Shown: in pieces, positions 1 to 64,000 of the stretch | Layout of the letters: the number at the start of each line of letters is the position of its first letter | Position numbering within the stretch: position 1 is the stretch's first letter | NCBI GenBank assembly: GCA_000165345.1 | Contig: CM000436.1 | Coordinates: 928,001 to 992,000 of the forward strand | Length of the DNA stretch: 64,000 nt | Reading direction: 5' to 3' | Notes under the pieces: model-generated | Told to the model about the DNA's origin: nothing | Database searches by the model: none | What the model saw: the letters and a program-made list of their open reading frames with translations, nothing else | Program-made: the position numbers and the translations under genes

Positions 1-352
1 TTTATGTCACTTTCACAGGATACTGCTACTTCTAAACTCAAACTATCTAAGCTAGCGCCTATGACTATTCAATTTATGAGAGACTTGAAGACCTTTACAA
101 ATATTGAGTTTACAATTAAAGAAGATACCGAAAATGGTCTATTCATTATACTTTCTTGTACAGGAATAGGCTTCTCTAATTTCGCAAGAAAGGCAGCTTG
201 AAATTCTAATTAAACGATATGAAACTTCTCTCTGTCAAAAATATATTTGATTTTATAAATGTTAATTCGATTTAATTATTAAAAATTTTTACTAGGTTTG
301 AAAATCTTATCTCTTTATATTTTTGATTAATAGCTTCTTTCTTAATACATGC

Positions 353-1027
353 ATGCACGCAATCATTATTTCCTGTGTTAGGCAGTTCGCATATGGTAAA
401 ATAATCGAATTATATAAATATTTAAATTCTTTTAGATTATTTATGAAAATGCCGAGTTTTATTTCAACAATTTACATTCTAATCGGATTGTTAATGAAAA
501 TAGAAATTTCCTACTCTAAGTTTGAATTTTTAAGGAGAGACCATGCATACAAAAATGAAATATTTGAAAAAAATAATCAATCCATTTCTCAAAATAAAGA
601 AAATTTGCATCACTATTTACCTATTTTCAATTTTAGCGAAGAGTTTGTTGCTCCAAATAGAACTTATCAATTTCTTGAATTATACAAAGAAATTTCTACA
701 ATAAAAAGTGCTAATAGCGTTTCATTAAAAAAGGCCTATGTAGACCAAGTTTTGATCCCAAAGACAGATGCAAAGGTGGCGAAACTTAAAGCAGAAACTG
801 CATATATTGAGACAAAAAATGCAGCAAAGAAAAAAAAAATGAGCCAAGTTAAGGGCGACTTTGAAAAAAATATAACATTTTCGTCATTAATTGGAAATCT
901 TCTAAACTCATCTTCCCAGATTAATGGTACTCAGATATTGAATAATATTTATAATGAAACATTTTACTATCTGAATAATAAAAATATGAGTAATTCCACA
1001 GAAGGAATTGTATATGAGCTCGCTTAG
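353..1027 (+). CDS. hypothetical Lys-rich protein (weak; may be non-coding upstream region of ACC)
   Basis: ORF-track ORF 323..1027 starts with TTG. The first ATG is at 353. The protein is low-complexity and K/N-rich, with no recognisable domain. Confidence 0.25.
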   Translation: MHAIIISCVRQFAYGKIIELYKYLNSFRLFMKMPSFISTIYILIGLLMKIEISYSKFEFLRRDHAYKNEIFEKNNQSISQNKENLHHYLPIFNFSEEFVAPNRTYQFLELYKEISTIKSANSVSLKKAYVDQVLIPKTDAKVAKLKAETAYIETKNAAKKKKMSQVKGDFEKNITFSSLIGNLLNSSSQINGTQILNNIYNETFYYLNNKNMSNSTEGIVYELA

Positions 1028-1125
1028 ATTTCGTCATTTTTGATAGCAGAACATTGAGACAACTTTTCGAGTTATCAACGGATTTGTGCATTGTTTAATA
1101 AATTCGTTGCAATGTGCGTATTTTG

Positions 1126-1134
1126 TGCGCCAAT
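1126..1134. promoter_or_regulatory. E2F-like half motif GTGCGCCAA about 210 bp upstream of the ACC start
   Basis: A GC-rich 9-mer in an AT-rich intergenic region. It matches the recurring GGCGCCAA class found elsewhere in this window. Confidence 0.35.
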
Positions 1135-1345
1135 TACAGTAATTGTCAAGCTAAAGTTAATTACTATTAAGGTTTGCATTCTCACAAGCTTTTGTAATGA
1201 AATTTTATTTAAAGTGAGTTTCGGAAGAGAATAGGAGGGTTGCTCATATAATAGGTTAGTATTTTAGTATTGTATACCTTACGTCCAAAACTTACGGGTT
1301 TTGGCCGGGGAAAATCCATAACTAGGCTTGCTCGAATTGCTCAAA

Positions 1346-4300
1346 ATGAAGAAGGAAGAGGAAAACCTTCCAATTTATTCCTCACTAGAGGAATTTATAG
1401 AAATTAATGGAGGCGTTAACCTTATTAAAAAAATTCTAGTGGCCACAAGCGGACAAGCAGCAATAAAGTGTATAAGATCTATGAGGCATTGGGCATATGT
1501 TACATTTGGGAATGAAAAAGCTTTTGAATTTGTAGTAATGGCGACGCCTGAAGATATCCAAAGCAACTCAGAATCTGTGAGCGAAGCTGATTATTATGTT
1601 GATATACCGATGGGCCCAAACTATCATAACTATGCAAATATTGAAGTAATCGTTTCAATAGCAGAAGAACATGAGTGCGATGCTGTCTGGCCAGGATGGG
1701 GTCATGCCTCTGAAAACCCAGAGCTTCCAAAAGCTCTTTTAAGAGCTAGAAGAAAGATTATTTGGATTGGTCCTTCAGCAGAATCAATGGAAACTGTAGG
1801 GCAAAAAATCCAATCAAATATTATTGCTCAATCCGTACAGGTTCCGTGTGTTCCTTGGTCAGGAGATGGAATTTCTGTTAGTGTAGATAGGGATGGGCGC
1901 TTCACAGGTATTGTTTCTGATGAGCAACTTCAAGCAGCGTGCGTCAATAGCACTCAAGAATGTATTGACGTTTGTAAGCGAATTGGATTTCCTGTTATGA
2001 TCAAGGCTAGCTCAGGAGGTGGAGGGAAAGGTATCCGACTTTGCAGTTCCATGGAAGACCTAGAATCAAATTACAGACAAGTTATAAATGAAGTTAAAGG
2101 TAGCCAAGTATTTGTTATGCGAGCAGTTAATAAGTGTAGGCACCTAGAGGTTCAAGTACTAGGAGACAAATATGGTGACGTGTTCGCATTGAGCACAAGA
2201 GATTGCACAATACAGAGGCGTCACCAAAAGGTTATAGAGGAAGGGCCAGTTACAATTGTGAGTCAAGAGATTGTTAAGGAATTGGAGTTATCTGCAGAGA
2301 GGATGTGCAAAGCTGTGGGTTATTCATCTGCAGGAACTGTTGAATTTCTATATGATATTGAACGTTCATGTATAGCTTTTCTAGAAGTTAATGCCAGATT
2401 ACAAGTTGAACATGTTGTTTCTGAGGGAGTAGCTAACTGCAATATACCCGCAGCACAGTTACAAATTGCTATGGGAATTCCATTGAAGAAAATTCGTGAT
2501 ATTGAAGAATATAGAAAGCTAAGAAAGCAGGGGAATGCGCCTCCAAGGCATATTATCGCAGCAAGAATAACATCTGAACATGCTGAGAAAGGATTTACTC
2601 CAACATGTGGAGACGTGTTTGAAATTTCTTTTAGATCTTCGCAAACAGTATGGGGATACTTTTCAGTTGCTTCTCCAGGTCATATCCATCAATACTCCGA
2701 TTCTCAATTCGGACACATTTTTGCTTTTGGAATGAATAGAGAAGAAGCAAGAAAACATTTAATCATGGGTTTGAAGGGCTTAACCATCAGAGGTGAGATT
2801 AGAACAAATGTTGAAGCAGTTTGTAGAATATTAGAAAATCAAGATTTCATTACAGGCAACACATATACACAATGGCTAGAACACAGTGTCTATTTCTCTT
2901 CACCGTTAACTAAAAAAGTTACAATGCAGTATTTGAATGCAGTATTTGCAGCTGCATGTTTCACTGGGCTCAGATACTTCAAAGAAAGTGAGGATACATT
3001 TGTGAGGATGCTTGAGCAAGGACAAGCTCCAACCAGTATCAATATTCAGTATGAAATGACTCTAGTTCACAAGGGGATGAAGTTTATATGTGAGAGCCAC
3101 TTTATTGGTCCTGAACACGTCAGAATTATGTTGAATGGTAGTTCTGTTACAGCGAAGGTGCGTAATATTTATCCACCCAGTATGCAAAATGGGCGTGACT
3201 CGTGCTATTTAATATCAGGAGGTTTTGATGGTAGAAACAGGAAGGTTTTCTTTAAAAAAGATGCTGAAGATAACTTATTGGTTACATTTGATGGAACTAC
3301 TTACACATTCCTAAAAGAGCAAGACCCTCGTCAAGTTAGAGCTCCAGTTAGTGGTAAGTTAGTAAGGTGGTTAATACAAAACGGAGGTCAAGGTGAAAAG
3401 GGCCAGGCATACGTTGAAATAGAAATTATGAAAACATATATGCAGCTAACTCTTTCTCATAGTGGAGTTCTAGAGCATGCTAAACCTCAAGGCGCTTCAT
3501 TCAATGTGGGCGATATCCTAGCAATGTTAGAGCTCCCTAGTGAGTTTATCCCTCCTGCTTTGGAGCTATACCCGCTACCATTTCCAAAAATAGGAGGGGT
3601 AAAATCTCCAAAGCTTGCTCTTGAGACTTTTTGCTCTGGAGGATTTAGAGGAGGCCCGAGAATGGTAGCTTTAGCAAACTTTAGAGAAGGAAAGCAACAG
3701 CTTCTAAATGCACTTAATGGGTTTTTCCCAGCCTTTGAGGATGTTAGAAGCGCTCTTGGGATGTTCTACCATGTTTTAGACCCAATAATGCCATTTATTG
3801 AACTTCAAGAAGCTTGCGAAGTTGCCACACCGCTTATCAAAGTTACAGTTCGAAGAAAAATATCTGATTTGATAGAAGATGTATTTCAAACATTTGAGCA
3901 ATTAAGTAAAAATAGCTGGTATGAACAGTTTGATAGACAATTGAGCGCATTTATTTCTAATAATTCTTGCTTTGAATCTGATGTAATGTCAGACCAATGC
4001 TTGAATTCATTCGAAGATAATGATGATATCGAAGATGAAGGACAGCCACCAAAAGTTCTTCAAGATAAACGCCTAAGTTCTGATGGTTCTGAAATGCCAT
4101 CAATGCTGCTTTCAAACAAAGCTGATGAGCTTGACCCAAAAAATGCGAGCTTCGCACAGAATAAGAAGGAATTAGCCAAAGAAATATTTGTAAATGAGGC
4201 CGAACAAAAAAAAAGTTTTGAAAATTTTCTTGGTACTAATATATATTTGAAGAACCATTCAAAAAATATTAGATCGGCATCTGATTTAGAAATATATATA

Positions 4301-7300
4301 TTGGACTGCTTAAAGATAGTTAGCGATATTATAGAAGAGTCTATACAAGATTCAGATAATGAGAATATTTCCGTCGACGAATTCGTCGCTATAAGAAATC
4401 AGTATGATCCATTAATTCATATAATAAGAAGAAATGAAAAGGGGAGATGGATGAGACTAATGTACGAGCTGCATGAAATTATTCTAAAGTATATTGAAAT
4501 AGAAAAGTTATTTGAAGAACGCTCCTCACTTGTCCCAGCACGCATTATCCCAAGCCTTAGAACGGAGTATGAGCTCCCTGAACTAATGCAAATGGGCCGT
4601 TCTCACCAACAGTTGAGAGTGAAGAATGAAATTATGGAGGAAATCGCAAAAGAAATGGCTAACAATCCATCTTTACTTCAGTGTACTGCTCCATTCAGAG
4701 ATACAATCCATCAAATAGCTGAATTGACATCAACAGAGTACACAAAGGTGGCAGGAGCCTTTAGATACGTATTACTTATGAAAGAGAATGTTACAACAAC
4801 AACTCAAATACAGTCTGTTACAAAAAAAATATTTGAGTATAGTCAGTTAATTTCACTAGCTCAGACACATGGTCAACATCTTATTTCGATTGCTAATACT
4901 CCTTCTTCACCTCTTCAATACCCAATAAATGCAACTCCATCATTATCTACTTGGAGTGGTATTCCAAATTTAGGAAATAGCCAACAGACCTCCTTGTCAA
5001 ATATTATTGCAGACTTCACTAATTTCCCTGATTTCACACTTTTGGCATGCATTGGCCACCCAAATCCAATTATTGGTAAGTTAGCCTTTGAAATATATAT
5101 ACGTCGTCATTATGAAAGATGTGGCTTATCATTTTATGCTATAAAGAGCAGAGGGGAGGCATGGGATAGCTCTGTGGATATTAGCACCGTTGGGAATAGC
5201 AGTATGCTAATGACAAGTTGCCCAGACCTTAAGGGAGCGGTTCCATTAAGAGGAGAAATCCAGAACTTTAACAATATTTTGGGGGTGTGGACACATAATG
5301 CCTTAACAACATCATCGTTTTTCCAAAATCAATGTGATCCTTTAAGGTCAAATACTTTAAATATCCCTGCAATACAAAATAATGTGGATCAATATAATCA
5401 AAATGAAAACAATTCTAAAGGTAGAACACTAAGCATATTAGAATCAAATAATACATCAAAAAATATGAGCTCAAAGTGCCATGTAAAAGGGGCAATACAT
5501 ATTGAAAATAGCCGTTGGAAAAGCATGCTAAATGCATTTAGTGGGCAAAGCTTAAGCAGCATTGCAGATGACTTGTTGGAGGAGTCTCTTCCCATTCAAA
5601 CCAGTATTGGGCTTTATTTTGAATCTATATCTGATTTCCAAGACAGATTTGAACAGTGTGTTGATGAATTGAAAATCTTACATGGGTTTTTCCCCCAAAT
5701 TTCTTCATCTGTTGATTCTATCGTCATGTTAGTTATTTTGTCTAGTTTTTCCAATGGCGAGATCACTACTGAGTCGGAAGTGGCTTCGATTAATGATGAA
5801 AATGATTCCTCTTCCATTGAAACTCAATCAAACTCAAGGGACATAATAGAGATTCTTAAAGGAACTATTAACAAACACCAAGAAAAACTCTCTAACAATA
5901 ACATACACATGATTTCATTTACAATAGCTCCTTATTCAGATCAAAACAAACCTGAGTCACTTTCTGCAAGCTTAGTTTATCTAAAAACTCCTGTTCATTA
6001 CCATTTCAGGTCTAAAAAGGGAATTCCAATTTATAAATACAATTCTCAAGATCTGGAATCTAACTTATCTTTACAAGATAGCCTAATGAATCAAGCTGAA
6101 AGTGTTGAAATGGAAGATTTGGAGAACAACTATTTTATTGAAGAACCATTTATTAGAAATATTCCTAGTACTTTACTTTCTACACTTGAACTGAAGAGGT
6201 TGCGTTACTTTACAATAAAGTCAATTCCTACATCAATTTCAGGGATAAATTTATATGTTGGTACACCAAGAGAACTTTGTTCCGGTTATTCTGTTATTGG
6301 TAAACGCAAAGAAGCCGAAAACAAGGAAAACAACTCTTCATTGAAAAATGGAAACTCAAATATTAGTAAATCTCACGAATCTGATTCAGGAAAAAATGTC
6401 AAACTTTCTGAATCAAATACTTCGGAAAAGCCTAATTATTCTGGCCCCCAAACCAAAAGAATCTCAACAAAGGAAATGGAAGGTGAAAATCTGACAAATA
6501 AATCTAACAAGACTTTAAGTGCAAAACCAGTTACAAGCAAAATTTCTGGATATAATAAACAGAGAAGATATTTCATAAGAGTATTAGTTCAACATGAATG
6601 CAGTGAGTTATACTTTGAGGAACAGGAAAGATACTTTATAGCAGCCTTAAGTACTTTAGAGTCTTGGTTATCTTTTGACCAAAACTATTCGAATACAAGT
6701 TCAAGCACAGTTTCAAGAGGTCATACAGGTCTTAACCATCTTCTTTTTACTTCTGTTGGGGTTTTAAATGATAAAAACTCAGGCTATATTACAACCAGCA
6801 TGGCAGAAGAAGCAGCAAGAACATTAGTTCAGCGATATTCGCAACGAATACAGCAGAGTTCACTACAAACCATGGAGTTCCGCTATATTCAAAGGTCAGT
6901 ATATCAAAAAGATAGTAATAACGTTGTTGTGCCCGTTCGTTTTGTGGTAGATAACCCAACAGGGCAAGCAATTAGATTACGCAGTTTTGTTGAAATAAAG
7001 AATCCCACAACTAGTGGAGGAAAAGTGTTTGCAGCTATAGACTCTAAACAGTCATTCTTAAACTTTGTATCCACAAGCAGATCTGACAAAACTTTCAGCT
7101 TACCTGGGCTTCAACAGTCTAAAAGCCTAAAAGAAATCTCTAATCTTAATAAAGGGTCTAAAATTCTGACAATTAATGAAAATATGGTTCCAAATTTGGC
7201 TTTATATCAACATGAACACATTTATGACGGGAAACCTCTGGATATTCCTCATCCTTTAATTGGAAAAATTGATCAGAAAAGGTATCAGGCTGCAGAGTTG

Positions 7301-9523
7301 AATACGGTTTATATATATGATTTCTTGGATCTATTTGAAGAAGCAATTAAGAGTTTGTGGAATAAATGCCCAAAATACTTTGTTACAACGCCTTCTAGTG
7401 TTTCGCTTTCTAAATCAAACATAAAATCAGCAAGAGCAAATGGTTCTACTACAGCAGGAATCTCAACTAATTGTGAATCGGGCTTTGAACAATCTAGTGG
7501 AAAGACAGCATTTTTGCCCAATAAACTCTTAGAGTATGTTGAATTGGATATCAATAAGGATTCAGGAGAACTAGAATGCGTTAGTAGAGAGCCTGGGAAT
7601 AACACCTGTGGAATGGTTGCATGGTGTATTACTATGCATACTCCAGAGTACCCAAAGGGTAGAAGAGTGATTCTTATTGGAAATGATATTACTTATCAAA
7701 TGGGGACCTTTGGCATTCAAGAGGATCTTTTGTTTCAAAGAGCATCGGAATACGCAAGAAGCTTAGGAATCCCTAGAATATTTATTGCAGCAAATAGTGG
7801 TGCTAGAATGGGGCTAGCGACGGAGGTTCAGAAATGCATGAAAGTTGAATTTGTTGATCCTGAAAACCCAGTTAAGGGATACAAGTATCTATATGTTACG
7901 GAAGAAGACTATAACAAATTTGATCTGCAGAATAGTATTAATTACGAAGTAATAGATCATCCTAAAGATGGGAAAATATACAAAATTACTGATGTTATTG
8001 GATCTCAGCTAGGACTTGGAGTTGAGAATCTCTCAGGAAGCGGAGGAATTGCAGGTGAAACATCAAAGGCATCTAAGTCGATTATGACAATTACATATGC
8101 AACTACTAGAACAGTTGGAATTGGTGCCTATTTAGCAAGGCTTGGTCATAGAGTTATTCAAAAAGCTCATGGAGCTCCAATAGTACTTACAGGATATCAG
8201 GCACTTAATAAGGTAGCGTCAAAAGAAATTTATAGCAGCAATGATGAATTGGGAGGTACAGAGATTATGGCAAAAAATGGTGTAACACACCTCGTTGTTA
8301 AAGATGACTTAGAGGGTTGCGTAGAAATACTTAAATGGCTGAGCTATGTACCTGAATGCGTCGGAGGAAGGCTACCAATAATGGTGGATCCAACAGATCC
8401 TATATATAGGAATATTACATACTCTTGTAATAGTAATACTGAAGACCCAAGATTAATGCTTACTGGATGCGTAGACTCAAGAGGACGTTGGCTATCTGGT
8501 CTCTGTGATAAAGATTCTTTCAAAGAAGTTATGAGTGATTGGGCGAAAAGCGTAATAGTAGGTAGAGGAAGAATTGGGGGAATACCTGTTGGGTTCATTT
8601 TAGTTGAAACTAGAGTTACTGAATACATTCAGCCAGCAGATCCAGTAATGCCACACACAAGTGAACTTAGAGTTACTAGGGCAGGACAAATATGGTTCCC
8701 TGATTCTGCATATAAGACTGCACAAGCAATTCGTGATTTCAATATGGAAGAACTCCCATTGATAATTCTTGCAAATTGGAGAGGATTTAGTGGAGGCCAG
8801 AAAGATATGTTTGACCAAGTCCTAAAGTTTGGGTCTTACGTAGTTGATGAACTTGTCAATTATAAACAACCTTGCTTTGTTTACATACCTCCAAAGGGAG
8901 AACTGCGCGGAGGAGCTTGGGTAGTAGTAGACTCAAATATTAATCCAGAATTCATTGAAATGTATGCCGACCCTACAGCAAGAGGAAGCGTCTTGGAAGC
9001 TGCTGGAATAGTTGAAATTAAGTTTAGAAGCAAGGCGCTTAAAGAATGGATGATGAGATTAGATCCAGAATTACTCTCCCTACAAGAGAAAGATCAACTA
9101 CTTCATCTTAAAGGCTATCCAATAGACTCTTCTGAAAGAAGCTCAATAAAAGAAAAGATTAATAAAAGATGCAGCTTACTTCATTCAGTTTATCACGCCG
9201 CTGCAATTCATTTTGCAGATTTGCACGATACTTCAAATAGAATGAAAGCTAAGCAAGCAATCCATGATATTGTTCAGTGGAAGAATGCAAGAGTTTTTTT
9301 CATTCATCGAATCAAAAGACAATTACTGCTTTTTTCTTTAAGGTCTGAAATTTCCCAAAAGCTTGGAATTTCTCTCACAGATTCTCAAAATGTGGTCTTT
9401 CAATGGGCAATACAAGACGGAATAGATCCAAATAATAACACTCAATTCATTCAATGGATTTGCCACAGTGCTAACATTATTGAACAGAGAATCTCTCAAC
9501 TATCTAGCTCTGATATAAGGTAG
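1346..9523 (+). CDS. ACC: acetyl-CoA carboxylase, multidomain eukaryotic type (biotin carboxylase + BCCP + carboxyltransferase), about 2726 aa
   Basis: ORF 1328..9523 starts with TTG. The first ATG is at 1346 (MKKEEENLP). Biotin carboxylase motifs are present (PVMIKASSGGGGKGIR, EVNARLQVEH), as is the biotinyl-lysine region (YVEIEIMKTYMQL). The C-terminal half is a carboxyltransferase (GGAWVVVDS, ANWRGFSGGQKDMFD). Low-complexity N/S-rich inserts are typical of apicomplexan orthologues. Confidence 0.95.
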   Translation: MKKEEENLPIYSSLEEFIEINGGVNLIKKILVATSGQAAIKCIRSMRHWAYVTFGNEKAFEFVVMATPEDIQSNSESVSEADYYVDIPMGPNYHNYANIEVIVSIAEEHECDAVWPGWGHASENPELPKALLRARRKIIWIGPSAESMETVGQKIQSNIIAQSVQVPCVPWSGDGISVSVDRDGRFTGIVSDEQLQAACVNSTQECIDVCKRIGFPVMIKASSGGGGKGIRLCSSMEDLESNYRQVINEVKGSQVFVMRAVNKCRHLEVQVLGDKYGDVFALSTRDCTIQRRHQKVIEEGPVTIVSQEIVKELELSAERMCKAVGYSSAGTVEFLYDIERSCIAFLEVNARLQVEHVVSEGVANCNIPAAQLQIAMGIPLKKIRDIEEYRKLRKQGNAPPRHIIAARITSEHAEKGFTPTCGDVFEISFRSSQTVWGYFSVASPGHIHQYSDSQFGHIFAFGMNREEARKHLIMGLKGLTIRGEIRTNVEAVCRILENQDFITGNTYTQWLEHSVYFSSPLTKKVTMQYLNAVFAAACFTGLRYFKESEDTFVRMLEQGQAPTSINIQYEMTLVHKGMKFICESHFIGPEHVRIMLNGSSVTAKVRNIYPPSMQNGRDSCYLISGGFDGRNRKVFFKKDAEDNLLVTFDGTTYTFLKEQDPRQVRAPVSGKLVRWLIQNGGQGEKGQAYVEIEIMKTYMQLTLSHSGVLEHAKPQGASFNVGDILAMLELPSEFIPPALELYPLPFPKIGGVKSPKLALETFCSGGFRGGPRMVALANFREGKQQLLNALNGFFPAFEDVRSALGMFYHVLDPIMPFIELQEACEVATPLIKVTVRRKISDLIEDVFQTFEQLSKNSWYEQFDRQLSAFISNNSCFESDVMSDQCLNSFEDNDDIEDEGQPPKVLQDKRLSSDGSEMPSMLLSNKADELDPKNASFAQNKKELAKEIFVNEAEQKKSFENFLGTNIYLKNHSKNIRSASDLEIYILDCLKIVSDIIEESIQDSDNENISVDEFVAIRNQYDPLIHIIRRNEKGRWMRLMYELHEIILKYIEIEKLFEERSSLVPARIIPSLRTEYELPELMQMGRSHQQLRVKNEIMEEIAKEMANNPSLLQCTAPFRDTIHQIAELTSTEYTKVAGAFRYVLLMKENVTTTTQIQSVTKKIFEYSQLISLAQTHGQHLISIANTPSSPLQYPINATPSLSTWSGIPNLGNSQQTSLSNIIADFTNFPDFTLLACIGHPNPIIGKLAFEIYIRRHYERCGLSFYAIKSRGEAWDSSVDISTVGNSSMLMTSCPDLKGAVPLRGEIQNFNNILGVWTHNALTTSSFFQNQCDPLRSNTLNIPAIQNNVDQYNQNENNSKGRTLSILESNNTSKNMSSKCHVKGAIHIENSRWKSMLNAFSGQSLSSIADDLLEESLPIQTSIGLYFESISDFQDRFEQCVDELKILHGFFPQISSSVDSIVMLVILSSFSNGEITTESEVASINDENDSSSIETQSNSRDIIEILKGTINKHQEKLSNNNIHMISFTIAPYSDQNKPESLSASLVYLKTPVHYHFRSKKGIPIYKYNSQDLESNLSLQDSLMNQAESVEMEDLENNYFIEEPFIRNIPSTLLSTLELKRLRYFTIKSIPTSISGINLYVGTPRELCSGYSVIGKRKEAENKENNSSLKNGNSNISKSHESDSGKNVKLSESNTSEKPNYSGPQTKRISTKEMEGENLTNKSNKTLSAKPVTSKISGYNKQRRYFIRVLVQHECSELYFEEQERYFIAALSTLESWLSFDQNYSNTSSSTVSRGHTGLNHLLFTSVGVLNDKNSGYITTSMAEEAARTLVQRYSQRIQQSSLQTMEFRYIQRSVYQKDSNNVVVPVRFVVDNPTGQAIRLRSFVEIKNPTTSGGKVFAAIDSKQSFLNFVSTSRSDKTFSLPGLQQSKSLKEISNLNKGSKILTINENMVPNLALYQHEHIYDGKPLDIPHPLIGKIDQKRYQAAELNTVYIYDFLDLFEEAIKSLWNKCPKYFVTTPSSVSLSKSNIKSARANGSTTAGISTNCESGFEQSSGKTAFLPNKLLEYVELDINKDSGELECVSREPGNNTCGMVAWCITMHTPEYPKGRRVILIGNDITYQMGTFGIQEDLLFQRASEYARSLGIPRIFIAANSGARMGLATEVQKCMKVEFVDPENPVKGYKYLYVTEEDYNKFDLQNSINYEVIDHPKDGKIYKITDVIGSQLGLGVENLSGSGGIAGETSKASKSIMTITYATTRTVGIGAYLARLGHRVIQKAHGAPIVLTGYQALNKVASKEIYSSNDELGGTEIMAKNGVTHLVVKDDLEGCVEILKWLSYVPECVGGRLPIMVDPTDPIYRNITYSCNSNTEDPRLMLTGCVDSRGRWLSGLCDKDSFKEVMSDWAKSVIVGRGRIGGIPVGFILVETRVTEYIQPADPVMPHTSELRVTRAGQIWFPDSAYKTAQAIRDFNMEELPLIILANWRGFSGGQKDMFDQVLKFGSYVVDELVNYKQPCFVYIPPKGELRGGAWVVVDSNINPEFIEMYADPTARGSVLEAAGIVEIKFRSKALKEWMMRLDPELLSLQEKDQLLHLKGYPIDSSERSSIKEKINKRCSLLHSVYHAAAIHFADLHDTSNRMKAKQAIHDIVQWKNARVFFIHRIKRQLLLFSLRSEISQKLGISLTDSQNVVFQWAIQDGIDPNNNTQFIQWICHSANIIEQRISQLSSSDIR

Positions 9524-9689
9524 AAAATGGAGTATTATTAATATTTATTGGAAAGAAAACACAAAATTTAATGTTAACAAAATAATCAATAATTTTAATA
9601 TAATAATCACTTAGATAGAAAGAAAACATGGATTATAAGTTAATGCGAATATAAAATTTAATAATAAGTTGTTGTTGTTCTTCGAGAAT

Positions 9690-10118
9690 TCAGTATTTAT
9701 ATTTAGTGGAGTAGTCTTTAGGCGAAACTACGAGCCCTTTGCCTTTTTGCACTCCACGGTATATTGTTTCAACTATATCAATAAACTCCTGCTTATTATT
9801 GAGCGGCCAATTGATTTTATTATTGTTTCCAGTACCAAGATCCACCATAATATGTTTATTTCTAAAAAAAAACATGACGGATACCGGGTCATATAGCTCG
9901 TACATTGTATTGAAATCAGGAACTTCGGTAATATCAACTAAGTAAATTACACAAAAATTCTTTACATCCTCCGCTACTTTATATAATACTTCATCCATTA
10001 ACATACAATCTGCATCATAGTCATGCCCAAATCGTATGCATACGATTCTTTCTTCTTCCGAAAGTATTGCCTGATCTACCGACCAACCATTGTGGAGATG
10101 TTGCAACATGTAGGACAT
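9690..10118 (-). CDS. DIM1: Dim1 / U5 snRNP 15-kDa thioredoxin-like protein (TXNL4A homolog), 142 aa
   Basis: Near-identical across its length to conserved Dim1 (MSYMLQHLHNGW..DQAILSEEER..IRFGHD..VIYLVDITEVPDFN..YELYDP..MFFFRNKHIM.DLGTGNNNKINW..VSPKDYSTKYKY). ATG at 10118 confirmed. Confidence 0.9.
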   Translation of the reverse strand: MSYMLQHLHNGWSVDQAILSEEERIVCIRFGHDYDADCMLMDEVLYKVAEDVKNFCVIYLVDITEVPDFNTMYELYDPVSVMFFFRNKHIMVDLGTGNNNKINWPLNNKQEFIDIVETIYRGVQKGKGLVVSPKDYSTKYKY

Positions 10119-10256
10119 CTTTTTTTTTTTTTATAAAGCTAGCCTTAAACTATCCAGATTTATTAATTACTAGATTGAGGAGGTTTTATTTTGTCAAGTA
10201 ATATTTATTAGTTAATAAATTACCTTTAAAATGCATCAAAACCGATTTTTACTCCA

Positions 10257-10269
10257 TTTTGGCGGGAAT
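10257..10269. promoter_or_regulatory. E2F-like motif TTTTGGCGGGAAT in the DIM1 / 10389 divergent promoter
   Basis: Canonical TTTSGCGGGAA-type E2F-like site. It lies 138 bp upstream of DIM1 and 120 bp upstream of the 10389 gene. Confidence 0.55.
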
Positions 10270-10388
10270 ATAGAAATTGCATCGTTAATTTTTTTTTTCT
10301 ACAATTTTTTTTTTAAAGAATATTTCGTACACTCTCGCTTGAACAAGAATTAAAAGTATTCACATTGACTTGAAGTATACAACTCATT

Positions 10389-11228
10389 ATGGATGAGGAG
10401 AAATCAAAAACTGAAGAGCAAAATGGCTCTGTATCTCAGAATATAAAAACAATATCTTTGAATGATAAGGCTATTTTAAATAATCAAAGCCCAATTATTG
10501 TCAGAAGGGGAGATCTTTCAGAAACTGCACTTGAATCTTCATTTTCAGAGCCTTTATCTGCTATCGATGACTTGAAGTCAGGATGTAATTTGTTTGAGAA
10601 GAAAAGTCCAAGAGATGAACAATTACGTGAAAAGGAAACAAAGCAGGCACTAAAATCAGTTATGAAGCTTCAGAATGAAATCTTTCACATTAATAATTCA
10701 ATAGTTTCTCAGGAAAATGCATATAAAAGTTCTTTATTTTCGAACAAATACATGGGTAATATTTTTAGTAGTTTCTCTCCTTTTATTAAAGGAATTAATA
10801 AATTCACTTTAAGACCAAAAGAAAAAAGCCCTGAAGAGGTATTGAAAAATATTAAGAAAAAATCTGAAGAATTTCAAGGAAGATGCAATTATATTAAGTA
10901 TTCTACTCAGTGGTATCTTTGGGCAAAAAGAAGAAACGCTGAGACTTACTCTCAAAACCATTTAGAAAATACAGATCAATCATCATCTAATATATCTAAT
11001 GGAGTAGGAAATCCACCTTTAGGAGGAACTTCTTCTACAAATATATCAAATAATGCTAACTTATCTTGCCAAAATAATATTGGGCAAGTTTTTCAATCAA
11101 ACCAACTTTTATTACAAAAAGAAATCCAGAACGTTGAGCAATCCGTTAAATTTAGGCTTGCAATACAGTCTGATAAGCCTTCATTTACCTTCAATAGTAA
11201 TATTTGTTCTAGTCAACTTTCGGTTTAA
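10389..11228 (+). CDS. hypothetical S/N-rich protein, 279 aa
   Basis: ATG-initiated ORF with no recognisable domain. It lies divergent to DIM1, and an E2F-like motif sits in the shared 270-bp intergenic region. Confidence 0.4.
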   Translation: MDEEKSKTEEQNGSVSQNIKTISLNDKAILNNQSPIIVRRGDLSETALESSFSEPLSAIDDLKSGCNLFEKKSPRDEQLREKETKQALKSVMKLQNEIFHINNSIVSQENAYKSSLFSNKYMGNIFSSFSPFIKGINKFTLRPKEKSPEEVLKNIKKKSEEFQGRCNYIKYSTQWYLWAKRRNAETYSQNHLENTDQSSSNISNGVGNPPLGGTSSTNISNNANLSCQNNIGQVFQSNQLLLQKEIQNVEQSVKFRLAIQSDKPSFTFNSNICSSQLSV

Positions 11229-11293
11229 AAAATAAACTTTCCATAAAATTATCTAGTTAAAAATATATTCCAAACTGTTAGGGTAGAATTATA

Positions 11294-11822
11294 TTATATT
11301 GAGTCTGTTATTTTTACAGAGCAAGGCATACTCCAAGGGTGATACTCATTATTGTCCGATATTTTTCCATTATATTTAATAATCTATTATGATAGATTAT
11401 GCGATAAATTAATTTATACGAATTAATGATAATTTACGCAACTTACCTTTGGAACGTTCTCAAAAATTTCAAAGTTTTCAAAACTTTCTTCTTTATCGTC
11501 ATTATTAGAATCTTTTTCTATATTCCGCATGAAGTTAATTTTGATGTTATAATATTGCAATTTTTACTAACTTACGACTTGAGTTATAAATTTTCTCAAC
11601 AGTTTTAATATGTTTTTTCATTACATCCTTTGCATCTTTTTTTACACCATCTCTAAATTGTCTATCCTTCAACTTCTTTTTCTCTATACTTTTGTCTCTT
11701 CTCTCCTTCTTTCTCTTTTGGAATCCATTAACAAATGATTCTTTTTTTTTCATGTTAAAAGTGATCAAAGTTCCCTTTCGGCCGTGTTTGGTCAAAATAG
11801 ACTTGGAATATTTATCCAACAT
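11294..11822 (-). CDS. small basic-N/acidic-C protein, proposed 3 exons: join(11822..11576, 11517..11447, 11383..11294), about 135 aa
   Basis: ORF 11547..11822 (ATG at 11822) reads through AGTC|GTAAGT at 11575..11570. A 58-bp intron ends at AG 11519..11518 (pyrimidine-rich ..ggaatatAG). The 71-nt exon 2 encodes QKDSNNDDKEESFENFEIFENVPK and ends AAG|GTAAGT (11446..11441). A 63-bp intron ends at AG 11385..11384. Exon 3 encodes IIKYNGKISDNNEYHPWSMPCSVKITDSI and stops with TAA at 11296..11294. All phases are consistent (1, then 0). Confidence 0.55.
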
Positions 11823-11951
11823 TTTTACAATTCAAAATAGGCTGAATGAAATATTCTGTTAAACTTAATAATGAAGATATATTCAGATTATCGACATGTC
11901 ACTATTTACATTATTTTGCTTCAATTGAATTTTTTCTTGATGTAAAGTAGT

Positions 11952-11963
11952 TTCCCGCCAAAA
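11952..11963. promoter_or_regulatory. E2F-like motif TTCCCGCCAAAA between the divergent genes 11822(-) and 12179(+)
   Basis: Reverse complement TTTTGGCGGGAA. It lies 130 bp and 215 bp from the two ATGs. Confidence 0.55.
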
Positions 11964-12178
11964 AAAGTACCGTTAATGCTGATGCATGGACGTGAAAAAA
12001 ATCATGAAATAAAAAGTTAGGCAAGATAGCACTTTAGTAGAATGACTAGTGAACAATAACAAATAACTAATAATTTATGTTTTATTGTGATTTTCTTTGC
12101 TGCGAAGCAATCGATTTATTTTACCCATAAAGAGAAAGATCTATATGAATTAATCTAAACGTGGAACTGAGTTGAAAA

Positions 12179-13384
12179 ATGAATCGATTAACTGAAAACG
12201 ATCAGGAACTTAAAACTATTCTTGATGGAGTTATGATTAATGACTGTATTAAACCATTTAGGAAGGTTTCAGAAAAATTAGAAGAGTTTGATCAATTTGC
12301 AACAGAATATGGAAATTCTTTAGATTCTAAAATTAATCAGATGCTAATTTCACTACGGAAAGATGAAATTAATTGCTTAAAATTAGAAATGAGGCTAGAA
12401 AAAATTCTTGAGTTAGTTACTGAGCAAATGCGTAAAGGCAACCATGAAGGTAAGGAAGACAAAGCACCAACTAAAAATATGGTAAAAACAGAAGAAATAA
12501 ACAAAAAAATCAAGAAAAGTGATGAAAAACAAAAAGAAAGTGGTGAAGAAAGAACTCTTAGCAGTTCAATGAATAGTATGGAATCTGTTCCTGTCGATCC
12601 TTTGATAAAAAGAACTCTTGAATTCGAAAACACTCAGAGGAAGATATATGAAAATCCTAACAATACCAAAGGATGTAGTATGCATGTTGAAGAAGAAACC
12701 TGTGATGAAATCAGTGTGAAAATAAGTACTGATGGTTCTGCAAGAAGCTTACTTTCGAAGTATATTAATGGCGAAAATAAGCATGGGAATGAAGTCAGAG
12801 AAAAAGATCCAAATGCAATTAGAAGAGAAAAGGTTGATAATATAAAAAGAACAGTCAAGCCTATAGCTCGTGATAACGGTAATAAAGGCAAGTGTTGTGC
12901 TTTTTGGAAGAAATGGTGCTGTTGTTGTCTATCAGATAAGGGCCCAACAAAATCGGGCAACTATTATAAGATGTCTATACAAGAATGGAAAGATTTTCTG
13001 GCATCAATTGAACCTAAAGATAAGAGATATAAGGACTACTGTAACATGTTAGAGAAAAGAAACGATTCTTATAATGTTGATATTGAAGGGTTACCCCCTT
13101 TGATTGTTGAATATTCATCTTTAAATGCAAAGGCTGGGGGAAATTATTATGGAAATCAAATGTACAACATGGGCCAAAATTATCAATATTATTATCCTGT
13201 AAATAATCAAGGTTATTATAATTATGGGCAATATTATTATGACGCTAGAAGTCAGGTCTCTAATATGTCTTATGTTAACAACAACCCAAATTATTTGAAT
13301 TTTAATAAGAAAGGTAAAAACATGCAAGAAGATGTTAAATGTAGACAAATGGTACATACAAAGATGGGAATAAGAAATGGTTAA
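12179..13384 (+). CDS. hypothetical protein with Cys cluster (CCAFWKKWCCCC) and Tyr/Asn/Gln-rich prion-like C-terminus, 401 aa
   Basis: ATG at 12179. It has a K/E-rich coiled-coil N-half, a CC..CCCC cluster typical of palmitoylation sites, and a C-terminus GNYYGNQMYNMGQNYQYYYPVNNQGYYNYGQYYYD. Confidence 0.5.
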   Translation: MNRLTENDQELKTILDGVMINDCIKPFRKVSEKLEEFDQFATEYGNSLDSKINQMLISLRKDEINCLKLEMRLEKILELVTEQMRKGNHEGKEDKAPTKNMVKTEEINKKIKKSDEKQKESGEERTLSSSMNSMESVPVDPLIKRTLEFENTQRKIYENPNNTKGCSMHVEEETCDEISVKISTDGSARSLLSKYINGENKHGNEVREKDPNAIRREKVDNIKRTVKPIARDNGNKGKCCAFWKKWCCCCLSDKGPTKSGNYYKMSIQEWKDFLASIEPKDKRYKDYCNMLEKRNDSYNVDIEGLPPLIVEYSSLNAKAGGNYYGNQMYNMGQNYQYYYPVNNQGYYNYGQYYYDARSQVSNMSYVNNNPNYLNFNKKGKNMQEDVKCRQMVHTKMGIRNG

Positions 13385-13504
13385 TTTGTAAATATAAATA
13401 TTTCATAATTTTATATATTAAGGATTATATAGATTATAAATTTCATTATTTCTTCATTTGAACTTGTACGAAAACTAAGTAATATTTAAATAGAATTGAT
13501 GATA

Positions 13505-14932
13505 TTAAATAGGCTGCAGCCCAAGAGCAACATTTACACTTTTACGAATTGGATTATTGGGCTCAAGATCAGCAATAGAAATCACAGTTGAGCAATGAGG
13601 GCAATATCCCTTGATTGTGTTTGGCGAAATCCCTGATGCAGCATCCATATGATTTCTAATAAAGTTAATAATGCATTCCTGACAGTATGTTTCACCACAG
13701 CATGGAGTCAAAACTGCGTATCTGAAGAGCCTCGCACATATAGGACAAGTTAATGAATCTCGGACAAGACTTGTGTCTTCCTTTGATTTACCCATATGTT
13801 TTCCAATAGTGTCTTCAACCGTTCTAGTCAGGAAAGCCGTACTTGAAAGTTGTTTTGCATCCTTTAGCACAGCAAACGTACCATCGGGGAGGCAATAAAC
13901 TTCTGAGTAGAGTCTACCTTCTTCGTCAAAATTAATAGCTCTTAGAAAACTTCTAGGGATTCCTGTAGCAGGTCTAATTTTTTTTTGAGATACTCCTTCG
14001 TTAACTTTGGGACAGACACGAATATGGTGCCCCCTTTCACCGCACATATGACAAATATAATCTGCAGGAACGTCTGTTGATGTATTGGCCATTGCATTCT
14101 TGTAATTATAATTAGCCGACACAGACGAAGGTCCAAAGTTTGCATTGTAACTTTGCCCACCAAAATAGTTATTTGATGATCCAGTATTAAGAGGGCCTGT
14201 TCCAATAGCCCCCAGTTTTTTGTATGGTTCACTTCTAAATTGGCTGGACGCAGAAAAATTTGTACCTGTTGTATTTCCAGCTCCATATCTGCTTCCTGTT
14301 GCAGTTACAGACTTTGGATATCCTCTTTGGTTAAACTGTTCTAACATTTCGCTTCTTTGAGCTGCTGTCTGTTTGAATTTCTCACCATGCTGTTGCATTA
14401 CTAACAAAATAGCTGCATCTTCCGACGAACTATTTTTTGAATTATTCGATGGATTTGTACTATTCAAAACTGAGTTATGATCATCATCCTTACTTTCTCC
14501 TACTTTTGTAAAATTACCGCTATTAGGGGCTAAATCAGTGGTGGATGGAGGAGATAATATGGTTTGTTCTCGCATGGATATGTTTGATGGAGCAGTGCTT
14601 GAAGAAGCGGAATTTGTTGCTTGAGATACAGTTGAAGGCTTGCTCTTTATTTTTGAATTTGCTGCTTCTAAAAGAGGTTTTGCTAAGTCCTTAGGGAGCC
14701 TGACCACATTTAAATATATTCCCTCTTTTAGAATTTCATAATCTGAAAGGTATACATTCGAAACACGGCCATTCTTATCGCTTTGTGTAGCTAAGATATC
14801 CATATCCTCTCCAATATCTAAAATTTCCCTGAGCTTTGACCTAACATGTGAAACTAAGGCAGGAAATTCATGTGTAAGATCCTTAAATTTCTTTTCACTT
14901 TTAAACTTATAATAAATTTTGTTGTTGGCCAT
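13505..14932 (-). CDS. RBBP6/Mpe1-like protein: DWNN ubiquitin-like domain + CCHC zinc knuckle + RING/U-box-like finger, 475 aa
   Basis: The N-terminus IYYKFKSEKKFKDLTHEF..DYEILKEGIYLNVVRLP is DWNN-like. CHMCGERGHHIRVCP is a CCHC knuckle. CPICARLFRYAVLTPCCGETYCQECI...CPHCS is RING-like. This architecture defines the Mpe1/RBBP6 family (mRNA 3'-end processing / E3). Confidence 0.8.
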   Translation of the reverse strand: MANNKIYYKFKSEKKFKDLTHEFPALVSHVRSKLREILDIGEDMDILATQSDKNGRVSNVYLSDYEILKEGIYLNVVRLPKDLAKPLLEAANSKIKSKPSTVSQATNSASSSTAPSNISMREQTILSPPSTTDLAPNSGNFTKVGESKDDDHNSVLNSTNPSNNSKNSSSEDAAILLVMQQHGEKFKQTAAQRSEMLEQFNQRGYPKSVTATGSRYGAGNTTGTNFSASSQFRSEPYKKLGAIGTGPLNTGSSNNYFGGQSYNANFGPSSVSANYNYKNAMANTSTDVPADYICHMCGERGHHIRVCPKVNEGVSQKKIRPATGIPRSFLRAINFDEEGRLYSEVYCLPDGTFAVLKDAKQLSSTAFLTRTVEDTIGKHMGKSKEDTSLVRDSLTCPICARLFRYAVLTPCCGETYCQECIINFIRNHMDAASGISPNTIKGYCPHCSTVISIADLEPNNPIRKSVNVALGLQPI

Positions 14933-15091
14933 TTTTGAGTCTCCAATAGCTCAAGGTTTTCTCACAAAAATTTAAGGCGATGCTTTGTTGTCTCGTATCT
15001 TTATTGTTTCTTCTATTTACTTACATTAAAGCATCTTAAATGGAGACTTTTTGAATTCTAACACATACCACAGGTATCTTTCTCCCCAAAC

Positions 15092-15111
15092 CAGCGCCAT
15101 TAATGGCGCCC
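15092..15111. promoter_or_regulatory. paired GGCGCC sites (CAGCGCCATTAATGGCGCCC) upstream of the RBBP6-like gene
   Basis: Inverted pair about 160 bp upstream of the ATG at 14932. Confidence 0.5.
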
Positions 15112-15294
15112 AGTTATCATTCATAGCTTTCAAGCATGCAAATGCTACATAAAAGAAAAGAATATTTTAGATGAAGTTGAAATAATATTAATAATACTAT
15201 TAAATTAATAAGTTAAGTATCTGATTATAACAACGTACAATTGAACTCCCCGATTATGAAACAGTTAACTTTATATGCTAAGGAAAAATTTGAG

Positions 15295-16107
15295 TTAAAG
15301 CCCAAGCAAATATCCCCCATATTTTGTTAGGAATACTTTATTATTCTCGTTATTCATACCCTTGTTGCCAAGCTTAATAGGTTCAGGACATCTAGATGCA
15401 GTTTTATATTGTTTAATTGTTGGCATAGAGGGGGTCTTTTGAATTTGATTCTCATTTACTTTTGAAAGGAGTGGGTTGCTCTGAACTTGCAGTCTATTCA
15501 CAGTAGGAATTTCTAAATAATTTTTTTTAGAGATCTGGCATTCTTTTATGCTTTTTTTTTCTGCTTCATTTGTTTTTAGTCTAGTGATCGAAGTATTTGG
15601 TTCATATGGAATTTTAATTTTATTCGAGTTTTGCACGTTAAAATCCTTATTAATTGGAGGATTTGAACTATGAGAAACGAACTTTGATCTTGGAATAATA
15701 ACACTTCTTTCCATTTCACTAGCCTTGTAATAGTTAATTGGCTCATTGAAATGGCAGCCAGTTTTAATTGGATTATCATTTTTAGAAATTTCAAGATGCT
15801 CAAAAATATGCTGCTTTATTTGATTTTTTGACTTTTGAACGTAGCTTTTAAGCGATACCGGCGAGCCAAATAGTTTATTATTTCTTGAAAGTTCAAGATA
15901 TTCATTTCCATGGCCTATTGATGTAAACAAACTTCTCTCAAAAATGTCATTATTAATTAAATTGTGTTTTGTATTGAAAAAAGAATAGTAGTCATTAACA
16001 TCTTGGTATACTTCATTAGATTTATGTTCCTCATCTTTCAAAAAATAATTATTAAGACAGCAGATTTTATCTGAAATGTTATTAATTGTATTCACTATAC
16101 TTTCCAT
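15295..16107 (-). CDS. hypothetical protein, 270 aa
   Basis: ATG-initiated ORF (ATG at 16107). N/K-rich, no recognisable domain. Confidence 0.4.
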   Translation of the reverse strand: MESIVNTINNISDKICCLNNYFLKDEEHKSNEVYQDVNDYYSFFNTKHNLINNDIFERSLFTSIGHGNEYLELSRNNKLFGSPVSLKSYVQKSKNQIKQHIFEHLEISKNDNPIKTGCHFNEPINYYKASEMERSVIIPRSKFVSHSSNPPINKDFNVQNSNKIKIPYEPNTSITRLKTNEAEKKSIKECQISKKNYLEIPTVNRLQVQSNPLLSKVNENQIQKTPSMPTIKQYKTASRCPEPIKLGNKGMNNENNKVFLTKYGGYLLGL

Positions 16108-16587
16108 TTTGTTTGGTTAAAAAAGAATATGAAAATATATTAGAAAAATAACAACATGAAAATTATGTTAAGAACTATTAAATATTTAGGTGTTCCACCG
16201 GTTTCTTAATAAAATTAAGTTTTTTTTTATGCAGTTTTTCTGGAGACATTGCAAAAAATCATGTGCAGTTTGGCGGTTGCAGGGTTATCGGCCCAATTTG
16301 CATGCACTGTGATCAAACAAAAAAAAAAAAAAATCAACGCATTGTAAGAAAAAAAAGTAAATTAACTAATTACGGGTACTATAGTATTTTAGAGTGACAT
16401 TGTTGGCAATGCAGCCATAATTCTATCCACACAGTTGCAGAAAGAAATTTAAAATTAAACTTTAATTAACTGACGCAATTCTTGCATATTTATAATAGTA
16501 GCGTAATAGATGAAATTTATAAGTTTTCCTCAAAAAGGGTTTAGAAGAGTCAAAGAAGAACGGAATCATATCGTTCTGATGCTAAGC

Positions 16588-17961
16588 TCAATGATCTGAG
16601 AAAAAATGAGTATATATGATTGCAGAGAAGCAGAGTGGGTAAACCAATATAGAGAAAATGAGCAGGATCACAGCCATGATCTTTGAAGTGTTCCAAGGGG
16701 AATCTGAAAATAACTTGAGATGTAGAACAGCCGGAAGGAAGTAACATACAGTATTTGAGCAAAATAGTCCAACAAATTCGTATGTGAGGCCAAGGTCAGA
16801 AACGAAATATGTAACAGTTGTACAGATAAAAAGGAAAATAAAGGTGAGAGTTCTAAGTAAGTGACGATCTTTTGTTGATGATCCTTCTGCATCTTCTCCA
16901 CTTTTAATAATAACGGCAAGGGACTTTCTGAATGAATGACAAGATACCGGGAATGAAAATACAAGCGATGATACTAATACAATTTTAGCAATAACAACAG
17001 TTAGTGATTGAGTACCAAACATACTGAGGATATCAGAGGACTTGAGAGTGTTTCCAAACAGCATATATCCTGAAGAACCCATAAGGATGTAAATTAAAGT
17101 ACAAAATCCAAGTGAAACAACTGAAGAGAAAACCAATTTGTATAACGTCTTGTCTGCAAGCTCATTTGCAACGTTGAGGAAGTTGTGGTGGCATGTGAAA
17201 GAAAACACAAATATTGGGAATGTCTGGAGCATAAAAATTGGTCTCCTAGTTGAGATAAGTTCAACCTTCTCAAGCATTGTTGTAAGTTCTGGAAGGCCAA
17301 CAAGGAAGCTGAATATTACAACTGCTGCAACATAGAGGGATGAAAATACAGCAATCCAATTAATGATAGTAAGCTCGGCAAGAGATGTAGGATAACTGGC
17401 TGGACCGATAATAAAAATCACAACAAATAACAAAATTGCAGTTCTCGTATTAGATTCTGATAGATATGGAGCAAGAAAACCCCCGAACAAGGTTTGTATT
17501 ACAGCTACAACGACCATAAGATAAGTAATACAGGACCCAAGTGACATAATTAGTATGGATGTATCGATCAGTGACTTTAGCTTTGGGAAAGTTTTTTCAG
17601 CAATCGAATAGTATGTTACAGGCATCATTGTACCTGTTGGATCTTCATTAAGTGATATTTCGGAAAGAAGAATGCATGCAAGCGTTGAAAACATGCCTGA
17701 TATTATTGTCATAAAGATTCCTTGTAAAAGTCCATTTTTACTGTATGCCCAAGGTAATCCAAGAATTCCGACTCCCATTGTTGTGTTTACCAAAGCAAAA
17801 AATGAAGAAGTCATCGACCCCTTTTTATACCTTTTTTCAATAAAATTTTCCATCCCAATTAAGACCTGCTCTGATAATCGGGATATAAAGCTCTCCTTTG
17901 AGCTTTTCCTAATTGTAGATCTGGAAGGAAGTAAGCTTTTTTCTTCATTTAGAGTTCTCAT
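16588..17961 (-). CDS. amino-acid transporter, Aa_trans (AAAP/SLC36-38-like) family, about 11 TM, 457 aa
   Basis: The N-terminal signature SFFALVNTTMGVGILGLPWAYSKNGLLQGIFMTII is followed by multiple hydrophobic helices. ATG at 17961. Confidence 0.75.
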   Translation of the reverse strand: MRTLNEEKSLLPSRSTIRKSSKESFISRLSEQVLIGMENFIEKRYKKGSMTSSFFALVNTTMGVGILGLPWAYSKNGLLQGIFMTIISGMFSTLACILLSEISLNEDPTGTMMPVTYYSIAEKTFPKLKSLIDTSILIMSLGSCITYLMVVVAVIQTLFGGFLAPYLSESNTRTAILLFVVIFIIGPASYPTSLAELTIINWIAVFSSLYVAAVVIFSFLVGLPELTTMLEKVELISTRRPIFMLQTFPIFVFSFTCHHNFLNVANELADKTLYKLVFSSVVSLGFCTLIYILMGSSGYMLFGNTLKSSDILSMFGTQSLTVVIAKIVLVSSLVFSFPVSCHSFRKSLAVIIKSGEDAEGSSTKDRHLLRTLTFIFLFICTTVTYFVSDLGLTYEFVGLFCSNTVCYFLPAVLHLKLFSDSPWNTSKIMAVILLIFSILVYPLCFSAIIYTHFFSDH

Positions 17962-18328
17962 AAGATTAAGTTAACTTTTCCATATAAAGATTTATTCCTA
18001 TTAATTTAGTACAAATTATCAACGAGAGTTTATTTCGTTAGTTATTATTTTTTCTTTTACTTTATTATTTTTTTTAGAGACGTTGTTAACTATTAGCTCA
18101 TCTATCTTAGACCCCGCTCACAATCTGTCTATTAAGTACCGACAAATTACTTGCCGCTTCATCATTTCCAGATCCAGAGTCAATCAGGGAATAAATTAAA
18201 AATAAGTAAGTTGATACAGGAGGAGTTACAAATGCAGTGAGATATAAAATTTCATTAAACGATTGAACTTAGAAAAGTACGGATTTACAAACCACATGTA
18301 AAAATGATAATCTATTTCTACCTAAATA

Positions 18329-19636
18329 TTATATTTCCAAGACTCCTCTGGACCTAAAGGCAATTCTAAGTTGTTCACGGACATGTTCTACAGCTTCTGA
18401 TTTTCTTGGTCTTATACGGCCTCTTTCAGAGTTATTCGCACGCCTACCGTATCCTCCGTTGCTTTTAGGCTGCTGGGTTAGGTTTCTGAGTTCAGGATTT
18501 GATAACGCTATGGCATTATTACTGCTATCAGTAGCCTTTTCAGAGATAGGGTTTGGATGCAGCCCCAAACTCTTTCTATTCCTATGAAAATTTCTCTTGG
18601 TGTGTTTAAGGTTTATTTTAGAAGGCTCAGGAAAATCATTAAGCGCCGAGGTAACCTGCGTATTTTGCGTAGGATTATGCTTGTTGGACGACGAACCAAC
18701 ATTATTGTTCCTTTGATAAAACCTCTTCTTTCTTCTAACCTTGATATTATAATTTCTATCATTATTATTAAACGGGTTATCGCTATGAGCAGCTACTACT
18801 GCATCCAAGCCAGAACAATGAGTCGTTAATCTATCTACTTGATTTGTTCCGGAGTTCACCACTCCCATAGTTGTGTCTACACTACTGTTGTTATCATCAC
18901 TAAGTATCATCTTCAAATTCGAGTCCTTTTCCACAATTGTTTTAAGGAGGTGAGTATTAATAGACTGGCTTGAAATCGAATTTGATGCATTATCACTATT
19001 GCAGGTGGTGCTTAGAATGTTCCTTTGAGAGAACTTCTTTCTCCTTTTATACTTCTTCTTCTTTCTCTTAGACTCGTCAAAGTTTATATGAGCAATAGTT
19101 GTGTTAATAACCTGGTCGAGCAAGCCATCAAACTTAGTCGTAATCGTCTCTTGAGTTGAAGAAGTCTGAGAAGAAGAGTTTTTGAGAGCAACACTAGGCT
19201 TCTGCTGCTGTTCTGCTTGAAATCCCAAGTTCAAGTGGTTTTCTTCGTAGATATAACCTTCAGAGCACGATCCATGATCAGACCCTGGGGGAGAATTAGC
19301 TTTGGAGTTTTGCTTATTATGCTCATCGTCTTCTGCTCCAATAACGGTGATAGGTAATTGCAGAGGGTTATTAGAATGTGAGAGAGACTTTTCAGAAGCC
19401 AGATTAATACCCTTACTTTGTGTATCTACTACCAAACTGCCCCCAGATTTGTTCAGATTAAGTGCTCTTCTTTTAGTAGCAATTAGAATTGCAGTCTCTC
19501 TGGAAACACCAAGGTATTCAGCTTCAGCTATCCAACGAAGCAGCTCCTCATCAAAAACAGGGCCAGTTATAGGGACTGAGCCAAAGGCAAGATTCGGGGA
19601 GACGTCCTCCTGACGGTTCAAGAGACCAACCATCAT
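18329..19636 (-). CDS. hypothetical basic low-complexity protein, possible N-terminal CUE-like helix (FDEELLRWIAEAEYLGVSRETAILIA), 435 aa
   Basis: ATG at 19636 (MM). S/N-rich with a KRKKKKYKRRKK basic patch (NLS-like). Domain call is weak. Confidence 0.45.
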   Translation of the reverse strand: MMVGLLNRQEDVSPNLAFGSVPITGPVFDEELLRWIAEAEYLGVSRETAILIATKRRALNLNKSGGSLVVDTQSKGINLASEKSLSHSNNPLQLPITVIGAEDDEHNKQNSKANSPPGSDHGSCSEGYIYEENHLNLGFQAEQQQKPSVALKNSSSQTSSTQETITTKFDGLLDQVINTTIAHINFDESKRKKKKYKRRKKFSQRNILSTTCNSDNASNSISSQSINTHLLKTIVEKDSNLKMILSDDNNSSVDTTMGVVNSGTNQVDRLTTHCSGLDAVVAAHSDNPFNNNDRNYNIKVRRKKRFYQRNNNVGSSSNKHNPTQNTQVTSALNDFPEPSKINLKHTKRNFHRNRKSLGLHPNPISEKATDSSNNAIALSNPELRNLTQQPKSNGGYGRRANNSERGRIRPRKSEAVEHVREQLRIAFRSRGVLEI

Positions 19637-20618
19637 ATTAAGCAGTCGTTTTGGAGCAGCACCAATGTTTATCTCAATCGAGAGTGAAGTCCAGAGGCAG
19701 CAAGCAACTGGAGGCCATTAAGTATATGAATCTATATCTAATAGATTATTTGATCAAAATGTAAGTTATTAAATGTGGATAAAACAGAAGGGAAGAGAGA
19801 AAGGAAGTGCTATATAAGAACTTTGGTTGAATCTTTAGCCAAATAAGCGTGCTTGTTAACAGCGATTATCACAAATTTGACAGTATTTACGTAGTTGGAA
19901 ACCTGATTTCTGAAATTCTAAATTGAGGGATTTTTTTTTTCTTACTAGAGTTCAGATCTTTTAAAGTAAATAAAATTCTGATACTTCAGATAGAATATGT
20001 GATTATTAATAAATACACTACAACTTGGTCAAATTACATGTATATTAGCCGTTCCTCGCTTCAAACGACTCAATTTAAACAAGACACACTCTCGTCAACT
20101 CCCCGTGCAGACCTCTTGAAATAATAATAAAAATAATAAAGGAATGAAGAAGTTAAATATAACTGATATCTATGTTAATATGTTGCATAGATATATAGTT
20201 TGTTCAGTCGCTTCTTCTAAACTATTGGGGCCGATGCTGAAATTTGAAATGAGAAAGAGCTTCTTGTTAGTTGTCTCCCAGGATAAATCCAAGCCTGAAA
20301 AGGTGACAAACTGCTCAAATGGACCTCCTTTGATTGATTGTATTACCAATTCAAAAAGTATTAAACATTCAAAGATATTAATAGGAAACCGCTCTTCTAA
20401 CGGCTTAATATCAAAGGTATGTCCACTCTCCTTGTAACTTCCACTCAGAGAGGAAGTAAGCAAAGTAGCTCTATGTCTGTACTTAAACGTCTCCAAACGC
20501 TAACCGATCAATTCAGCTGTCAGAAATTAGAGCGACTTCGCTAACAAGCTCTTTTGTGCCTGTCAAGTGCTTTCTATTAAATCCAGAAGCCTCTAATTCA
20601 AGGATACATATACGTACA

Positions 20619-20643
20619 AATGGCGCCTGTATTATGGCGCTTC
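20619..20643. promoter_or_regulatory. two tandem TGGCGC(C) sites (AATGGCGCCTGTATTATGGCGCTTCTGGC) in the 19637-20805 intergenic region
   Basis: GC-rich paired motif. It lies about 125 bp upstream of the orphan minus-strand ORF ending at 20496. Confidence 0.4.
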
Positions 20644-20805
20644 TGGCAAATAACTCATAGAAAAATACAAAATATACAATGCAGCTTAATATTGCATTAA
20701 AAGCGCAATCACTTAAATCTATATAGCTATTATTATAAAGATGAATATACCAAATATAAAAATCTAGGGCAAGTATACATTAAGCTAATGAGCCATAGCT
20801 TTGTA

Positions 20806-23800
20806 TTAATTTGATTTTTTTGGATTTACAGGAGATGATTGTGAAATGTGTATTACTTTTTGATCGCTAATAGGGCTGGAAAAACAGCCGTGTTTAACAT
20901 TACGCTTATTATTTGCATTATTATCAAATTCTCCAAAATCTTGTTCCTCATCATCGCTTATAGCATTATTCAGAAAGTCAAAGTCGTTCCTTTCTCCTAA
21001 TAAATTATACTCCCTCTTATTTCTGTAACTAGAAGTGAATTTAGAAACCAAATAACCAATCAAATTCTTCAGGAGCGTATAGATAGGAGAATGTAAAATT
21101 GCTATTGAGCACGCAATTACAATGATTAGGAATAGCAACATTTTTCTTGTAGATCTTTTTGAATCAAGGATTTTTTGTAGTGACTCTTTTTCAGAAATTT
21201 CAAACTCGGAGTTGCCAACGTTAGTTGGATCAATTTGGTGATATGTCACTTTTCTATCTAACTTATTAGTATCTGATTCGTGAGCAGAGCTGTGAAAATA
21301 CTCTCGATTAGAAGACACACTGAATGGATTGTCGAGTAGTTTTACTGTTTGAAGAGAATCTTTTTCAATAAAGTTTTGACCTCTAATATTTGATGATTGG
21401 GATTGTCTATTATTTTGCTTAAAAACATTCCAATCTCCATCCCAAACTACATTACCCCATCCTACCGAGTTCGCCTTATAACCCGATACTTCAATCAAGA
21501 ATTTGTTTTTGGTCTCTAAATATACGGGTATCCATGGCGCAACCTTATAAAATGAAGCAGAATTCTTGGGAGACATGCTATTAGTATCAATTACAAGAAA
21601 TCCACGTTTAGAGAATTGCTCCTGACTTTCTGAAAAGATTTTCGAAAATTCATGATAACTATATGATAGTGAAACTGTATACCCAGCATCAAAAATATGT
21701 AAATTATAAGGATATACACGTTCTTCTGGACCACTTTCCGACTTTCCAATGATGTAAATCGATTTGGAAATTCTTTTGGGAGCTTTCCTATCCATTAGAG
21801 GTGTAGACAATCGAATTGTCAGATGAAGGTTTTGCCCTGCTATGATTGGTACTGAAGGATCTGGCGTGATAGAAACAATGAGTGGGTAGTTCTTTGAAAT
21901 ATTATGACTAATTGGAATTAGTGAAATTCCTAACATAATTGGTACGCTTTTAAGGTTAAAAGGAGGGAGGCTTCTAATAGAGCATTCCAAAAGATGCTTT
22001 TGAGCCGTGAGAATAACCGTAATTCTTTCCATTGCGTATAAAGGTGTAGAAATGTTTCCATTAAAATGCAGTAGACTGGACTTAATTAATTCAACTTCTG
22101 AAGATGTTTCTTTATCATTTTCATCATTCTGAGAGTAATCTGGTTCGGAATAAAGTGTTAATTTAGATGATACAAGAAGAGGATTGTAATATAAGTCTGC
22201 AATTAGCAAGGCCTGACCAGGAGAGATCTTTTTTAAGTCGAATAGAAGGTCAGTTTCAAACTCATTCGAATTTAAAGAAAGTACAACATTTGATGGGGGA
22301 AGATGTATATATTGAGGTAGAGTGTTTGTTGAAAGAGCACTACTCAATTTGCTTTGCACTGAGCTAAACCATGCATCTGCATATGTGCTAAATGGAGGAG
22401 GATTTAGAAACTTAATATCTTTATTTTGTGGAGAAACTGTATGCATAATAATGTCAAATGCCATACATGGAATCCTGTTATTTATTGAATCAAGTTTGTG
22501 AGTGAAGGTCATCCAAAAAGGAATGTTTAAGGCTCCTGCATGCTCGCTTCCAATAATATCAATATCGATCTTAAAAACCTTCTCAACGGAATTCAGGAGT
22601 GAATCCACATTAGTGTATATAGGATTTATTGGTGTAGAGTTTATTTTAGTGAACAAAACTTCGAGCATATTCGGAGACTCAGAAATATCAAAGTTTACAG
22701 GACTCAATGAGAGTCTTAAGAATGTAGGAAATAATTTTTTGTTAAGTTCAAGGAACACTTTCTTCCTACCATTGTGAATATCTGTAAGTGTGATTCTTGA
22801 TCTAAAAATAAACATTGGCTTATTTGTATCCAATGGGCCACCAAATACTGTGCTTCCACCCTGTATACTCGTTAAATCGAGTGGCAATGGCACTCCATTA
22901 GGTATGTGACACTTAGAATTGATATTTGACTGAGATAAGGCTTTATTTTTGCTTTTATCTAAGTCTAATGAATTATCAATTACCATAGAAGATTCTATAG
23001 CTGTCTCTGAGCCATCAATTGGTGATACTTCAACGAAAATTGAAAATAATAATATTTCATGCTCTTCATAGCTTGAAAATGAATTTAGCGACTCTATTCG
23101 AAGTATATATTGGCCTTTCGTGAGTTCCACTTCCAAATAGCTCTGAGTTCCTCTTTGTTCTGCTACCCAAAATCCTTCAGGGACAATTATTCCAATCCTA
23201 TAAAATGAATAAAGAAAATCAGAGTGAGTCTGTAGGTAAACTATTGAAGATGATGCCACATTTAATTTCAAATCATGAATACTACTTGAAAAGGTTGAAA
23301 GTTTACTTCTAGTCATAATTTGTCCTTGGCAGATATTAATTATTCCAGAGTTAAAGTAAGGACTATTCTCTTCATTTAGACTGATCTTAAAATCCTCCAG
23401 ATAATAATGGCATTTCTGTTTTGGTCCAAACATTTCCTTTTCAGTCATTTTTGATATTCCTTTTTCTACAGATTCTGTAATACCTCTAATCCTTCCGGTA
23501 CCAACCACTCCAACACTTTCATATCTTTCTAGTTCAATGTTAAAACCTTTCGAGAGAGATAGATTTTTTCTGAAGAAATTTTCATAATCTACAGGATTGA
23601 ACTTAATCAACCCAAAAGTAATTAAATAAGGCATATTATTTGGAGCAGGTGAAAATTGAATCTCATATTCACCGGATGAAAGTAGTGCTAAAGTATCTCC
23701 ATACTTTCCAGACATAAAAATTGGATGGCTCTTTATTTCTTTATTATCTTCTTTAGTTTTAAATATTGTCACATAAAATTCATATCCTGAAATAAGTGTT

Positions 23801-26800
23801 GGTTCGGAAAGGATTCTAAGCAAGTGAGTTTCGTTTTCAGGAACTTTCAGTTTAGTCATTTTTGTTTCTTTTAAGTTAAACATTATAGTACTCACAAACC
23901 CTCTGTGAGACTCTGATAAGAATCTAATTCGATTAAGTGAATCTGGTAATTCTTGGAAAGGAAGTATATCAGGAATACTAATAAGCTCCTGCCTCAAAGA
24001 AAATAGTCTATTCTTCAAAGTAGGCTTGATAGACCCACTTATTTTAAGTAATGCAGATCTTCCCATTGTTAATCTTGTGAACTGATTTTTAGATTGAATT
24101 AATAGCTTATACTTTCCTTCCTTAATGCTTGGGAAAGAATACTCAATTTTGTTTCCAGTATGTATAATATTATTATATTTAACAAAATTATGTCTTGATT
24201 TCTTTTCAGGGTTTGTTTCGCTTCCCTCAAAAAGTCGAACTGTAATAGGTATCCATGCAGGATAAACTTCAAGAATCAGATTTAAACTAATTTCCTCCAA
24301 ATCTGAACTTAAAGGCATTGAAATTTGCATGAAAGGAGAGAACCAAAAGACCATTTCTCGTATCTCAAATAAATCTCTTCTATGAACCAAATTCCTATCA
24401 TGTTTATTCAAATCTTGATTCGGAATAGAAATCATGTTCTTTGAAAGGTCAAAAATTAGTGAGCTTTCTGGAAGCATCTTTCTTAAATAGTCTTGGGAGA
24501 TTGAAAATAGTTCAGTATGACTCCATTCTGATGCTTGTTTTGATTGAGAACCTTTTTTTTCCGTAACATACTTGTAAAGCTCAGGTAGTACCAATGGAGG
24601 GAATATAGGAAGATCCTCAATTGAAATAATTGACAAATGTAGGCGAAATGTGGGGCATCCACCTTCTTCAAGTTTCTCATCTACTCCTTCTTCAAGAATG
24701 TCAAACTCAAATATAAGATCATGAGTACCTTTATTAAATTCAGCAAAAAATGAGGTTGGATCATTTGGGCCAATTTTTGTTAGATTTTTTTTTTTAGCTG
24801 AAATTATTACTAGTCCAGGATAATTTGTAATGGAAGCTTTTAAAACACTTGAATGAGAGAGATTAAGAGTAATAGAATATGACGCAGATGTTCCCTTAAG
24901 AAAGTGTTCAGATTCATGAATGTTAGTGCCTTCTAATTCGTATTCCTCAAGAGGAACTAAGTACGTTCCATCTAGTATGAATTCTTCTCCTTTTAAGTAA
25001 TGAGTTAGGTCTATCTCTTGTGGAAGCGTCATTTGAAATACTTGGCACTTAATGAACTGGTTTTCTTCAGAATTAATTTCTTCGTAAATATCATTGGAAG
25101 ATTTGTAGTTATTACTACTAGATCCTGTCTCTAATCCACTAAAATTTAACAGTTGAACTAGAGAAATTTTACTATCAAATTTGATGCATTCCAATTCATA
25201 AATGTCAAAGTTATCTGGGATAGCTGAAAAAATTTGTAATTTATAAGTTCCAGCGACTAATGGCCCAACTGATGAAAAGAAGTTGTGAATATTATGTGGA
25301 GTTAGTGTCATCCATATTTTCTCATTGAATAAGACATTAATGAATACCAGTGAAAGAGGATGCTCAGGAATTTGTATTTGAATTGACAAATAAGTTGGAG
25401 ACATATCCTTTACACGAAATTCTTGTGTATGTATTTTTGAGATACCTAAAACTGTGGAACTAATTGACAAAGTAGAGATATCAGGAGTAATATAGTTCCT
25501 TTTTAATTTATTATTTGGGTTCGGGGATATCTGCAACTTAAAGTCGTGCGCATTAATTGGATGTGAGCAACCACTGGTATTAGATGAAACAGGGAATATT
25601 TCAAGAAGAAAATGAAATGGAGTGCAAAGAGAAACAGAATTCTGGGTTTCACTGATCTTGTAGCTGTGAATGTGCAGATAGTAATCTCCTGGCTCGTTAA
25701 TTTTGCAATATATAAGATTCATTTCCTTTGAGGTTACCCCAATATGGTTCAGGTTTTTTGAAGTGCAGAGAGTAGGTTTAGTGGTATAGCCAGTGGAATC
25801 GTTTGAATCAAAGATATCGTCGGAGAAAAATTCAAGATCTTCATCTTCTTCTGAGATCTCAGGTGACCTTGATAGGACTATGGCTATATCAGAGTGATCA
25901 TGATAGGATAATAAATAAAGTATGCTAGGCCTAGAAATTTTGATATTAATAGCATGGTTGGTATGAAATGTTAAGGACGCGAATGGTCCCTGTAAATTAA
26001 TTTTTGGGCCAAACAATAGGTAGCTTGACGAAATAGCATTGGGCTTTCTCAAATCTTGAAACTTTTCAGCATATAGCCCATCTTGTACAATTGTTGTTGG
26101 TAATTTTGGTAGATTACAGACATTTTGGCTGGAAAGAATCTCGTCAGAAAGCTTTTCTGAATGTGTTTGGAAAGAAACTGCTATCTTAAGATCAAATCTT
26201 GCAAAGCGAGGAATGTGTTCCATCCAAGGCGCAATAACTACAATTCGAAATGACTTCTGAGATATGTTTTCCTTAAACAGCTGGCCATTGTAAATTGGAG
26301 TTCCAAAAAATACCCTGCTACGAAGACTTTCGCTAACTTGATGACTCTCTAATTCGCGATGAGCCTGCTCAACTCTTAAAGGTTCAATAACTAATTGTAA
26401 TGGCATTCTAGAAAATTTAAAACCAAGCTCAATGTACAAATTAAGCAGCTTTTCTTCTTTTGACCTTGAGGATGGAATAACAAAAAGTTTTGACCATAAA
26501 ATAGTAGCTTTGTAAAGCTTACTTGAATAGTTTATTCCTAATGGGGTTGTTCTTACCACAAAAGAATCATCAATTTGATTTATGAATTCGTATTTCTCAT
26601 CTGAGCTCAAATTAATAAGAGGCTTTTTAAAAGGATCATTGAGAGATAATGAGCTAATTGAATTTATAATATCAGGAGTAGTTAGACCAAATTCAAAATT
26701 GATTGGTGAGCAATACGAATTATCAATTTTCTCTAAATCATCTTCATTTTTGACAAAATTAGAACCGATCACTATTAAATATTGAGATGGAATTAACTTG

Positions 26801-27177
26801 GTCCTTAAAAAAAGCCTCGTATTATTTCCTGCTACTCCCCATGTTAAGTTTGCCTCAGCAACTAATTTCTCATTATTTGCTTGAGTAATTTGCAAATAGG
26901 AAAAGTCTAAATCACTGTCAAAAGACCTCTCTAAAGATACAGAAATCACACTTTCATATCTAATATTTAAAATAATCTTATTTTCTGGTTCATGACGAAT
27001 TCCTCTAGTTTCAGAATAATACAATTCATGATTTCCATATCCAAGGCCATCAATAAATTCCGGAATTAATTGATATTTACAATTGAGAGTAGATCTTGAG
27101 ACTGTTGCTTTAGACGGCTCGGTAGCAAGCAGAATACATAGAATAGTGTAAATCTGTAATATTTTAAGAATTCTCAT
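20806..27177 (-). CDS. giant type-I membrane protein (signal peptide, about 2040-aa ectodomain, single TM, acidic cytoplasmic tail), 2123 aa
   Basis: ATG at 27177. The N-terminus MRILKILQIYTILCILLATEPSKA is signal-peptide-like. The near-C-terminal LLFLIIVIACSIAILHSPIYTLL TM segment is followed by an acidic tail (DDEEQDFGEFDNN). Many N-x-S/T sites. No stop across 6.4 kb in AT-rich DNA. Confidence 0.7.
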   Translation of the reverse strand: MRILKILQIYTILCILLATEPSKATVSRSTLNCKYQLIPEFIDGLGYGNHELYYSETRGIRHEPENKIILNIRYESVISVSLERSFDSDLDFSYLQITQANNEKLVAEANLTWGVAGNNTRLFLRTKLIPSQYLIVIGSNFVKNEDDLEKIDNSYCSPINFEFGLTTPDIINSISSLSLNDPFKKPLINLSSDEKYEFINQIDDSFVVRTTPLGINYSSKLYKATILWSKLFVIPSSRSKEEKLLNLYIELGFKFSRMPLQLVIEPLRVEQAHRELESHQVSESLRSRVFFGTPIYNGQLFKENISQKSFRIVVIAPWMEHIPRFARFDLKIAVSFQTHSEKLSDEILSSQNVCNLPKLPTTIVQDGLYAEKFQDLRKPNAISSSYLLFGPKINLQGPFASLTFHTNHAINIKISRPSILYLLSYHDHSDIAIVLSRSPEISEEDEDLEFFSDDIFDSNDSTGYTTKPTLCTSKNLNHIGVTSKEMNLIYCKINEPGDYYLHIHSYKISETQNSVSLCTPFHFLLEIFPVSSNTSGCSHPINAHDFKLQISPNPNNKLKRNYITPDISTLSISSTVLGISKIHTQEFRVKDMSPTYLSIQIQIPEHPLSLVFINVLFNEKIWMTLTPHNIHNFFSSVGPLVAGTYKLQIFSAIPDNFDIYELECIKFDSKISLVQLLNFSGLETGSSSNNYKSSNDIYEEINSEENQFIKCQVFQMTLPQEIDLTHYLKGEEFILDGTYLVPLEEYELEGTNIHESEHFLKGTSASYSITLNLSHSSVLKASITNYPGLVIISAKKKNLTKIGPNDPTSFFAEFNKGTHDLIFEFDILEEGVDEKLEEGGCPTFRLHLSIISIEDLPIFPPLVLPELYKYVTEKKGSQSKQASEWSHTELFSISQDYLRKMLPESSLIFDLSKNMISIPNQDLNKHDRNLVHRRDLFEIREMVFWFSPFMQISMPLSSDLEEISLNLILEVYPAWIPITVRLFEGSETNPEKKSRHNFVKYNNIIHTGNKIEYSFPSIKEGKYKLLIQSKNQFTRLTMGRSALLKISGSIKPTLKNRLFSLRQELISIPDILPFQELPDSLNRIRFLSESHRGFVSTIMFNLKETKMTKLKVPENETHLLRILSEPTLISGYEFYVTIFKTKEDNKEIKSHPIFMSGKYGDTLALLSSGEYEIQFSPAPNNMPYLITFGLIKFNPVDYENFFRKNLSLSKGFNIELERYESVGVVGTGRIRGITESVEKGISKMTEKEMFGPKQKCHYYLEDFKISLNEENSPYFNSGIINICQGQIMTRSKLSTFSSSIHDLKLNVASSSIVYLQTHSDFLYSFYRIGIIVPEGFWVAEQRGTQSYLEVELTKGQYILRIESLNSFSSYEEHEILLFSIFVEVSPIDGSETAIESSMVIDNSLDLDKSKNKALSQSNINSKCHIPNGVPLPLDLTSIQGGSTVFGGPLDTNKPMFIFRSRITLTDIHNGRKKVFLELNKKLFPTFLRLSLSPVNFDISESPNMLEVLFTKINSTPINPIYTNVDSLLNSVEKVFKIDIDIIGSEHAGALNIPFWMTFTHKLDSINNRIPCMAFDIIMHTVSPQNKDIKFLNPPPFSTYADAWFSSVQSKLSSALSTNTLPQYIHLPPSNVVLSLNSNEFETDLLFDLKKISPGQALLIADLYYNPLLVSSKLTLYSEPDYSQNDENDKETSSEVELIKSSLLHFNGNISTPLYAMERITVILTAQKHLLECSIRSLPPFNLKSVPIMLGISLIPISHNISKNYPLIVSITPDPSVPIIAGQNLHLTIRLSTPLMDRKAPKRISKSIYIIGKSESGPEERVYPYNLHIFDAGYTVSLSYSYHEFSKIFSESQEQFSKRGFLVIDTNSMSPKNSASFYKVAPWIPVYLETKNKFLIEVSGYKANSVGWGNVVWDGDWNVFKQNNRQSQSSNIRGQNFIEKDSLQTVKLLDNPFSVSSNREYFHSSAHESDTNKLDRKVTYHQIDPTNVGNSEFEISEKESLQKILDSKRSTRKMLLFLIIVIACSIAILHSPIYTLLKNLIGYLVSKFTSSYRNKREYNLLGERNDFDFLNNAISDDEEQDFGEFDNNANNKRNVKHGCFSSPISDQKVIHISQSSPVNPKKSN

Positions 27178-27475
27178 TCACACATAATATTATTGCGTAA
27201 TTGAGAATAATCTTAATGCTAGCTAGTTTCGATTTAAGGTGACTTTTCATATAATAAAAATATTACAAATATTATGGCTCCCGCCTTATGCCATTTAATT
27301 GTTTCACTGAAAAATTTTTAACCGGTATAGGAAATGTAGGCGGCAAAAGTCTAGTAGACTGTATTTTATAGTAAATAATAGCTTAAGTTACAAAAATACT
27401 ATAAATTACGTATTTTGGGTTATTGAACTATAAAAATAATTAGGTTATGTACTACTGATAATTATGGTAGATTGT

Positions 27476-27500
27476 AAATGGGGGGAGGGGAAAAGGAGGG
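27476..27500. promoter_or_regulatory. G-box-like element AAATGGGGGGAGGGGAAAAGGAGGG upstream of the DnaJ gene
   Basis: Striking purine/G-run in an AT-rich intergenic region, 140 bp upstream of the ATG at 27636. G-box motifs are a second over-represented upstream class in Cryptosporidium. Confidence 0.45.
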
Positions 27501-27635
27501 TTAAATAAAATTAAATTTGTGACGTTTACAAGAGCAGTAAATTTTACAAGAACTGGGAAAATAAATTAGCTCTAAATTCTGAGAAGAAATAATCCAACTA
27601 TTTAGAGAGTATTCAAGAGTGTCTATATAGTAAAA

Positions 27636-28910
27636 ATGTTTTTCTCTTCGATGCCATTTGATATGGGTGGAGGATTTGATGGAAGAATGGGTGGAAGGAT
27701 GTCTCGCGAGGTTGATAACAAGAAATTATATGAGATCCTAGAAGTCAGCCAAGAGGCAACTTTAAGCGAGATTAAAAAGGCTTATCGTCGCCTTGCAATT
27801 AAACATCATCCTGATAAGGGTGGAGACCAGGAAAAATTTAAGGAGGTTAGCAGAGCATACGAAGTACTTAGCGATCCAGAAAAGAGAAAGATATACGATG
27901 AATACGGTGAGGAAGGATTAGAGGGAGGAGGAGGAGGAGCAGATCCAGTTGACTTATTTGATGTAATTTTCGGAGGTGGAAGACGCGCAGGCAGTAGAGG
28001 AGGTGGAAAGAGACGTGGCGAAGATTTGGTAACTCACCTCAAGGTCACTTTGGAACAGATTTACAACGGAGCAGTAAGAAAGATGGCAATAAATAAAGAT
28101 ACTATCTGTGCAGATTGTGAAGGTGTTGGTGGGCCGAAAGATGCCATCCAGTATTGTGAGCTTTGCCAAGGTCAAGGTGTCAGAGTGCAAATTAGACAAA
28201 TTGGACCAATGGTTCAACAAACTCAGTCTCCTTGTAATCCTTGTAAAGGAACTGGTAAGACCATTCCAGTTACCAAGCAATGCAAGAAATGCAGCGGTAG
28301 CGGATCTGTGAAAGAACGAAAAGTTTTAGAGGTCAACATCGACAAGGGTATTCCAAATCATCATAAGGTTACTTTTCATGGAGAAGCAGACGAAAAGCAG
28401 GGCGAAATCCCAGGAGATGTAGTTTTTGTTCTAGATGAACAAGAACATTCTGTATTCAAAAGGAAAGGCGGTGATTTATTTATTGAAAAGGATATCACTC
28501 TTGTCGAGGCTTTGACCGGTTTCAAATTTATCATTACTCATTTGGATGGTAGGAAACTCCTTGTTAAGTCAAATCCTGGAGATATTACTAAGCCAAGTGA
28601 CATAAAGTGCGTAAACAATGAGGGAATGCCAACTTACAAGAATCCATTTGTTAAGGGCCATTTGTTTGTTATTATTAACATTATTTTCCCAGATAAGCTT
28701 GACAGCAAAACTCAAGATCTTGTCAAGACATTGCTTCCTGCTCCAAAAGCATTAAATGTTGATGAAGATGACCCATCAATTGAAATTCATTATACAAGTA
28801 ATACCAAGCCATCTGAGGTCAAAGACCGCATCCAAAAAGAGGCGTATCAAGAAGATGATGAGGATGGGCATCACGGAGGTGCTGAAAGAGTATCTTGCCG
28901 TCAACAATAA
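27636..28910 (+). CDS. type-I DnaJ/Hsp40 (Ydj1/DNAJA-like): J domain, G/F region, 4 CxxCxGxG zinc-finger repeats, C-terminal CaaX (CRQQ)
   Basis: J domain: [35 protein letters not shown]. Zinc-finger repeats: [33 protein letters not shown]. The Cys four residues from the end suggests farnesylation. Confidence 0.9.
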
Positions 28911-29188
28911 ACTGATACACTCAAGTAAGATATGCTAGTTCTTTACTTGAATCTTGGTCATTGGTACTTGTTATTTGAGCATTGATATATACTTCTAGTT
29001 GGAAAGATTGAATATTGTTGATCTTTACTTTTACTAAGAGATCTTCTGATTTTTTCCTTTATTTTTTAGAAACTATTTTTCTTCAAAGCTATTATCTTGT
29101 TTCTTTTACCTTTCTTTTTCTCGGCGTCCTCATATTTTATTTGTTTAGGAGTCTTTAGAATGAGTGCATGCAGCATAAATAAACGGTA

Positions 29189-29229
29189 CTGGCGCCCATA
29201 GAAAAGTATATATAGCAATGGCGCCAATA
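29189..29229. promoter_or_regulatory. pair of GGCGCC sites (CTGGCGCCCA ... AATGGCGCCAAT) upstream of the Bet1-like SNARE gene
   Basis: Two sites 20 bp apart, about 180-215 bp upstream of the ATG at 29406. Confidence 0.5.
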
Positions 29230-29405
29230 TATTTATAGATAATTTTTAATGAATGAAGATCAGTTCTAAATATAAACAAGAATAATCAAAGGTAAGAGTT
29301 GTGGGAAATAAATTGCAAAACAATTGACAGGGCACATATACAACAGCACATTTATAACTCGTATTTTGTGGCAAATTTGTGGTCTTCGTGTTTAAAGAGT
29401 AATTT

Positions 29406-29849
29406 ATGGAAAGGTATGCGCCGATAAAAGAGTGGGAGAAAGAATCGTTTAGTGCCTCTGGTTCTAACAAAAACAATGTAGCAAAACAGACAAGAATTAA
29501 GGAAAATAAAAGATACAGCAGGGTGGAAAGTGACTATGACTTTGAGTCAGGATTAAACAACTGGACGCAGGACGACAACTTTACGAGACCAGCAAATACA
29601 GACAGTAGCATAAATATTCTAGAAAATGCGGTTTCACAGTTGAAGTCAGTGGGCTACGGAATCCAGTCAGAAATAAATTTACATTTGGATATGTTGAATG
29701 AGATGAACTTGAACATGGATTCTACAAATAGAAGAATCCGAATTTCTCAAAAGATCCTTAATAGATTATTAGAAATGGCAAGTACAATGACATTAACCAT
29801 TATTGCATTCTTACTGTTCATATTATTAATCTTGCAGTGGGTTTTATAG
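29406..29849 (+). CDS. tail-anchored Qc/Bet1-like SNARE (candidate), 147 aa
   Basis: About 60-aa heptad region (ILENAVSQLKSVGYGIQSEINLHLDMLNEMNLNMDSTNRRI) immediately before a C-terminal TM (TLTIIAFLLFILLILQWVL). This size and architecture fit the Bet1/Sft1 family. Confidence 0.5.
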   Translation: MERYAPIKEWEKESFSASGSNKNNVAKQTRIKENKRYSRVESDYDFESGLNNWTQDDNFTRPANTDSSINILENAVSQLKSVGYGIQSEINLHLDMLNEMNLNMDSTNRRIRISQKILNRLLEMASTMTLTIIAFLLFILLILQWVL

Positions 29850-29897
29850 CGATACTTTAAAATATTTTCTGTGTGAAATATAAATGACAATGCTATA

Positions 29898-30854
29898 TTA
29901 ATGCAAAGGAGGCAATACAGGCTCTCTGAATGAATTTACATCAGAAGCAGTTCCATGATACTTTTTTTCAAGTTGGTTCGGGTTTATCCACTTCAGAAGC
30001 TCGGATTTATAATCTGAGGTACATAATGTTATTTTATCTCTAGTAGACTGGGGTAAAACCAAACTAATTGCTTGCCATAATCCCCAAAATATGATTGGAG
30101 CGTTGATAAACGACATCTGGGCGAGATAACCTCTGTAGTTCCTTTGGAGATTTGTTGCAATATCCTTGAGAAGTGAAATAGGCGCATTGTAAAAAGTTAC
30201 ATCTTGGAGATCCATGATAACTCTCCACTGCTCAACTCTGTTCCATGCTAGCATATTTGTTATTACAAACTCGAACCAATAATAAACTACATGAATTATA
30301 TTGTCAGGTTCTTCCCCATCTAAAAAAGCTTTAGCTCTAAAAACTATGATTGGTCTTAACAATTTGTCTCTTCCATGAATATAACAGTACCCATTCCTTA
30401 GTAGCTTCTCTAATTTATTCCTATCTTCAATCATTCTAAAGTTTTGTCTCCACCTAACGTGACGCTTAATATCATCCCATGCTTTTACGAAATCGTACTC
30501 ATTACCTTGTAAGTACCTTAATAAAAGATGATTATCACAAAAAGCGGTATTTTTTAATGAAACATGCCTAGACTTGAGATATGTATGCATTTCTCTAATC
30601 TTTCCTTCCTCAAATTCATCCAAAGGAAGATCTCCGAAAATATATCTCATCCCATTCTCTCCAAATCCATGTCTAATGGCATCTATTGGAGGATTAAAGT
30701 TTACCACTTCTAATGGTCTATATTTCGTCACTGTTAAATCTTTCTCTCTTCCATTTCTATATTTTGCCAAACGGTCTTCTTTAATAGTATGCCCATGGTG
30801 AGTCGGGCTATTAGAATGTGGGGTTTGATGCTTTGGAGATGGAGAGTTCGTCAT
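29898..30854 (-). CDS. Sec14/CRAL-TRIO lipid-transfer protein, about 319 aa
   Basis: ORF-track start 30905 is GTG. The first ATG is at 30854 (MTNSPSP). The CRAL-TRIO core (LLRYLQGNEYDFVKAWDD..YIHGRDKLLRPIIVF..WRVIMDLQDV..GYLAQMSFINAPIIFWGLWQAISLVLPQSTRDKI) is present. Confidence 0.8.
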   Translation of the reverse strand: MTNSPSPKHQTPHSNSPTHHGHTIKEDRLAKYRNGREKDLTVTKYRPLEVVNFNPPIDAIRHGFGENGMRYIFGDLPLDEFEEGKIREMHTYLKSRHVSLKNTAFCDNHLLLRYLQGNEYDFVKAWDDIKRHVRWRQNFRMIEDRNKLEKLLRNGYCYIHGRDKLLRPIIVFRAKAFLDGEEPDNIIHVVYYWFEFVITNMLAWNRVEQWRVIMDLQDVTFYNAPISLLKDIATNLQRNYRGYLAQMSFINAPIIFWGLWQAISLVLPQSTRDKITLCTSDYKSELLKWINPNQLEKKYHGTASDVNSFREPVLPPLH

Positions 30855-31102
30855 TATATATAATTTCCCTACTCTAATTACCTTTGTCTTGCTGGTTCCT
30901 GACACTTAATATCGTCTCTTTTCCACACCTTCTTTTATCTTTAATTAATTTAAATTATCACTGATTTAATTTCCATCCAGTTTGAATTTTATTTAAAGTT
31001 CAAATATAATTTATATTTTGTCTAAAAATAATTAGGCCAAAATTTGTGAGCATTTGGCGGTAAAAACATGCGACTCAAGCTGGTATGGAACTTTGGAACA
31101 TG

Positions 31103-31133
<31 letters not shown>

Positions 31134-31235
31134 CTGAATTTTAAGAGTAGATTAAATATATAAATTAAATATAAACTACTGTAAAATATAATATGAAGCT
31201 ACCTTTTATAATTATTTAAGGAATTAGGCAATAAT

Positions 31236-32988
31236 CTATGCTAGTAATAATGACTTCATTATGCAGTCGACAAATTCTTCATTATCTGCGCCTGGAAGGT
31301 AGGAGTTCGAATATAGAGATGGAGATGAAGCCATGAAATTTTCCAATTTAGGAATAGGAACATATCTTATCTTTCTTCCCTTTGAAGCTCTTCTATCTAC
31401 GTTGTTAACTGTCTTTTTCCCCTTGCTGAGTAGTGACGAGGAAACAGAGTTTAAATTAGGATCAGTGATTGACTTTGAAGAAATAATTTCCTTGAGTAAT
31501 GAAACAAATGAGTCTGAATCATCGTAAATATCCTTGCTCAGTTCATACATTAACATTGGATCTACTTTATCTCTCAAGAAATCGATTCCTATAAAGTTTA
31601 GAGAATTAGCATTAGGGCGTGACTTATTTAGCGCATGTTCTTTATTCAATAATGTTTGCTCTAACTGAACCCTTAGAGACTGGTTGAGTACTTTGAAGTT
31701 TTTTTGAACCTAAAATTTTAAAAAGTTAGTCGAAGTTTACAGGCAAGTAAAAAAGTATTACTTTATTCATTTGGATATAGTAGTGGTGTAACACCATCAA
31801 GAAACAGGAAATTCTATCGGCTGACATTACCTCTACTTGAGTAATTCGTGAAAACCACGAACAATTGTTGAGAGATTCAACAAAAAGCGTTCAGTATATC
31901 CAAAATTGCAAGGCCAAATAATTTGACAGTTATATATTAAATCTCTTTATTTCAAAACATGTTATAATTAAACTTCTTTAATTATTCATGACTTTGAACC
32001 AAATAGATAATATAAACTAATATTAATTTGGCAATTGAAAAACAAATTTGGAATATCAAACTTGAAAACAAACTTCAATACAAAAATATTGAATCTTTTG
32101 ATTCGTATTGAAATTCAGTAACACAAAAAAATCAATTTTTTAACTTACCTCAATTTGAGTATTTTTCTTCCATTCATCACAAACATCTATACACCACTCA
32201 AAAGTGTTATCTAGTACTGGATTATATTTATCCCAAAACTTCAGCTCAGCTTTAATTCTTTTATTAGAAGATTTGGAATTGAGTCGTGAATAAATTCCAA
32301 ACTTTGCTGAATCGTTCAAAATAGTTGAAGAAAGTCTTTTATTCTTACGATTAAGATGCATTTGTAATTCTTGATTCATTAATGTTAGATCAAGTATTTC
32401 TCTTCTAATTTCATCCAACTTAGTTTTAGAGTCTTCGTTTAATGACGAAATTAATCCAGTTGGAGGAAGCTGATTGCATAACTTTAAAGCATTTTGAATG
32501 AAGATACGTATTGCAAGTATATCGGACCATATTTTACGCTGATTTTTCACATTTTCACCTCTTTCTTTATCATATATCATTTTATCCATGATTTTAGTAT
32601 TATCCACAATAGAAAAATTAGCTTCCAACTCTTTATATTTATCGACCTTTCTAGAAATAGAATCAGATAGTTGAATATTATTCTTAAAATCGGAGTATTC
32701 TTCATTAATATTGTCAAATCCAGTAATATCATTAATGCTATAATCATATGCAGCCTCCTCAAATTTAGAGTTTTCATCTCTAGTAGAAATTTCTCTGTCT
32801 CTCATTTCTTTAAAATCAGATAGAGATATCTTCTCTCCAGCATATTTTTTAGGCAAATTAAAATTTGCTCTGAATCTCAATCTACCGTCATTTTTACTGA
32901 ATTCACTTATATCTGGGGTTTCTTCTTGGTCTATTTCTGAGCCGCTTTGGTTCTTTCTATCATAAAATTCATCATCATAAAAATCCAT
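31236..32988 (-). CDS. AATF/Che-1/Bfr2-like nucleolar protein, proposed 2 exons: join(32988..32149, 31709..31236)
   Basis: Exon 1 (ATG 32988, acidic N-terminus, RKIWSDILAIRIFIQNALKL region) ends ATTGAG|GTAAGT just before its in-frame stop (donor at 32148..32143). The minus-strand acceptor ttttaaaattttAG lies at 31711..31710. Exon 2 continues in phase 0 into ORF 31236..31649, which has no ATG of its own at its N-terminus. Exon 2 carries a TRAUB-like YDDSDSFVSLLKEII motif and a C-terminus RKIRYVPIPKLENFMA that resembles AATF C-termini. Confidence 0.6.
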
Positions 32989-33193
32989 TTTGTTTTAGAA
33001 CCTGAATCACTAAAAGATATTTTAAGACTGCTTATTACCTGTGTATAAACTTTCAGTAGATGTCCAAATTTTATTATTACTACCTTACAAGTTATTTTAT
33101 ACTATACGTCTGAATTTACTTTTCGACAGTAATTATTGACTTTTTTTTAAGCGGACAATTTGAAAAATTTTAGATAAAAATTTGTTACCCTGT

Positions 33194-33202
33194 AGGCGCC
33201 AA
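33194..33202. promoter_or_regulatory. AGGCGCCAA in the AATF(-)/DCC1-like(+) divergent promoter; second site TTGGCGCTAA at 33370..33379
   Basis: Both sites lie in the 500-bp intergenic region between 32988 and 33489. Confidence 0.45.
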
Positions 33203-33488
33203 CTATCTGTTAATTCAATTTAAAGAAAAACATGAAAAAGCAATTGTGAAAATTAAGGCTACATGGTTATTATGCAGCAGAAACAACATATCATAAATTT
33301 CTTTTTAACGGCTATAAAAACATTTACTTTTTTAAATCAAACTTGCATTTTCATATTAAAAAAAAGTTATTGGCGCTAAATGTGGGAAAGTAATATTTAA
33401 ATATTTGGTGTGAGGTTAAAATATAATGAACAGGTGTTTATGTTGTTTTATCTAAGCAGAGTGAATCAAACTTATAATATATCCTGAA

Positions 33489-34934
33489 ATGGAGGTAGAT
33501 TTCCATACTCTATACTCAAAAGCAGCTAGTAGTTGGTCTCTTTTACAATTGGATCCAAATTGCGAGGAAAGCCTTAGAAATGGGAAACAGTTATGGTTAA
33601 AGGGCCTGAAAAACAATAGAGAGAACTGTAATGTTCCAACAGTTATTTGTACAGAAAACGAGACCTTTTATCTTAGACGTGAGAAAAGTAGTAATGTAAC
33701 GTATTTAGCTATCGAATCTGAAAATGGAGAATTAATTGAGATGCAAAACGATGAGAACTCTCCTAACAATGAAAGCTACAATGCAAATAAACTTTCAGTA
33801 GTTGGAAATTTGAACAGCATTGTAGTTATGATTAAAATTCCTGCTATTATGAATCTTTTCGAGGATTACATAGCTAGTCATAGAAATTTAACTAATAATT
33901 CACACTCCGAAATGACTTTTAAAAAGCTATTTAGCATATCTCAGATAAGTTTGATGGAGCTATATAATTTCTTATTTGATTACAGCAGCATGATGTACTG
34001 TGATATAGAAGGAAACTGGTATTCAATTAACAACGAAATTTTGTTATTTTTGTTGAGCTCGCTTTTACAAAAAGGGATGTCAATGAATAAATCTTTCAGG
34101 TATATGACTGTTAAAGATGTAAAATACTTGCTAAGAGAATCTTTTTCAGAGTTAGAATCTCTAGGGGAATCTTTGGAAAATAGCATTAATTACAACGTTT
34201 TAAAGCATGCATTGAGTTTTGACTTAACGTTAATCCAATTGATCAAACATATCATCGTTCCTGCAGATAACAATTTAGGAAATTTGGTTTTCGATGAATT
34301 TGTCGAGGAAAACATTAAAAATCTTCTATCTTCTCCTCGGATACAGGATCATGTGTCTCTAAGAAACATTGATAGCATGAGAGTTGACTTTTCATATAAG
34401 AGAATACAGGGAATTCTTGCTACATCTATTTTAAAAAAACATCAAGTTCTGAAAGCAAGAGATTATATTGAGGAATTTCAAAACATTCTTTCAAACTATA
34501 TTCCTTTAGAACTAAGTGAACTAGAATTCGAATATAATGACACAAACGCAATATCAGATTTAGATGGCGAAAAAAATATCAAGGTAGAAACTGACTTTTA
34601 CTATGGGTTCCCTTTAATCGAAAACCATCCAGATAACACGGGGATCAGGTTCGATATAATTGCGGGTCAGGCATATTACAATCATGAGGATGATGCAATT
34701 ATTTATTTGCCCAGTTCGTCCCTTCCAATTGACCCACGTAATAGGCTCTCAATTTTGTTTCGCAAAAAGAAGCATTGGCATATTTCGGAGCTTAATGCTT
34801 ACATTTCTCCAGTTCTACAGCCGAGCATTAAACTTGAAGCGTTCTGCCTTAAAAATTGCTATGTTTGTGAACAAAATATTTTTAATAAAAATTATAGACT
34901 TTTTTACAATAAAAATCTTCCTCTCATGCATTAG
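33489..34934 (+). CDS. hypothetical protein, possible DCC1 (Ctf18-RFC subunit)-like, 481 aa
   Basis: ATG at 33489. The N-terminal block TVICTENETFYLRREKSSNVTYLAIE resembles the DSCC1 N-terminal motif (..LCSKDKTYDLKIADTSN..). Otherwise unassigned. Confidence 0.4.
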   Translation: MEVDFHTLYSKAASSWSLLQLDPNCEESLRNGKQLWLKGLKNNRENCNVPTVICTENETFYLRREKSSNVTYLAIESENGELIEMQNDENSPNNESYNANKLSVVGNLNSIVVMIKIPAIMNLFEDYIASHRNLTNNSHSEMTFKKLFSISQISLMELYNFLFDYSSMMYCDIEGNWYSINNEILLFLLSSLLQKGMSMNKSFRYMTVKDVKYLLRESFSELESLGESLENSINYNVLKHALSFDLTLIQLIKHIIVPADNNLGNLVFDEFVEENIKNLLSSPRIQDHVSLRNIDSMRVDFSYKRIQGILATSILKKHQVLKARDYIEEFQNILSNYIPLELSELEFEYNDTNAISDLDGEKNIKVETDFYYGFPLIENHPDNTGIRFDIIAGQAYYNHEDDAIIYLPSSSLPIDPRNRLSILFRKKKHWHISELNAYISPVLQPSIKLEAFCLKNCYVCEQNIFNKNYRLFYNKNLPLMH

Positions 34935-35291
34935 ACATGACGTGAAGGCATGGGCGCTTCCACGATACCAGTTGACATGTGTTAAAAAGGGTTTAGGGAA
35001 TATATATAATAGAGTATTACAGCTTTCATTAATTTATAAAGAAATTTGTCATCTGAGTTTATCAAATTAGAATATAGAGAAAGTTGGATTCGAAACTTTT
35101 TATGTTCCGATCATTTTTGATGCTTGGATAAAAAGATATAAATATTGATAACTCAAAGCCAGACTTTTTTCTTCATTTTCCAACAAGTTATTCCTCACAG
35201 AATAGTTTTCATTATTGCTTTTTTATTAATATATTTAGCACAATATTACTTATTTCTACGGCTTTTGAAAGTAAAAGGAAATATCATAAAT

Positions 35292-35806
35292 ATGAAATTG
35301 ATATTATTATTAATACTGTTTTTGGTACAAATTTCTTATATTAAGGTTGGATATGGTTTGAATGTTGAAAACTCAATACATATTCAAGAAAGTTCTATCA
35401 ACTTAAAAACCTCTACCAAAGATTCATTAAAGTCTAAGGAGTCCCCGGTAACAAACTTAAATATACCTTTGGATGGAAATTCAACAGATACTAACATATT
35501 GAATGCATTGGCATCGGTTCTGCCACTTAAATCAACTTCTAACTCACCTGATGATGCAAAAGATAAGGAGGCATCGGATCTATCTTATTTTGAACCCAAA
35601 GTACTTTATACGACAATCCCTGTGATCGTCATATGTATGGTTGGTATTGCAGTGTTAGCAGAACTATTTGGAGATGGTTTCGAATCAGGAAAGTAAGTTT
35701 TAATTATTTTACACTTAATTTTTCAAATTTTAATTTTTTCTGTTTTAGGAGAAGACTATCAATGATACCAGAGTCTGTTAAAAGAAGAGGGAGAGCATCA
35801 ATATAG
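35292..35806 (+). CDS. small Ser/Thr-rich (mucin-like) type-I membrane protein, 2 exons: join(35292..35692, 35749..35806)
   Basis: ORF 35145.. starts with TTG. The first ATG at 35292 gives signal peptide MKLILLLILFLVQISYIKVGYG. The C-terminal TM is IPVIVICMVGIAVLAELF. The ORF-track stop is created by GTAAGT at 35693..35698. A 56-bp intron ends ttttttctgttttAG (35747..35748), and phase 2 is maintained. The spliced tail is ..FESGK-RRLSMIPESVKRRGRASI*, a basic cytoplasmic tail consistent with the positive-inside rule. Confidence 0.6.
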
Positions 35807-35890
35807 AATGTAGATAAAAAGTTCTACCTGTACTTTTTATTTTTCCTAAATAGTAATATAATAAATTTCTAGAATAAGATATTTTTTAAT

Positions 35891-36511
35891 CTATTGCGTG
35901 ATGAATTCTCTTAGACATTTTTTCAAATTTATATAATTTTCTTTGCCTTCTAAGATATCTCCGTATGGTGAGCATTGGAAGTAACTTAGGCATGCTTGGA
36001 TATTTCGTGTATGATAACTTTTAAGCTTCTCTATTAGGTTGAATATTTTATTTTGAACTTTTATGTCAGATTCAATGCAATCTTTCCATTCACAAAGAAA
36101 GTCTAATACAATATCGACGGAAATCCCAGAGCTTGAACCTCCAATAATGCTCGAATAAATCATTTCATTATATGTTTCAGTAAAACTTGAAAGATGAGTA
36201 TAAATTTCATCAATCCCACTTTGTATTTGACTAATTTCTTGCATTTTTTCTATTGCAAGATTTTTTGAATGATTTAATTGGTCCTGAATAGCCTCTGCAC
36301 TTCCAGAAATATAGCTTTGATTCAAGCTAAACATATTTAAACATAGGCATGACTTTTGATTTAAATATGCAGATTCTATTTTTAGTGCAGAGTATTTTTG
36401 TACTGACTTTTGGAGTTCCAACCTATATTTCGACCATACTTCGATAAGTCTCAAGAGATCAATTAAAGGGTTGTACAAAAGCCTCCTAATCTCACGACTA
36501 ATTAGGCCCAT
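35891..36511 (-). CDS. hypothetical coiled-coil protein, 206 aa
   Basis: ATG at 36511. No domain recognised. Divergent to the Ubc6 gene with an E2F-like motif between them. Confidence 0.45.
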   Translation of the reverse strand: MGLISREIRRLLYNPLIDLLRLIEVWSKYRLELQKSVQKYSALKIESAYLNQKSCLCLNMFSLNQSYISGSAEAIQDQLNHSKNLAIEKMQEISQIQSGIDEIYTHLSSFTETYNEMIYSSIIGGSSSGISVDIVLDFLCEWKDCIESDIKVQNKIFNLIEKLKSYHTRNIQACLSYFQCSPYGDILEGKENYINLKKCLREFITQ

Positions 36512-36599
36512 TGAAGTTTATTAATCCCGAGAATAATGCTTCATCTTTTATTTTATTTGAAAAGGTAAGCTGCAAAAAGCAGGAATTTTGAAAAAATAA

Positions 36600-36610
36600 T
36601 TGGCGCCGAA
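36600..36610. promoter_or_regulatory. TTGGCGCCGAA in the divergent promoter between 36511(-) and the Ubc6 gene 36753(+)
   Basis: Located 90 bp and 150 bp from the two start codons. Confidence 0.5.
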
Positions 36611-36752
36611 ACTGGGGATAAATTAGTAATTATGTATGGACCATATTTAATTATAAATACTAATATTTTATATTATTGCAAGTAAGAGAACAGTTAAAGG
36701 GATTCGAAGGTACAATTGGATTAAAGAAAGCGATTTTTCTTTGGATCCTAAG

Positions 36753-37763
36753 ATGCATCAAACAGGAGCAAGGGGAGTAGGTAGTTCTGGAATTACATCT
36801 GTTCAATGCTTGAGTAGGATTCTGCGAGAATATAGAGAAATACAGAAAGAGCCTAGCTCTTACTGGTGTGCGTTTCCAATAAATATGGATGAGCCGTATG
36901 AGTGGCATTTTACTATTAAGGGACCGGCAGGAACCGAGTTTGAAGGAGGAATGTATCATGGGAGAATCATATTGCCTCACTCGTATCCATTTTCGCCTCC
37001 ATCTTTAATGATGCTAACGGGAAATGGTCGCTTTGAAGTTGGGAAAAAAGTATGTCTTAGTGCTAGCAATTACCACCCTGAACTTTGGCAACCTGCTTGG
37101 GGGATCAGAACAATGTTAGATGCTTTGCACGCCTTCTTTCCAACGCCAGGAGAAGGAGCAATACATTCTTTAGATTGGAGTCCTGAGATTAGGAAGAAGT
37201 TGGCTAAAGATAGCGTTAATTGGCATTGTAACACTTGTCAGGAAACGAATTTGGAAGCTCTTTCTCGTCTATCTCCCGAAGATCAAGATACTGCTTCTAA
37301 AGAATCTTTAACTCATAGTGAAAATCCATTAATCCAACACATTAATAACTGTATAAATGAATCAAAAGCTGTTGAAAAGGATAAAAAAAAGAATAAAGAA
37401 ACTGAAAAAATCTCAGATAAAGATGATGAATACGACAACACTGAGAATAGCCAGAAATCAGATATATATGAATCAAGTAGTTTGGATATTACAAATAAAG
37501 ATGAATCCTCCAGCTTAAGTAATGAGGGCCAGCCAAGTTCAAGGTCCTTTTCACCAACTCAACACTTAGGGACTGTTGTAATCCCTCCAAATAGACTTCC
37601 TCCGAAGATTTCCCAGCAGAGCATTGCTTGGAGCTTTTTACTTGTAAAAAAGCCTTCAAATATTCTCGAAGGAGTGGCAACTTTAATCGATTTATTCATT
37701 GGTATTTTACTTATCACAATATTTATACTTTTTGTCAGATTATTTTCTACGTTTATCTTATAG
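36753..37763 (+). CDS. tail-anchored ubiquitin-conjugating enzyme E2, Ubc6/UBE2J-type (ERAD E2)
   Basis: ORF 36741 starts with TTG. The first ATG is at 36753. The UBC fold has a family-6 signature (EWHFTIKGPAGTEFEGGMYHGRIILPHSYPFSPPSLMMLTGNGRFEVGKKVCLSASNYHPELWQPAWGIRTML). The catalytic Cys is in KVCLS. The C-terminal TM anchor is LIDLFIGILLITIFILFVRLF. Confidence 0.85.
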   Translation: MHQTGARGVGSSGITSVQCLSRILREYREIQKEPSSYWCAFPINMDEPYEWHFTIKGPAGTEFEGGMYHGRIILPHSYPFSPPSLMMLTGNGRFEVGKKVCLSASNYHPELWQPAWGIRTMLDALHAFFPTPGEGAIHSLDWSPEIRKKLAKDSVNWHCNTCQETNLEALSRLSPEDQDTASKESLTHSENPLIQHINNCINESKAVEKDKKKNKETEKISDKDDEYDNTENSQKSDIYESSSLDITNKDESSSLSNEGQPSSRSFSPTQHLGTVVIPPNRLPPKISQQSIAWSFLLVKKPSNILEGVATLIDLFIGILLITIFILFVRLFSTFIL

Positions 37764-38005
37764 AATAAACTACATATTATATGTACGGATAGGTTCCTAT
37801 TTATTCTAATTTGTTTTATTGCTCTTTTTAAACAAAGGTATTTTATTTTCACCTTATAGATTTACATACTTTTAGTATATTTTGGATTATTGAAATACTT
37901 GGGAATTTATTGAATAGAGATCGTCAAAATTAAAGCATGAATCAAATATCTTTGTAAAGTTAAACTGCCCTACTTTTATTAATACAGTTAAAGCTATAGT
38001 AACTG

Positions 38006-38015
38006 TTGGCGCCAA
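38006..38015. promoter_or_regulatory. perfect palindrome TTGGCGCCAA 60 bp upstream of the ATG at 38071
   Basis: Exact 10-bp palindrome identical to the E2F-like consensus. Confidence 0.55.
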
Positions 38016-38070
38016 AATGTGAGGCAAAATCTTGAAAAATAATTGAGATAATATAAATATATAGTTGAAC

Positions 38071-40161
38071 ATGTTAGAGGAAGACTATGATAAGGTTGTG
38101 CAGCTTTTTTTGGAGTGGTTTGGAATGACATATCTGGAGAATGAGGAGTTTAAAAGGTCTAACAAGGATTTAGAGATACTACAGCAAATGGTTATTCCAG
38201 CAATAAATAAGATATTCAAGAAAGTAATAGCAACTTATAGCGAACTTATAGAATTATGTACGAGTTCAGAAAAAAGTAAGAAAATTTCTCAAAAGAGAGA
38301 AGAAATGGAAAGGATCTATAGACAAAATTTCAGACTTTTAGTATTTACGACAAGGCTTTTTTTACTTTTTATTCAAGAAATGTGCGGTGGAATTGTTGAA
38401 GAAAATGAATATGGAAGAGAGCAATCGATTAAGAGCTTCCCAATAAAGGTTATTCATGAACTTTTGGGTTCTCCTGGAACAAAAGAATGTATTATATTTT
38501 TATTTGACTTGGCTTTGTTGCAAAATAATAAGCTGCTATCCGATCAATTGTTTGACTACTTGGTGGAATTCCCAAATAGTATTCAAAAAGATTGTTACTT
38601 GGTAAGAAAAAGACTGATTGAATCTACGAATCGTTCATTTAATCACCAATTATTATCAATAACTAATAATTTTGAATGTTCTAGTTACTTTACAGGATTA
38701 TCAGATAAGGAGGAATCTATTGTAGTCGTGCTTTTCAAAATTAGGAACTTGATGAGAAACCTCTGGAAGATTGATAAAAGTTACTTAGACTTAATGGTTT
38801 GGTGGCAAAAAAACTATATGGAATTTTTTAGCTCTATCAGAAACATTCAACTCTCCGAACTTTATGATCAATTGGAAAATACCAGAATTGAAGACCTCCC
38901 GATTTCAACATTTTTTGAATCTAATGAGCATTGGGAGCTATCAACTCTTTGTGGAGTGACAGGTTATGTTCTGTATATAACTTATCAGTCTATTATTGAT
39001 GGGAATGAGCAGGTTGAGGAAACAGTAACTTCATTTCACTTTGAGAATCAAGGCTACTCTGTTTCTGAGCTAGTCAAAGAAGCAATCAAATTCTCAATTA
39101 TATCTATTCTGCTTGATCCTGCAAACTACAAACCTGCTTGGATTCTTAGCCTGCTACATCTATCTCCAACTGAGCACTTCTCTCTTACATATTCTTTAAA
39201 GTTTACCAGATTAACAATCAATTTGAATCCCTCTTTCAATGATTCCTGGGTGTTATACTCACTGCTCTGGACTAGCAGTATACAACATGATGCCTGCAAT
39301 TTAATAACTTCAATTGATAATTCTGAATTATCTAGCTCTGAAGGAGTAGAAAATGAAGATTTCTTTTATGATACCTTAAGAAAACTATCTCCTATTTCAA
39401 TTACCAGTAAAATTATTTCACTTGCATCAAATAACAGTCATCTTAAGATTCCACTCAAATTTATATATATTGGTTACAACATTTCCCAGATACTAAGTGA
39501 CAGAGAAAGCAATGATGACTTATGTTATGGAGTAATTTCTGATATATTGGAGTTAAATAGGTGGCTAACTCAACAACAAAAGGATTTAAGGGAAAAAGAA
39601 GTTGAGTTTGAAAGAACACCTAGTATATCTAGTGTTAGTATTTCTCCAACAAATAAGAGCAAGAAAAATAAAGAAGTCAAAGCTTTTTATTCAGATCAGC
39701 TAGGAAGGCCTATTCCAGAATTGGAATCAAATTCTTCACCTTTAATCACTCATCCACTTTTATTTAGGCTTCAGTTACTGATTTGGAGTTTGAAACTAAA
39801 ACAATTCCTTAACCATGATGGGTTATATATATGTAGTGAGCATATAATTAATCAGCTCAACGACGCCTTCCTACTCGAAAAAAAAACATTTGAGAAAGAT
39901 ATAGATATACTAGACGAACTACATATAGATACACATGTTAGGTCTTATATAAAAATGCTAATGAACAAGTTTTCTCTCATACTAAATAATTACAAATTAC
40001 AAGAAGTTAACCCCTTAGAGACTTCAATCCATTACAATGGAATATTACAAAGTGATCATTTAAAGAATCAATTATTTTCTCAAGTAAAATCCAAGCCCTT
40101 GTTCGAAATTGATATTATTGACTGGAGAATGTTATTTTCCCCTATTCACAGCTTATATTGA
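38071..40161 (+). CDS. hypothetical protein, about 696 aa
   Basis: ORF 38065 starts TTG-AAC-ATG. ATG at 38071. A TTGGCGCCAA motif lies 60 bp upstream. Likely helical repeat protein, no domain recognised. Confidence 0.5.
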   Translation: MLEEDYDKVVQLFLEWFGMTYLENEEFKRSNKDLEILQQMVIPAINKIFKKVIATYSELIELCTSSEKSKKISQKREEMERIYRQNFRLLVFTTRLFLLFIQEMCGGIVEENEYGREQSIKSFPIKVIHELLGSPGTKECIIFLFDLALLQNNKLLSDQLFDYLVEFPNSIQKDCYLVRKRLIESTNRSFNHQLLSITNNFECSSYFTGLSDKEESIVVVLFKIRNLMRNLWKIDKSYLDLMVWWQKNYMEFFSSIRNIQLSELYDQLENTRIEDLPISTFFESNEHWELSTLCGVTGYVLYITYQSIIDGNEQVEETVTSFHFENQGYSVSELVKEAIKFSIISILLDPANYKPAWILSLLHLSPTEHFSLTYSLKFTRLTINLNPSFNDSWVLYSLLWTSSIQHDACNLITSIDNSELSSSEGVENEDFFYDTLRKLSPISITSKIISLASNNSHLKIPLKFIYIGYNISQILSDRESNDDLCYGVISDILELNRWLTQQQKDLREKEVEFERTPSISSVSISPTNKSKKNKEVKAFYSDQLGRPIPELESNSSPLITHPLLFRLQLLIWSLKLKQFLNHDGLYICSEHIINQLNDAFLLEKKTFEKDIDILDELHIDTHVRSYIKMLMNKFSLILNNYKLQEVNPLETSIHYNGILQSDHLKNQLFSQVKSKPLFEIDIIDWRMLFSPIHSLY

Positions 40162-40312
40162 AAAAAAGCTGTGGCTTCTAGCTGAAGCTATTATGGCGTT
40201 TTTATTAATATTAGAATTTATAAAATTAAATTTAGTAAACTTAAAACCATTTTTAAAAAAATCAACTTAAATATTGAGACAAAGCTTGAAATCAAAATTT
40301 ATTCAAAAAAGC

Positions 40313-41761
40313 TCATTCATCAATTGAAAAAAGTTCTGATCCCAAAATATTGGATGGATTGCCATGAGAATCAAAGATACACTCATTAACACTAGTGAAG
40401 TTGTTGCTCCAACCTTTATGCAGGCCAGATCTCAACATATGGAGAATACCTGTAAGATTATTTCCGTCAAATGCATTTTTGGGAAATTGTTTATATTCTT
40501 CAATAGTTGGAGAGATATAATATCTCAAGTTAATTTTTGGATACTTACATAAAACATTCTTTAATAGCTTCAATCCTCTAACTTGAGAGTGAAGAATGGA
40601 AAAACTTCTTGACAACAACTTTGTAAAAGTAATTTCTTGGCTTTCAGTGTTAGACTCTTCGTCACTAACTTTTGGTCCTGTATCTGGGAAAGTTTCAATT
40701 GCATCAATAACTACATCTTCTTGTCTTTTTGCAAGACCTAATTTGAAACAAGCTTGAATTGAATGTTCGATATTCATATTCATAACAACCCCACCATCCA
40801 TATAGTGGGATCCATTTATTAAAACAGGTGAAAATGCACCGGGTACAGATGTAGAGGCAAGCGTAGCATTAATTAAATCAGGTAGTTTTGTAGAGCTAGA
40901 ATTCCATGAAATATACTCACCATCTTCATATCTCACAGCTGATACCAACACTTCTCTTCTTTTAATTTTCAATGTACGATTATTAGCCATTTCTCGTTTC
41001 ATTTTTACATAAGTTTTGTTTTTATAAGGTTCAATTTGGTGACCAAAAGTGTCATTTAAATAGAAAAATAAGGGAGTATGATCGCAAATCGAATTTCTAA
41101 GTTTCTTTTTTGAACCAAAAAGGCCTCCTATATAGTGAGTAGCAAATTTAAGGATATTTTTCCAAATAGGAAGCGTACAATCAGAAAGATAGTCCTGTCT
41201 AATATTAGACCAAAGATTCCACAAATTTTTCACATAAGAAAATTCTTCACCAGGCTCATGGAATAATCCAGCAAGAGCTAAGATTCCTCCAATTGATACA
41301 CCCCCTATTACATCCCATCTAATAGTATTGTTGTATTTGGTGATATGCTGGCCCAATAAACCTCTTAAAACTCCTGTTTGCCAGGCTCCTCTGTTTGCTC
41401 CTCCAGAAAGCAAAAGAACATAACATTTATCTTCCTTGGATTTATAGTAAAACTCTGGAATGTTTTTTATTTGACAAATCATTTCAGAAGGAGTATTTAG
41501 ATAACTGCTTAAATTTGAATCAATAATATTTGGAGAGTAACCTTCTTTATCACTCTGAGAAGTTAATAACTTAAAGATCATGCTGTTGTTATTTTTAACG
41601 GCAATTTCCTCGAAGAGGTATTGAGCCTTTTCAATTTCTTGAGTAAAGTTACTAAAGAGTTCGCGTCTTTCATCTTCTTTTCGATTCCTAAATGTGAACG
41701 CTTCAGCTGCAACAAACTGATAAATAAAAAAAATATAAAGTATTAGATATACAGCTTTCAT
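40313..41761 (-). CDS. secreted patatin-like phospholipase (PNPLA family), about 482 aa
   Basis: ORF-track start 41818 is TTG. The ATG at 41761 gives signal peptide MKAVYLILYIFFIYQFVAAEA. Oxyanion motif LSGGANRGAWQTGVL, GxSxG nucleophile motif GGVSIGG, and catalytic Asp in MDGGVVMN. Confidence 0.8.
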   Translation of the reverse strand: MKAVYLILYIFFIYQFVAAEAFTFRNRKEDERRELFSNFTQEIEKAQYLFEEIAVKNNNSMIFKLLTSQSDKEGYSPNIIDSNLSSYLNTPSEMICQIKNIPEFYYKSKEDKCYVLLLSGGANRGAWQTGVLRGLLGQHITKYNNTIRWDVIGGVSIGGILALAGLFHEPGEEFSYVKNLWNLWSNIRQDYLSDCTLPIWKNILKFATHYIGGLFGSKKKLRNSICDHTPLFFYLNDTFGHQIEPYKNKTYVKMKREMANNRTLKIKRREVLVSAVRYEDGEYISWNSSSTKLPDLINATLASTSVPGAFSPVLINGSHYMDGGVVMNMNIEHSIQACFKLGLAKRQEDVVIDAIETFPDTGPKVSDEESNTESQEITFTKLLSRSFSILHSQVRGLKLLKNVLCKYPKINLRYYISPTIEEYKQFPKNAFDGNNLTGILHMLRSGLHKGWSNNFTSVNECIFDSHGNPSNILGSELFSIDE

Positions 41762-41942
41762 GTCTTGAATGGCTTGATAGAATCCAATCCTATCAAACTT
41801 GCTACTACAGTCCGTCAAATTCTTGGTTCGAAAAAAAATAACCTTCCAAGCTAAGGCGCGAATCTAATAATGTATAATTATAGGTACCTGAACAAAAATT
41901 AAGAAATACGGGGATTAAAGAGCTTCTTTATGAAATCAAATT

Positions 41943-51756: not shown

Positions 51757-53440
51757 TTAGATGTTAATATAAGAATCGTGTAAGTCAACTGCCTTGGAAT
51801 TAATCGAATTCAAGACGGATAGATATTTCTTTAGAGTTTTGAGACTTCTGTGGAAACATTGTTGTTGTTCTTTTTGGACATTTCTGTATAATAGAAGTGA
51901 AGTAAGCAAGGAAGCAGTAAGGAAAAGCCACACACTTATTTGATTTTCCGGAGTTAAGTCAAAAGAAGCAGCAGTACCGTTTTGTTGGATGGCTTCACTA
52001 TTAGAGAAAATGTTGAATCCAGAATAGTTACAAACCTGGAAAATAGCCATAATTAGCATTAGTAAAATGATGAATAGAGAAGATTTTTTATACAAATTTT
52101 TTTGTCGGTATAGATTTTCTTTATTTTTCTCAAGTTGCGTTTGTTTATATATAAGGCACTTATTATGCTCAAGTAAAGTTTGACAATCATTTAGTAGTGT
52201 AGCAATATCGTCCTGGACTTTCCTATCCACAACCTTTTCGATTTGGTCAACAACTTCCAAGATTCTGTTTAGAGTGGGGAGGCCATTACCTACTTGAGAT
52301 AATTTGTCCGGTGCATGTGATTTACCAGATTTAGTTCGAACATTAGTTATATTCTGATTTTCTGAATTTGAAAACGACTCTCCTAAAGATTGAAGGGTGT
52401 TTAAGGTCAAATAGGTTCCGTCCTTTGCACCTGCAATATATATGGGGATTAAATCAAAACCATGCTTGATTGCAATGCTGGAGCTAAGATTCTGGGTGAC
52501 TTGGCATATTACTTTAATTCTATCTTCCTCTGTAGGAATTTCATCAATCTTTGTTAATAGAAAACTTGTTTTGCGAGGAGCATTTTGTGCAATATATTTC
52601 GCAAAACTTAAAAGCCTTTTACTAAGAGCTTGTCCTGAAGGGTCAATACAAATCAAAACCAAGTCACACAAAGACATTGCAATATCTCTAATTACATTAT
52701 CAATATCAAAAGAATATATTGAATCGCCATCTAATAATCCTGGAGTGTCAATAAAATTAATACTTTGCAACCTTCCTTGATTAGAAGGGAAAGTTTTAAC
52801 AGACAAACTTGGAAGTAGAGTTGGGTTCCTCTCCACAACTTCTCTGAGCTCTGGTAAAATCATTAAAGCTGTTTCACCGCCAATTTCATTAACTTGTTTA
52901 CCTGAAACCACAAATGAGATTCCACAAGTTTCTATAGCCATTCCTGTCTTTTGTATATTTTCTTGCAACAGCCAATTAATCAATGTGCTTTTTCCCGCAG
53001 AAACATTTCCAATTATCATTACAGTAGCCTTCCTTCCCAATTTGGAGACCTTTAAGTTTAATGCTCTGCTTATTGAATATAGGCCTAACCCATCATCATT
53101 ATTCTCAAGCTCTTCTTCATATCCTTCCATTTCATCTTCATATTGATTTATAAATCTATCCAAATTGCGGCTTTTACCTCCTTTTCTTCCCATACCATGT
53201 ACTCTTCCAACTTTATATCCATTGTACAAGCCATAAATCTAAAAAAAAAAAGCAAATGTAAATTAATTTTAAAGTTCATAATATCTCATTAACCTGGATA
53301 CAACATCTCTCCAAAGCTAATGATGGTAATATTAACAACAATATTTTCAAACATACCTCATCCAGTATAGATGCATTCAAATTATTACGCTGCTCATTAG
53401 GCTTTAATGCCAGCAAAGATGGTTTTACTTTATCTTGCAT
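51757..53440 (-). CDS. membrane-anchored dynamin-superfamily fusion-type GTPase (Sey1/atlastin/Fzo-like G domain + 2 C-terminal TMs), 2 exons: join(53440..53357, 53238..51757)
   Basis: G1 IIGNVSAGKSTLINWLL, G3 DTPG, G4 TKID. Two hydrophobic segments lie near the C-terminus (LFIILLMLIMAIFQV, ISVWLFLTASLLTSLLLY). ORF-track start 53229 is TTG, and the in-ORF ATG is at 53193. Upstream, an ATG exon (MQDKVKPSLLALKPNEQRNNLNASILDE) ends GAG|GTATGT at 53356. A 118-bp intron ends ttttttttttTAG at 53240..53239, and phase 0 continues into IYGLYNGYKV... Confidence 0.65.
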
Positions 53441-53608
53441 ATCTTCTGATACAAATTAAATGTACTATATTTACTTCTTTTAGTCTTTAGATGATATCGC
53501 ATGAAATATATTGATTTACCTTTTATTATTTTAATTTAGAATTTCTTTTCTTACCTACCCCACATGCTTTGCTTTATCTACATCTCCATTAAATTATATA
53601 TTTGAACA

Positions 53609-53616
53609 ATTCCCGC
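53609..53616. promoter_or_regulatory. TTCCCGCC upstream of GTPase exon 1 (minus); TTTTGGCGG at 53826..53834 upstream of eIF2B-gamma
   Basis: Two E2F-like sites sit in the 518-bp divergent intergenic region between 53440 and 53958. Confidence 0.45.
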
Positions 53617-53957
53617 CTTTTGTGTGCAAATAATACAAAATTTTAAACTGAAGGCGAATTAGAATTAATGAAAATAGTAGAAGAAATAATCTTTCAAAAT
53701 GGAGCATGATAATTTAAATATCTAGTGGACTACTTTTTGTTATCTTTGGATGTTTGTGCTTTTAATAATTAGTAATTTATTTGTTTTAGTCAATTAGTCG
53801 TAACTAGCTATATTAAATAAAAGGTTTTGGCGGTAAAGTATCGAATATAATAAACATTGACCTGGGAAAAAAATTAAGTAAAACCTGCTTTAAGTTGTTG
53901 TCCAACTTAAATAATATTTTAACTTAGGCGAATTAACTAGCTATATGATTTAATAAA

Positions 53958-55460
53958 ATGACATCAAATAACGAGCGTTTTCTATATTCTAGTGAATTCA
54001 AGGGGGTGATTTTTGCAGGTGGCTCTGGTAGAATGTTGGGACCACTAGCAAAGAATATTTCAAAGGCAATGATCCCAGTATGTAATAAGCCAATGATATG
54101 GTACCCTTTATCTAATTTGATACAACATAGGATTAGAGATATATGTATATTTTGCGAGGAGGAGTTTGAGAATTCTATAAGAAAATATATTTCAGAGACG
54201 TTTTCAAATGATACGATAATTAAAAGGTTTGAATTTGAAGAAACATATCAACAAAATATTAAAATTATTGGATTAAAGGAAGATGAGTCTTTATTAGAAT
54301 CAAGTGGTACTTGGAGTATTCTATCAGAATATGGAAAAGAATTTTTACGAGATTCTGACTTCTTTGTCTTAACTTGTGATGTTATTGGACCATTAGATTT
54401 ATTAGGATTAGCAAATAAGCACCGTCTTACACAAGCTGTATGTACTATCTTATTAACAGAAAGTCCTGATTTATCCAAAATTAAAGGTTCTGGAAAGCAA
54501 ACCTCTAATTCAAATAATCAAGCTCAAGCAAATCCAATTGGAGGAATTTCAGTTGATTTGCAAAAAGATAAAAATAGAAGTATCTTTGTTATAGATGAAA
54601 AAGATGAAGTAATTCTATCTATAAAAGATTTTTATTCTGCTAAGCAAGAAAATGAAGTTTCCGAATTAAGCAAGCTTCAATTGTTTTGGCATCCCAATGT
54701 ATCATTACGTACGGATTTGGTAGACTTGCATGTATATCTATTCAAATCCTCCATTTTTAAGATCCTTGAAATTGCATCTGGGTCACAAAAAATATCCACA
54801 ATTGAATACCCAGAAGATGGAATTGAGTCAATCAGACTAGAACTTTTACCATTCCTTGCGAAAAATCAACATGTACCAGGTTCTGAGCTTTGGGGCAGGT
54901 CCAAGTTTGATTGTTATCACTTTCTAGACGACGAAATAACTACATCGAACGATTCATCTGTTAAATTCACTAAAATTGACCTTCCTCCGAAAATAGAAGG
55001 TACATCAGTATCATATTTCCTCCAAAAGCTCCCTCAAAATTCTTCTAGGGTAAACACTATCATGGCTTTACATGATTGCAATTTGGCGGCAACATCTCCC
55101 GCATACTTCCCTGCATGGCTAGCTGAAGAACATGATATAGGGACAAATGTGGGGAAGGAGGTAATCATCGGTCAAAATTGTAACCTTGGAAAAAGTGTGC
55201 AGTTAAGAAGATGTGTTATTGGGTCAAATGTTGAAATAGGAGATGGCTCTAAGATTGTAAACTGCGTTATTTTAGACAATACAAAGATAGGATCCAAGTG
55301 TACAATTCAGAACTCAGTCATTGGCCAATATTCTGAGATTGGCGATTCATGCAAAATTTCCTATTCTGTAATAGAGCATTATTTTAAAGTGGATGCCAAC
55401 TCAAAATCGCAGGGAGAGATAATGGAAAAGAGAGATGAACTCTTCGAGATCAGTATTTGA
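53958..55460 (+). CDS. translation initiation factor eIF2B gamma-like (nucleotidyltransferase fold + left-handed beta-helix hexapeptide repeats), 500 aa
   Basis: The N-terminus VIFAGGSGRMLGPLAKNISKAMIPVCNKPMIWYPL matches the eIF2B-gamma/epsilon NT domain. The C-terminus has isoleucine-patch hexapeptide repeats (IGSNVEIGDGSKIVNCVILDNTKIGSKCTIQNSVIG). Confidence 0.75.
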   Translation: MTSNNERFLYSSEFKGVIFAGGSGRMLGPLAKNISKAMIPVCNKPMIWYPLSNLIQHRIRDICIFCEEEFENSIRKYISETFSNDTIIKRFEFEETYQQNIKIIGLKEDESLLESSGTWSILSEYGKEFLRDSDFFVLTCDVIGPLDLLGLANKHRLTQAVCTILLTESPDLSKIKGSGKQTSNSNNQAQANPIGGISVDLQKDKNRSIFVIDEKDEVILSIKDFYSAKQENEVSELSKLQLFWHPNVSLRTDLVDLHVYLFKSSIFKILEIASGSQKISTIEYPEDGIESIRLELLPFLAKNQHVPGSELWGRSKFDCYHFLDDEITTSNDSSVKFTKIDLPPKIEGTSVSYFLQKLPQNSSRVNTIMALHDCNLAATSPAYFPAWLAEEHDIGTNVGKEVIIGQNCNLGKSVQLRRCVIGSNVEIGDGSKIVNCVILDNTKIGSKCTIQNSVIGQYSEIGDSCKISYSVIEHYFKVDANSKSQGEIMEKRDELFEISI

Positions 55461-55692
55461 TTATTTAATTTCCCATTAGTTTTTTTTATATAGCAGGTTT
55501 GCTCTCTAAATATTCTATTTTCATTATTCTAGTTTTCTGATTGCTATATTTAAAACAATAATTATCTCTAAACTAGTAAAACTCATAAAAGTTTTATTAT
55601 GTTTGTATTTAGAAAGATATTATCTATTTAACCTAACTAGATAAGAAATAATAAAAATAGATTAAGGATCAGTAAACCAAGTAACTATAAAT

Positions 55693-58236
55693 CTAACAGG
55701 AAGCAACTGTTATATTGAGTAATTCCCTAAGATTCTGAATTGAATTGAATGTTGCTTCTTTGAATAAATTAGAATCAGAGCAAGACTCTGCTGAGTTCAA
55801 GACGGCCTCAAGACTTGACTTTATATTGGAAGCAACGTTAATCAACTGAAGCCTCTTTTTGTTTTGACAGCTTTGAGGGTCTACGTAGACTTGTTCGACT
55901 AAAGTTAGTTCTTCAGCCTTTTCCCTTGATCTCTTGACAGTTTCTGAAGGGAGGCCAGAAAGTTCTGCAACATCAACTCCTAAAGACTTGTCTGTGAATC
56001 CTTTTTCAACTTTGTATAAGAACTTTAGAACTCCACTTCCTTGTTTAGAAAGAGATAGTGCTTTAGATGTAGATGCCGTTACTCTTAAATTAGTTACATT
56101 TGGGGTACTAGATGCAAGCGAACTGAGCTCATGAAAATGGGTAGCAAAAAGAGTATAACATTTTTTCTCACTAACAAGATAACTTGCAATGGACCATGCG
56201 AGGCCAAATCCATCAAATGTTGATGTACCACGCCCTAGTTCATCAACTATAACCAAAGTTCGCTCCGTTGCACTCCTTAGAATTGCAGACGCCTCAATCA
56301 TTTCAGCAAAGAAGGTAGAAATTCCAAGTATTTGCGCATCAGAAGCACCAACTCTACACATTAATTGATCCATTATAGGTATCTGTGCTTCTTGAGCAGG
56401 AACAAAGCATCCTATTTGGGCCAGTAAGGAACAAATAGCAATTTGGCGAATATAAGTTGATTTTCCACCCATATTTGGGCCTGTTATGATACTCAATAAA
56501 TTCCCATGACGGTGAAGTTCAACATCATTCGCAACAAACTGGCCAGTAGTAGAAACTGTTCCTTGGGCTTCAATTAATGGGTGACGAAGTTCCTTGCAGT
56601 AAAATCGGCAATTACAATTAGTGGATCCATCCTCCGAGATTTTCATTTCAGTTGCCAAATTGCATTTCCCATTGACCATTTTAGGCCTTACAAATGGAAT
56701 CTGGGCGCATAAAGACGTCATTGAAAAGCTCAAAAGAACGTCAATTGACCCCAAAATACCTGCAAGCCGAGAAACCAAAGACCAATAAGTAGAAGCTACA
56801 GATAAAGCCTTAACAAGTACTTGTTCTTGCTCATTATTATATTCTTTTATAACTTTTTCTTCACGATCTGAAAGGTCCATTAGCTCGTTTGTCCTAAAAA
56901 TATAATCATTCTTGTTTATTCTAACCTGTTTAAATCGCTTCTTATCTTGGAAATATTCTATGTCCCTCCTAGTGACTCTAAAACAAAGACTTGTATCAGC
57001 TCCTTCTCCTCTTATAACTCTAACAGCCTCTCTAGACCCTTCATTATATCCACGTTCTCTGCAGAGATATGCATCCAAATCTTTCCTGTGGGCCTCGATT
57101 TTACGTTGTATCCTATTCTTCTCTTCTGAAAGCTTTTCAAGTTCTGGGGTAAAATATGGAATAATCAAGTAGTTACCTTTGTCCGCTTCTTCAAGATCAA
57201 TAGTCTTTTCAACTAATCGAATATAGTCTTTAAACCTGTTCAATGTTGACTCCAATGGTACAAGAATTAGGTCATATACTGACTGAACAAAACTTGGAGA
57301 AGAATCTGAGTTCTTATTTTCCTCCAATGCATCCTTTATATCAGAAAAAATATTTCCTGATTGCATTACACTATCATACAACTTGACCATATCCTCTAAA
57401 CCGAACTTTGGTTCTCTCTCAGATTTTGAGCTTTCAGAAGCCATTAAAGAAGCAAATGTCCTAAATCGGACAGCTATTTGATCTAAATCGCAAACTTTAC
57501 GCATATGAATACCATACAATTTCTGACGTAAGAAGTCATTTTTACAAAAGAATTCTACAACATCTTGGCGTGAAATGATCTGTTTCTCATCAATAAGAGG
57601 TTGTCTTAGCCATTGCTCAAGTCTTCTAGCACCAACCTTAGTTCTAGTTTTGTTCAGCAACCCAAATAAATTTGTTGATGCTTTACTACTTTCTCCCTTG
57701 CTTGGAAAGATCCTTAATGATTGAACACAGGCAGAGTCCATTCTCATGAAAGTTTTAGTTACAAGAAACTTAATTTCACACTGAGAGTTATTCTCTTTAG
57801 ACTGGACTAACTGAAAATGTCTTATTAAGTTAAGCAATGAATGTCTAATCAATTCACTTTCTAACTCCTTCCCATAACTGCTGCATGACCTCCTTAATAG
57901 AGGAGAAATTATGACTTCAAAATCTTCAACAGTAGATGATTTTGGGAACTCGATTTCTTCGCATGTCCAATTATTGTTCATATCTAGTAAATTACGTAAA
58001 CGCTTTAAGCTTAAACAATCTTTCTGAACTGAGTAAACTACATTACTTGGCTGAGTCCTTACAAGTAAAGACTCTAATTCAGAAAGTTGTTCATTATCTT
58101 CTATATTTGCTACTGAAATTAATCCACTGTTTACATCAAAAAGAGAAATCCCAAGTTTTGGTTCAGTAATTGTCTGTTTTGCAACAATTGAGCAGAAAAT
58201 TCGAGTTTTAAAATTTATATCAATTGTGTTGTTCAT
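55693..58236 (-). CDS. MSH2: DNA mismatch repair protein MutS homolog 2, 847 aa
   Basis: ABC ATPase core TGPNMGGKSTYIRQIAICSLLAQIGCFVPAQEAQIPIMD, STFFAEMIEASAILRSATERTLVIVDELGRGTSTFDGFGLAWSIASYL, TLFATHFHEL. This is closest to the MSH2 signature (STFMAEM..DELGRGTSTYDGFGLAW). Confidence 0.9.
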   Translation of the reverse strand: MNNTIDINFKTRIFCSIVAKQTITEPKLGISLFDVNSGLISVANIEDNEQLSELESLLVRTQPSNVVYSVQKDCLSLKRLRNLLDMNNNWTCEEIEFPKSSTVEDFEVIISPLLRRSCSSYGKELESELIRHSLLNLIRHFQLVQSKENNSQCEIKFLVTKTFMRMDSACVQSLRIFPSKGESSKASTNLFGLLNKTRTKVGARRLEQWLRQPLIDEKQIISRQDVVEFFCKNDFLRQKLYGIHMRKVCDLDQIAVRFRTFASLMASESSKSEREPKFGLEDMVKLYDSVMQSGNIFSDIKDALEENKNSDSSPSFVQSVYDLILVPLESTLNRFKDYIRLVEKTIDLEEADKGNYLIIPYFTPELEKLSEEKNRIQRKIEAHRKDLDAYLCRERGYNEGSREAVRVIRGEGADTSLCFRVTRRDIEYFQDKKRFKQVRINKNDYIFRTNELMDLSDREEKVIKEYNNEQEQVLVKALSVASTYWSLVSRLAGILGSIDVLLSFSMTSLCAQIPFVRPKMVNGKCNLATEMKISEDGSTNCNCRFYCKELRHPLIEAQGTVSTTGQFVANDVELHRHGNLLSIITGPNMGGKSTYIRQIAICSLLAQIGCFVPAQEAQIPIMDQLMCRVGASDAQILGISTFFAEMIEASAILRSATERTLVIVDELGRGTSTFDGFGLAWSIASYLVSEKKCYTLFATHFHELSSLASSTPNVTNLRVTASTSKALSLSKQGSGVLKFLYKVEKGFTDKSLGVDVAELSGLPSETVKRSREKAEELTLVEQVYVDPQSCQNKKRLQLINVASNIKSSLEAVLNSAESCSDSNLFKEATFNSIQNLRELLNITVASC

Positions 58237-58732
58237 CCTTTATTATTAATTATTAACTTTTTACTTCAAAAAATTCCTCATCTATTGATTTTACTTTTCT
58301 TTTAATTTCCAATTACATTTCCCCACAGTTATGAGGAGCCAAATGTAAAATATGCTATTATTAAAATTATATCGAAAAAATTACTCAAGTTTTATTTAAA
58401 TGAAGAAAAATAATACTTAATTATAATTTTCTGTTTCAATGTTTATTTATCTTTGTTTTTAAAATTATTTTTCTTAAATTCAAAATGTTATTAATTTTCA
58501 ATTTATTTTCACGTTTATTTCTTGATAGTTTTTAAGTCTATTACATGCGAATGATGAACATAGGAATTTTACACGTGATTTTCATACAAAATGTTAAAAT
58601 AAGAGGAAATTATTAATTAATTCAAGAAAAGTTGGTATAAAATGTCAAACAGATAAAAAGTGGCTGAATGAAATAAACAAGGTATAGTTAGGAATTAGAT
58701 TTTGATAGACAAATTTACTATATTTTGATATA

Positions 58733-59923
58733 TTATTGTATTTCAATATTAGGCTTCCACCATATTACATTAATACAAGCTAAAAGTAATTAGCATTCAC
58801 ATATATTTAAGGTGGTTAATGAACATACCTGAAGCAAAAAAGGCCTTTTTAGGGTTGAATGCAATGCATTTCGGTTGTCCAACATGACCAGTGAGATTAA
58901 CTATATGTTTTGCAGTAGTAGTTGACCAAATAGAGATAGTGGAATCCTGTAAACCATGGATTACGTACTGGGAATCACTTGAAAATACTGGCCTAGTTTC
59001 AGATTTTATTATATGGTCTAAATATAGAATAATAAATAACAGTAATATAATGAAATAGTTAAATGAGGCCATTATCCTCAATTAAATTAAGAACTTACTT
59101 GGAGATTTATTTACAGTTTTATATTCTTGGAATAGCTCTCCTCTGAATGAACTAATGGTGAAGATTTTTCCTAAATTGGTTTTAACTAATATAAGTCTGC
59201 CATCAGGACTGAATGTAATATGATCTATGTAATTTTTCTTTCCAATATGACTTGAAAGGTTAAAGGTATCAAAAGGAGAGTATGTTTTAGAATCATACAT
59301 AGTGATAATATGATCATCAGTTGCAACAGCAAAAGTTCGTCCTTCAGGGTCAAAAGCTGAGATTGGAGTTTTATTTTTTGTGGATTGAACTGCCAATGGG
59401 GTCTCAAGCTTAAAATTATATATAGATACTTTTGAATCATTTGTTGAAACAATGAATAAATCTTTGTTGGGATGCACAGAAATCCCATTATATGGCACGA
59501 CACTAAAAAGAGTTGAATAAAATGAATTAGAAATAATGATTTCCAAACATAAAGAAATATCTTAAATAAATTAACTTACCCAGATGAAAGTTTAGTAGCC
59601 CTAATATATCTATTTTCTTGAATATCCCATAGTCTGATAGTGGCATCACCATCTGTTTTGTTTGAAGCTACAAGGCATTGCTTGTTACTATGAGCGAATT
59701 TTATTGCATCCATACTATTCTTCCTAGAGTGGTGAATCCTGAAGATATCCCCAGAAGAAATGGTGTACACTCTTAATGTGTCGCTTTCACAAATGAGTAA
59801 TGAGTCGCCATCTTCACTCCAATCCATATTTGAAATAGGCGTGATCGCATCTTTAAATACACGGCATGCTTTAAATTTGGTAATCAAATCATCATTCAAA
59901 ACAGTTCTAGATTGTTCCAACAT
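58733..59923 (-). CDS. WDR82: WD40 protein WDR82/Swd2 (COMPASS/APT component), 4 exons: join(59923..59580, 59502..59099, 59017..58829, 58779..58733)
   Basis: The model fuses three ORF-track fragments (59576..59935, 59082..59546, 58797..59081) and adds a 15-codon terminal exon. Donors are GG|GTAAGT (59579), A|GTAAGT (59098) and G|GTATGT (58828). Acceptors are ctctttttAG (59504..59503), ttctatatttAG (59019..59018) and aattacttttAG (58781..58780). Introns are 77, 81 and 49 bp, with phases 2, 1, 1 consistent. ATG at 59923 (ORF start 59935 is TTG). The spliced C-terminus ..KKAFFASACINVIWWKPNIEIQ matches the WDR82 C-terminus (..FASACSNMAFWLPTIDD). Confidence 0.8.
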
Positions 59924-60020
59924 AATGATGAACAACTATTATAGTCTGAATAGTTTAAATTTAACTATTAGAAATAAAACACTCAATGTAGAAAATGTAC
60001 AGCTTTTTGACATTCGTATA

Positions 60021-60033
60021 TTTGGCGCCAAAA
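60021..60033. promoter_or_regulatory. TTTGGCGCCAAAA about 100 bp upstream of the WDR82 ATG (59923, minus strand)
   Basis: Near-perfect palindromic E2F-like site. Confidence 0.55.
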
Positions 60034-60172
60034 TGTTTATTTGGGAAATTTAAAGGGAATAATAATTAGATTATGAAAGAGAACAAAGAATTGAAACAAA
60101 GGCTAAGGAAGAATTTTTATTAAAATATGACTTAAGAAAGTGCATTAATTAATGCATTCTCCTGAAATGAAT

Positions 60173-61031
60173 CTACTCGTCTGATATAGAATCATCTTCG
60201 CGATAATATAGTAGAGGGGCATGGTAAATATCTCTACGTATGATTTCTCCAATATCGATATCATCAGAGATATTTTCTGAAAAAAAGTCGAAAAATGATA
60301 AAACACTATTTTTGTATTCCTCTTCATTTTCTTCAGTATCAATAAATTTCTTTTCAATAATTGATCTTGGGGACTCTTTCTTCCAGTTAATTTTGGTTAC
60401 TTCGTTTACAATTTCTTGGTTATCTTTAAAGATAATATGCTTGACTAAAATATTTGGCTCCATAAATTCAGATACTGCCTCATCAAATATTAATTTAATT
60501 TTATAGGACCCTTCATTATCTAGATTATCTTCTAACTCTATATCTTTTAAATATTCAAGAATATCAAAATCCTCAGGATGCATGTTATCTTGGAAAACGG
60601 GATGTCTGGAAATAGTGTCAGCCCAAAATTTGGGTATTTTTTCAATTATAGCTTTTCTTTCATCAAAAATTGGTTTTTTCTTCTCATCAAATTGTCTCTG
60701 AATAATCATTTGCTCCTTAGCACATTCACTGTCTAGCTCCATTAATCTGGTATCAACTAATAATTTTCATTATTACTCTCAAATCAAAAGCTAGAAAACT
60801 TACCTTCTTCAAGCTTTGAAATTAATTCCTGTTTTTCATCTGAATTTGTCTTATCCCTAAGATATAATTCAAAAACAATAACAGAGTTAAAGTTACCGTA
60901 AATACTGTTCAAAACTAAAAAATTCAGCCACACTTATTACTGCATTGCAATAATAGTGTACTGAAGTAAATTTAAAATTACCCCATATTAGAAGTCTCAG
61001 CAGTTTCTAAATCTAACTTTTGCTTTTTCAT
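60173..61031 (-). CDS. nucleosome assembly protein NAP/SET family (SET/TAF-I-like), 3 exons: join(61031..60982, 60856..60804, 60756..60173), about 228 aa
   Basis: Exon 3 has the NAP core (KIPKFW..H..., strong similarity to SET: ..RQPFFQKRSELIAKIPNFW). It begins at acceptor aaaattattAG (60758..60757), 13 codons upstream of the ORF-track ATG. Exon 2 (53 nt, DKTNSDEKQELISKLEE) lies between acceptor tatcttAG (60858..60857) and donor GAAGAAG|GTAAGT (60803). Exon 1 is ATG(61031)...AATATGGG|GTAATT. Phases are 2 then 1, with no stops. Acidic tail. Confidence 0.7.
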
Positions 61032-61155
61032 CTTTATTATATCACAGCTTCTATAGATTAAAATATGTTGCTTTATAATTCAATCTTTAGAGTAATTATT
61101 ATAACCGCCTTCGTTTTTTTTAGTAACTTTCATATTATAGTCAAATTTTGATTAA

Positions 61156-61180
61156 TTGCCCGCCCGATTGTGCCGCCACT
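61156..61180. promoter_or_regulatory. TTGCCCGCCCGATTGTGCCGCCAC in the divergent promoter between SET/NAP (61031, minus) and gene A (61359, plus)
   Basis: Clustered GGCGGG-type sites. Confidence 0.45.
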
Positions 61181-61358
61181 TTATATGGTTTTACACGACA
61201 TGTACATGTCATTTTTGGCCTGAAGTGTGATTGAATAATAATTTTTACTAAAAACAAAAATAGATAGAAATTGAGATAATTTTTTCAAAAGTAATACATG
61301 GAATCTTGTGGGAGTATCACAGAAGAGTGTATTTGAGAATTATACGTCTAAAGAAAGA

Positions 61359-62162
61359 ATGGCTTCTCTCAATGATATTAGTAAAGGTTCACAGGGGAGC
61401 CAGTTAATAGATTTAAATGGCTCTGAGAAGAGAAATGACTATATGGACTACATGTCACATTTGCAAAGTAGTGCTGCTCAATTGAGATATGAAAATAGTG
61501 TTTTAAAGAATGATAATGCAAATTTAGTATCAAAGTTGGACAGAGCTGTGAGTAAGAGTAGAAATGGAGTAGAAATACCAGAAAATGCAACAACAGCAGA
61601 AATTGCGGAGGCATTTGAAAAGTTGAATGATGAAAACTGCAGATTAAAGAGAGAAATGGAACGTTTGATACGATCAAATACTAGATATAGGGTTGCAATG
61701 CAAAATAGAGATCCTAGCTTAATTCCCTCTGAAGAACAAGATAAAAGTTTTTTTAACTCTGATGACTCTGGAGGAAGGTTATGCCAGTGTGAATATATAC
61801 TTAATGAAATTCTAGAAGCAGTTTCTTATAAGTTAGAAACTTATGAAAAGCATATCTGGGAACATAGATTAGCTACTTTAACTAGTGAAAGAGATGAAAT
61901 TGCTGTCCAGAATATTTCACTAGTAGATAGGCTAGCTGAAATTGAAGCAATTATTAAAGTAGATCATGTTCTTGCTGAAAGATTTAATGTTCCTCTAGAA
62001 GGTTGTGATGAAAAGAATCAAATATTAACTTTACACCGTAAGTTGGGCTTTGCATTGGATGTAAACCAGCAGCTCGAAAGAAGATTAGCTTTTGAAACGC
62101 AGCTTTCAAGATCTTGGCAAAGTAATATGCATACAATTGTTAGTGAGGTAAGTTTTTCCTAA
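61359..62162 (+). CDS. hypothetical coiled-coil protein (gene A), about 268 aa
   Basis: ORF 61308 starts GTG. The first in-frame ATG is at 61359 (MASLNDISK). Heptad-rich. It ends ..TIVSEVSFS*, but the last codons read GAG|GTAAGT (see findings for the alternative fusion model). Confidence 0.5.
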   Translation: MASLNDISKGSQGSQLIDLNGSEKRNDYMDYMSHLQSSAAQLRYENSVLKNDNANLVSKLDRAVSKSRNGVEIPENATTAEIAEAFEKLNDENCRLKREMERLIRSNTRYRVAMQNRDPSLIPSEEQDKSFFNSDDSGGRLCQCEYILNEILEAVSYKLETYEKHIWEHRLATLTSERDEIAVQNISLVDRLAEIEAIIKVDHVLAERFNVPLEGCDEKNQILTLHRKLGFALDVNQQLERRLAFETQLSRSWQSNMHTIVSEVSFS

Positions 62163-62277
62163 AAAGTTTGCCATTTGCTAACTTTATTGTGACCAATTTC
62201 TAATTTCCCGCCACCCCACATTGCAATTATTACATGCATTTGCAAATTATTTGCACATTTTATAGTTAAGGCAATAT

Positions 62278-64000: not shown

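Follow-up and report, generated by a model that had tools for sequence, protein, structure and literature searches.

The minus strand of Cryptosporidium parvum chromosome 8 carries a 91-codon open reading frame (11822..11547 in the window analyzed here, a stretch of 64,000 nt from contig CM000436.1 of assembly GCA_000165345.1), and the locus raises the question of whether this ORF is a complete small gene or the first exon of a longer, spliced one. The window is AT-rich (~29-39% GC) and its genes are dense and mostly without introns. A donor sequence (...AGTC|GTAAGT) lies in frame after base 11576, and the final nine codons of the ORF run past it, the first of these (CGT) straddling what would be the junction between exon 1 and intron 1. 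A sequence-only reading of the window had proposed that splicing at this donor, and at a second, joins the ORF to two further exons and yields a protein of about 135 amino acids. The model was rebuilt by script from the window, and every coordinate, the phases (1, then 0), the absence of an internal stop codon and the 135-aa product were reproduced. The parts of the three-exon model are as follows.

11822..11576, minus strand: exon 1, 247 nt, with the ATG at 11822..11820; codons 1-82 plus 1 nt
11575..11518, minus strand: intron 1, 58 nt, GTAAGT...ATAG, phase 1, 24% GC, with its AG at 11519..11518
11517..11447, minus strand: exon 2, 71 nt, 3' end AAG|GTAAGT, encoding the acidic linker QKDSNNDDKEESFENFEIFENVPK
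11446..11384, minus strand: intron 2, 63 nt, GTAAGT...AATAG, phase 0, 22% GC
11383..11294, minus strand: exon 3, 29 codons (87 nt) plus TAA, encoding IIKYNGKISDNNEYHPWSMPCSVKITDSI, a genus-conserved C-terminal box

Both introns have GT...AG boundaries, consensus-like donors, short length and low GC content; C. parvum introns average 22% GC, with a mean length of 84-99 nt (Isaza et al. 2015, Table 1, PMC4637869). Intron 1 starts with GTAAGTTA, ends with AATATAG and carries a conserved branch-point-like element (xxAACT), and intron 2 starts with GTAAGTTG and ends with CATAATAG. The spliced coding sequence of 405 nt plus the stop codon encodes the protein MLDKYSKSILTKHGRKGTLITFNMKKKESFVNGFQKRKKERRDKSIEKKKLKDRQFRDGVKKDAKDVMKKHIKTVEKIYNSSQKDSNNDDKEESFENFEIFENVPKIIKYNGKISDNNEYHPWSMPCSVKITDSI. 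Its exon 1 portion is the basic N-terminal Nop25/NOL12 box (KHGRKG..ITFN..FVNGFQKRKKERR..QFRDG), and the gene is referred to here as NOL12. A stop codon lies in frame three codons upstream of the NOL12 ATG, which is itself unchanged across a four-species DNA alignment. The description of the product as having a basic N-half and an acidic C-half is borne out by the calculated pI, which is 10.4 over residues 1-82 and falls to 4.5 over residues 83-135. Without splicing the product is 91 aa long and ends ...SSRKLVKIAIL*, and with intron 1 alone removed it ends ...VPKVSCVNYH*.

The splice motifs by themselves go only a short way towards establishing this structure. GTAAGT is not enriched in the whole window (29 sites, with 25.1 expected), and an extension of at least 53 codons was possible in 58 of 2000 shuffles of the downstream sequence (~3%, p ~0.03). 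The splice-motif pattern alone is thus modestly beyond chance and is weak evidence, and the case therefore rests on comparative data. Background-level GTAAGT and shuffles that extend equally far are what would be seen if the splice-like motifs and open frames had arisen by chance in AT-rich sequence, with no gene beyond the 91-aa ORF. However, the same structure recurs syntenically in five other species with conservation of a coding type, which refutes the chance reading, and the exact 135-aa protein has already been deposited; the probability that chance produced the pattern is therefore judged to be close to nil. The gene model is certain, and that certainty comes from the comparative and database evidence and not from the motif pattern.

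Orthologous loci were compared in C. ubiquitum, C. canis, C. ryanae, C. muris and the species represented by Logan run SRR31860986 (the Logan species). The gene structures are as follows.

C. parvum: exons of 247, 71 and 90 nt; introns of 58 and 63 nt
C. ubiquitum: exons of 247, 74 and 90 nt; introns of 57 and 67 nt
C. canis: exons of 247, 68 and 90 nt; introns of 60 and 63 nt
C. muris: exons of 235, 59 and 90 nt; introns of 98 and 53 nt
C. ryanae: exons of 348 and 132 nt; one intron of 114 nt (intron 1 absent, position of intron 2 kept)
Logan species: exons of 247, 62 and 90 nt; introns of 56 and 75 nt (model built in this analysis)

All six species have intron 2, at the same position, and all but C. 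ryanae have intron 1; in five of the six, the C-terminal box is encoded by its own 90-nt exon. The length of exon 2 shifts by multiples of 3 only, whereas intron lengths differ by non-multiples of 3. Alignment of the DNA of four species showed no variation in either donor (..|GTAAGTT; CCAAAG|GTAAG) or in the acceptor of intron 2 (AATAG|AT). Removing both introns restores a single open frame in each of five species compared and retention truncates it, a stop being reached within 2-24 codons when either intron is kept, with tails that differ in length and sequence. The genomic setting is also shared: at all five orthologous loci Dim1 lies on one side, with a gene of 233-327 aa adjoining NOL12. 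On the other side a gene of ~400 aa is found in C. ubiquitum and C. canis, and the remaining loci have larger or different genes there.

The structure extends to C. muris CMU_005930 (XP_002142019.1, 127 aa) and C. andersoni cand_004490, which likewise have three exons, a 90-nt last exon and the C-terminal box, with an intron 2 identical in position and phase to that of C. parvum. They differ from the C. parvum gene in overall identity (36-40%), in the lengths of their introns (98 and 53 nt), in their first donor (GTATGT) and in two extra C-terminal residues (DF). The C. ryanae orthologue (GCA_009792415.2; 1501..2094 of the retrieved stretch) encodes 159 aa and has a continuous 348-nt exon 1; its intron 2 is 114 nt long and 52% GC. 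The missing intron 1 of C. ryanae is a case of intron loss or gain within the genus.

The distribution of substitutions distinguishes the proposed exons from the proposed introns. For C. ubiquitum, identity to the C. parvum DNA reaches 0.82 (exon 1) and 0.84 (exon 3), with 0.66 and 0.57 in the two introns; the corresponding values for C. canis are 0.71 and 0.80 in the exons, and 0.43 and 0.36 in the introns. Within exon 3, differences from C. parvum at codon positions 1/2/3 number 1/0/12 in C. ubiquitum, 1/2/14 in C. canis and 8/5/17 in the Logan species. This bias towards third positions is the signature of a sequence that is translated in the spliced frame under purifying selection, and shows exon 3 to be such a sequence.

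These observations bear directly on the possibility that the unspliced ORF of 91 aa represents the true protein, or else an isoform made by regulated intron retention and having the basic N-terminal domain only, the downstream exons being untranslated. Such a product matches the Pfam Nop25 family by itself (31.6 bits) and is the deposited model of C. hominis TU502 (XP_667903.1). However, an untranslated exon 3 leaves both the third-codon-position pattern and a PWS.PC box that is invariant out to C. muris unexplained, and the tails formed by read-through of this type are unconserved (RKLVKIAIL, RKLKKMTRFEL, SKFGATVLTK, RKFVPRDIYSC and GMLNN). A role for the 91-aa form as the product of the gene is therefore considered very improbable.

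The conservation of exon 3 counts equally against a two-exon gene, in which intron 1 alone is removed and translation stops in ‘intron 2’. Such a gene would resemble the deposited C. meleagridis (113 aa) and chipmunk-genotype (127 aa) models, but the tails that it would produce are also unconserved (VSCVNYH, VRCIQIHCYFNIY, VSPKTNAFQ, a 24-residue tail in the Logan species, and VR), and it is at odds with a donor and an acceptor of intron 2 (CCAAAG|GTAAG and AATAG|AT) that do not vary among four species. A newer C. meleagridis record (KAK9171066.1) is also 135 aa long. The two-exon structure is accordingly regarded as scarcely credible. The explanation preferred here, and almost certainly the correct one, is that the locus is a three-exon, minus-strand, chromosome-8 orthologue of NOL12/Rrp17 in C. 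parvum, from which two AT-rich spliceosomal introns are removed to encode a 135-aa protein.

A search with the spliced 135-aa protein, a check that the sequence-only reading had itself suggested, returned a Pfam match (described below), full-length orthologues and identical C. parvum deposits. The identical 135-aa C. parvum entries are QOY40137.1, WKS79632.1, WRK34135.1, KAL5367113.1 (= CPHLJ_8g3705) and UniProt F0X5U5_CRYPV, and the deposited name is ‘Nucleolar protein 12’. The annotated gene span in assembly GCA_048859185.1 is 529 nt, equal to 11294..11822, and in a comparison of ~2.5 kb around the gene with that assembly (CM109968.1) one base differs, at window position 11401 in intron 2. 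The deposited C. parvum ‘Nucleolar protein 12’ is thus the same gene, the sole difference from GCA_048859185.1 being this intronic SNP. It is from this near-identity, and from the matching deposited proteins, that the window is assigned to C. parvum chromosome 8. When all one- and two-intron models were enumerated by brute force, one GT..AG model only gave the deposited C. parvum protein; because no other model yields it, the exon structure is the same as that of the deposited gene. The window base at 11401 also differs from that in Logan DRR729244, and a stretch of 2.3 kb in Logan DRR729207 is identical to it.

Besides C. parvum and C. muris, five species have models that are full-length and share the C-terminus. 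The protein-collection search returned orthologues from C. tyzzeri (135 aa, 96% identity over 100% coverage, named Nucleolar protein 12), C. ubiquitum (136 aa, 76% identity) and C. canis (134 aa, 67% identity). The C. parvum and C. hominis proteins are identical at 131 of 135 residues (0.97), with four residues differing. QOY40137.1 and the C. tyzzeri entry presumably belong to the IOWA-ATCC annotation work. In the C. parvum IOWA-ATCC annotation, introns are stated to be 100% RNA-seq supported (Baptista et al. 2022, PMC8744675). The earlier re-annotation of 2015 drew on full-length cDNA and RNA-seq to add 74 genes and 451 introns, and its new models needed cDNA or RNA-seq expression support (PMC4637869). 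Transcript support thus comes from statements of two papers about their annotations as wholes rather than about the gene individually.

The 2015 supplement assigns PF09805, ‘Nucleolar protein 12 (25kDa)’, to cgd8_new_12, one of the 74 added genes, and gives for it and its C. hominis orthologue an identity of 0.97 and a dN/dS of 0.19 (Isaza et al. 2015, PMC4637869). On the basis of chromosome, Pfam family and the identity of 0.97, rather than of coordinates, cgd8_new_12 is very probably the gene at 11294..11822. The ortholog table of the same supplement runs cgd8_3680, 3690, 3700, 3710 (PMC4637869). The step from cgd8_3700 to cgd8_3710 suggests an original numbering without a gene between them, and the 2004-era numbering apparently skipped the gene that lies between the 279-aa and 401-aa neighbors. 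A search for papers naming ‘cgd8_3705’, or Cryptosporidium together with ‘nucleolar protein 12’, found none, the supplement table being the only mention. Exact spliced-junction strings for both junctions gave 0 matches in JGI metagenome contigs, a result that is uninformative as transcript evidence, and the Logan contigs that contain the 91-aa ORF are 10-200 kb long and are genomic sequences, not transcripts.

Neither the gene nor its two introns nor its assignment to the family is new. The sequence-only reading had called the gene cryptic, a label that does not hold, as the structure is carried by current public annotations. Its expectation that ORF calling would report only the truncated 91-aa protein was correct: this is the length of the C. 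hominis TU502 model, which is unspliced, and of the prokaryote-style calls on Logan contigs. Other orthologue models are also incomplete or read through. The older C. meleagridis model and that of chipmunk genotype I both run into intron 2, and the models of C. xiaoi (110 aa) and C. felis (185 aa) are without the conserved C-terminal box. These short or read-through models look mis-annotated rather than biologically different.

The guess from sequence that the product is a small nucleolar or ribosome-biogenesis protein agrees with its family membership. Against Pfam PF09805 (Nop25, ‘Nucleolar protein 12’) the 135-aa product scores 39.8 bits (E 8.1e-10; gathering cut-off 22.5), residues 16-95 aligning to profile positions 8-91 of 138; the score of the 91-aa ORF given above is for the same profile. 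An hhalign comparison with distant NOL12s, from a fern, the green alga Mesostigma, Perkinsus and an MMETSP protist, gave 98% probability (E 3e-13) over columns 14-74. Sequence matches in the PDB were NOL12 (8ia0_Ca) and Rrp17 (7nac_5 and 7naf_5), chains that we take to be components of pre-60S particles.

The best-described members of the family provide a framework for interpreting the protein. Yeast Rrp17p, a pre-60S factor rich in lysine and arginine, is reported to have Mg2+-dependent 5'-3' exonuclease activity; 5.8S(S) and 25S rRNA both depend on it for their 5' ends, and human NOL12 complements the yeast deletion (Oeffinger et al. 2009, PMC2806520). Its N-proximal conserved domain C1 (residues 28-70) is required for activity, and its negatively charged C-proximal region, C2, contributes RNA binding (PMC2806520). 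Mutant data show that F43 and R70 matter in yeast, as do R46, T41, D32 and D38; of these, T41 is nearly universally conserved and is needed for activity (PMC2806520).

The C. parvum protein shares with Rrp17p/NOL12 the N-terminal box ..(I/V)TF(D/N)..(F/Y)(V/L)xGF(Q/H)KRK.., as well as the order of its parts, in which the box is followed by a long Lys/Arg-rich helix and then by an acidic region. In a HMMER alignment to 7nac_5, yeast F43, R46 and R70 are kept (as F34, R37 and R57), whereas T41, D32 and D38 are changed (to N32, N23 and S29). There is no doubt that the C1 box is there, but conservation does not extend to the residue with a putative catalytic or phospho-site role. The negatively charged region that follows the basic domain is found only in the spliced product, in which exon 2 contributes QKDSNNDDKEESFENFEIFEN, and by analogy this acidic segment corresponds to the negatively charged C-proximal region of the family. 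The C. parvum protein is also small: at 135 aa it is much shorter than yeast Rrp17 (235 aa) and the 8ia0 NOL12 chain (227 aa). Alignment to 8ia0_Ca and 7nac_5 showed that it has no basic C-terminal tail: it ends ...PWSMPCSVKITDSI, and the KKKxKKFRY-type C-terminal regions of those two chains have no counterpart in it. Such a tail is typical of yeast, fungal and other members and lies outside the Pfam definition. Catalytic equivalence with yeast Rrp17 is uncertain because of the change of T41 to N32, the small size of the protein and the lack of the basic C-terminal tail.

An AlphaFold2 model, built from a shallow alignment of four sequences, contains a single confident helix at residues 24-84 (pLDDT ~80-88), with a mean pLDDT of 64 and values below 55 for the C-terminal half. 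This one-helix model fits an extended ribosome-assembly factor, the remainder of which would be unstructured in isolation.

In place of the basic tail, the protein has a box at residues 107-135 with the genus-conserved pattern (K/R)(I/L)(I/V)(K/R)(Y/F).G ... PWS(M/V)PC(S/T)(V/I)(K/Q)I(T/S)(D/Q)(S/N)I. Residues P122, W123, S124, P126, C127, I131 and I135 are invariant in eight Cryptosporidium proteins, and the core PWS(M/V)PC(S/T)(V/I)(K/Q)I shows little or no variation among the eight, down to 36% overall identity. The box was considered as a motif of the NOL12 family as a whole and was rejected as such: the hhalign match covers columns 14-74 only, and the 41-residue C-terminal peptide has no Pfam match. 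A homologue search from the fern NOL12 yielded three proteins, too few for a better profile. We suspect a resemblance between the box and a Y..HP...TVTV-type stretch in animal NOL12, and make no claim for it. The genus-specific C-terminal box is the only mildly unexplained feature of the protein.

The surroundings of the gene provided some further observations. The features concerned are as follows.

1328..9523, plus strand: acetyl-CoA-carboxylase-like ORF, 2731 aa
9690..10118, minus strand: Dim1 ORF, 142 aa
11951..11961, minus strand: E2F-like box TTGGCGGGAAA, ~130 nt upstream of the NOL12 ATG, the sole exact match in the window

The E2F-like box lies in the divergent intergenic region between NOL12 and the gene at 12179 on the plus strand. 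With at most one mismatch allowed, the window contains eight such sites, compared with 0.57 expected. The sequence GGCGG[GC]AAA is found between -122 and -141 in three other intestinal species (C. ubiquitum, C. canis and the Logan species) and at -279 in C. ryanae, and is missing upstream of the C. muris orthologue. The box is a possible promoter element, which may serve NOL12 alone or both NOL12 and its divergent neighbor at 12179. At the other end of the gene, the NOL12 stop codon (11296..11294, minus strand) and that of the convergent 279-aa gene (ORF end 11228, plus strand) are 65 nt apart, and the 3' UTRs of the two genes must therefore be very short or overlapping.

A second split gene of similar style lies at 61308..63122 on the plus strand, with a frame that is open throughout and encodes ~541 aa.

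61308..62147, plus strand: first ORF, ending ...IVSE|GTAAGT
62148..62265, plus strand: first intron, 118 nt, ending TATAG
62266..62347, plus strand: middle exon, 82 nt
62348..62418, plus strand: second intron, 71 nt, GTAAGT...TTCAG
62419..63122, plus strand: last segment, in which the frame continues

An E2F-like box at 62204..62214 (minus strand) falls inside the first intron of this gene.

Under the three-exon model, the NOL12 pre-mRNA would lose its 58-nt and 63-nt GTAAGT...AG introns by ordinary spliceosomal splicing. By analogy with yeast Rrp17p and human NOL12, the protein would bind nucleolar pre-60S particles via its long basic helix (residues ~24-84) and may assist 5'-end maturation of 5.8S and 25S/28S rRNA, whether by 5'-3' exoribonuclease activity of its own or by binding RNA as an assembly factor. 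A more speculative idea, which is unlikely though not negligible, is that Cryptosporidium possesses a minimal NOL12 (127-159 aa) in which the genus-specific box replaces the basic tail and T41 has been lost; the protein would then be a lineage-adapted factor that docks on pre-60S particles without being catalytic, and production of a 91-aa form with C1 only might be tuned by intron retention.

The gene is already present in the public annotations of C. parvum, C. hominis, C. tyzzeri, C. ubiquitum, C. canis and C. muris, and its recovery here carries little weight for biology. It has some value as a calibration, an exact deposited gene model having been recovered from sequence alone by a reader without tools. 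It may also be of use in curation: the conserved C-terminal exon could serve to correct the public models of C. hominis TU502, C. meleagridis, chipmunk genotype I, C. xiaoi and C. felis.

Follow-up and report, generated by a model that had tools for sequence, protein, structure and literature searches.

In SNAP-25, a central cysteine cluster is multiply S-acylated and forms the sole membrane anchor, and in cysteine-string protein (CSP, DnaJC5) a string of about 14 cysteines in 24 amino acids bears heavy palmitoylation and holds the protein on vesicles. Cryptosporidium ranks among the leading causes of childhood diarrhea, and a function has been assigned to only a minority of its genus-specific genes. 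Ten DHHC genes have been reported in Cryptosporidium (PMC3813974), and IMC32 has been described as carrying palmitoylation sites together with coiled-coil domains (PMC8545131). Here we analyze cgd8_3710, a C. parvum gene lying in a window of 64,000 nucleotides (GCA_000165345.1, contig CM000436.1, positions 928,001 to 992,000), and find an uncharacterized orphan of a familiar kind that does not overturn current understanding. We tentatively favor, with slightly less than even confidence, the reading that it is a cytosolic protein made peripheral to a membrane by an S-acylated cysteine string and acting in zoite assembly, not in the oocyst wall.

Comparison with Described Systems

Like SNAP-25 and SNAP-23, the cgd8_3710 protein is soluble, lacks a transmembrane (TM) domain, and is helical or coiled-coil N-terminal to a short central cysteine cluster with hydrophobic and basic surroundings. 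The resemblance is one of functional analogy: the first helix of cgd8_3710 contains an invariant Pro26, a second SNARE-like helix of comparable length is lacking, the remaining sequence is unrelated, and SNARE/SNAP-25 Pfam models matched neither the C. parvum protein (E up to 0.1) nor the 13 orthologues (E up to 1). With CSP it shares contiguous cysteines with hydrophobic flanks in a cytosolic protein, but its string is shorter (6 Cys in 12 aa, 3-7 Cys across species) and no J domain (DnaJ Pfam) was found in cgd8_3710 or its orthologues. The Pfam DnaJ model does work on this genome, since it detects a DnaJ protein at 27636..28910 in the window (9.6e-25). The acylated pellicle and inner membrane complex (IMC) proteins of apicomplexans (ISP1-3, IMC32, GAP45, and alveolins with terminal Cys motifs) are likewise lineage-restricted and without TM domains, pair coiled-coil or low-complexity sequence with acylation on Cys (proposed for cgd8_3710), and are similarly timed in expression, shortly before zoite formation. 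Unlike theirs, the Cys cluster of cgd8_3710 is central rather than terminal, and there is no Gly2 for myristoylation; an exhaustive profile search detected no sequence similarity to any of these proteins.

Table 1. Features of cgd8_3710 and its upstream region, with positions in the window
Feature	Position	Strand	Basis
Complete single-exon gene cgd8_3710	12179..13384	+	401 codons plus stop
Divergent intergenic region common to cgd8_3710 and the Nop25 gene; presumed promoter	11823..12178	.	Sequence read and neighboring gene calls
N-terminal helical hairpin or coiled coil, aa 6-87, ENDQELK...LKLEMRLEKILELV	12194..12439	+	AF2 helices 6-45, 47-58, 61-87
Lys/Glu-rich variable linker, aa 88-122	12440..12544	+	dN/dS 0.5-0.9; AF2 pLDDT about 30
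Conserved central blocks, aa 123-236: RTLSSSMNSMESVPVDPLIKR, EISVKISTDGSARSLLSKYING, KDPNAxRRxKVDNIKRTVKP (basic helix)	12545..12886	+	Invariant residues; dN/dS 0.07-0.09
Cysteine string GKCCAFWKKWCCCCLSDKG, aa 237-255; proposed multiple S-acylation site and membrane anchor	12887..12943	+	Cys density and conservation
Conserved post-cluster blocks, aa 256-318: GPTKSGNYYKMSxQEWKDFLASIEPKD and GLPPLIVEYSSLN	12944..13132	+	dN/dS 0.02-0.09
Tyr/Asn/Gly/Gln-rich low-complexity tail, aa 319-375 (dense core 321-355); proposed multivalent self-association module	13133..13303	+	Tyr density
C-terminal basic helix, aa 376-401, KKGKNMQEDVKCRQ...	13304..13381	+	AF2 helix 379-395, low confidence

A Conserved Gene Restricted to Cryptosporidium

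The open reading frame (ORF) is uninterrupted, its ATG is the first start codon past the upstream stop, and no upstream in-frame start is possible. Published cgd8_3710 qPCR primers fall inside it, at 12448-12469(+) and 12585-12606(-), which identifies it as C. parvum cgd8_3710; the surrounding gene order agrees with cgd8_3680 to cgd8_3740, and an identical 401-aa product is annotated in three NCBI assemblies. Two grounds for doubt raised in the initial annotation, a silent gene or a frame interrupted in related species, can be set aside: transcripts are detected by qPCR, in sorted cells, and by microarray, and 12 other Cryptosporidium species carry an unbroken frame in a syntenic position. We conclude that cgd8_3710 is a genuine transcribed protein-coding gene. 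It is not mentioned in the main text of the papers searched, is not listed in CRISPR-screen supplements, and is absent from the supplementary MS tables of Haserick (PMC5549699).

Single-sequence and profile k-mer/HMMER searches found relatives of the protein in Cryptosporidium only, as did one started from the divergent C. andersoni sequence, and an HMMER profile run exhaustively against 1.84 billion cluster representatives returned no credible relative outside the genus. The sole match from elsewhere, a 5697-aa protein aligned over 14 short stretches (E 4e-5), was taken as low-complexity noise. Pfam assigned no domain to the C. parvum protein (E up to 0.1); among the 13 orthologues (E up to 1), sub-threshold matches of the coiled-coil part to Stonustoxin_helical (4/13) and CCDC53 (2/13) were also rejected as noise, and a PDB profile search gave nothing (best E 0.99). 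The gene is restricted to the genus Cryptosporidium and is under purifying selection, with dN/dS of 0.15, 0.095, and 0.108 in three species pairs and the linker at aa 88-122 as its only near-neutral segment. With the frame intact in 12 other species and dN/dS at 0.10-0.15, the cysteine and tyrosine features described below are not accidents of an ORF free from selection.

Protein Layout and Structure Prediction

AF2 models of the full-length protein (8 sequences, pLDDT 40.6) and of the core at aa 123-320 (11 sequences, pLDDT 44.8) are not usable, and a Foldseek search against the PDB with the low-confidence full-length model gave a meaningless best E of 2. Only aa 6-87 reach a pLDDT of about 55-75. 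This N-terminal region is kept as far as the gastric species, with an invariant LRLEKILEL and dN/dS of 0.08-0.14, and we propose that the hairpin serves as an oligomerization or partner-binding module. The linker that follows overlaps A-rich imperfect DNA tandem repeats (12486-12551), and the central blocks, for which AF2 gave no confident fold, include a hot spot of lineage-specific insertion after YING. In the post-cluster blocks, W270, F273, L305, P307, V310, Y312, and S314 are invariant in 13/13 orthologues. The proteins of gastric species terminate just past these blocks, at ...VEYDSIIKPDK; the C-terminal helix, in which KG..MQ..K..Q is kept across the intestinal clade, is missing from them.

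No 19-residue window of the protein exceeds 0.37 in Kyte-Doolittle hydropathy, the highest value being 0.36, and we therefore consider a signal peptide and a TM helix to be absent. The N-terminus is hydrophilic, and the orthologues are conserved from the same Met. The lack of both signal peptide and TM helix gives the protein the cytosolic topology of S-acylated poly-cysteine peripheral membrane proteins.

A Constrained Cysteine String

The segment CCAFWKKWCCCCLSDK (aa 239-254, nt 12893-12940) carries Cys at 239, 240, 247, 248, 249, and 250, six in 12 residues (KCCAFWKKWCCCCL). Clustering of 6 of the protein's 12 Cys within 13 residues arose in 6e-5 of 100,000 position shuffles, and among the window's remaining ORFs of 200 aa or longer the next-best Cys density is 4 Cys per 17 aa. 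The string is also the most tightly constrained segment of the gene (dN about 0), with zero non-synonymous changes relative to C. meleagridis and a dN of 0.02 relative to C. ubiquitum, and with synonymous sites saturated. All 13 orthologues have 3-7 Cys at the same place, flanked by W/F/L/Y and K, while exact positions wobble, as in the variants KCCAFWKKWCCCC, KCKGLLKKWCCCCCC, LCCFLDNWCCC, LCHFLDKWCCC, KCCKYWEYIKNC, KCYKYW..NC, and KYCKCW..NC; gastric species retain only 3-4 Cys. The local segment contains 8 K+R versus 2 D+E. The protein thus has the Cys cluster among hydrophobic and basic residues, conserved as a cluster, that marks the S-acylated poly-cysteine class.

The initial annotation had called this segment a textbook multi-palmitoylation motif. 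S-acylation is not known to have a consensus motif, so "textbook" overstates what is a resemblance and not a test. The cytosolic context, the flanking residues, and the kept cluster all fit S-acylation. Judged from sequence, S-acylation of the string is plausible.

A different reading takes the cluster as a metal-binding or redox site (metallothionein-like, Fe-S, or Zn) in a soluble cytosolic or nuclear protein, with the basic helices acting in nuclear localization or nucleic-acid binding and the Tyr/Gly/Asn tail resembling those of RNA-binding granule proteins. Metals can be bound by Cys-rich clusters, and the stretch KDPNAxRRxKVDNIKRTVKP and the C-terminal KKGK... are conserved and basic. 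Yet the string is a contiguous CCCC without fixed CxxC/CxC spacing, and its positional wobble and count of 3-7 argue against a defined coordination geometry; the fixed Cys/His spacing among orthologues that would mark a zinc finger or metallothionein is not seen, since both positions and number vary. Trp/Phe/Leu flanks are, moreover, typical of membrane interfaces, and no zinc-finger, metallothionein, or RNA-binding Pfam family matched any of the 13 orthologues (E up to 1). Because Cys number and aromatic/basic flanks are kept while positions wobble, acylation fits better than metal binding, and we consider a metal or redox site quite improbable.

An Accessory Tyrosine-Rich Tail

The core of the tail, GNYYGNQMYNMGQNYQYYYPVNNQGYYNYGQYYYD (aa 321-355, nt 13139-13243), is dense in tyrosine: 13 of the protein's 24 Tyr fall within 36 residues (P about 1e-5, 100,000 position shuffles), and elsewhere in the window (ORFs of 200 aa or longer) the next-best density is 6 per 36 aa. 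A DNA-level repeat origin of the tail was rejected, as TRF found no tandem repeat underlying it. The tail is present in 10/10 intestinal-clade sequences (85-170 aa, 13-22 Tyr) and wholly absent from 3/3 gastric species (C. andersoni, C. muris, and C. serpentis). Its dN/dS is about 0.18 relative to C. meleagridis, pN and pS relative to C. ubiquitum are 0.075 and 0.855, and C. felis, C. bovis, and C. ryanae retain its composition despite indels. As it is under constraint in the intestinal clade yet missing from each of the three gastric species, the tail is accessory.

The Michelitsch-Weissman criterion for a Q/N-rich prion-like domain is reportedly at least 30 Q+N per 80-residue window. The maximum in C. 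parvum is 24, and values in the orthologues range from 17 to 31, with only C. bovis at 31. The aromatic/N/Q-rich C-terminus that had been termed prion-like is real, but the term itself fits weakly, since the Q+N count falls below the threshold, the core spans only ~36 aa, and the gastric species do without it. As in FUS-type and other prion-like domains, Tyr would supply aromatic "stickers" and N/Q/G the "spacers," and the tail is predicted to be disordered (AF2 pLDDT about 26-31). It differs from them in being much shorter (about 36-57 aa) and far denser in Tyr (36%), in lying under the Q/N threshold, and in that the C. parvum sequence lacks [GS]Y[GS] repeats.

These properties bear on a more specific form of the favored explanation, in which the tail is central: the acylated Cys string would pin the protein in place and the Tyr tail would drive phase separation, giving a membrane-tethered condensate. 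The extreme Tyr density (13/36 residues) with N/Q/G spacers is in keeping with such a role, as are purifying selection on the tail in the parvum-ubiquitum group, its compositional constancy across indels, and the finding that it is no DNA microsatellite. Against it, the gastric species lack both tail and C-terminal helix and keep every other block, which indicates that the core function requires neither; with the short dense core, the low Q+N count, and the missing [GS]Y[GS] motifs, this leaves the condensate with only a small probability.

Codon usage raises a broader alternative, that a conserved core has a non-membrane function (e.g., as an adaptor in a genus-specific complex) and that the Cys string and tail are compositional features tolerated in an AT-rich genome and play no mechanistic part themselves. 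Codons for Tyr, Asn, and Lys are AT-rich, 22/24 Tyr codons are TAT, gastric species dispense with the tail, and the Pfam, PDB, AF2, and Foldseek searches yielded no assignable fold or family. Tolerance of this sort accords poorly with the Cys segment being the most constrained of the gene, with the failure of AT bias to favor Cys codons (TGT/TGC), and with a tail dN well below dS. We regard this alternative as unlikely, although it deserves some weight.

Transcription Peaks in Immature Meronts

In published qPCR data, mean transcript levels relative to 18S were 1.2e-8 (2 h), 1.7e-9 (6 h), 6.4e-7 (12 h), 1.1e-7 (24 h), 2.4e-7 (36 h), 6.5e-8 (48 h), and 6.7e-8 (72 h), with a peak at 12 h (immature meronts) and renewed expression at 36 h. 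The neighboring cgd8_3690 is flat in the same qPCR, which makes the 12 h spike gene-specific. The authors of that study found the 12 h and 12+36 h clusters to be enriched for cytoskeletal, IMC, and apical-complex genes preceding zoite formation, and cgd8_3710 clustered with a myosin heavy chain; Rad51 is in the same cluster. Expression is low overall (log2 CPM 1-6 in sorted cells, microarray signal 8.8). Sorted cells gave log2 CPM of 3.97 in asexual stages, 1.34 in females in vitro (female-versus-asexual log2 fold change -2.63), and 5.21 in in vivo "females," which include post-fertilization stages making sporozoites. These stage patterns in the Tandel data are not gene-specific, because cgd8_3720 and cgd8_3730 share the same course (asexual > female in vitro < female in vivo) and the same sporozoite excess. 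Gene-specific enrichment in sporozoites (Tandel file 5: 8.3 versus about 3 log2 CPM) was rejected, with neighboring housekeeping genes similarly offset.

From the transcript at 12 h and 36 h and its lower level in macrogametes, we infer a role for the protein in the assembly of invasive zoites rather than in building the oocyst wall. The timing has a second reading as well, since the transcript peaks together with S-phase genes at 12 h, its cluster includes Rad51, and the upstream region contains TTTCCCGCC (11951-11959), a candidate E2F-like element. This S-phase association would also suit a cytosolic or nuclear metal-binding or redox protein. The upstream region further contains TGCATG (11983-11988), another candidate cis-element.

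The same data weigh on the suggestion in the initial annotation that the protein might be of eggshell or wall type. We took this to mean a structural protein of the oocyst wall whose Tyr tail would be dityrosine-cross-linked as in the Eimeria wall precursors GAM56 and GAM82. A Tyr-rich low-complexity region recalls GAM56/GAM82 and Cys richness recalls the COWPs, and in vivo sorted "females" do express more than in vitro females. Unlike these proteins, however, cgd8_3710 lacks a signal peptide and the periodic Cys repeats of COWPs, and macrogametes do not up-regulate it: sorted in vitro female gametes have 2.6 log2 less of its transcript than asexual stages do, and the transcript peaks at 12 h, while COWPs peak at 48-72 h. 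Gastric species, too, make robust oocysts, yet without the tail, and the Cryptosporidium wall is reported to be without dityrosines (PMC3760245). Three marks of a COWP or wall precursor are missing, namely a signal peptide, up-regulation in macrogametes or at 48-72 h, and dityrosine cross-links in the wall, and with no TM segment either, we judge a wall role to be highly improbable and do not retain it.

A Candidate for Parasite-Specific Membrane Targeting

Under the favored explanation, a DHHC acyltransferase of the parasite would S-acylate the central string and so turn cgd8_3710 into a peripheral membrane protein. Trp, Phe, and Lys around the cysteines would provide a weak initial affinity for the membrane, and multiple acylation would then lock the protein onto it. 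The N-terminal helical hairpin and the short conserved central blocks could bind partners or oligomerize, and, in the intestinal clade only, the Tyr-rich tail may add multivalent self-association. The site of action may be the nascent pellicle/inner membrane complex or a secretory/vesicular membrane. The AF2 models, at pLDDT 40.6 and 44.8, offer no fold to back the proposed scaffold role.

In its boldest form, to which we give a slim chance, cgd8_3710 would be a genus-specific, multiply S-acylated scaffold marking a membrane of the forming zoite (the nascent IMC/pellicle or that of a secretory organelle), to which the ancestor of the intestinal clade added a Tyr "sticker" tail that turned it into a membrane-bound condensate or meshwork. 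Were this so, intestinal species with the tail and gastric species without it would amount to a natural experiment.

The result is a lead rather than a discovery in itself. Its conservation throughout the genus, strong purifying selection, and activation as invasive cells are assembled make cgd8_3710 a reasonable candidate for a structural or trafficking component peculiar to the parasite. The gene also lends itself to a clean test of whether targeting depends on S-acylation in Cryptosporidium, and the clade-specific gain or loss of its tail provides a ready comparison for the role of aromatic low-complexity tails on membranes.

Identity and Composition of cgd8_3710

The open reading frame proposed in the initial annotation is present exactly as described (401 codons), beginning at the earliest start codon possible downstream of the preceding stop. 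Published qPCR primers for cgd8_3710 map inside it with zero mismatches, and the frame is therefore that C. parvum gene, which three NCBI assemblies call with an identical protein at ~0.93 Mb and which goes unmentioned in the main text of any paper in the literature searched. Both peptides quoted from it were recovered, namely CCAFWKKWCCCCLSDK (aa 239–254) and a Tyr/Asn/Gln/Gly-rich stretch (aa 321–355). Clustering of Cys and Tyr is far above chance given the protein's own composition: 6/12 Cys fall inside 13 residues and 13/24 Tyr inside 36 residues (position-shuffle frequencies 6e-5 and 1e-5, respectively), and no other ORF of 200 aa or longer in this AT-rich window (GC ~33%) from a Cryptosporidium parvum-type chromosome exceeds 4 Cys per 17 aa or 6 Tyr per 36 aa.

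Mean Kyte–Doolittle hydropathy stays at or below 0.37 in every 19-residue window, and the chain begins with a hydrophilic stretch (MNRLTENDQELK...); the protein therefore has no signal peptide or transmembrane helix, and it is predicted to be cytosolic. Pfam yielded no match above noise in any of 13 orthologues, nor did a PDB profile search yield a match. Mean AlphaFold pLDDT is 40.6 over the full length and 44.8 over the core (aa 123–320), and a Foldseek search with the full-length model came back empty because that model is of low confidence.

Features of the locus, in gene order, and of the cgd8_3710 protein, from N- to C-terminus
Feature	Position	Strand	Description
cgd8_3680			acetyl-CoA carboxylase; ACC in published tables
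cgd8_3690		-	DIM1, also in published tables
cgd8_3700	10389..11228	+	unknown, 279 aa; listed in published tables
Nop25	11294..11822	-	Nop25-domain gene with intron
TTTCCCGCC	11951-11959		intergenic
TGCATG	11983-11988		intergenic
cgd8_3710	12179..13384	+	"uncharacterized protein" in published tables
qPCR primer	12448-12469	+	
Tandem repeats	12486-12551		A-rich, imperfect, periods 12 and 21; in linker
qPCR primer	12585-12606	-	
Insertion hot spot	~12775 (equivalent)		after ...YING
cgd8_3720		-	Mpe1/RBBP6-like zinc-knuckle RING protein; RING/Mpe1p-like in published tables
cgd8_3730	15295..16107	-	unknown, 270 aa; listed in published tables
cgd8_3740		-	amino-acid transporter, also in published tables
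Patatin-like phospholipase	40313..41818	-	
Patatin-like phospholipase	41943..43784	+	
Helical hairpin or coiled coil	aa 6-87		sole part with moderate AlphaFold confidence
Linker	aa 88-122		charged, Lys/Glu-rich, variable
Conserved short blocks			RTLSSSMNSMESVPVDPLIKR, EISVKISTDGSARSLLSKYING, basic KDPNAxRRxKVDNIKRTVKP
Cysteine string	aa 237-255		C-terminal to KDPNAxRRxKVDNIKRTVKP
Conserved blocks			GPTKSGNYYKMSxQEWKDFLASIEPKD, GLPPLIVEYSSLN
Tyr-rich tail	aa 319-375		C-terminal to GLPPLIVEYSSLN
Basic helix	C-terminal end		

The Nop25-domain gene has a 135-aa product in NCBI gene calls, of which a plain ORF shows only a 91-aa exon; it was apparently missed by the original annotation, since it carries no cgd number in the 2012–2019 expression tables. 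The divergent intergenic region that it shares with cgd8_3710 spans 356 bp and holds TGCATG and TTTCCCGCC, which we take to be an E2F-like element. Neither cgd8_3700 nor cgd8_3730 has a Pfam domain, and each occupies the same syntenic position in species from C. parvum through C. andersoni. The two phospholipase genes form an adjacent, divergent pair (Pfam E 1.9e-22 and 3.3e-10).

Conservation across Cryptosporidium

No credible relative outside Cryptosporidium emerged when 1.84 billion cluster representatives were searched exhaustively with an HMMER profile. The sole non-Cryptosporidium match, the 5697-aa protein P0011 (E 4e-5), aligns through 14 short stretches to profile positions 293–327 and is probably a low-complexity or compositional match. 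Gene order around the locus is unchanged in C. meleagridis, C. ubiquitum, C. bovis, and C. andersoni.

Orthologues of cgd8_3710 and their cysteine strings (parvum group: KCCAFWKKWCCCC)
Orthologue	Identity to C. parvum	Length (aa)	Cysteine string
C. meleagridis	93%	401	
Chipmunk genotype I	85%	401	
C. ubiquitum	77%	399	
C. canis	69%	397	
Logan assembly	66%	454	
C. felis	53%	487	KCKGLLKKWCCCCCC
C. bovis	about 40%	523	LCCFLDNWCCC
C. xiaoi	about 40%	509	LCCFLDNWCCC
C. ryanae	about 40%	555	LCHFLDKWCCC
C. andersoni (gastric)	23-25%	310	KCCKYWEYIKNC..TC
C. muris (gastric)	23-25%	303	KCYKYWEYIKNC..TC
C. serpentis (gastric)	23-25%	314	KYCKCWEYIKNC..TC

Neither of the two findings that the initial annotation named as counting against it, a lack of transcription and a frame interrupted in related species, was borne out: the gene is transcribed, and the frame is intact in the orthologues. 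Whole-gene dN/dS (Nei–Gojobori) is 0.15 (parvum–meleagridis), 0.095 (parvum–ubiquitum), and 0.108 (meleagridis–ubiquitum). By the same method, dN is ~0 in the Cys segment, where synonymous sites are saturated, and dN/dS is 0.02–0.09 in the flanking conserved blocks, ~0.18 in the Tyr-rich tail, and 0.5–0.9 in the linker, the sole near-neutral region. A core function that has nothing to do with membranes, alongside which the Cys string and tail would simply be tolerated, is an unlikely reading. C. bovis and C. xiaoi have ~100 additional residues at the insertion hot spot, which is flanked by two strongly conserved blocks; in C. ryanae the site holds a (GGAGKGEASK)n repeat (P0007, P0008, and P0009 are the orthologues with extra residues).

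The Cysteine String as a Putative Membrane Anchor

All 13 orthologues keep 3–7 Cys amid aromatic, aliphatic, and basic residues, and the exact Cys spacing varies among them. A patch that is kept while its spacing is free is expected where a membrane-interface segment carries several S-acyl groups, as it does in SNAP-25, cysteine-string protein, and GAP-43. Metal sites and disulphide knots require fixed geometry and are thus unexpected here, and we consider it quite improbable that cgd8_3710 is a metal- or redox-binding protein, soluble or nuclear. S-acylation of the string is well motivated and somewhat probable. The patch thus fits the multi-palmitoylation first proposed for it, but "textbook motif" is too strong, since no true consensus is known for S-acylation. 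The predicted anchor is set among conserved blocks in a genus reported to encode 10 DHHC acyltransferases (PMC3813974).

A Clade-Specific Tyr-Rich Tail

Past ...VEYSSLN, 10 intestinal-clade sequences continue for 85–170 aa with 13–22 Tyr and 45–60% Y+N+G+Q, a composition retained despite extensive indels, and within the parvum–ubiquitum group the tail's amino-acid sequence is itself constrained. No DNA tandem repeat was found in the tail. Gastric orthologues (3/3) terminate five residues beyond the VEY block (...VEYDSIIKPDK), and in C. andersoni the tail is truly absent because the next gene lies only 138 nt beyond the stop codon. Missing from all three gastric species, the tail and C-terminal helix are therefore clade-specific accessories, which either arose in the intestinal lineage or disappeared from the gastric one. 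A membrane-tethered condensate with the tail at the centre of its function seems correspondingly improbable, about as much so as metal or redox binding. The region can fairly be called an "aromatic sticker-rich low-complexity tail", but the prion-like domain of the initial annotation is not established: the tail has 24 Q+N per 80 aa, under the classical Q/N-rich criterion, and [GS]Y[GS] motifs number zero in the C. parvum protein.

Expression and a Possible Link to Zoite Assembly

In a 72-h RT-qPCR time course (PMC3305300; means relative to 18S rRNA), cgd8_3710 measured 1.2e-8 at 2 h, 1.7e-9 at 6 h, 6.4e-7 at 12 h, 1.1e-7 at 24 h, 2.4e-7 at 36 h, 6.5e-8 at 48 h, and 6.7e-8 at 72 h. There is thus essentially no transcript at 2–6 h; its level is highest at 12 h and rises again, to a smaller peak, at 36 h. 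Neighboring DIM1 is flat in the same course. The study's authors describe its 12 h and 12+36 h clusters as rich in genes for the cytoskeleton, inner membrane complex, and apical complex that precede zoite formation (PMC3305300), and genes for Cryptosporidium oocyst wall proteins (COWPs) peak at 48–72 h. Re-clustering grouped cgd8_3710 with myosin heavy chain, Rad51, and several hypotheticals. TTTCCCGCC and TGCATG may be linked to the 12 h spike.

In sorted-cell RNA-seq (PMC6877471), log2 CPM is 3.97 in asexual cells and 1.34 in females from in vitro culture; it is 5.21 in the in vivo "females", which per its authors include post-fertilisation cells producing sporozoites. Because cgd8_3720 and cgd8_3730 change in the same direction and share the same bulk sporozoite RNA excess, these contrasts are not gene-specific. 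What can be said robustly is that cgd8_3710 is transcribed, that its level is low, and that it is not female-up-regulated. The expression data, the lack of a signal peptide, and a report that Cryptosporidium oocyst walls contain no dityrosine (PMC3760245) contradict the earlier suggestion of a dityrosine cross-linked, Tyr-rich wall protein, which we regard as highly improbable.

A Tentative Model and Its Closest Analogues

Our preferred composite reading, held at slightly less than even odds, is of a genus-specific cytosolic protein that would be tethered to membrane via an acylated cysteine string and would bind partners through its N-terminal hairpin and conserved short blocks. It would act as zoites assemble, in meronts and, probably, sporulating oocysts, and in intestinal species the tail may contribute self-association. 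Inferring function from timing carries less weight than acylation, and the tail's role less again.

The closest mechanistic analogues are SNAP-25 and cysteine-string protein, in which a central or internal Cys string is the sole anchor, together with the acylated pellicle proteins specific to other apicomplexan lineages (ISPs, IMC32, and GAP45). SNARE and J domains were both looked for in cgd8_3710 and are absent, and sequence relationship to any non-Cryptosporidium protein is undetectable, which places it outside all these groups. By analogy, we would class it with poly-cysteine acyl-anchored peripheral proteins, to which it would add a lineage-specific aromatic tail. Such a protein would not surprise a specialist, and cgd8_3710 is a sensible target for tagging and acyl-exchange.

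Follow-up and report, generated by a model that had tools for sequence, protein, structure and literature searches.

The AATF/Bfr2-like gene on the minus strand of the C. parvum DNA analysed here (a stretch of 64,000 nt, referred to as the window) raises the question of why a 439-nt intron should have been kept in an intron-poor genome. The 1370 introns reported genome-wide make up 1.29% of ~9.2 Mb (PMC9465071 Table 1), which corresponds to a mean length of ~87 nt, and the AATF/Bfr2 intron is therefore approximately five times longer than the mean. The first-pass annotation had described the split gene and proposed two ways to account for its intron, namely a snoRNA inside it or a closer, non-obvious acceptor. 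We consider it likely, judging from the sequence comparisons described below, that the intron hosts a ~280-nt H/ACA snoRNA on the same strand as its host gene, which would guide formation of a pseudouridine in helix 69 (H69) of the LSU rRNA and would explain why a long intron is found throughout the genus.

The gene itself proved straightforward. Exon 1 (32149..32988) comprises 280 codons, running from the ATG at 32988 to ...ACT CAA ATT GAG at 32149, and is followed by GTAAGT (32148..32143) and a TAA (32142..32140), as the first-pass annotation had read it; the exon is supported by the sequence, the ORF list, Pfam and a protein match. Exon 2 (31236..31709) contributes 157 codons and the TAG stop (31236..31238), and the downstream ORF (31236..31649) indeed starts without an ATG, the ORF list opening it at TTG. 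Joined on the minus strand, the two exons encode a 437-aa protein that matches the annotated C. parvum product cgd8_3810 from end to end with 100% identity, and the public gene call of 1753 bp coincides exactly with 31236..32988. The gene model was therefore already known; a literature search returned no paper naming cgd8_3810. When the exons were searched separately, exon 1 matched AATF-Che1 (PF13339; residues 140-274, E=1.8e-13, 51.7 bits against a gathering cut-off of 24.7) and exon 2 matched TRAUB (PF08164; whole profile covered, E=3.5e-17, 63.1 bits against a cut-off of 20.3), and AATF orthologues were found in Cryptosporidium, Vitrella, red algae and plants. The YDDSDSF and RK(I/L)RY...NFMA-type motifs noted at first pass were also recovered, both IYDDSDSF and KGRKIRYVPIPKLENFMA being encoded by exon 2. 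The locus is, by these matches, the C. parvum AATF/Bfr2 orthologue with one phase-0 intron, and the initial description of a gene split by a 439-bp intron holds.

Yeast Bfr2 and human AATF have a nucleolar role in the SSU processome and in 18S rRNA maturation. The Cryptosporidium protein shares with AATF/Che-1/Traube of metazoa and Bfr2 of yeast the domain pair AATF-Che1 and TRAUB as well as the C-terminal family motif VDRRASKGRKIRY...KL.NFMA. Unlike other members of the family, it is short (437 aa) and has a divergent acidic N-terminal region, and its role is predicted from sequence.

The intron (31710..32148, minus strand) carries a GTAAGT donor at 32143..32148, a branch-point-like ACTAAC at 31725..31730, located 13 nt from the AG, and after it the tract TTTTAAAATTTTAG leading into the acceptor (31710..31723), giving the splice ends GAG/GTAAGT ... 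TTTTAG/GTT. Splicing restores the pattern WKK.TQ[IL].V...FK.L[DN]QS, which is contiguous in aligned homologues of other phyla. The suggested closer acceptor was rejected on three grounds: none of the three intron frames is free of stops, a TAG at the acceptor closes the exon 2 frame, and the junction is kept in 12 species. An in-frame acceptor further upstream is impossible because the exon 2 frame opens only at 31709, right after the TAG/AG at 31712..31710; the phase-0 entry proposed initially holds too. In all 12 Cryptosporidium species the intron occupies the same phase-0 site, with a GTAAGT donor and a YAG acceptor, and its length ranges from 365 to 579 nt. In close relatives, the initial 96 nt of the intron fold as well.

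Alignment of the introns revealed a conserved block that begins at UCCAAA and stops sharply 3 nt past an ACA box, and whose conservation extends even to the comparison of C. parvum with C. muris, despite a protein identity of only 41%. An eight-species consensus fold of the full-length block contained 74 pairs, 28 of them with compensatory changes, and the single-sequence fold gave a z-score of -4.99. For the core shared by 12 species, 95.3% of the cells were paired, compared to 39-57% when the partners were slid, and 13 pairs were changed on both sides, compared to 3-8 with slid partners; none of 500 shuffles attained the observed value. From the consensus fold, the z-score and the limits of conservation, the predicted H/ACA snoRNA was placed at 31773..32052 on the minus strand (sense with respect to the gene), with a length of ~280 nt.

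The predicted RNA opens with a long 5' hairpin (31899..32052), in which a closing stem is formed by UCCAAAUUUGU (32042..32052) and GCAAUUUUGGA (31899..31909), with an inner stem between GCCAAAUUA (32024..32032) and UUAUUUGGC (31913..31921) and an apical hairpin at 31965..31984. The closing stem is 10-13 bp long, with 11-13 bp and G-C/A-U exchanges in C. canis and C. ryanae. No guide pocket was recognisable at the canonical distance in this hairpin, which is taken to be structural. One nucleotide after it follows an H-box-like hinge, AUACUG (31892..31897), identified by eye in the alignments. The element reads ANANNR in the 12 species, position 6 being A in six, which thus fit the canonical H box ANANNA, and G in the other six, among them C. 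parvum.

Two small extra hairpins separate the hinge from the 3' hairpin. The first (31865..31883; UUGUUGA-AUCUC-UCAACAA) contains pairs covarying from A-U to G-C. The second (31845..31861; UUCGUG-GUUUU-CACGAA) has a conserved G-U-N-N-U loop, with 100% of the cells paired and, among its five pairs, four changed on both sides. The 3' guide hairpin (31779..31837) is closed by a lower stem of AGUAGAGGU (31829..31837) and ACCACUACU (31779..31787), for which 99% of the cells were paired and five of eight pairs were compensatory, and its putative pocket consists of AAUGUCA (31822..31828) and GUUAC (31788..31792) below an upper stem and loop (31793..31821). Within the pocket, GUCA and GUUA are invariant in the 12 species, and the final C of GUUAC is replaced by U in C. 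serpentis. The box adjoins the lower stem directly and, together with the next 3 nt, after which conservation ends, occupies 31773..31778, the predicted 3' end of the RNA; it is ACA in nine of the 12 species and AUA in the other three (C. parvum, C. meleagridis and C. serpentis). The distance from the base of the upper stem to the ACA/AUA box is 14-15 nt, within the 14-16 nt expected for a pseudouridylation pocket. The overall layout is hairpin-hinge-hairpin-tail, and both terminal hairpins are supported by covariation.

The initial suggestion of a snoRNA was borne out in silico for the H/ACA type and failed for the box C/D type, as the conserved block has neither a conserved C box (RUGAUGA) nor a conserved D box (CUGA). 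A CUGA follows the hinge in some species only, UGAUGG is unconserved, and the C/D matches in Rfam lay outside the intron with E values of 0.8 or more. A candidate C/D terminal stem of C. parvum, GGATATA/TATATCC, is unconserved in the other species. Similarly, the motifs that define RNase MRP/P, snRNAs (Sm site), telomerase RNA (template CCUAAA) and snR30/U17 were neither present nor conserved. Rfam gave no match at gathering thresholds in the whole 64-kb window, and permissive scans of 2.5 kb returned chance-level matches only, none of them inside the intron.

The pocket was compared with a complete metagenome rDNA unit (L012) as a proxy for the C. parvum LSU rRNA, helix 69 being taken from other eukaryotes. 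At least 120 metagenome contigs contained the H69 28-mer GAGUAACUAUGACUCUCUUAAGGUAGCC, and the loop assumed for target pairing in C. parvum was GUAACUAUGAC. Against the loop GUAAC-[UA]-UGAC of the proxy rDNA, the pocket formed 9 Watson-Crick base pairs around a canonical unpaired UN, and no other site in the complete eukaryotic unit paired better with the pocket by Watson-Crick pairs alone. Only 12 of 300 shuffled pockets did as well at any position of the rRNA. The pairing comprises only 9 bp (10 in C. muris), and the proxy also contains a 12-bp site with four G-U pairs in a variable region of the LSU. For the second H69 uridine (1917 / 2260 / 3743), no pocket of the AGAGU...UAGUUAC type was found in the 5' hairpin, the rest of the intron or the window. 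Scans for such a guide, and for any rRNA target of the 5' hairpin, yielded only weak, non-conserved or wrongly oriented matches. Separately, the sequence AGUCAU(AG) in the 5' hairpin of C. parvum, C. ubiquitum and C. canis is complementary to CUAUGACU of H69, and pocket geometry is absent there.

The two H69 positions are guided by U19 in humans (Psi3741/3743) and by snR191 in yeast (Psi2258/2260) (PMC7075261). H/ACA pockets lie 14-15 nt from the boxes (PMC5499648). U19/snR191 guides are retained even in microsporidia (PMC5499648), and a U19/snR191 counterpart is listed for Entamoeba and P. falciparum (PMC3542256). The consensus pocket of SNORA74, including its flanking bases, is identical to that of the Cryptosporidium guide hairpin (UGUCAGCC / GGUGUUACACC), and the loop uridine predicted here as the target is the same. 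U19/SNORA74 is likewise intron-encoded and long for an H/ACA RNA, with ~200 nt compared to ~280 nt in Cryptosporidium. The guide hairpin, however, is the 5' one in the SNORA74 model (positions 1-60 of 201) and the 3' one, beside the ACA box, in Cryptosporidium, where the H box is also degenerate and the two small hairpins are additional. Moreover, both U19 and snR191 guide both H69 uridines, whereas a second pocket was not found in scans of the Cryptosporidium RNA. The match to SNORA74 (RF00090) reached 11.4 bits (E=1) over model positions 1-60 only, compared to a threshold of 71 bits, and a SNORA74 search of the C. canis and C. muris counterparts gave no match. The C. muris RNA matched weakly to snoR77, another H/ACA family in Rfam, under a name that denotes a C/D family in the literature. 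Since the SNORA74 score is far below threshold, the RNA is filed as a predicted counterpart, in function, of U19/SNORA74 in vertebrates and snR191 in yeast, and not as a demonstrated homologue.

The length of snR191, 274 nt, is similar to that of the Cryptosporidium RNA, and no sequence-level match between the two was obtained. Both hairpins of snR191 act as guides, in contrast to the Cryptosporidium RNA, in which only the 3' hairpin has a recognisable pocket; the predicted Psi2258-equivalent target is common to both (PMC7075261). snR191 is hosted by an intron of the ribosome-biogenesis gene NOG2 and, as in Cryptosporidium, this intron is kept across species in an intron-poor genome (PMC8476143). 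The host genes differ in that Bfr2/AATF belongs to the SSU processome and NOG2 to LSU maturation.

The strongest competing explanation, to which we would still assign only a minor share of the probability, is a real H/ACA-type RNA that does not guide helix 69, such as an orphan or processing snoRNA resembling snR30/U17 or a guide for another RNA. The shortness of the complementarity (9 bp), the degenerate H box and AUA box of C. parvum, the pocketless 5' hairpin with two extra internal hairpins, the E value of 1 for SNORA74 and the 12-bp site with four G-U pairs in the proxy rDNA would all be compatible with it. What tips the balance towards helix 69 is that the pocket bases are invariant within the genus and the same as the SNORA74 pocket consensus, that the geometry is canonical, with the UN left unpaired and the ACA box 14-15 nt away, and that the H69 target is among the most conserved H/ACA-guided sites of eukaryotes. 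The snR30/U17 motifs, m1 (AUAUUCCUA) and m2 (AAACCAU), are absent.

Alternatively, the conserved block could be a cis-acting element of the pre-mRNA, regulating splicing or expression or bridging the splice sites, from which no stable RNA is released. Its intronic position in an intron-poor genome fits such a role, as does the folding at the very start of the intron (its first 96 nt) in close relatives. Yet the block lies anywhere from 49 to 171 nt away from the 3' splice site, a spread which argues against a function in splice-site geometry, and a cis element would not account for an H/ACA architecture whose box falls precisely where conservation ends and whose pocket fits a known snoRNA target; we regard this reading as quite improbable. 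Still less credence is given to an independent non-coding RNA gene on the plus strand. The helices are largely strand-symmetric, and antisense and nested ncRNAs have been reported in C. parvum (PMC9465071), but of the 322 paired cells, 41 are G-U on the sense strand, among them the invariant G-U closing the upper stem, and these would turn into A-C mismatches on the plus strand; in addition, only the minus strand offers an ACA box, the pocket geometry and an alignment to SNORA74. Finally, part of the intron might be a small additional exon: the C. felis protein as deposited (annotation P0006, 460 aa) has 36 residues inserted from this region and includes IYCPFEPTWLRCLGKTNPPVEFPTGNPRFSWISQVE, translated from the snoRNA region. 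This coding reading is hardly tenable given the stops in all three frames of the C. parvum intron, the single intron in eight other annotated species, the equal distribution of variable columns over the codon positions (27/27/27, hence no codon periodicity) and the uninterrupted junction in homologues of other phyla.

If the RNA is an H69 guide, as we favour, its biogenesis would begin with splicing of the pre-mRNA at GAG/GTAAGT ... TTTTAG/GTT, after which the excised intron would be debranched and trimmed by exonucleases. Trimming would halt at ends shielded by the H/ACA proteins Cbf5, Nop10, Nhp2 and Gar1, whose presumed binding would place them on the two terminal hairpins and the ANA-type boxes. 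The pocket of the 3' hairpin would then open onto the helix 69 loop of the LSU pre-rRNA, with GUUAC pairing to 5'-GUAAC and UGUCA to UGAC(A)-3'. Where the upper stem begins, 14-15 nt from the ACA box, the UA would be left without a partner, and its U, equivalent to E. coli 1915, yeast 25S 2258 and human 28S 3741, would be converted to pseudouridine.

A further possibility, offered tentatively and with more doubt than confidence, is that the RNA is a rearranged relative of U19/snR191, in which the H69 guide hairpin moved to the 3' side, the other hairpin lost its pocket and the boxes drifted (ANANNR; AUA), so that of the two H69 pseudouridines, both universally conserved, the RNA guides a single one and is itself the selective reason for the survival of a ~400-nt intron in Bfr2/AATF throughout a genus that is otherwise compact and poor in introns. 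Were this true, the output of an LSU modification guide would be coupled to expression of an SSU-processome factor.

The gene model is not new, and RNAs of the H/ACA class are expected in any eukaryote. A catalogue of C. parvum small ncRNAs (Li et al. 2022) lists four H/ACA snoRNAs and 23 intronic ncRNAs and proposes that conserved intronic RNAs preserve introns (PMC9465071). The RNA described here shares its organism with that catalogue and is of the same class, a conserved structured RNA inside an intron. The catalogue was made with a tool that ignores targets, and its text contains no rRNA target assignment (PMC9465071). Within the literature examined, no earlier work assigns a target to an H/ACA RNA of Cryptosporidium; the one predicted here is a pseudouridine of the helix-69 loop at the subunit interface. 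The prediction also points to an error in the gene model of C. felis, in which a spurious exon runs through the snoRNA. Throughout Cryptosporidium, an intron approximately five times as long as the average for the genome has been retained at a single site, most likely on account of its H/ACA snoRNA cargo, and with snR191/NOG2 in fungi as a precedent, the AATF/Bfr2 locus would provide a concrete case of snoRNA cargo preserving introns in intron-poor genomes.

The window, with 33% G+C, comes from Cryptosporidium parvum chromosome 8, and its minus strand carries an AATF/Bfr2 gene. Both the sequence and the ORF list give a first exon of 280 codons, running from the ATG at 32988 to ...ACT CAA ATT GAG at 32149; GTAAGT and then an in-frame TAA come directly after it. 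As the first-pass annotation had observed, the downstream ORF (31236..31649) starts without an ATG; its frame is open upstream as far as 31709, beginning right after TTTTAAAATTTTAG (AG at 31711..31710). The intron (31710..32148) measures 439 nt, has an ACTAAC motif 13 nt ahead of the AG and contains several stops in each of the three reading frames. When the exons were searched separately, Pfam AATF-Che1 was found in exon 1 (E=1.8e-13) and TRAUB in exon 2 (31236..31709; E=3.5e-17), both well over their curated cut-offs. The joined product of 437 aa matches the deposited C. parvum protein cgd8_3810/CPHLJ_8g3801 with 100% identity from end to end, and the public gene call, a span of 1753 bp, has exactly the coordinates that had been proposed, hence the gene model itself is already annotated and not new. 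The junction ...WKKNTQIE|VQKNFKVLNQS... runs through a conserved motif, with no residue gained or lost, in an alignment that took in AATF/Bfr2 proteins from Vitrella, a red alga, a plant and a marine protist. Use of a closer, non-obvious acceptor can be dismissed, since the junction is continuous with the homologues and the TAG at the acceptor closes the exon 2 frame, which makes an in-frame acceptor further upstream impossible. The finding of a gene split by an unusually long intron is therefore real, and its original reading essentially correct.

Orthologous loci were compared in C. meleagridis, chipmunk genotype I, C. ubiquitum, C. canis, C. felis, C. ryanae, C. bovis, C. serpentis and C. 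muris, together with two further Cryptosporidium assemblies derived from sequencing runs. In all 12 species a single phase-0 intron lies at the identical codon, its donor GTAAGT and its acceptor YAG, and it is long throughout (365-579 nt); the mean C. parvum intron is approximately 87 nt, as derived from the reported 1370 introns making up 1.29% of ~9.2 Mb (PMC9465071). Gene order (window 29898..34934) is constant within contig reach in the orthologous loci L001-L011: a Dcc1-like gene on the plus strand, AATF, a CRAL-TRIO/Sec14-like gene, a small ORF (124-147 aa) that gave no Pfam matches, and DnaJ. The AATF proteins of C. parvum and the gastric species are about 41% identical, and intron alignments show scant similarity around the splice sites.

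Within the intron, a block of approximately 133 nt stays conserved even when C. parvum is compared to the gastric species, and its conservation stops abruptly 3 nt past a triplet that reads ACA in nine species and AUA in C. parvum, C. meleagridis and C. serpentis. RNAalifold analysis of the 12-species core yielded two small hairpins (A and B) and one longer 3' hairpin. Standard pairs are formed in 95.3% of cells, compared to 39-57% when partners were slid by 1-3 columns, and 13 pairs are changed on both sides, compared to 3-8; none of 500 shuffles reached either value. The lower stem of the 3' hairpin, for example, covaries from GUAG.GGU/ACC.CUAC to CAGA.AAG/CUU.UCUG in C. muris, and four of the five pairs of hairpin B have changed. 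Upstream of the core lies a long 5' hairpin with the closing stem UCCAAA.../...UUUGGA, which spans 11-13 bp with exchanged base pairs in C. canis and C. ryanae. A fold of the full-length RNA from eight species comprises 74 pairs, of which 28 show compensatory changes, and the 280-nt C. parvum sequence (31773..32052, minus strand) has a fold z of -4.99. G-U occupies 41 of 322 paired cells in sense orientation, with one G-U invariant, which assigns the RNA to the host gene's strand. Variable columns fall evenly on the three codon positions (27/27/27), so the block is non-coding.

The predicted RNA is laid out as a hairpin, a hinge, two extra small hairpins, a hairpin and an ACA box that adjoins the lower stem of the 3' hairpin. 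The top of the internal loop in this hairpin lies 14-15 nt upstream of the box, the distance known as the 14-15 nt rule for H/ACA guide pockets (PMC5499648), and this arrangement of loop and box is the geometry that defines box H/ACA guide RNAs. The hinge has a conserved ANANNR element 1 nt past the 5' hairpin, which is canonical ANANNA in six species and AUACUG in C. parvum, so that the putative H box is degenerate. The earlier guess that the intron harbours a snoRNA is thus supported in its H/ACA form by structure and geometry; the box C/D form is not, as the species alignments contain no conserved C or D boxes in the intronic RNA.

The pocket strands are nearly invariant across the 12 species, the 5' strand reading (A)AUGUCA and the 3' strand GUUAC (GUUAU in C. 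serpentis), and the standard H/ACA rule gives the substrate 5'-GUAAC-[U N]-UGAC-3'. This matches the loop of helix 69 (H69) of LSU rRNA, GAGUAACUAUGACUCUCUUAAGGUAGCC. The exact H69 28-mer was present in at least 120 DNA stretches in a scan of metagenome contigs, and in three long contigs Rfam placed it inside eukaryotic LSU rRNA. In a complete metagenome rDNA unit used as a proxy for C. parvum rRNA, H69 was the best all-Watson-Crick pocket match (5 + 4 bp, UA unpaired), and only 12 of 300 composition-matched shuffled pockets found an equally good site anywhere in the 5.3 kb rRNA. The predicted target uridine is the equivalent of E. coli 1915, yeast 25S 2258 and human 28S 3741, the latter two being guided by snR191 and U19, respectively (PMC7075261). 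The intron cargo is likely a box H/ACA guide RNA, with the H69 loop as its likely target.

When the 296-nt region alone was searched against Rfam, SNORA74 (U19) was the sole snoRNA family returned, at a score far under threshold (11.4 bits, E=1). The alignment set the first hairpin of U19 on the 3' hairpin of the predicted RNA, with the pocket and adjoining bases identical to the SNORA74 consensus (UGUCAGCC ... GGUGUUACACC). The C. canis counterpart region gave no Rfam matches and that of C. muris only a weak match to another H/ACA family. Given these outcomes and the low score, the match supports a target shared with U19 and does not prove homology. The H69 guide is the 5' hairpin in the Rfam model of U19, whereas it is the 3' hairpin in the Cryptosporidium RNA. 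Moreover, the two stem-loops of U19 and snR191 serve two neighbouring H69 loop uridines (PMC7075261), while the Cryptosporidium 5' hairpin has a long closing stem and an asymmetric bulge (YWAAUU) but lacks a pocket at the canonical distance; a guide for the second uridine was found neither in the AATF intron nor in the window. The conserved AGUCAU(AG) of the 5' hairpin is complementary to H69 CUAUGACU, though not in guide geometry: CAAAGUCAUG (31987..31996; AGUCAUAG in C. canis) sits in a stem rather than a pocket, and CUAUGACU overlaps the target site of the 3' hairpin. This complementarity could reflect accessory pairing or coincidence.

A hairpin upstream of the predicted snoRNA, ACUUCAAUAC ... 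GUAUUGAAGUU (32053..32142, in the first ~96 nt of the intron), is common to C. parvum, C. meleagridis, the chipmunk genotype, C. ubiquitum and one further Cryptosporidium assembly, and among the species compared is absent from C. canis, C. felis and the distant ones; it represents either an intron structure specific to this lineage or an extension of the precursor. In C. ryanae and C. bovis the intron runs approximately 170 nt past the ACA box (L005 3782-3952 and L006 3786-3955), compared to 49-93 nt elsewhere, with stretches common to both such as TTTAAAGA.T.AAAGCCA.AAAC. The deposited C. felis AATF protein (P0006, 460 aa) carries a 36-residue insertion, IYCPFEPTW...SWISQVE, which is the translation of a mini-exon drawn across the conserved intronic RNA (orthologous locus L004, 3302-3725). 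Since a single 424-nt intron (GAG|GTAAGT ... TTTTTAG|GTT) yields the product expected from the other species, this gene model looks wrong.

Downstream of AATF, a homopolymer pair, T(11) then A(20) (31102..31135, minus strand), lies approximately 100 nt past the stop codon and is variable in length or missing in other species. Between the stop and the CRAL-TRIO gene, the intestinal species share the conserved motif GAGTCGCATGTTTTTACCGCCAAATGCTCAC (31037..31076, minus strand), with TTTGGCGCGC at the aligned position in C. ryanae and C. bovis. It resembles the Cryptosporidium promoter motifs GCATG and E2F-like (GGCGG/GGCGCG) and is probably part of the promoter of the downstream CRAL-TRIO gene. 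Weak Rfam matches at this position (plasmodium_snoR17, ohsC) were rejected as low-complexity artefacts.

In yeast, snR191 sits in an intron of the ribosome-biogenesis gene NOG2, and this intron is kept in intron-poor fungi (PMC8476143). Microsporidia have counterparts of U19/snR191 that were assigned by target (PMC5499648), and others are listed for Entamoeba and P. falciparum (PMC3542256). For C. parvum, the catalogue of Li et al. 2022 comprises four H/ACA snoRNAs and 23 intronic ncRNAs, and its authors suggested that such ncRNAs preserve introns; the main text of that study gives no targets for the H/ACA snoRNAs (PMC9465071). The RNA predicted here is new, or at least newly interpreted, and the most useful addition to the first-pass annotation is that the cargo of the AATF intron now has a predicted identity and a likely target.

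Follow-up and report, generated by a model that had tools for sequence, protein, structure and literature searches.

Among the described small membrane proteins, FXYD/phospholemman and phospholamban are tiny, have a single transmembrane (TM) segment and combine a conserved aromatic/acidic juxtamembrane motif and a one-faced TM helix with a short basic tail of the RRxS type. Both tails carry PKA sites, RRLS in phospholemman and RRAS in phospholamban, the topology of the latter being opposite to type I. TASK K2P channels (…KRRKSV-COOH) and GPR15 join an Arg-based ER-sorting signal to a C-terminal mode III 14-3-3 site, and yeast Psg1/Ykl077w (PF14610), an escort of the Pma1 H+-ATPase, has the layout of a type I glycoprotein. 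Cryptosporidium possesses GalNAc-transferases and many mucin-like adhesins, with gp900, gp40/15, CpMuc1-7 and Muc25 among the mucins; a mucin domain is commonly recognised by a Ser/Thr content of roughly 40% or more, or by homopolymeric Ser/Thr tracts, usually with Pro.

The Cryptosporidium gene described here may be compared with each of these systems. It shares with FXYD/phospholemman and phospholamban the tiny single-TM build, an aromatic/acidic juxtamembrane motif, a one-faced TM helix and a short basic tail with RRxS-type sites, as a functional analogy only; its juxtamembrane motif, YFEPKVLY, is unlike that of FXYD, and no FXYD (PF02038) Pfam match at E <= 10 was obtained for any of 11 family members (0/11). 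The end of its tail, KRRGRAS-I-COOH, resembles TASK and GPR15 in having an RxR-type cluster just before the penultimate serine, which is an analogy of motifs only, and with Psg1 it has a predicted type I glycoprotein layout in common. From the mucins listed it differs in most respects, as discussed below.

The locus lies in a window of 64,000 nucleotides (positions 928,001 to 992,000 of contig CM000436.1, assembly GCA_000165345.1) and is the annotated C. parvum gene cgd8_3830/CPATCC_0004050, a single-copy gene of chromosome 8. In coordinates of the window its structure is as follows:

35292..35692, forward strand: exon 1, codons 1-133 plus 2 bases of codon 134, opening with the first in-frame ATG; its translation is P0001 residues 1-133
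35693..35748, forward strand: intron, phase-2 GT-AG, spliceosomal type, 56 nt, 14% G+C, donor GTAAGTT
35749..35806, forward strand: exon 2, 58 nt; it codes for the cytoplasmic tail, (K)RRLSMIPESVKRRGRASI, and closes with the stop TAG at 35804-35806
35860..35865, forward strand: AATAAA, the sole poly(A)-signal-like hexamer in 35650-35900, 3' of the exon-2 stop, which is weak evidence

An earlier note on this DNA had taken the ATG at 35292 as the true start, and the public models agree with it; a longer 'ORF' from 35145 opens with a bacterial-code TTG. The note had also placed the apparent stop inside GGA AA|GTAAGT, and indeed the TAA at 35694-35696, which closes the unspliced frame at 134 aa, falls within the donor itself. 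The 3' end of the intron reads ttttttctgttttAG, a T-rich tract followed by AG (TTTTAG), and a branch-like TTTTAAT is found about 15 nt 5' of the acceptor. No poly(A)-signal-like hexamer is present within the intron (35693-35748); poly(A) signals of Cryptosporidium are poorly defined. Splicing would replace the donor-site stop with 19 codons of a basic tail, and the resulting product has 152 aa and the C-terminal end KRRLSMIPESVKRRGRASI.

Taken by itself the C. parvum sequence is weak evidence for the intron. The heptamer GTAAGTT occurs in the window 19 times versus 9.7 +/- 3.1 expected, so that about half of such motifs are there by chance, and 19 open codons are easily found. The case becomes compelling, still as a matter of comparative sequence analysis, once 11 Cryptosporidium lineages are compared, the gastric C. 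muris and C. serpentis included. The donor GTAAGTT stands in phase 2 at the same position in all 11, while the introns themselves measure 56, 58, 58, 59, 59, 62, 63, 63, 64, 68 and 79 nt, lengths that cover all three classes modulo 3, and reading through them meets stop codons in each of the 8 intestinal-clade lineages translated in this way. Exon 2, on the other side, has 58 nt in 11/11 lineages. Its identity to C. parvum is 74-93% versus 47-83% for the intron, which diverges more than the flanking exons. Compared codon by codon in 8 intestinal-clade lineages, exon 2 has 5/2/18 variable sites at first, second and third codon positions, and the same lineages give 237 synonymous versus 57 non-synonymous pairwise codon differences.

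An opposite view would be that the intron is kept or only rarely removed, so that the protein in use would be the 134-aa form with the end …GFESGK that the 2004 Iowa II and TU502 annotations give. Without splicing the ORF is complete, and models that end at the donor-site TAA are still in use: XP_627275.1 of the 2004 Iowa II set (134 aa, the only C. parvum model without the tail), TU502, XP_668060.1, the current C. canis annotations (two assemblies), chipmunk genotype I, C. xiaoi and C. ryanae. Besides, all Logan contigs that bear the gene are unspliced, though their size, 2 to 36 kb, marks them as genomic; none of the Logan-derived contigs gives the 152-aa product, and the exact exon-exon junction sought in JGI metagenome contigs gave 0 matches, an uninformative result. 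Against such a view, exon 2 keeps a constant length and a near-invariant peptide throughout the genus while changes have saturated its third codon positions, which would be inexplicable if exon 2 were not translated. The in-frame TAA simply falls within the GTAAGT consensus, the spliced model was the one chosen in RNA-seq-based re-annotations, and a protein lacking exon 2 would show to the cytosol a net acidic stub, contrary to the positive-inside rule. We regard retention of the intron as highly improbable and conclude that the gene is composed of two exons around what the genus-wide comparison marks as a genuine 56-nt phase-2 GT-AG intron.

The spliced model is not new. Our product and the public C. 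parvum models (CPATCC_0004050, QOY40149.1, CPHLJ_8g3830) agree in 152/152 residues (100% identity), so the intron is already known, and public annotations have carried it since they were redone with RNA-seq; the CPATCC annotation, where introns are described as 100% RNA-seq supported, includes it. A table in Isaza 2015, which draws on RNA-seq-based gene models, gives for the pair cgd8_3830/CHUDEA8_3830 an identity of 0.987. This value equals 150/152 when the exon-2 difference M139V is counted, and the model behind that table entry would thus be the spliced one. The intron, the junction 35692/35749 and the basic tail proposed in the earlier note coincide exactly with the public spliced models and are conserved genus-wide; the call was right, and it demonstrates that short Cryptosporidium introns can be recovered by a careful reader from sequence alone.

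The encoded protein may be divided into the following parts, in the same coordinates:

35292..35357, forward strand: predicted signal peptide MKLILLLILFLVQISYIKVGYG, residues 1-22, heuristic cleavage after G-Y-G
35358..35585, forward strand: luminal/extracellular domain, residues 23-98, short, moderately Ser-rich, predicted disordered, the least conserved part
35478..35486, forward strand: N-glycosylation sequon N63-S-T65 of predicted use, with N-x-T at the aligned position in 9/9 intestinal-clade orthologues examined
35586..35609, forward strand: juxtamembrane YFEPKVLY, residues 99-106, 7/8 positions invariant and the eighth K/R in the 11-lineage alignment
35604..35669, forward strand: transmembrane helix, about residues 105-126, Kyte-Doolittle up to 2.5, conserved face I112, M116, I119, A123, E124
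35667..35692, forward strand: membrane-proximal FGDGFESG-K, residues 126-134, the last codon split by the intron; F126, G127, G129 and E131 invariant in 11 lineages

The N-terminal segment (residues 1-22) has a Kyte-Doolittle value of about 2.1, also when taken over residues 1-19, a hydrophobic core at 3-12, Lys2 and G-Y-G at -3..-1, with small residues at -3 and -1 of the predicted cleavage site. It is kept in orthologues, and the adjoining NVENS is conserved in the intestinal clade. The stretch at about 105-126 is the single internal hydrophobic one, and the tail has 7 K/R versus 1 E, only when exon 2 is spliced in. Hydropathy and charge distribution fit a type I single-pass topology, in agreement with the layout of a signal-peptide-like segment, one TM segment and a basic tail drawn in the earlier note. 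GPI anchoring was rejected in view of the basic, non-hydrophobic C-terminus, and a class I PDZ ligand because Ser is at -1 and not at -2.

Conservation is distributed very unequally between these parts. Mean column entropy over the 11 lineages is 0.45 bits for the juxtamembrane motif with the TM helix, 0.58 for the tail and 1.23 for the ectodomain, and between C. parvum and C. muris similarity is limited to the last 54 aa (65% identity). The tail follows the pattern [KR]RRxS…P-E…[KR]R…RAS[IV]-COOH, in which R136, S138, R146, R149, A150 and S151 are invariant over the same lineages, and its terminus [KR]R[RK]xRAS[IV]-COOH is present in 11/11; the RxR cluster with the S-X-COOH end, taken as a sequence pattern only, is equally invariant. 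Variability along the TM segment is periodic, with a helical moment of 0.247 versus 0.107 in shuffles (0.8% of which reach the observed value), a test made on 11 related sequences and 22 positions. Selection thus acts mainly on the last 54 residues, comprising YFEPKVLY, the TM helix, FGDGFE and the tail, and not on the ectodomain. Selection on the gene is purifying, not diversifying, as the parvum/hominis dN/dS is 0.164 and the identity 98.7%, which is above that of most neighbouring genes in the table giving these values. AlphaFold2 run on a 9-sequence alignment gave helices only for the signal peptide, the TM segment and a short 67-74 segment, with ectodomain pLDDT < 50; with a mean pLDDT of 53.7 and pTM of 0.20 the model is too poor for a fold search.

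The earlier note considered the protein as a mucin-like invasion or attachment antigen, that is, a heavily O-glycosylated type I surface glycoprotein whose ectodomain is the functional part. Several properties are in line with it: the protein has predicted secretory-pathway targeting, and its ectodomain is predicted to be disordered and is enriched in Ser: its S+T content is 24.7% (window background 15 +/- 5%), a value within the top 4.4% for 81-aa windows. It means that of the claimed S/T-rich ectodomain a moderate Ser enrichment stands, while S/T richness in the mucin sense does not. The best 40-aa window reaches 32.5% S+T, the longest S/T run is 3, Pro makes 6%, and Tandem Repeats Finder applied to 35292-35806 found no array, so that neither an S/T-dominated domain or tract nor a tandem-repeat or low-complexity region is present. 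Among orthologues the S+T content drifts from 16 to 31%, many Ser/Thr positions being Ala in other orthologues, and the ectodomain, about 80 aa long in C. parvum, is down to about 30 aa in two gastric species, C. muris and C. serpentis. The purifying selection described above and its concentration on the TM segment and tail do not speak for an antigen either. The relation to mucin-like glycoprotein families expected in the earlier note did not appear: among 1.84 billion representatives no other protein family was matched, and neither this collection nor the one of 5.8 billion proteins contains any link to a Cryptosporidium mucin family.

In common with gp900, gp40/15, CpMuc1-7 and Muc25 the cgd8_3830 product has predicted secretory targeting and a disordered, Ser-enriched extracellular segment able to carry some O-GalNAc, and isolated O-glycans may be present on it. 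Unlike them, it has no Ser/Thr-dominated domain, homopolymeric tracts, repeats, sequence similarity or sign of polymorphism, and the length of its ectodomain is dispensable across the genus. We find the mucin function unlikely, and composition gives no ground for listing the gene among mucin-like vaccine or adhesin candidates.

According to our analysis the family is confined to the genus Cryptosporidium. An exhaustive profile search over the 1.84 billion representatives returned Cryptosporidium proteins and one spurious bacterial protein, a 4767-aa repeat adhesin (P0016) in which 32 weak stretches are summed to E = 1e-18; it was rejected as a repeat/compositional artefact. Searches of the protein collections of 5.8 billion and 1.84 billion entries gave one-to-one orthologues only and no paralogues. 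Pfam scans of the protein and 11 orthologues at E <= 0.01 and E <= 10 gave scattered sub-threshold matches only, and a profile search of PDB sequences at E <= 10 gave nothing. The Psg1/Ykl077w family (PF14610) matched over the juxtamembrane/TM region in 2/11 members, both from gastric species, with 12.1 bits versus a gathering cut-off of 30.1 (E = 0.16). We rejected this membership as TM-segment noise because equally weak matches to DUF4519, DUF4834, SCIMP and YnaM stand beside it; the sub-threshold matches to DUF4519, DUF4834, YnaM, SCIMP and DUF4501, unrelated small-TM families, were discarded as TM noise too.

Putting these data together, we consider it probable that cgd8_3830 encodes a two-exon, genus-specific type I membrane protein which acts through its TM and cytosolic parts and whose ectodomain is a stalk and not a mucin. 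The protein would enter the ER, shed its signal peptide, gain an N-glycan at the conserved N-x-T and sit in the membrane with the N-terminus out and the C-terminus in. The ectodomain would form a short, variable, disordered and glycosylated stalk devoid of a mucin domain, leaving the action to the membrane-embedded and cytosolic parts, and the conserved face of the helix may pack on a partner membrane protein or on itself. Two serines of the tail, RRLS138 and RAS151-I-COOH, would be candidate sites for basophilic kinases. As an Arg-based (RxR) motif of the sorting type overlaps the second of them, trafficking or the binding of a partner could be under the control of phosphorylation. In a phosphoproteome study on sporozoites of C. 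parvum (PMC13599311) basic residues are enriched upstream of phosphosites. By inference only, it can be called a partner-binding, possibly phospho-regulated, single-pass membrane protein.

A more particular suggestion can be made with much caution. The protein may serve as an accessory subunit, single-pass, phospho-switchable and specific to Cryptosporidium, whose TM face would dock on a transporter, pump or channel, while RRxS and RxRAS-I-COOH would gate either trafficking, by Arg-based retention released upon phosphorylation and 14-3-3 binding, or the activity of the partner. It would follow the logic of FXYD/phospholamban or of the TASK C-terminus, evolved independently in Cryptosporidium. 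We offer this analogy as a tentative possibility, the phosphorylation, 14-3-3 and sorting elements of which are built on resemblance to short motifs of other systems. The conserved TM face and the phospho-consensus tail provide in any case a concrete and cheap hypothesis for tagging or knockout work.

The same tail could have a different meaning if the protein serves a secretory organelle (microneme, dense granule or small granule) as transmembrane cargo or as an escort, and if the tail is a sorting signal and not a regulatory site. The type I layout with a strongly conserved cytosolic tail would be suitable for such a role, and many Cryptosporidium secretory-organelle proteins are likewise genus-specific. 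The tail, however, lacks the Tyr-based and acidic-cluster motifs known in apicomplexan microneme TM proteins, the conserved TM face is left unexplained, and the gene is absent from the main text of the searched literature: no mention of cgd8_3830, CPATCC_0004050, CMU_005810, cubi_03611 or CHUDEA8_3830 was found there, the main text of papers citing the hyperLOPIT atlas included. This role seems to us doubtful, and action through a partner-binding TM face and a cytosolic tail stays our preferred reading.

In databases the orthologues are named 'hypothetical/uncharacterized protein', with the single exception of a UniRef 'Integral membrane protein', and cgd8_3830 is one among many small genus-restricted membrane proteins. 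Public spliced models, 152-154 aa in length, likewise exist for C. hominis, C. meleagridis, C. tyzzeri, C. ubiquitum and C. felis. Other public models of the gene are CHUDEA8_3830 (C. hominis), cubi_03611 (C. ubiquitum), CMU_005810 (C. muris) and cand_004370 (C. andersoni), and in the spliced ones the position of the intron and the tail agree with cgd8_3830. The unspliced entries miss an 18-residue tail that ranks among the protein's two best-conserved parts, and those of Iowa II, TU502, C. canis, chipmunk genotype I, C. xiaoi and C. ryanae, lacking it, need to be corrected. The surroundings of the gene are equally stable: cgd8_3830 is flanked by a Dcc1 homologue on one side and a convergent 206-aa gene on the other, and in the orthologue genomes the order Dcc1, the cgd8_3830 gene, a convergent 203-212-aa gene and UBC E2 is kept.

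The first in-frame ATG of cgd8_3830 (CPATCC_0004050; 35292-35806, plus strand) lies at 35292; the 183-codon "ORF" from 35145 is an artefact of an ORF lister that accepts TTG starts. From this ATG the unspliced frame ends after 134 aa at TAA 35694-35696, and this stop is part of a consensus donor, GGA AA/GTAAGT, where the slash marks the intron start at 35693. A T-rich tract and the AG at 35747-35748 close an intron of 56 nt, with a G+C content of 14% vs 33% and 38% in the exons. Joining of 35692 to 35749 keeps the frame open over 19 codons (K-RRLSMIPESVKRRGRASI) until TAG 35804-35806, and gives a product of 152 aa that is hydrophobic at residues 1-22 and about 105-126 and whose tail contains seven basic residues and one acidic. 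No poly(A)-like hexamers were found inside the intron 35693-35748, and the only one nearby, AATAAA at 35860, is downstream of the exon-2 stop. The start codon, the stop within the donor, the 56-nt intron and the tail restored by splicing are all as the earlier note had read them. Taken by itself, the C. parvum sequence is no more than suggestive of an intron: the window contains 19 copies of GTAAGTT vs 9.7 ± 3.1 expected from dinucleotide shuffles of both strands, none of which reached 19, so about half of these motifs are chance, and 19 further open codons are also not rare.

The comparison was extended to 11 lineages, namely C. parvum, C. ubiquitum, C. felis, chipmunk genotype I, C. canis, C. 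ryanae, the gastric C. muris and C. serpentis, and three Cryptosporidium assemblies from Logan. Synteny around cgd8_3830 was identical at all orthologous loci fetched, and in C. parvum the neighbours are:

33489-34934, Dcc1 homologue, upstream neighbour on chromosome 8
35891-36511, minus strand, convergent gene of 206 aa, downstream neighbour, with the ubiquitin-conjugating enzyme next
36741-37763, plus strand, ubiquitin-conjugating enzyme (PF00179) with a long low-complexity linker and a hydrophobic C-terminal segment (…LLITIFILFVRLFSTFIL)

In 11 of 11 lineages the donor GTAAGTT interrupts the same Lys/Arg codon after its second base, an AG acceptor is present, exon 2 is exactly 58 nt long and the tail has the pattern [KR][RK]R-x-S-x-x-[PH]-[EDN]-x-x-[KR]-R-x-x-R-A-S-[IV]. 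The intron lengths (56, 58, 58, 59, 59, 62, 63, 63, 64, 68 and 79 nt) cover all three mod-3 classes, and read-through hits stop codons in all eight intestinal-clade lineages translated. Among eight intestinal-clade sequences the variable sites of exon 2 are distributed 5/2/18 over first, second and third codon positions (of 19 each), with 237 synonymous vs 57 non-synonymous pairwise codon differences; identity to C. parvum is 47-83% for the intron vs 74-93% for exon 2. By this comparative evidence, exon 2 is translated and stands behind a real intron older than the split of gastric and intestinal species. The intron and tail exon proposed in the earlier note are borne out by position, phase, donor and exon-2 constraint; its functional interpretation as a mucin or adhesin is not supported by composition, homology and selection.

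The gene is an annotated, uncharacterised one, and its spliced model is public, the intron being already known. All 152 residues of the protein match C. parvum CPATCC_0004050, QOY40149.1 (CPATCC_004239), CPHLJ_8g3830, WKS79645.1 and WRK34147.1 (GenBank) with 100% identity, which places the window on C. parvum chromosome 8. Its 90% cluster includes both 152-aa models of C. hominis, C. meleagridis and C. tyzzeri and the original unspliced 134-aa models of C. parvum Iowa II (XP_627275.1/EAK89538.1, i.e. cgd8_3830) and C. hominis TU502. RNA support for the spliced model is addressed by Baptista et al. and Isaza et al. 2015; the latter re-annotated Iowa II with RNA-seq and kept models without expression evidence unchanged. 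Their supplementary table gives for CHUDEA8_3830/cgd8_3830 an identity of 0.987, dS 0.0359, dN 0.0059 and dN/dS 0.164. Between the 152-aa proteins of C. parvum and C. hominis there are exactly two differences, A72T and M139V, one of them in exon 2; since 150/152 is 0.987 with the exon-2 difference included, the Isaza model is therefore the spliced one. The exact exon-exon junction had no match in JGI metagenome contigs, and the gene-bearing Logan contigs derive from genomic DNA, not transcripts.

Deposited models of chipmunk genotype I (locus L003), C. canis (L004), C. ryanae (L013) and C. xiaoi end at the donor-site TAA with 132-138 aa, and the legacy Iowa II and TU502 entries likewise end at the TAA inside GTAAGT, without the conserved 18-residue tail (tail-less protein records P0003, P0006, P0007, P0020, P0022, P0011 and P0012). 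At the DNA level, every examined locus with such a model does contain the intron and the 58-nt exon 2, and these tail-less models need correction.

The ectodomain had been described as S/T-rich and mucin-like. Residues 23-103 contain 24.7% Ser+Thr and 6% Pro with a longest S/T run of 3; long ORFs of the window have 15 ± 5%, and 4.4% of 81-aa windows are as rich or richer. There are no tandem repeats within the gene. Ser+Thr content varies between 16 and 31% among orthologues, with Ala in place of many C. parvum Ser/Thr (e.g. KSTSNSP vs KAASNAV or KTASASA), and the C. muris and C. serpentis ectodomains have only about 30 aa. A HMMER profile search, run exhaustively over 1.84 billion representative proteins, returned only Cryptosporidium orthologues and one giant bacterial repeat adhesin (P0016, 4767 aa, E = 1e-18). 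We regard the latter as spurious, its score being a sum over 32 near-identical repeats, each weakly matching the Asp/Thr/Asn-rich ectodomain profile; summed repeat scores may appear significant, as this match shows. Because word-indexed searches of 5.8 billion proteins returned orthologues only, we find neither paralogues nor a connection with gp900, gp40/15 or the CpMuc family. In the table of Isaza et al. the parvum/hominis conservation of the gene is above that of most neighbours, and it is under purifying selection, the opposite of polymorphic mucin antigens. S/T content, lack of repeats and of mucin homology, purifying selection and the variable ectodomain all speak against a mucin-like glycoprotein, and the invasion/attachment-antigen reading of the earlier note is not supported either. 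Lists of mucins should leave this gene out. N-glycosylation is plausible, because the N-x-T sequon at N63 is kept in all intestinal-clade orthologues, and the ectodomain may carry scattered O-glycans.

Conservation is concentrated at the other end of the protein. Column entropy over the 11 lineages is:

Ectodomain, 1.23 bits
Predicted signal peptide, 0.82 bits
Tail, 0.58 bits
Juxtamembrane and TM, residues 99-133, 0.45 bits

C. parvum and C. muris can be aligned over the last 54 residues only, with 65% identity. Invariant are Y99, F100, E101, P102, V104, L105, Y106, T108, P110, I112, M116, I119, A123, E124, F126, G127, G129, E131, R136, S138, R146, R149, A150 and S151. TM variability is helically periodic (moment 0.247 vs 0.107 for shuffles, 0.8% of which reach the observed value), so one helix face (I112, M116, I119, A123) is conserved, as expected for packing on a partner. 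AlphaFold2 gives no confident fold (mean pLDDT 53.7, ectodomain <50), and Pfam and PDB searches with the protein returned nothing above noise. The gastric orthologues of C. muris (L012) and C. serpentis (L014) have a distinct, longer N-terminus (MQSKSNHCEIMQAC…). Since their ectodomain of about 30 residues lacks the intestinal-clade sequon and the NVENS/DSL/IPLDGN motifs, the ectodomain would have either grown in the intestinal lineage or lost sequence in the gastric one.

The best reading, from conservation, is that the membrane-embedded and cytosolic segments are the working parts of a single-pass protein that would bind something in the membrane and expose a short basic tail. This tail has a Kemptide-like RRLS138-Φ motif, and an RxR cluster stands before its invariant RAS151-[IV]-COOH end. 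Tails with RRxS-type sites are substrates of basophilic kinases (PKA/PKG/CDPK), and in TASK channels and GPR15, RxR with a penultimate phospho-Ser links retention by COPI to release by 14-3-3. In the C. parvum sporozoite phosphoproteome basic residues are enriched upstream of phosphosites. By analogy we infer a mechanism in which the protein would bind its membrane partner via the conserved TM face, a basophilic kinase may phosphorylate S138 and S151, and the phospho-Ser and RxR end may couple retention to 14-3-3 release. The boldest reading, in which the protein is a phospho-switchable accessory subunit or a trafficking switch particular to the genus, is in our estimate rather unlikely. By their defining features the protein belongs neither to mucin-like glycoproteins nor to FXYD or Psg1 proteins; its likeness to FXYD/phospholemman and phospholamban, small phospho-regulated single-pass subunits, is in logic only.

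Of the neighbours, the convergent 206-aa ORF keeps its syntenic position, at 203-212 aa, in every species examined and gave no Pfam match; 84 nt separate its stop from that of cgd8_3830, with the single AATAAA inside this gap. The ubiquitin-conjugating enzyme looks like a tail-anchored UBC6-type E2, and its translation probably begins not at the listed TTG but at the ATG that yields 336 aa. At 61308-63122 (plus strand), removal of two putative GTAAGTT…AG introns would fuse ORFs 61308-62162 and 62451-63122 into one frame free of stops:

62148-62265, plus strand, intron 1, 118 nt
62348-62418, plus strand, intron 2, 71 nt

The joined three-exon product would be coiled-coil-like, with a Ser/His-rich low-complexity C-terminus that includes a 12/24-nt tandem repeat (62948-62995). 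As GTAAGTT is about twice as frequent as in shuffles, its excess suggests several further short introns in the window, e.g. near 17282, 18206, 19761, 59573 and 60797.

Follow-up and report, generated by a model that had tools for sequence, protein, structure and literature searches.

A small gene of the NAP family, of the SET/NapS type, is encoded on the minus strand of Cryptosporidium parvum chromosome 8. Removal of two GT-AG introns (125 and 47 nt) gives a 228-aa putative histone chaperone; we put the probability of this reading at roughly 94%. The gene lies in a window of 64 000 nt, the whole stretch of DNA that was analysed, taken from contig CM000436.1 of GenBank assembly GCA_000165345.1; the window is AT-rich (GC content of 33%), and all positions below are window positions. 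The three-exon model is already known: GenBank has carried it since the IOWA-ATCC re-annotation (QOY40163.1). The locus is an ordinary gene, correctly annotated in the current C. parvum reference, and its product falls in a chaperone family that is well characterised.

The ORF map of the window contains an ORF of 189 aa at 60173..60742 on the minus strand. In the spliced gene this ORF is the larger part of exon 3. The coding part of exon 1 (61031-60982, minus strand, 50 nt, ending in phase 2) encodes MKKQKLDLETAETSNM and two nucleotides of the codon for G17. Intron 1 (60981-60857, 125 nt, GTAATT..CTTAG) reads GTAATTTT...ATCTTAG. The internal exon 2 (60856-60804, 53 nt) supplies the last base of G17, the residues DKTNSDEKQELISKLEE and the first base of V35, and it codes for the N-terminal third of the long dimerisation helix. 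Intron 2 (60803-60757, 47 nt, phase 1, GTAAGT..ATTAG) reads GTAAGTTT...ATTATTAG. Exon 3 (60756-60173, 584 nt with the TAG stop at 60175-60173 counted in) codes for what remains of the helix and for the alpha/beta 'earmuff' NAP domain. The joined CDS of 687 nt is in frame; its 228-aa product begins MKKQKLDLETAETSNMGDKTNSDEKQELISKLEEVDTRLMELDSECAKEQ... and contains ...KLEEVDTRLMELDSECAKEQ....

Both introns have the properties expected of U2-type spliceosomal introns: they start with GT and end with AG, their removal restores the frame, they cannot be translated, and their position and phase are kept in orthologs. Retention of intron 1 leads immediately to a stop codon; retention of intron 2 introduces stops as well as a frameshift. 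The start codon (ATG 61031) has a good A-rich context. An in-frame stop is located 20 codons upstream, and no ATG intervenes, which rules out an in-frame 5′ extension of exon 1. An additional 3′ exon that would encode an acidic tail like those of SET and PfNapS was ruled out as well, because the position of the stop codon is the same in five species and the next gene downstream, encoding a WD40 protein, starts only ∼250 nt past the NAP stop.

The first-pass annotation, made from the letters of the window, had proposed a 50-nt first exon and an intron close to the lower size limit; each description holds in part. The coding part of exon 1 is indeed 50 nt long, but the real exon 1 also includes the 5′ UTR, and it is the internal exon 2, of 53 nt, that is truly small. 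Spliceosomal introns far shorter than 47 nt occur elsewhere. Within the species, with published genome-wide statistics as the yardstick, intron 2 belongs to the short tail of the distribution and yet is not at its limit: the 1364 CDS introns of C. parvum IOWA-ATCC have a mean length of 87 nt, with the shortest at 31 nt (PMC13125899 Table S1). Isaza et al. reported mean intron lengths of 84-99 nt in C. parvum (PMC4637869).

The spliced product was compared with existing records. It is 100% identical over 100% of the length (228 aa) to QOY40163.1, the product of CPATCC_004255 (C. parvum IOWA-ATCC, GCA_015245375.1, CP044415.1), which is annotated as "Nucleosome assembly protein (NAP)"; a second C. 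parvum GenBank accession, WRK34161.1, is identical to the 228-aa product too. Two C. parvum assemblies annotate the gene with a span of 859 nt, equal to 61031-60173+1, and in the locus with its flanks the window is identical to both of them. The first-pass annotation agrees exactly with QOY40163.1/CPATCC_004255 in the two small exons of coding sequence, the two introns and the coordinates of the four junctions; working from sequence alone, the earlier reader had arrived at a correction that was already in place through curation. According to its authors, the IOWA-ATCC annotation has RNA-seq support for 100% of its introns (PMC8744675), a general statement and not junction counts for this gene. 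Our literature search found no experimental study of a Cryptosporidium NAP protein.

The gene model was examined across five species, C. parvum, C. meleagridis, C. canis, C. felis and C. bovis, with a three-exon model built at the orthologous locus of each. The lengths of exon 1 (coding part), intron 1, exon 2 and intron 2 are 50, 125, 53 and 47 nt in C. parvum; 50, 128, 53 and 47 nt in C. meleagridis; 50, 121, 53 and 51 nt in C. canis; 50, 97, 50 and 64 nt in C. felis; and 53, 60, 53 and 79 nt in C. bovis. All introns are of the GT..AG type and follow phases 2 and 1 in all five species. The exon lengths shift only by multiples of 3, while the intron lengths vary (60-128 and 47-79 nt) and the intron sequences are hardly alignable past the closest species pair. 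Either intron, if retained, brings in a stop codon in each species. The start ATG is common to all five, with a conserved N-terminus MK[KR]Q[KR]L[DE]; the helix segment L[LI]..LE[EQ]VD..LME[LI]D is kept and the stop codon has the same position in all of them. The uniform model gives proteins of 228-233 aa. Read at the sequence level and independently of RNA data, this layout is what one would expect if the exons are genuinely coding and the introns between them genuine.

One element inside intron 1 has a conservation pattern of its own. The sequence TTC[A/G]GTA[C/T]A (TTCRGTAYA; +17..+25 from the donor, window positions 60965-60957) has the same donor offset in all five species, and it is kept even though the remainder of intron 1 is unconserved and the intron length ranges from 60 to 128 nt. 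The element cannot lengthen the reading frame because a stop codon directly follows the donor.

The simplest reading of the ORF map is a gene with no upstream coding exons, translated from the internal methionine M40 (ATG 60742), inside exon 3, as a single-exon ORF of 189 aa. This reading persists in several GenBank records of the 2004-era type: C. hominis XP_668045.1 (190 aa), C. ubiquitum (190 aa) and C. bovis (193 aa), as well as the original 2004 record of C. parvum Iowa II, XP_627288.1, a 197-aa model that starts just upstream of the internal methionine. The last of these is itself flagged 'partial', and the re-annotation that its authors describe as RNA-seq-supported includes both upstream exons. 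Exons 1 and 2 keep their position, length class and phase in five species, C. bovis among them, and the peptide from exon 2, which lines up with the SET helix, adds 13-16 bits. With the upstream exons the score against SET (2e50) rises from 66.7 bits (ORF only) to 82.9 bits (228 aa), a gain that, together with the five-species layout, exceeds chance expectation; against PfNapS the respective scores are 172.4 and 173.7 bits. A start at M40 cuts 22 residues off the helix. It had been claimed that the ORF-only protein lacks the dimerisation helix. The loss is partial: the first 22 residues (∼40%) of the helix at 18-74 are missing, but residues 40-74 (∼60%) are kept, and of the 23 helix positions equivalent to PfNapS contacts the ORF-only protein keeps 18 and loses 5. 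Given the conservation, the helix truncation and the lower SET score, we consider the 189-aa gene ruled out for practical purposes, its probability being close to nil.

A second deposited model uses the same exons 1 and 2 as the 228-aa gene but differs in intron 2, which is 71 nt long (60803-60733). The rival acceptor, CTAG, lies 24 nt downstream (..GAGCTAG|AC). The disputed 24-nt segment (60733..60756, minus strand, ..TGATACCAGATTAATGGAGCTAG) codes for VDTRLMEL in the 228-aa protein and is intronic in the alternative, whose product of 220 aa we could reproduce exactly. The alternative is in frame, its acceptor is a legitimate YAG, and it has been deposited three times: for C. parvum GCA_048859185.1, for Cryptosporidium sp. 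43IA8 (GCA_031892065.1) and for one C. hominis assembly (221 aa). The gene DNA of 43IA8 is identical to the window and that of GCA_048859185.1 differs by one base in exon 1; since the underlying DNA is identical or nearly so, 220 versus 228 aa is purely a difference in annotation.

Several observations speak against the longer intron. All five species keep the eight residues, as VD[THS][RK]LME[LI], and the variation within them falls on third positions and is mostly synonymous. The AG of the 71-nt intron is missing in C. canis and C. bovis, its conservation being limited to the C. parvum group and C. felis, and the TTAG of the 47-nt intron is the first AG past the likely branch region. Both SET and PfNapS align without gaps through the VDTRLMEL segment; the 220-aa model imposes a gap and a register shift, drops four positions equivalent to PfNapS dimer contacts and scores lower against SET 2e50 (69.1 versus 82.9 bits) and PfNapS (168.9 versus 173.7 bits). 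The curated IOWA-ATCC annotation has the 47-nt intron. As the main form, the 47-nt intron is thus clearly better supported by sequence comparison, and we regard the 71-nt intron in that role as very improbable. Somewhat less improbable, though still a long shot, is the idea that C. parvum and its nearest relatives might use both acceptors of intron 2, which would give helices differing by eight residues (∼two turns). If that were so, the gene would produce two isoforms, and the resulting chaperone dimers could differ in geometry.

The GenBank records of Cryptosporidium contain no fewer than seven conflicting models of this ortholog. They comprise proteins of 228-229 aa, of 220-221 aa, of 246 aa (intron 2 read through), of 222 aa (start inside intron 1), of 208 aa (exon 2 skipped), of 197 aa ('partial') and of 189-193 aa (ORF only). 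In the GenBank model of C. canis the start ATG is placed inside intron 1, and in that of C. felis exon 2 is skipped; the internal methionine is taken as the start in the models of C. bovis, C. ubiquitum and C. hominis TU502. In the model of Chipmunk genotype I a stop-free intron 2 of 51 nt is read through (246 aa).

The identification as a SET/NAP histone chaperone, proposed in the first-pass annotation, is borne out by domain, sequence and fold comparisons of the 228-aa protein. The Pfam NAP domain (PF00956) was found with 61.9 bits (E-value 7.2e-17), well past the gathering cut-off of 28.6. A homology search at E ≤ 1e-10 returned nine Cryptosporidium proteins; Plasmodium proteins were absent from it at this threshold, presumably due to its word-based candidate step, and more distant relatives were taken from a search against PDB. 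There the best match was PfNapS (5x7v, E-value 4.6e-50), followed by human SET (2.6e-22), Arabidopsis NRP1 (3.6e-17; NRP1/2 ∼1e-17) and Vps75 (∼1e-11), with the NRP/Vps75 matches in the range 1e-17 to 1e-12. Canonical NAP1 (∼5e-10, with a range of ∼1e-9 to 1e-10) and PfNapL (4e-3) were far weaker. The alignment to SET runs without a gap from query residue 15-17 to ∼126, a stretch that spans the exon 2 peptide and both splice junctions; exon 2 aligns to SET ADETSEKEQQEAIEHIDE, its peptide GDKTNSDEKQELISKLEEV standing opposite SET ADETSEKEQQEAIEHIDEV. The residue-for-residue match across the helix-earmuff junction that had been claimed is therefore found. Of the two alignments that had been proposed as a check, SET is gapless through the helix and NAP1 is weaker and limited to the earmuff.

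An AlphaFold2 model of the protein has a mean pLDDT of 81.4. Residues 1-17 are predicted to be disordered (pLDDT < 50), one long helix covers residues 18-74 (block pLDDT 83-92), and short helices and four beta strands follow. The predicted strands (104-112, 118-125, 137-145 and 148-154) with their flanking helices make up an earmuff, and the predicted long helix aligns with the backbone helices of SET and PfNapS, as in other members of the NAP family. When the model was submitted to Foldseek, PfNapS, SET and NRP1 came out best, and the top matches were all NAP/SET structures. The protein is nearer to SET, NapS and NRP than to NAP1 and NapL, and it has no insert between helix and earmuff. It does not have an extended acidic C-terminal tail: it ends in ...LLYYREDDSISDE (...YYREDDSISDE), where the core closes with YY and nine residues (REDDSISDE) follow, five of which are acidic. 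As such a tail lies outside the folded signature of the family, its absence is a difference that still allows membership. By sequence and predicted fold, the protein belongs to the short SET/NapS/NRP subgroup of the NAP family.

PfNapS (PDB 5X7V/3KYP) is the best match in both sequence and fold (∼44% identity in the structural alignment). Like PfNapS, the C. parvum protein has a dimerisation helix followed by a four-stranded beta subdomain with helices, and it is missing the accessory domain of NAP1; the two have in common the hydrophobic contact positions of the helix and the motif SFFDFF / SIFEWF. PfNapS is a nuclear protein of 269 aa that binds core histones and has acidic C-terminal stretches (PMC2873526). 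Unlike it, the C. parvum protein stops nine residues past YY, and its predicted helix is longer (57 residues versus 41 in the PfNapS crystal), nearer to the 54 residues of SET. The similarity to human SET (also TAF-Ibeta, I2PP2A or INHAT; PDB 2E50, 7MTO, 9I15) is seen in an alignment that continues without gaps through the backbone helix into the earmuff, with an E-value of ∼3e-22 and a Foldseek TM-score of ∼0.73-0.79 (target-normalised), at an identity of only ∼26%. SET reportedly carries a long polyacidic C-terminal tail, which is missing from the C. parvum protein, and the homology does not imply that the latter has the SET-specific activities (PP2A inhibition, INHAT).

Arabidopsis NRP1/NRP2 and fungal Vps75 are members of the same short NAP subgroup; they were matched over the full length in the sequence search and were recovered by Foldseek too, and their sequences are more distant. 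The partnership of Vps75 with Rtt109 is specific to fungi, and a partnership of this type does not follow for the C. parvum protein. Canonical NAP1 (yeast Nap1 2AYU, NAP1L1 and PfNapL) has the same PF00956 domain and core fold. However, matches to NAP1/PfNapL cover the earmuff only (query residues 56-213), and the C. parvum protein is without the accessory domain and ∼100-190 residues shorter.

Dimer contacts of PfNapS include F33, I36, Q37, I40 and L43 (PMC2873526), which correspond to L32, V35, D36, L39 and L42 of the C. parvum protein (query numbering is that of PfNapS minus 1). These five residues are located in exon 2 and the VDTRLMEL segment, and residue character is conserved at the positions equivalent to PfNapS dimer contacts. 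Judging from the structure model, residues 1-17, encoded by exon 1, would form a disordered tail. By homology with PfNapS and SET, the long helix of residues 18-74 (exon 2 and the start of exon 3) would pair antiparallel with that of a second copy, so that two chains would form a headphone-shaped dimer (PMC2873526). Residues ∼78-220 would fold into the alpha/beta earmuff, and the earmuffs together with the underside of the dimer may bind core histones. As in the same two relatives, the dimer would hold histones and pass them to DNA, acting as a nuclear chaperone in chromatin assembly and disassembly. Details of histone handling may differ, given that SET and PfNapS carry a long acidic C-terminal tail and this protein does not.

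The KKQK patch in exon 1 fits the minimal monopartite NLS pattern. A role as an N-terminal nuclear localization signal is speculation, and we keep it as such because the first 30 residues of PfNapS fail to send GFP to the nucleus: the aa1-30-GFP fusion is cytoplasmic (PMC2873526). It is a doubtful proposition as well that the first coding exon exists to supply the N-terminal patch K-[KR]-Q-[KR], conserved across the genus.

The region between the NAP start codon (61031) and a plus strand gene starting at ∼61359 is a divergent intergenic region of ∼325 bp. Its only block conserved in all five Cryptosporidium species, identified in the five-species alignment, is at 61159..61210 (minus strand), 128-179 nt upstream of the ATG. 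Read on the minus strand, the block contains a perfect 14-bp palindrome, GACATGTACATGTC (61210-61197), followed by CCATATAAAG, and two E2F-like boxes, GTGGCGGCA at 61179-61171 and GGGCGGG at 61165-61159; in other species the former box reads TGGCGCCA-like. The core of the palindrome occurs only once in the 64-kb window, with 0.08 occurrences expected by chance. E2F-like GGCGGG/[CG]GCGC[GC] and ACATGY are among the published over-represented upstream motifs of C. parvum (PMC3734150). The conservation suggests that this block may drive transcription as the promoter of the divergent region, and the NAP gene, which is transcribed from the minus strand, probably uses a short divergent promoter with the conserved E2F-like boxes. 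Control by E2F would suit a replication-linked histone chaperone, but the boxes hint at it only weakly because E2F motifs are so common in the C. parvum genome.

An upstream ORF of 17 codons is present at ∼61084-61134 (minus strand, ATGAAAGTTACT...GATTGA) and would be part of the 5′ UTR if transcription started near the conserved block. It is probably non-functional, since its ATG is not conserved in C. meleagridis.

Two neighbouring loci may be mentioned. The WD40-repeat gene (∼58733-59923, minus strand) has a 3′ end that differs between two C. parvum annotations, 327 aa with a span of 1191 nt in GCA_035232765.1 versus 322 aa with a span of 1127 nt in IOWA-ATCC; the disagreement points to an extra terminal intron in one of the models. 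Two introns of ∼80 nt, of the form GTAAGT..TAG, are visible in this gene (∼59579-59503 and ∼59095-59010). On the plus strand, an ORF of 223 aa (62451-63122) has a coiled-coil-like N-terminal part, then a strongly His/Ser-rich low-complexity tail (HRSHHSSHHSSHHNTHRSHTQSHSSTHRSHQSGSS...SSKSHSSSSHSKKDR).

The value of the result is in curation: one three-exon model fits five Cryptosporidium species, and its importance beyond annotation quality is small. For work on the expression, tagging or knockout of this gene we advise the use of the 228-aa model, with the full dimerisation helix.
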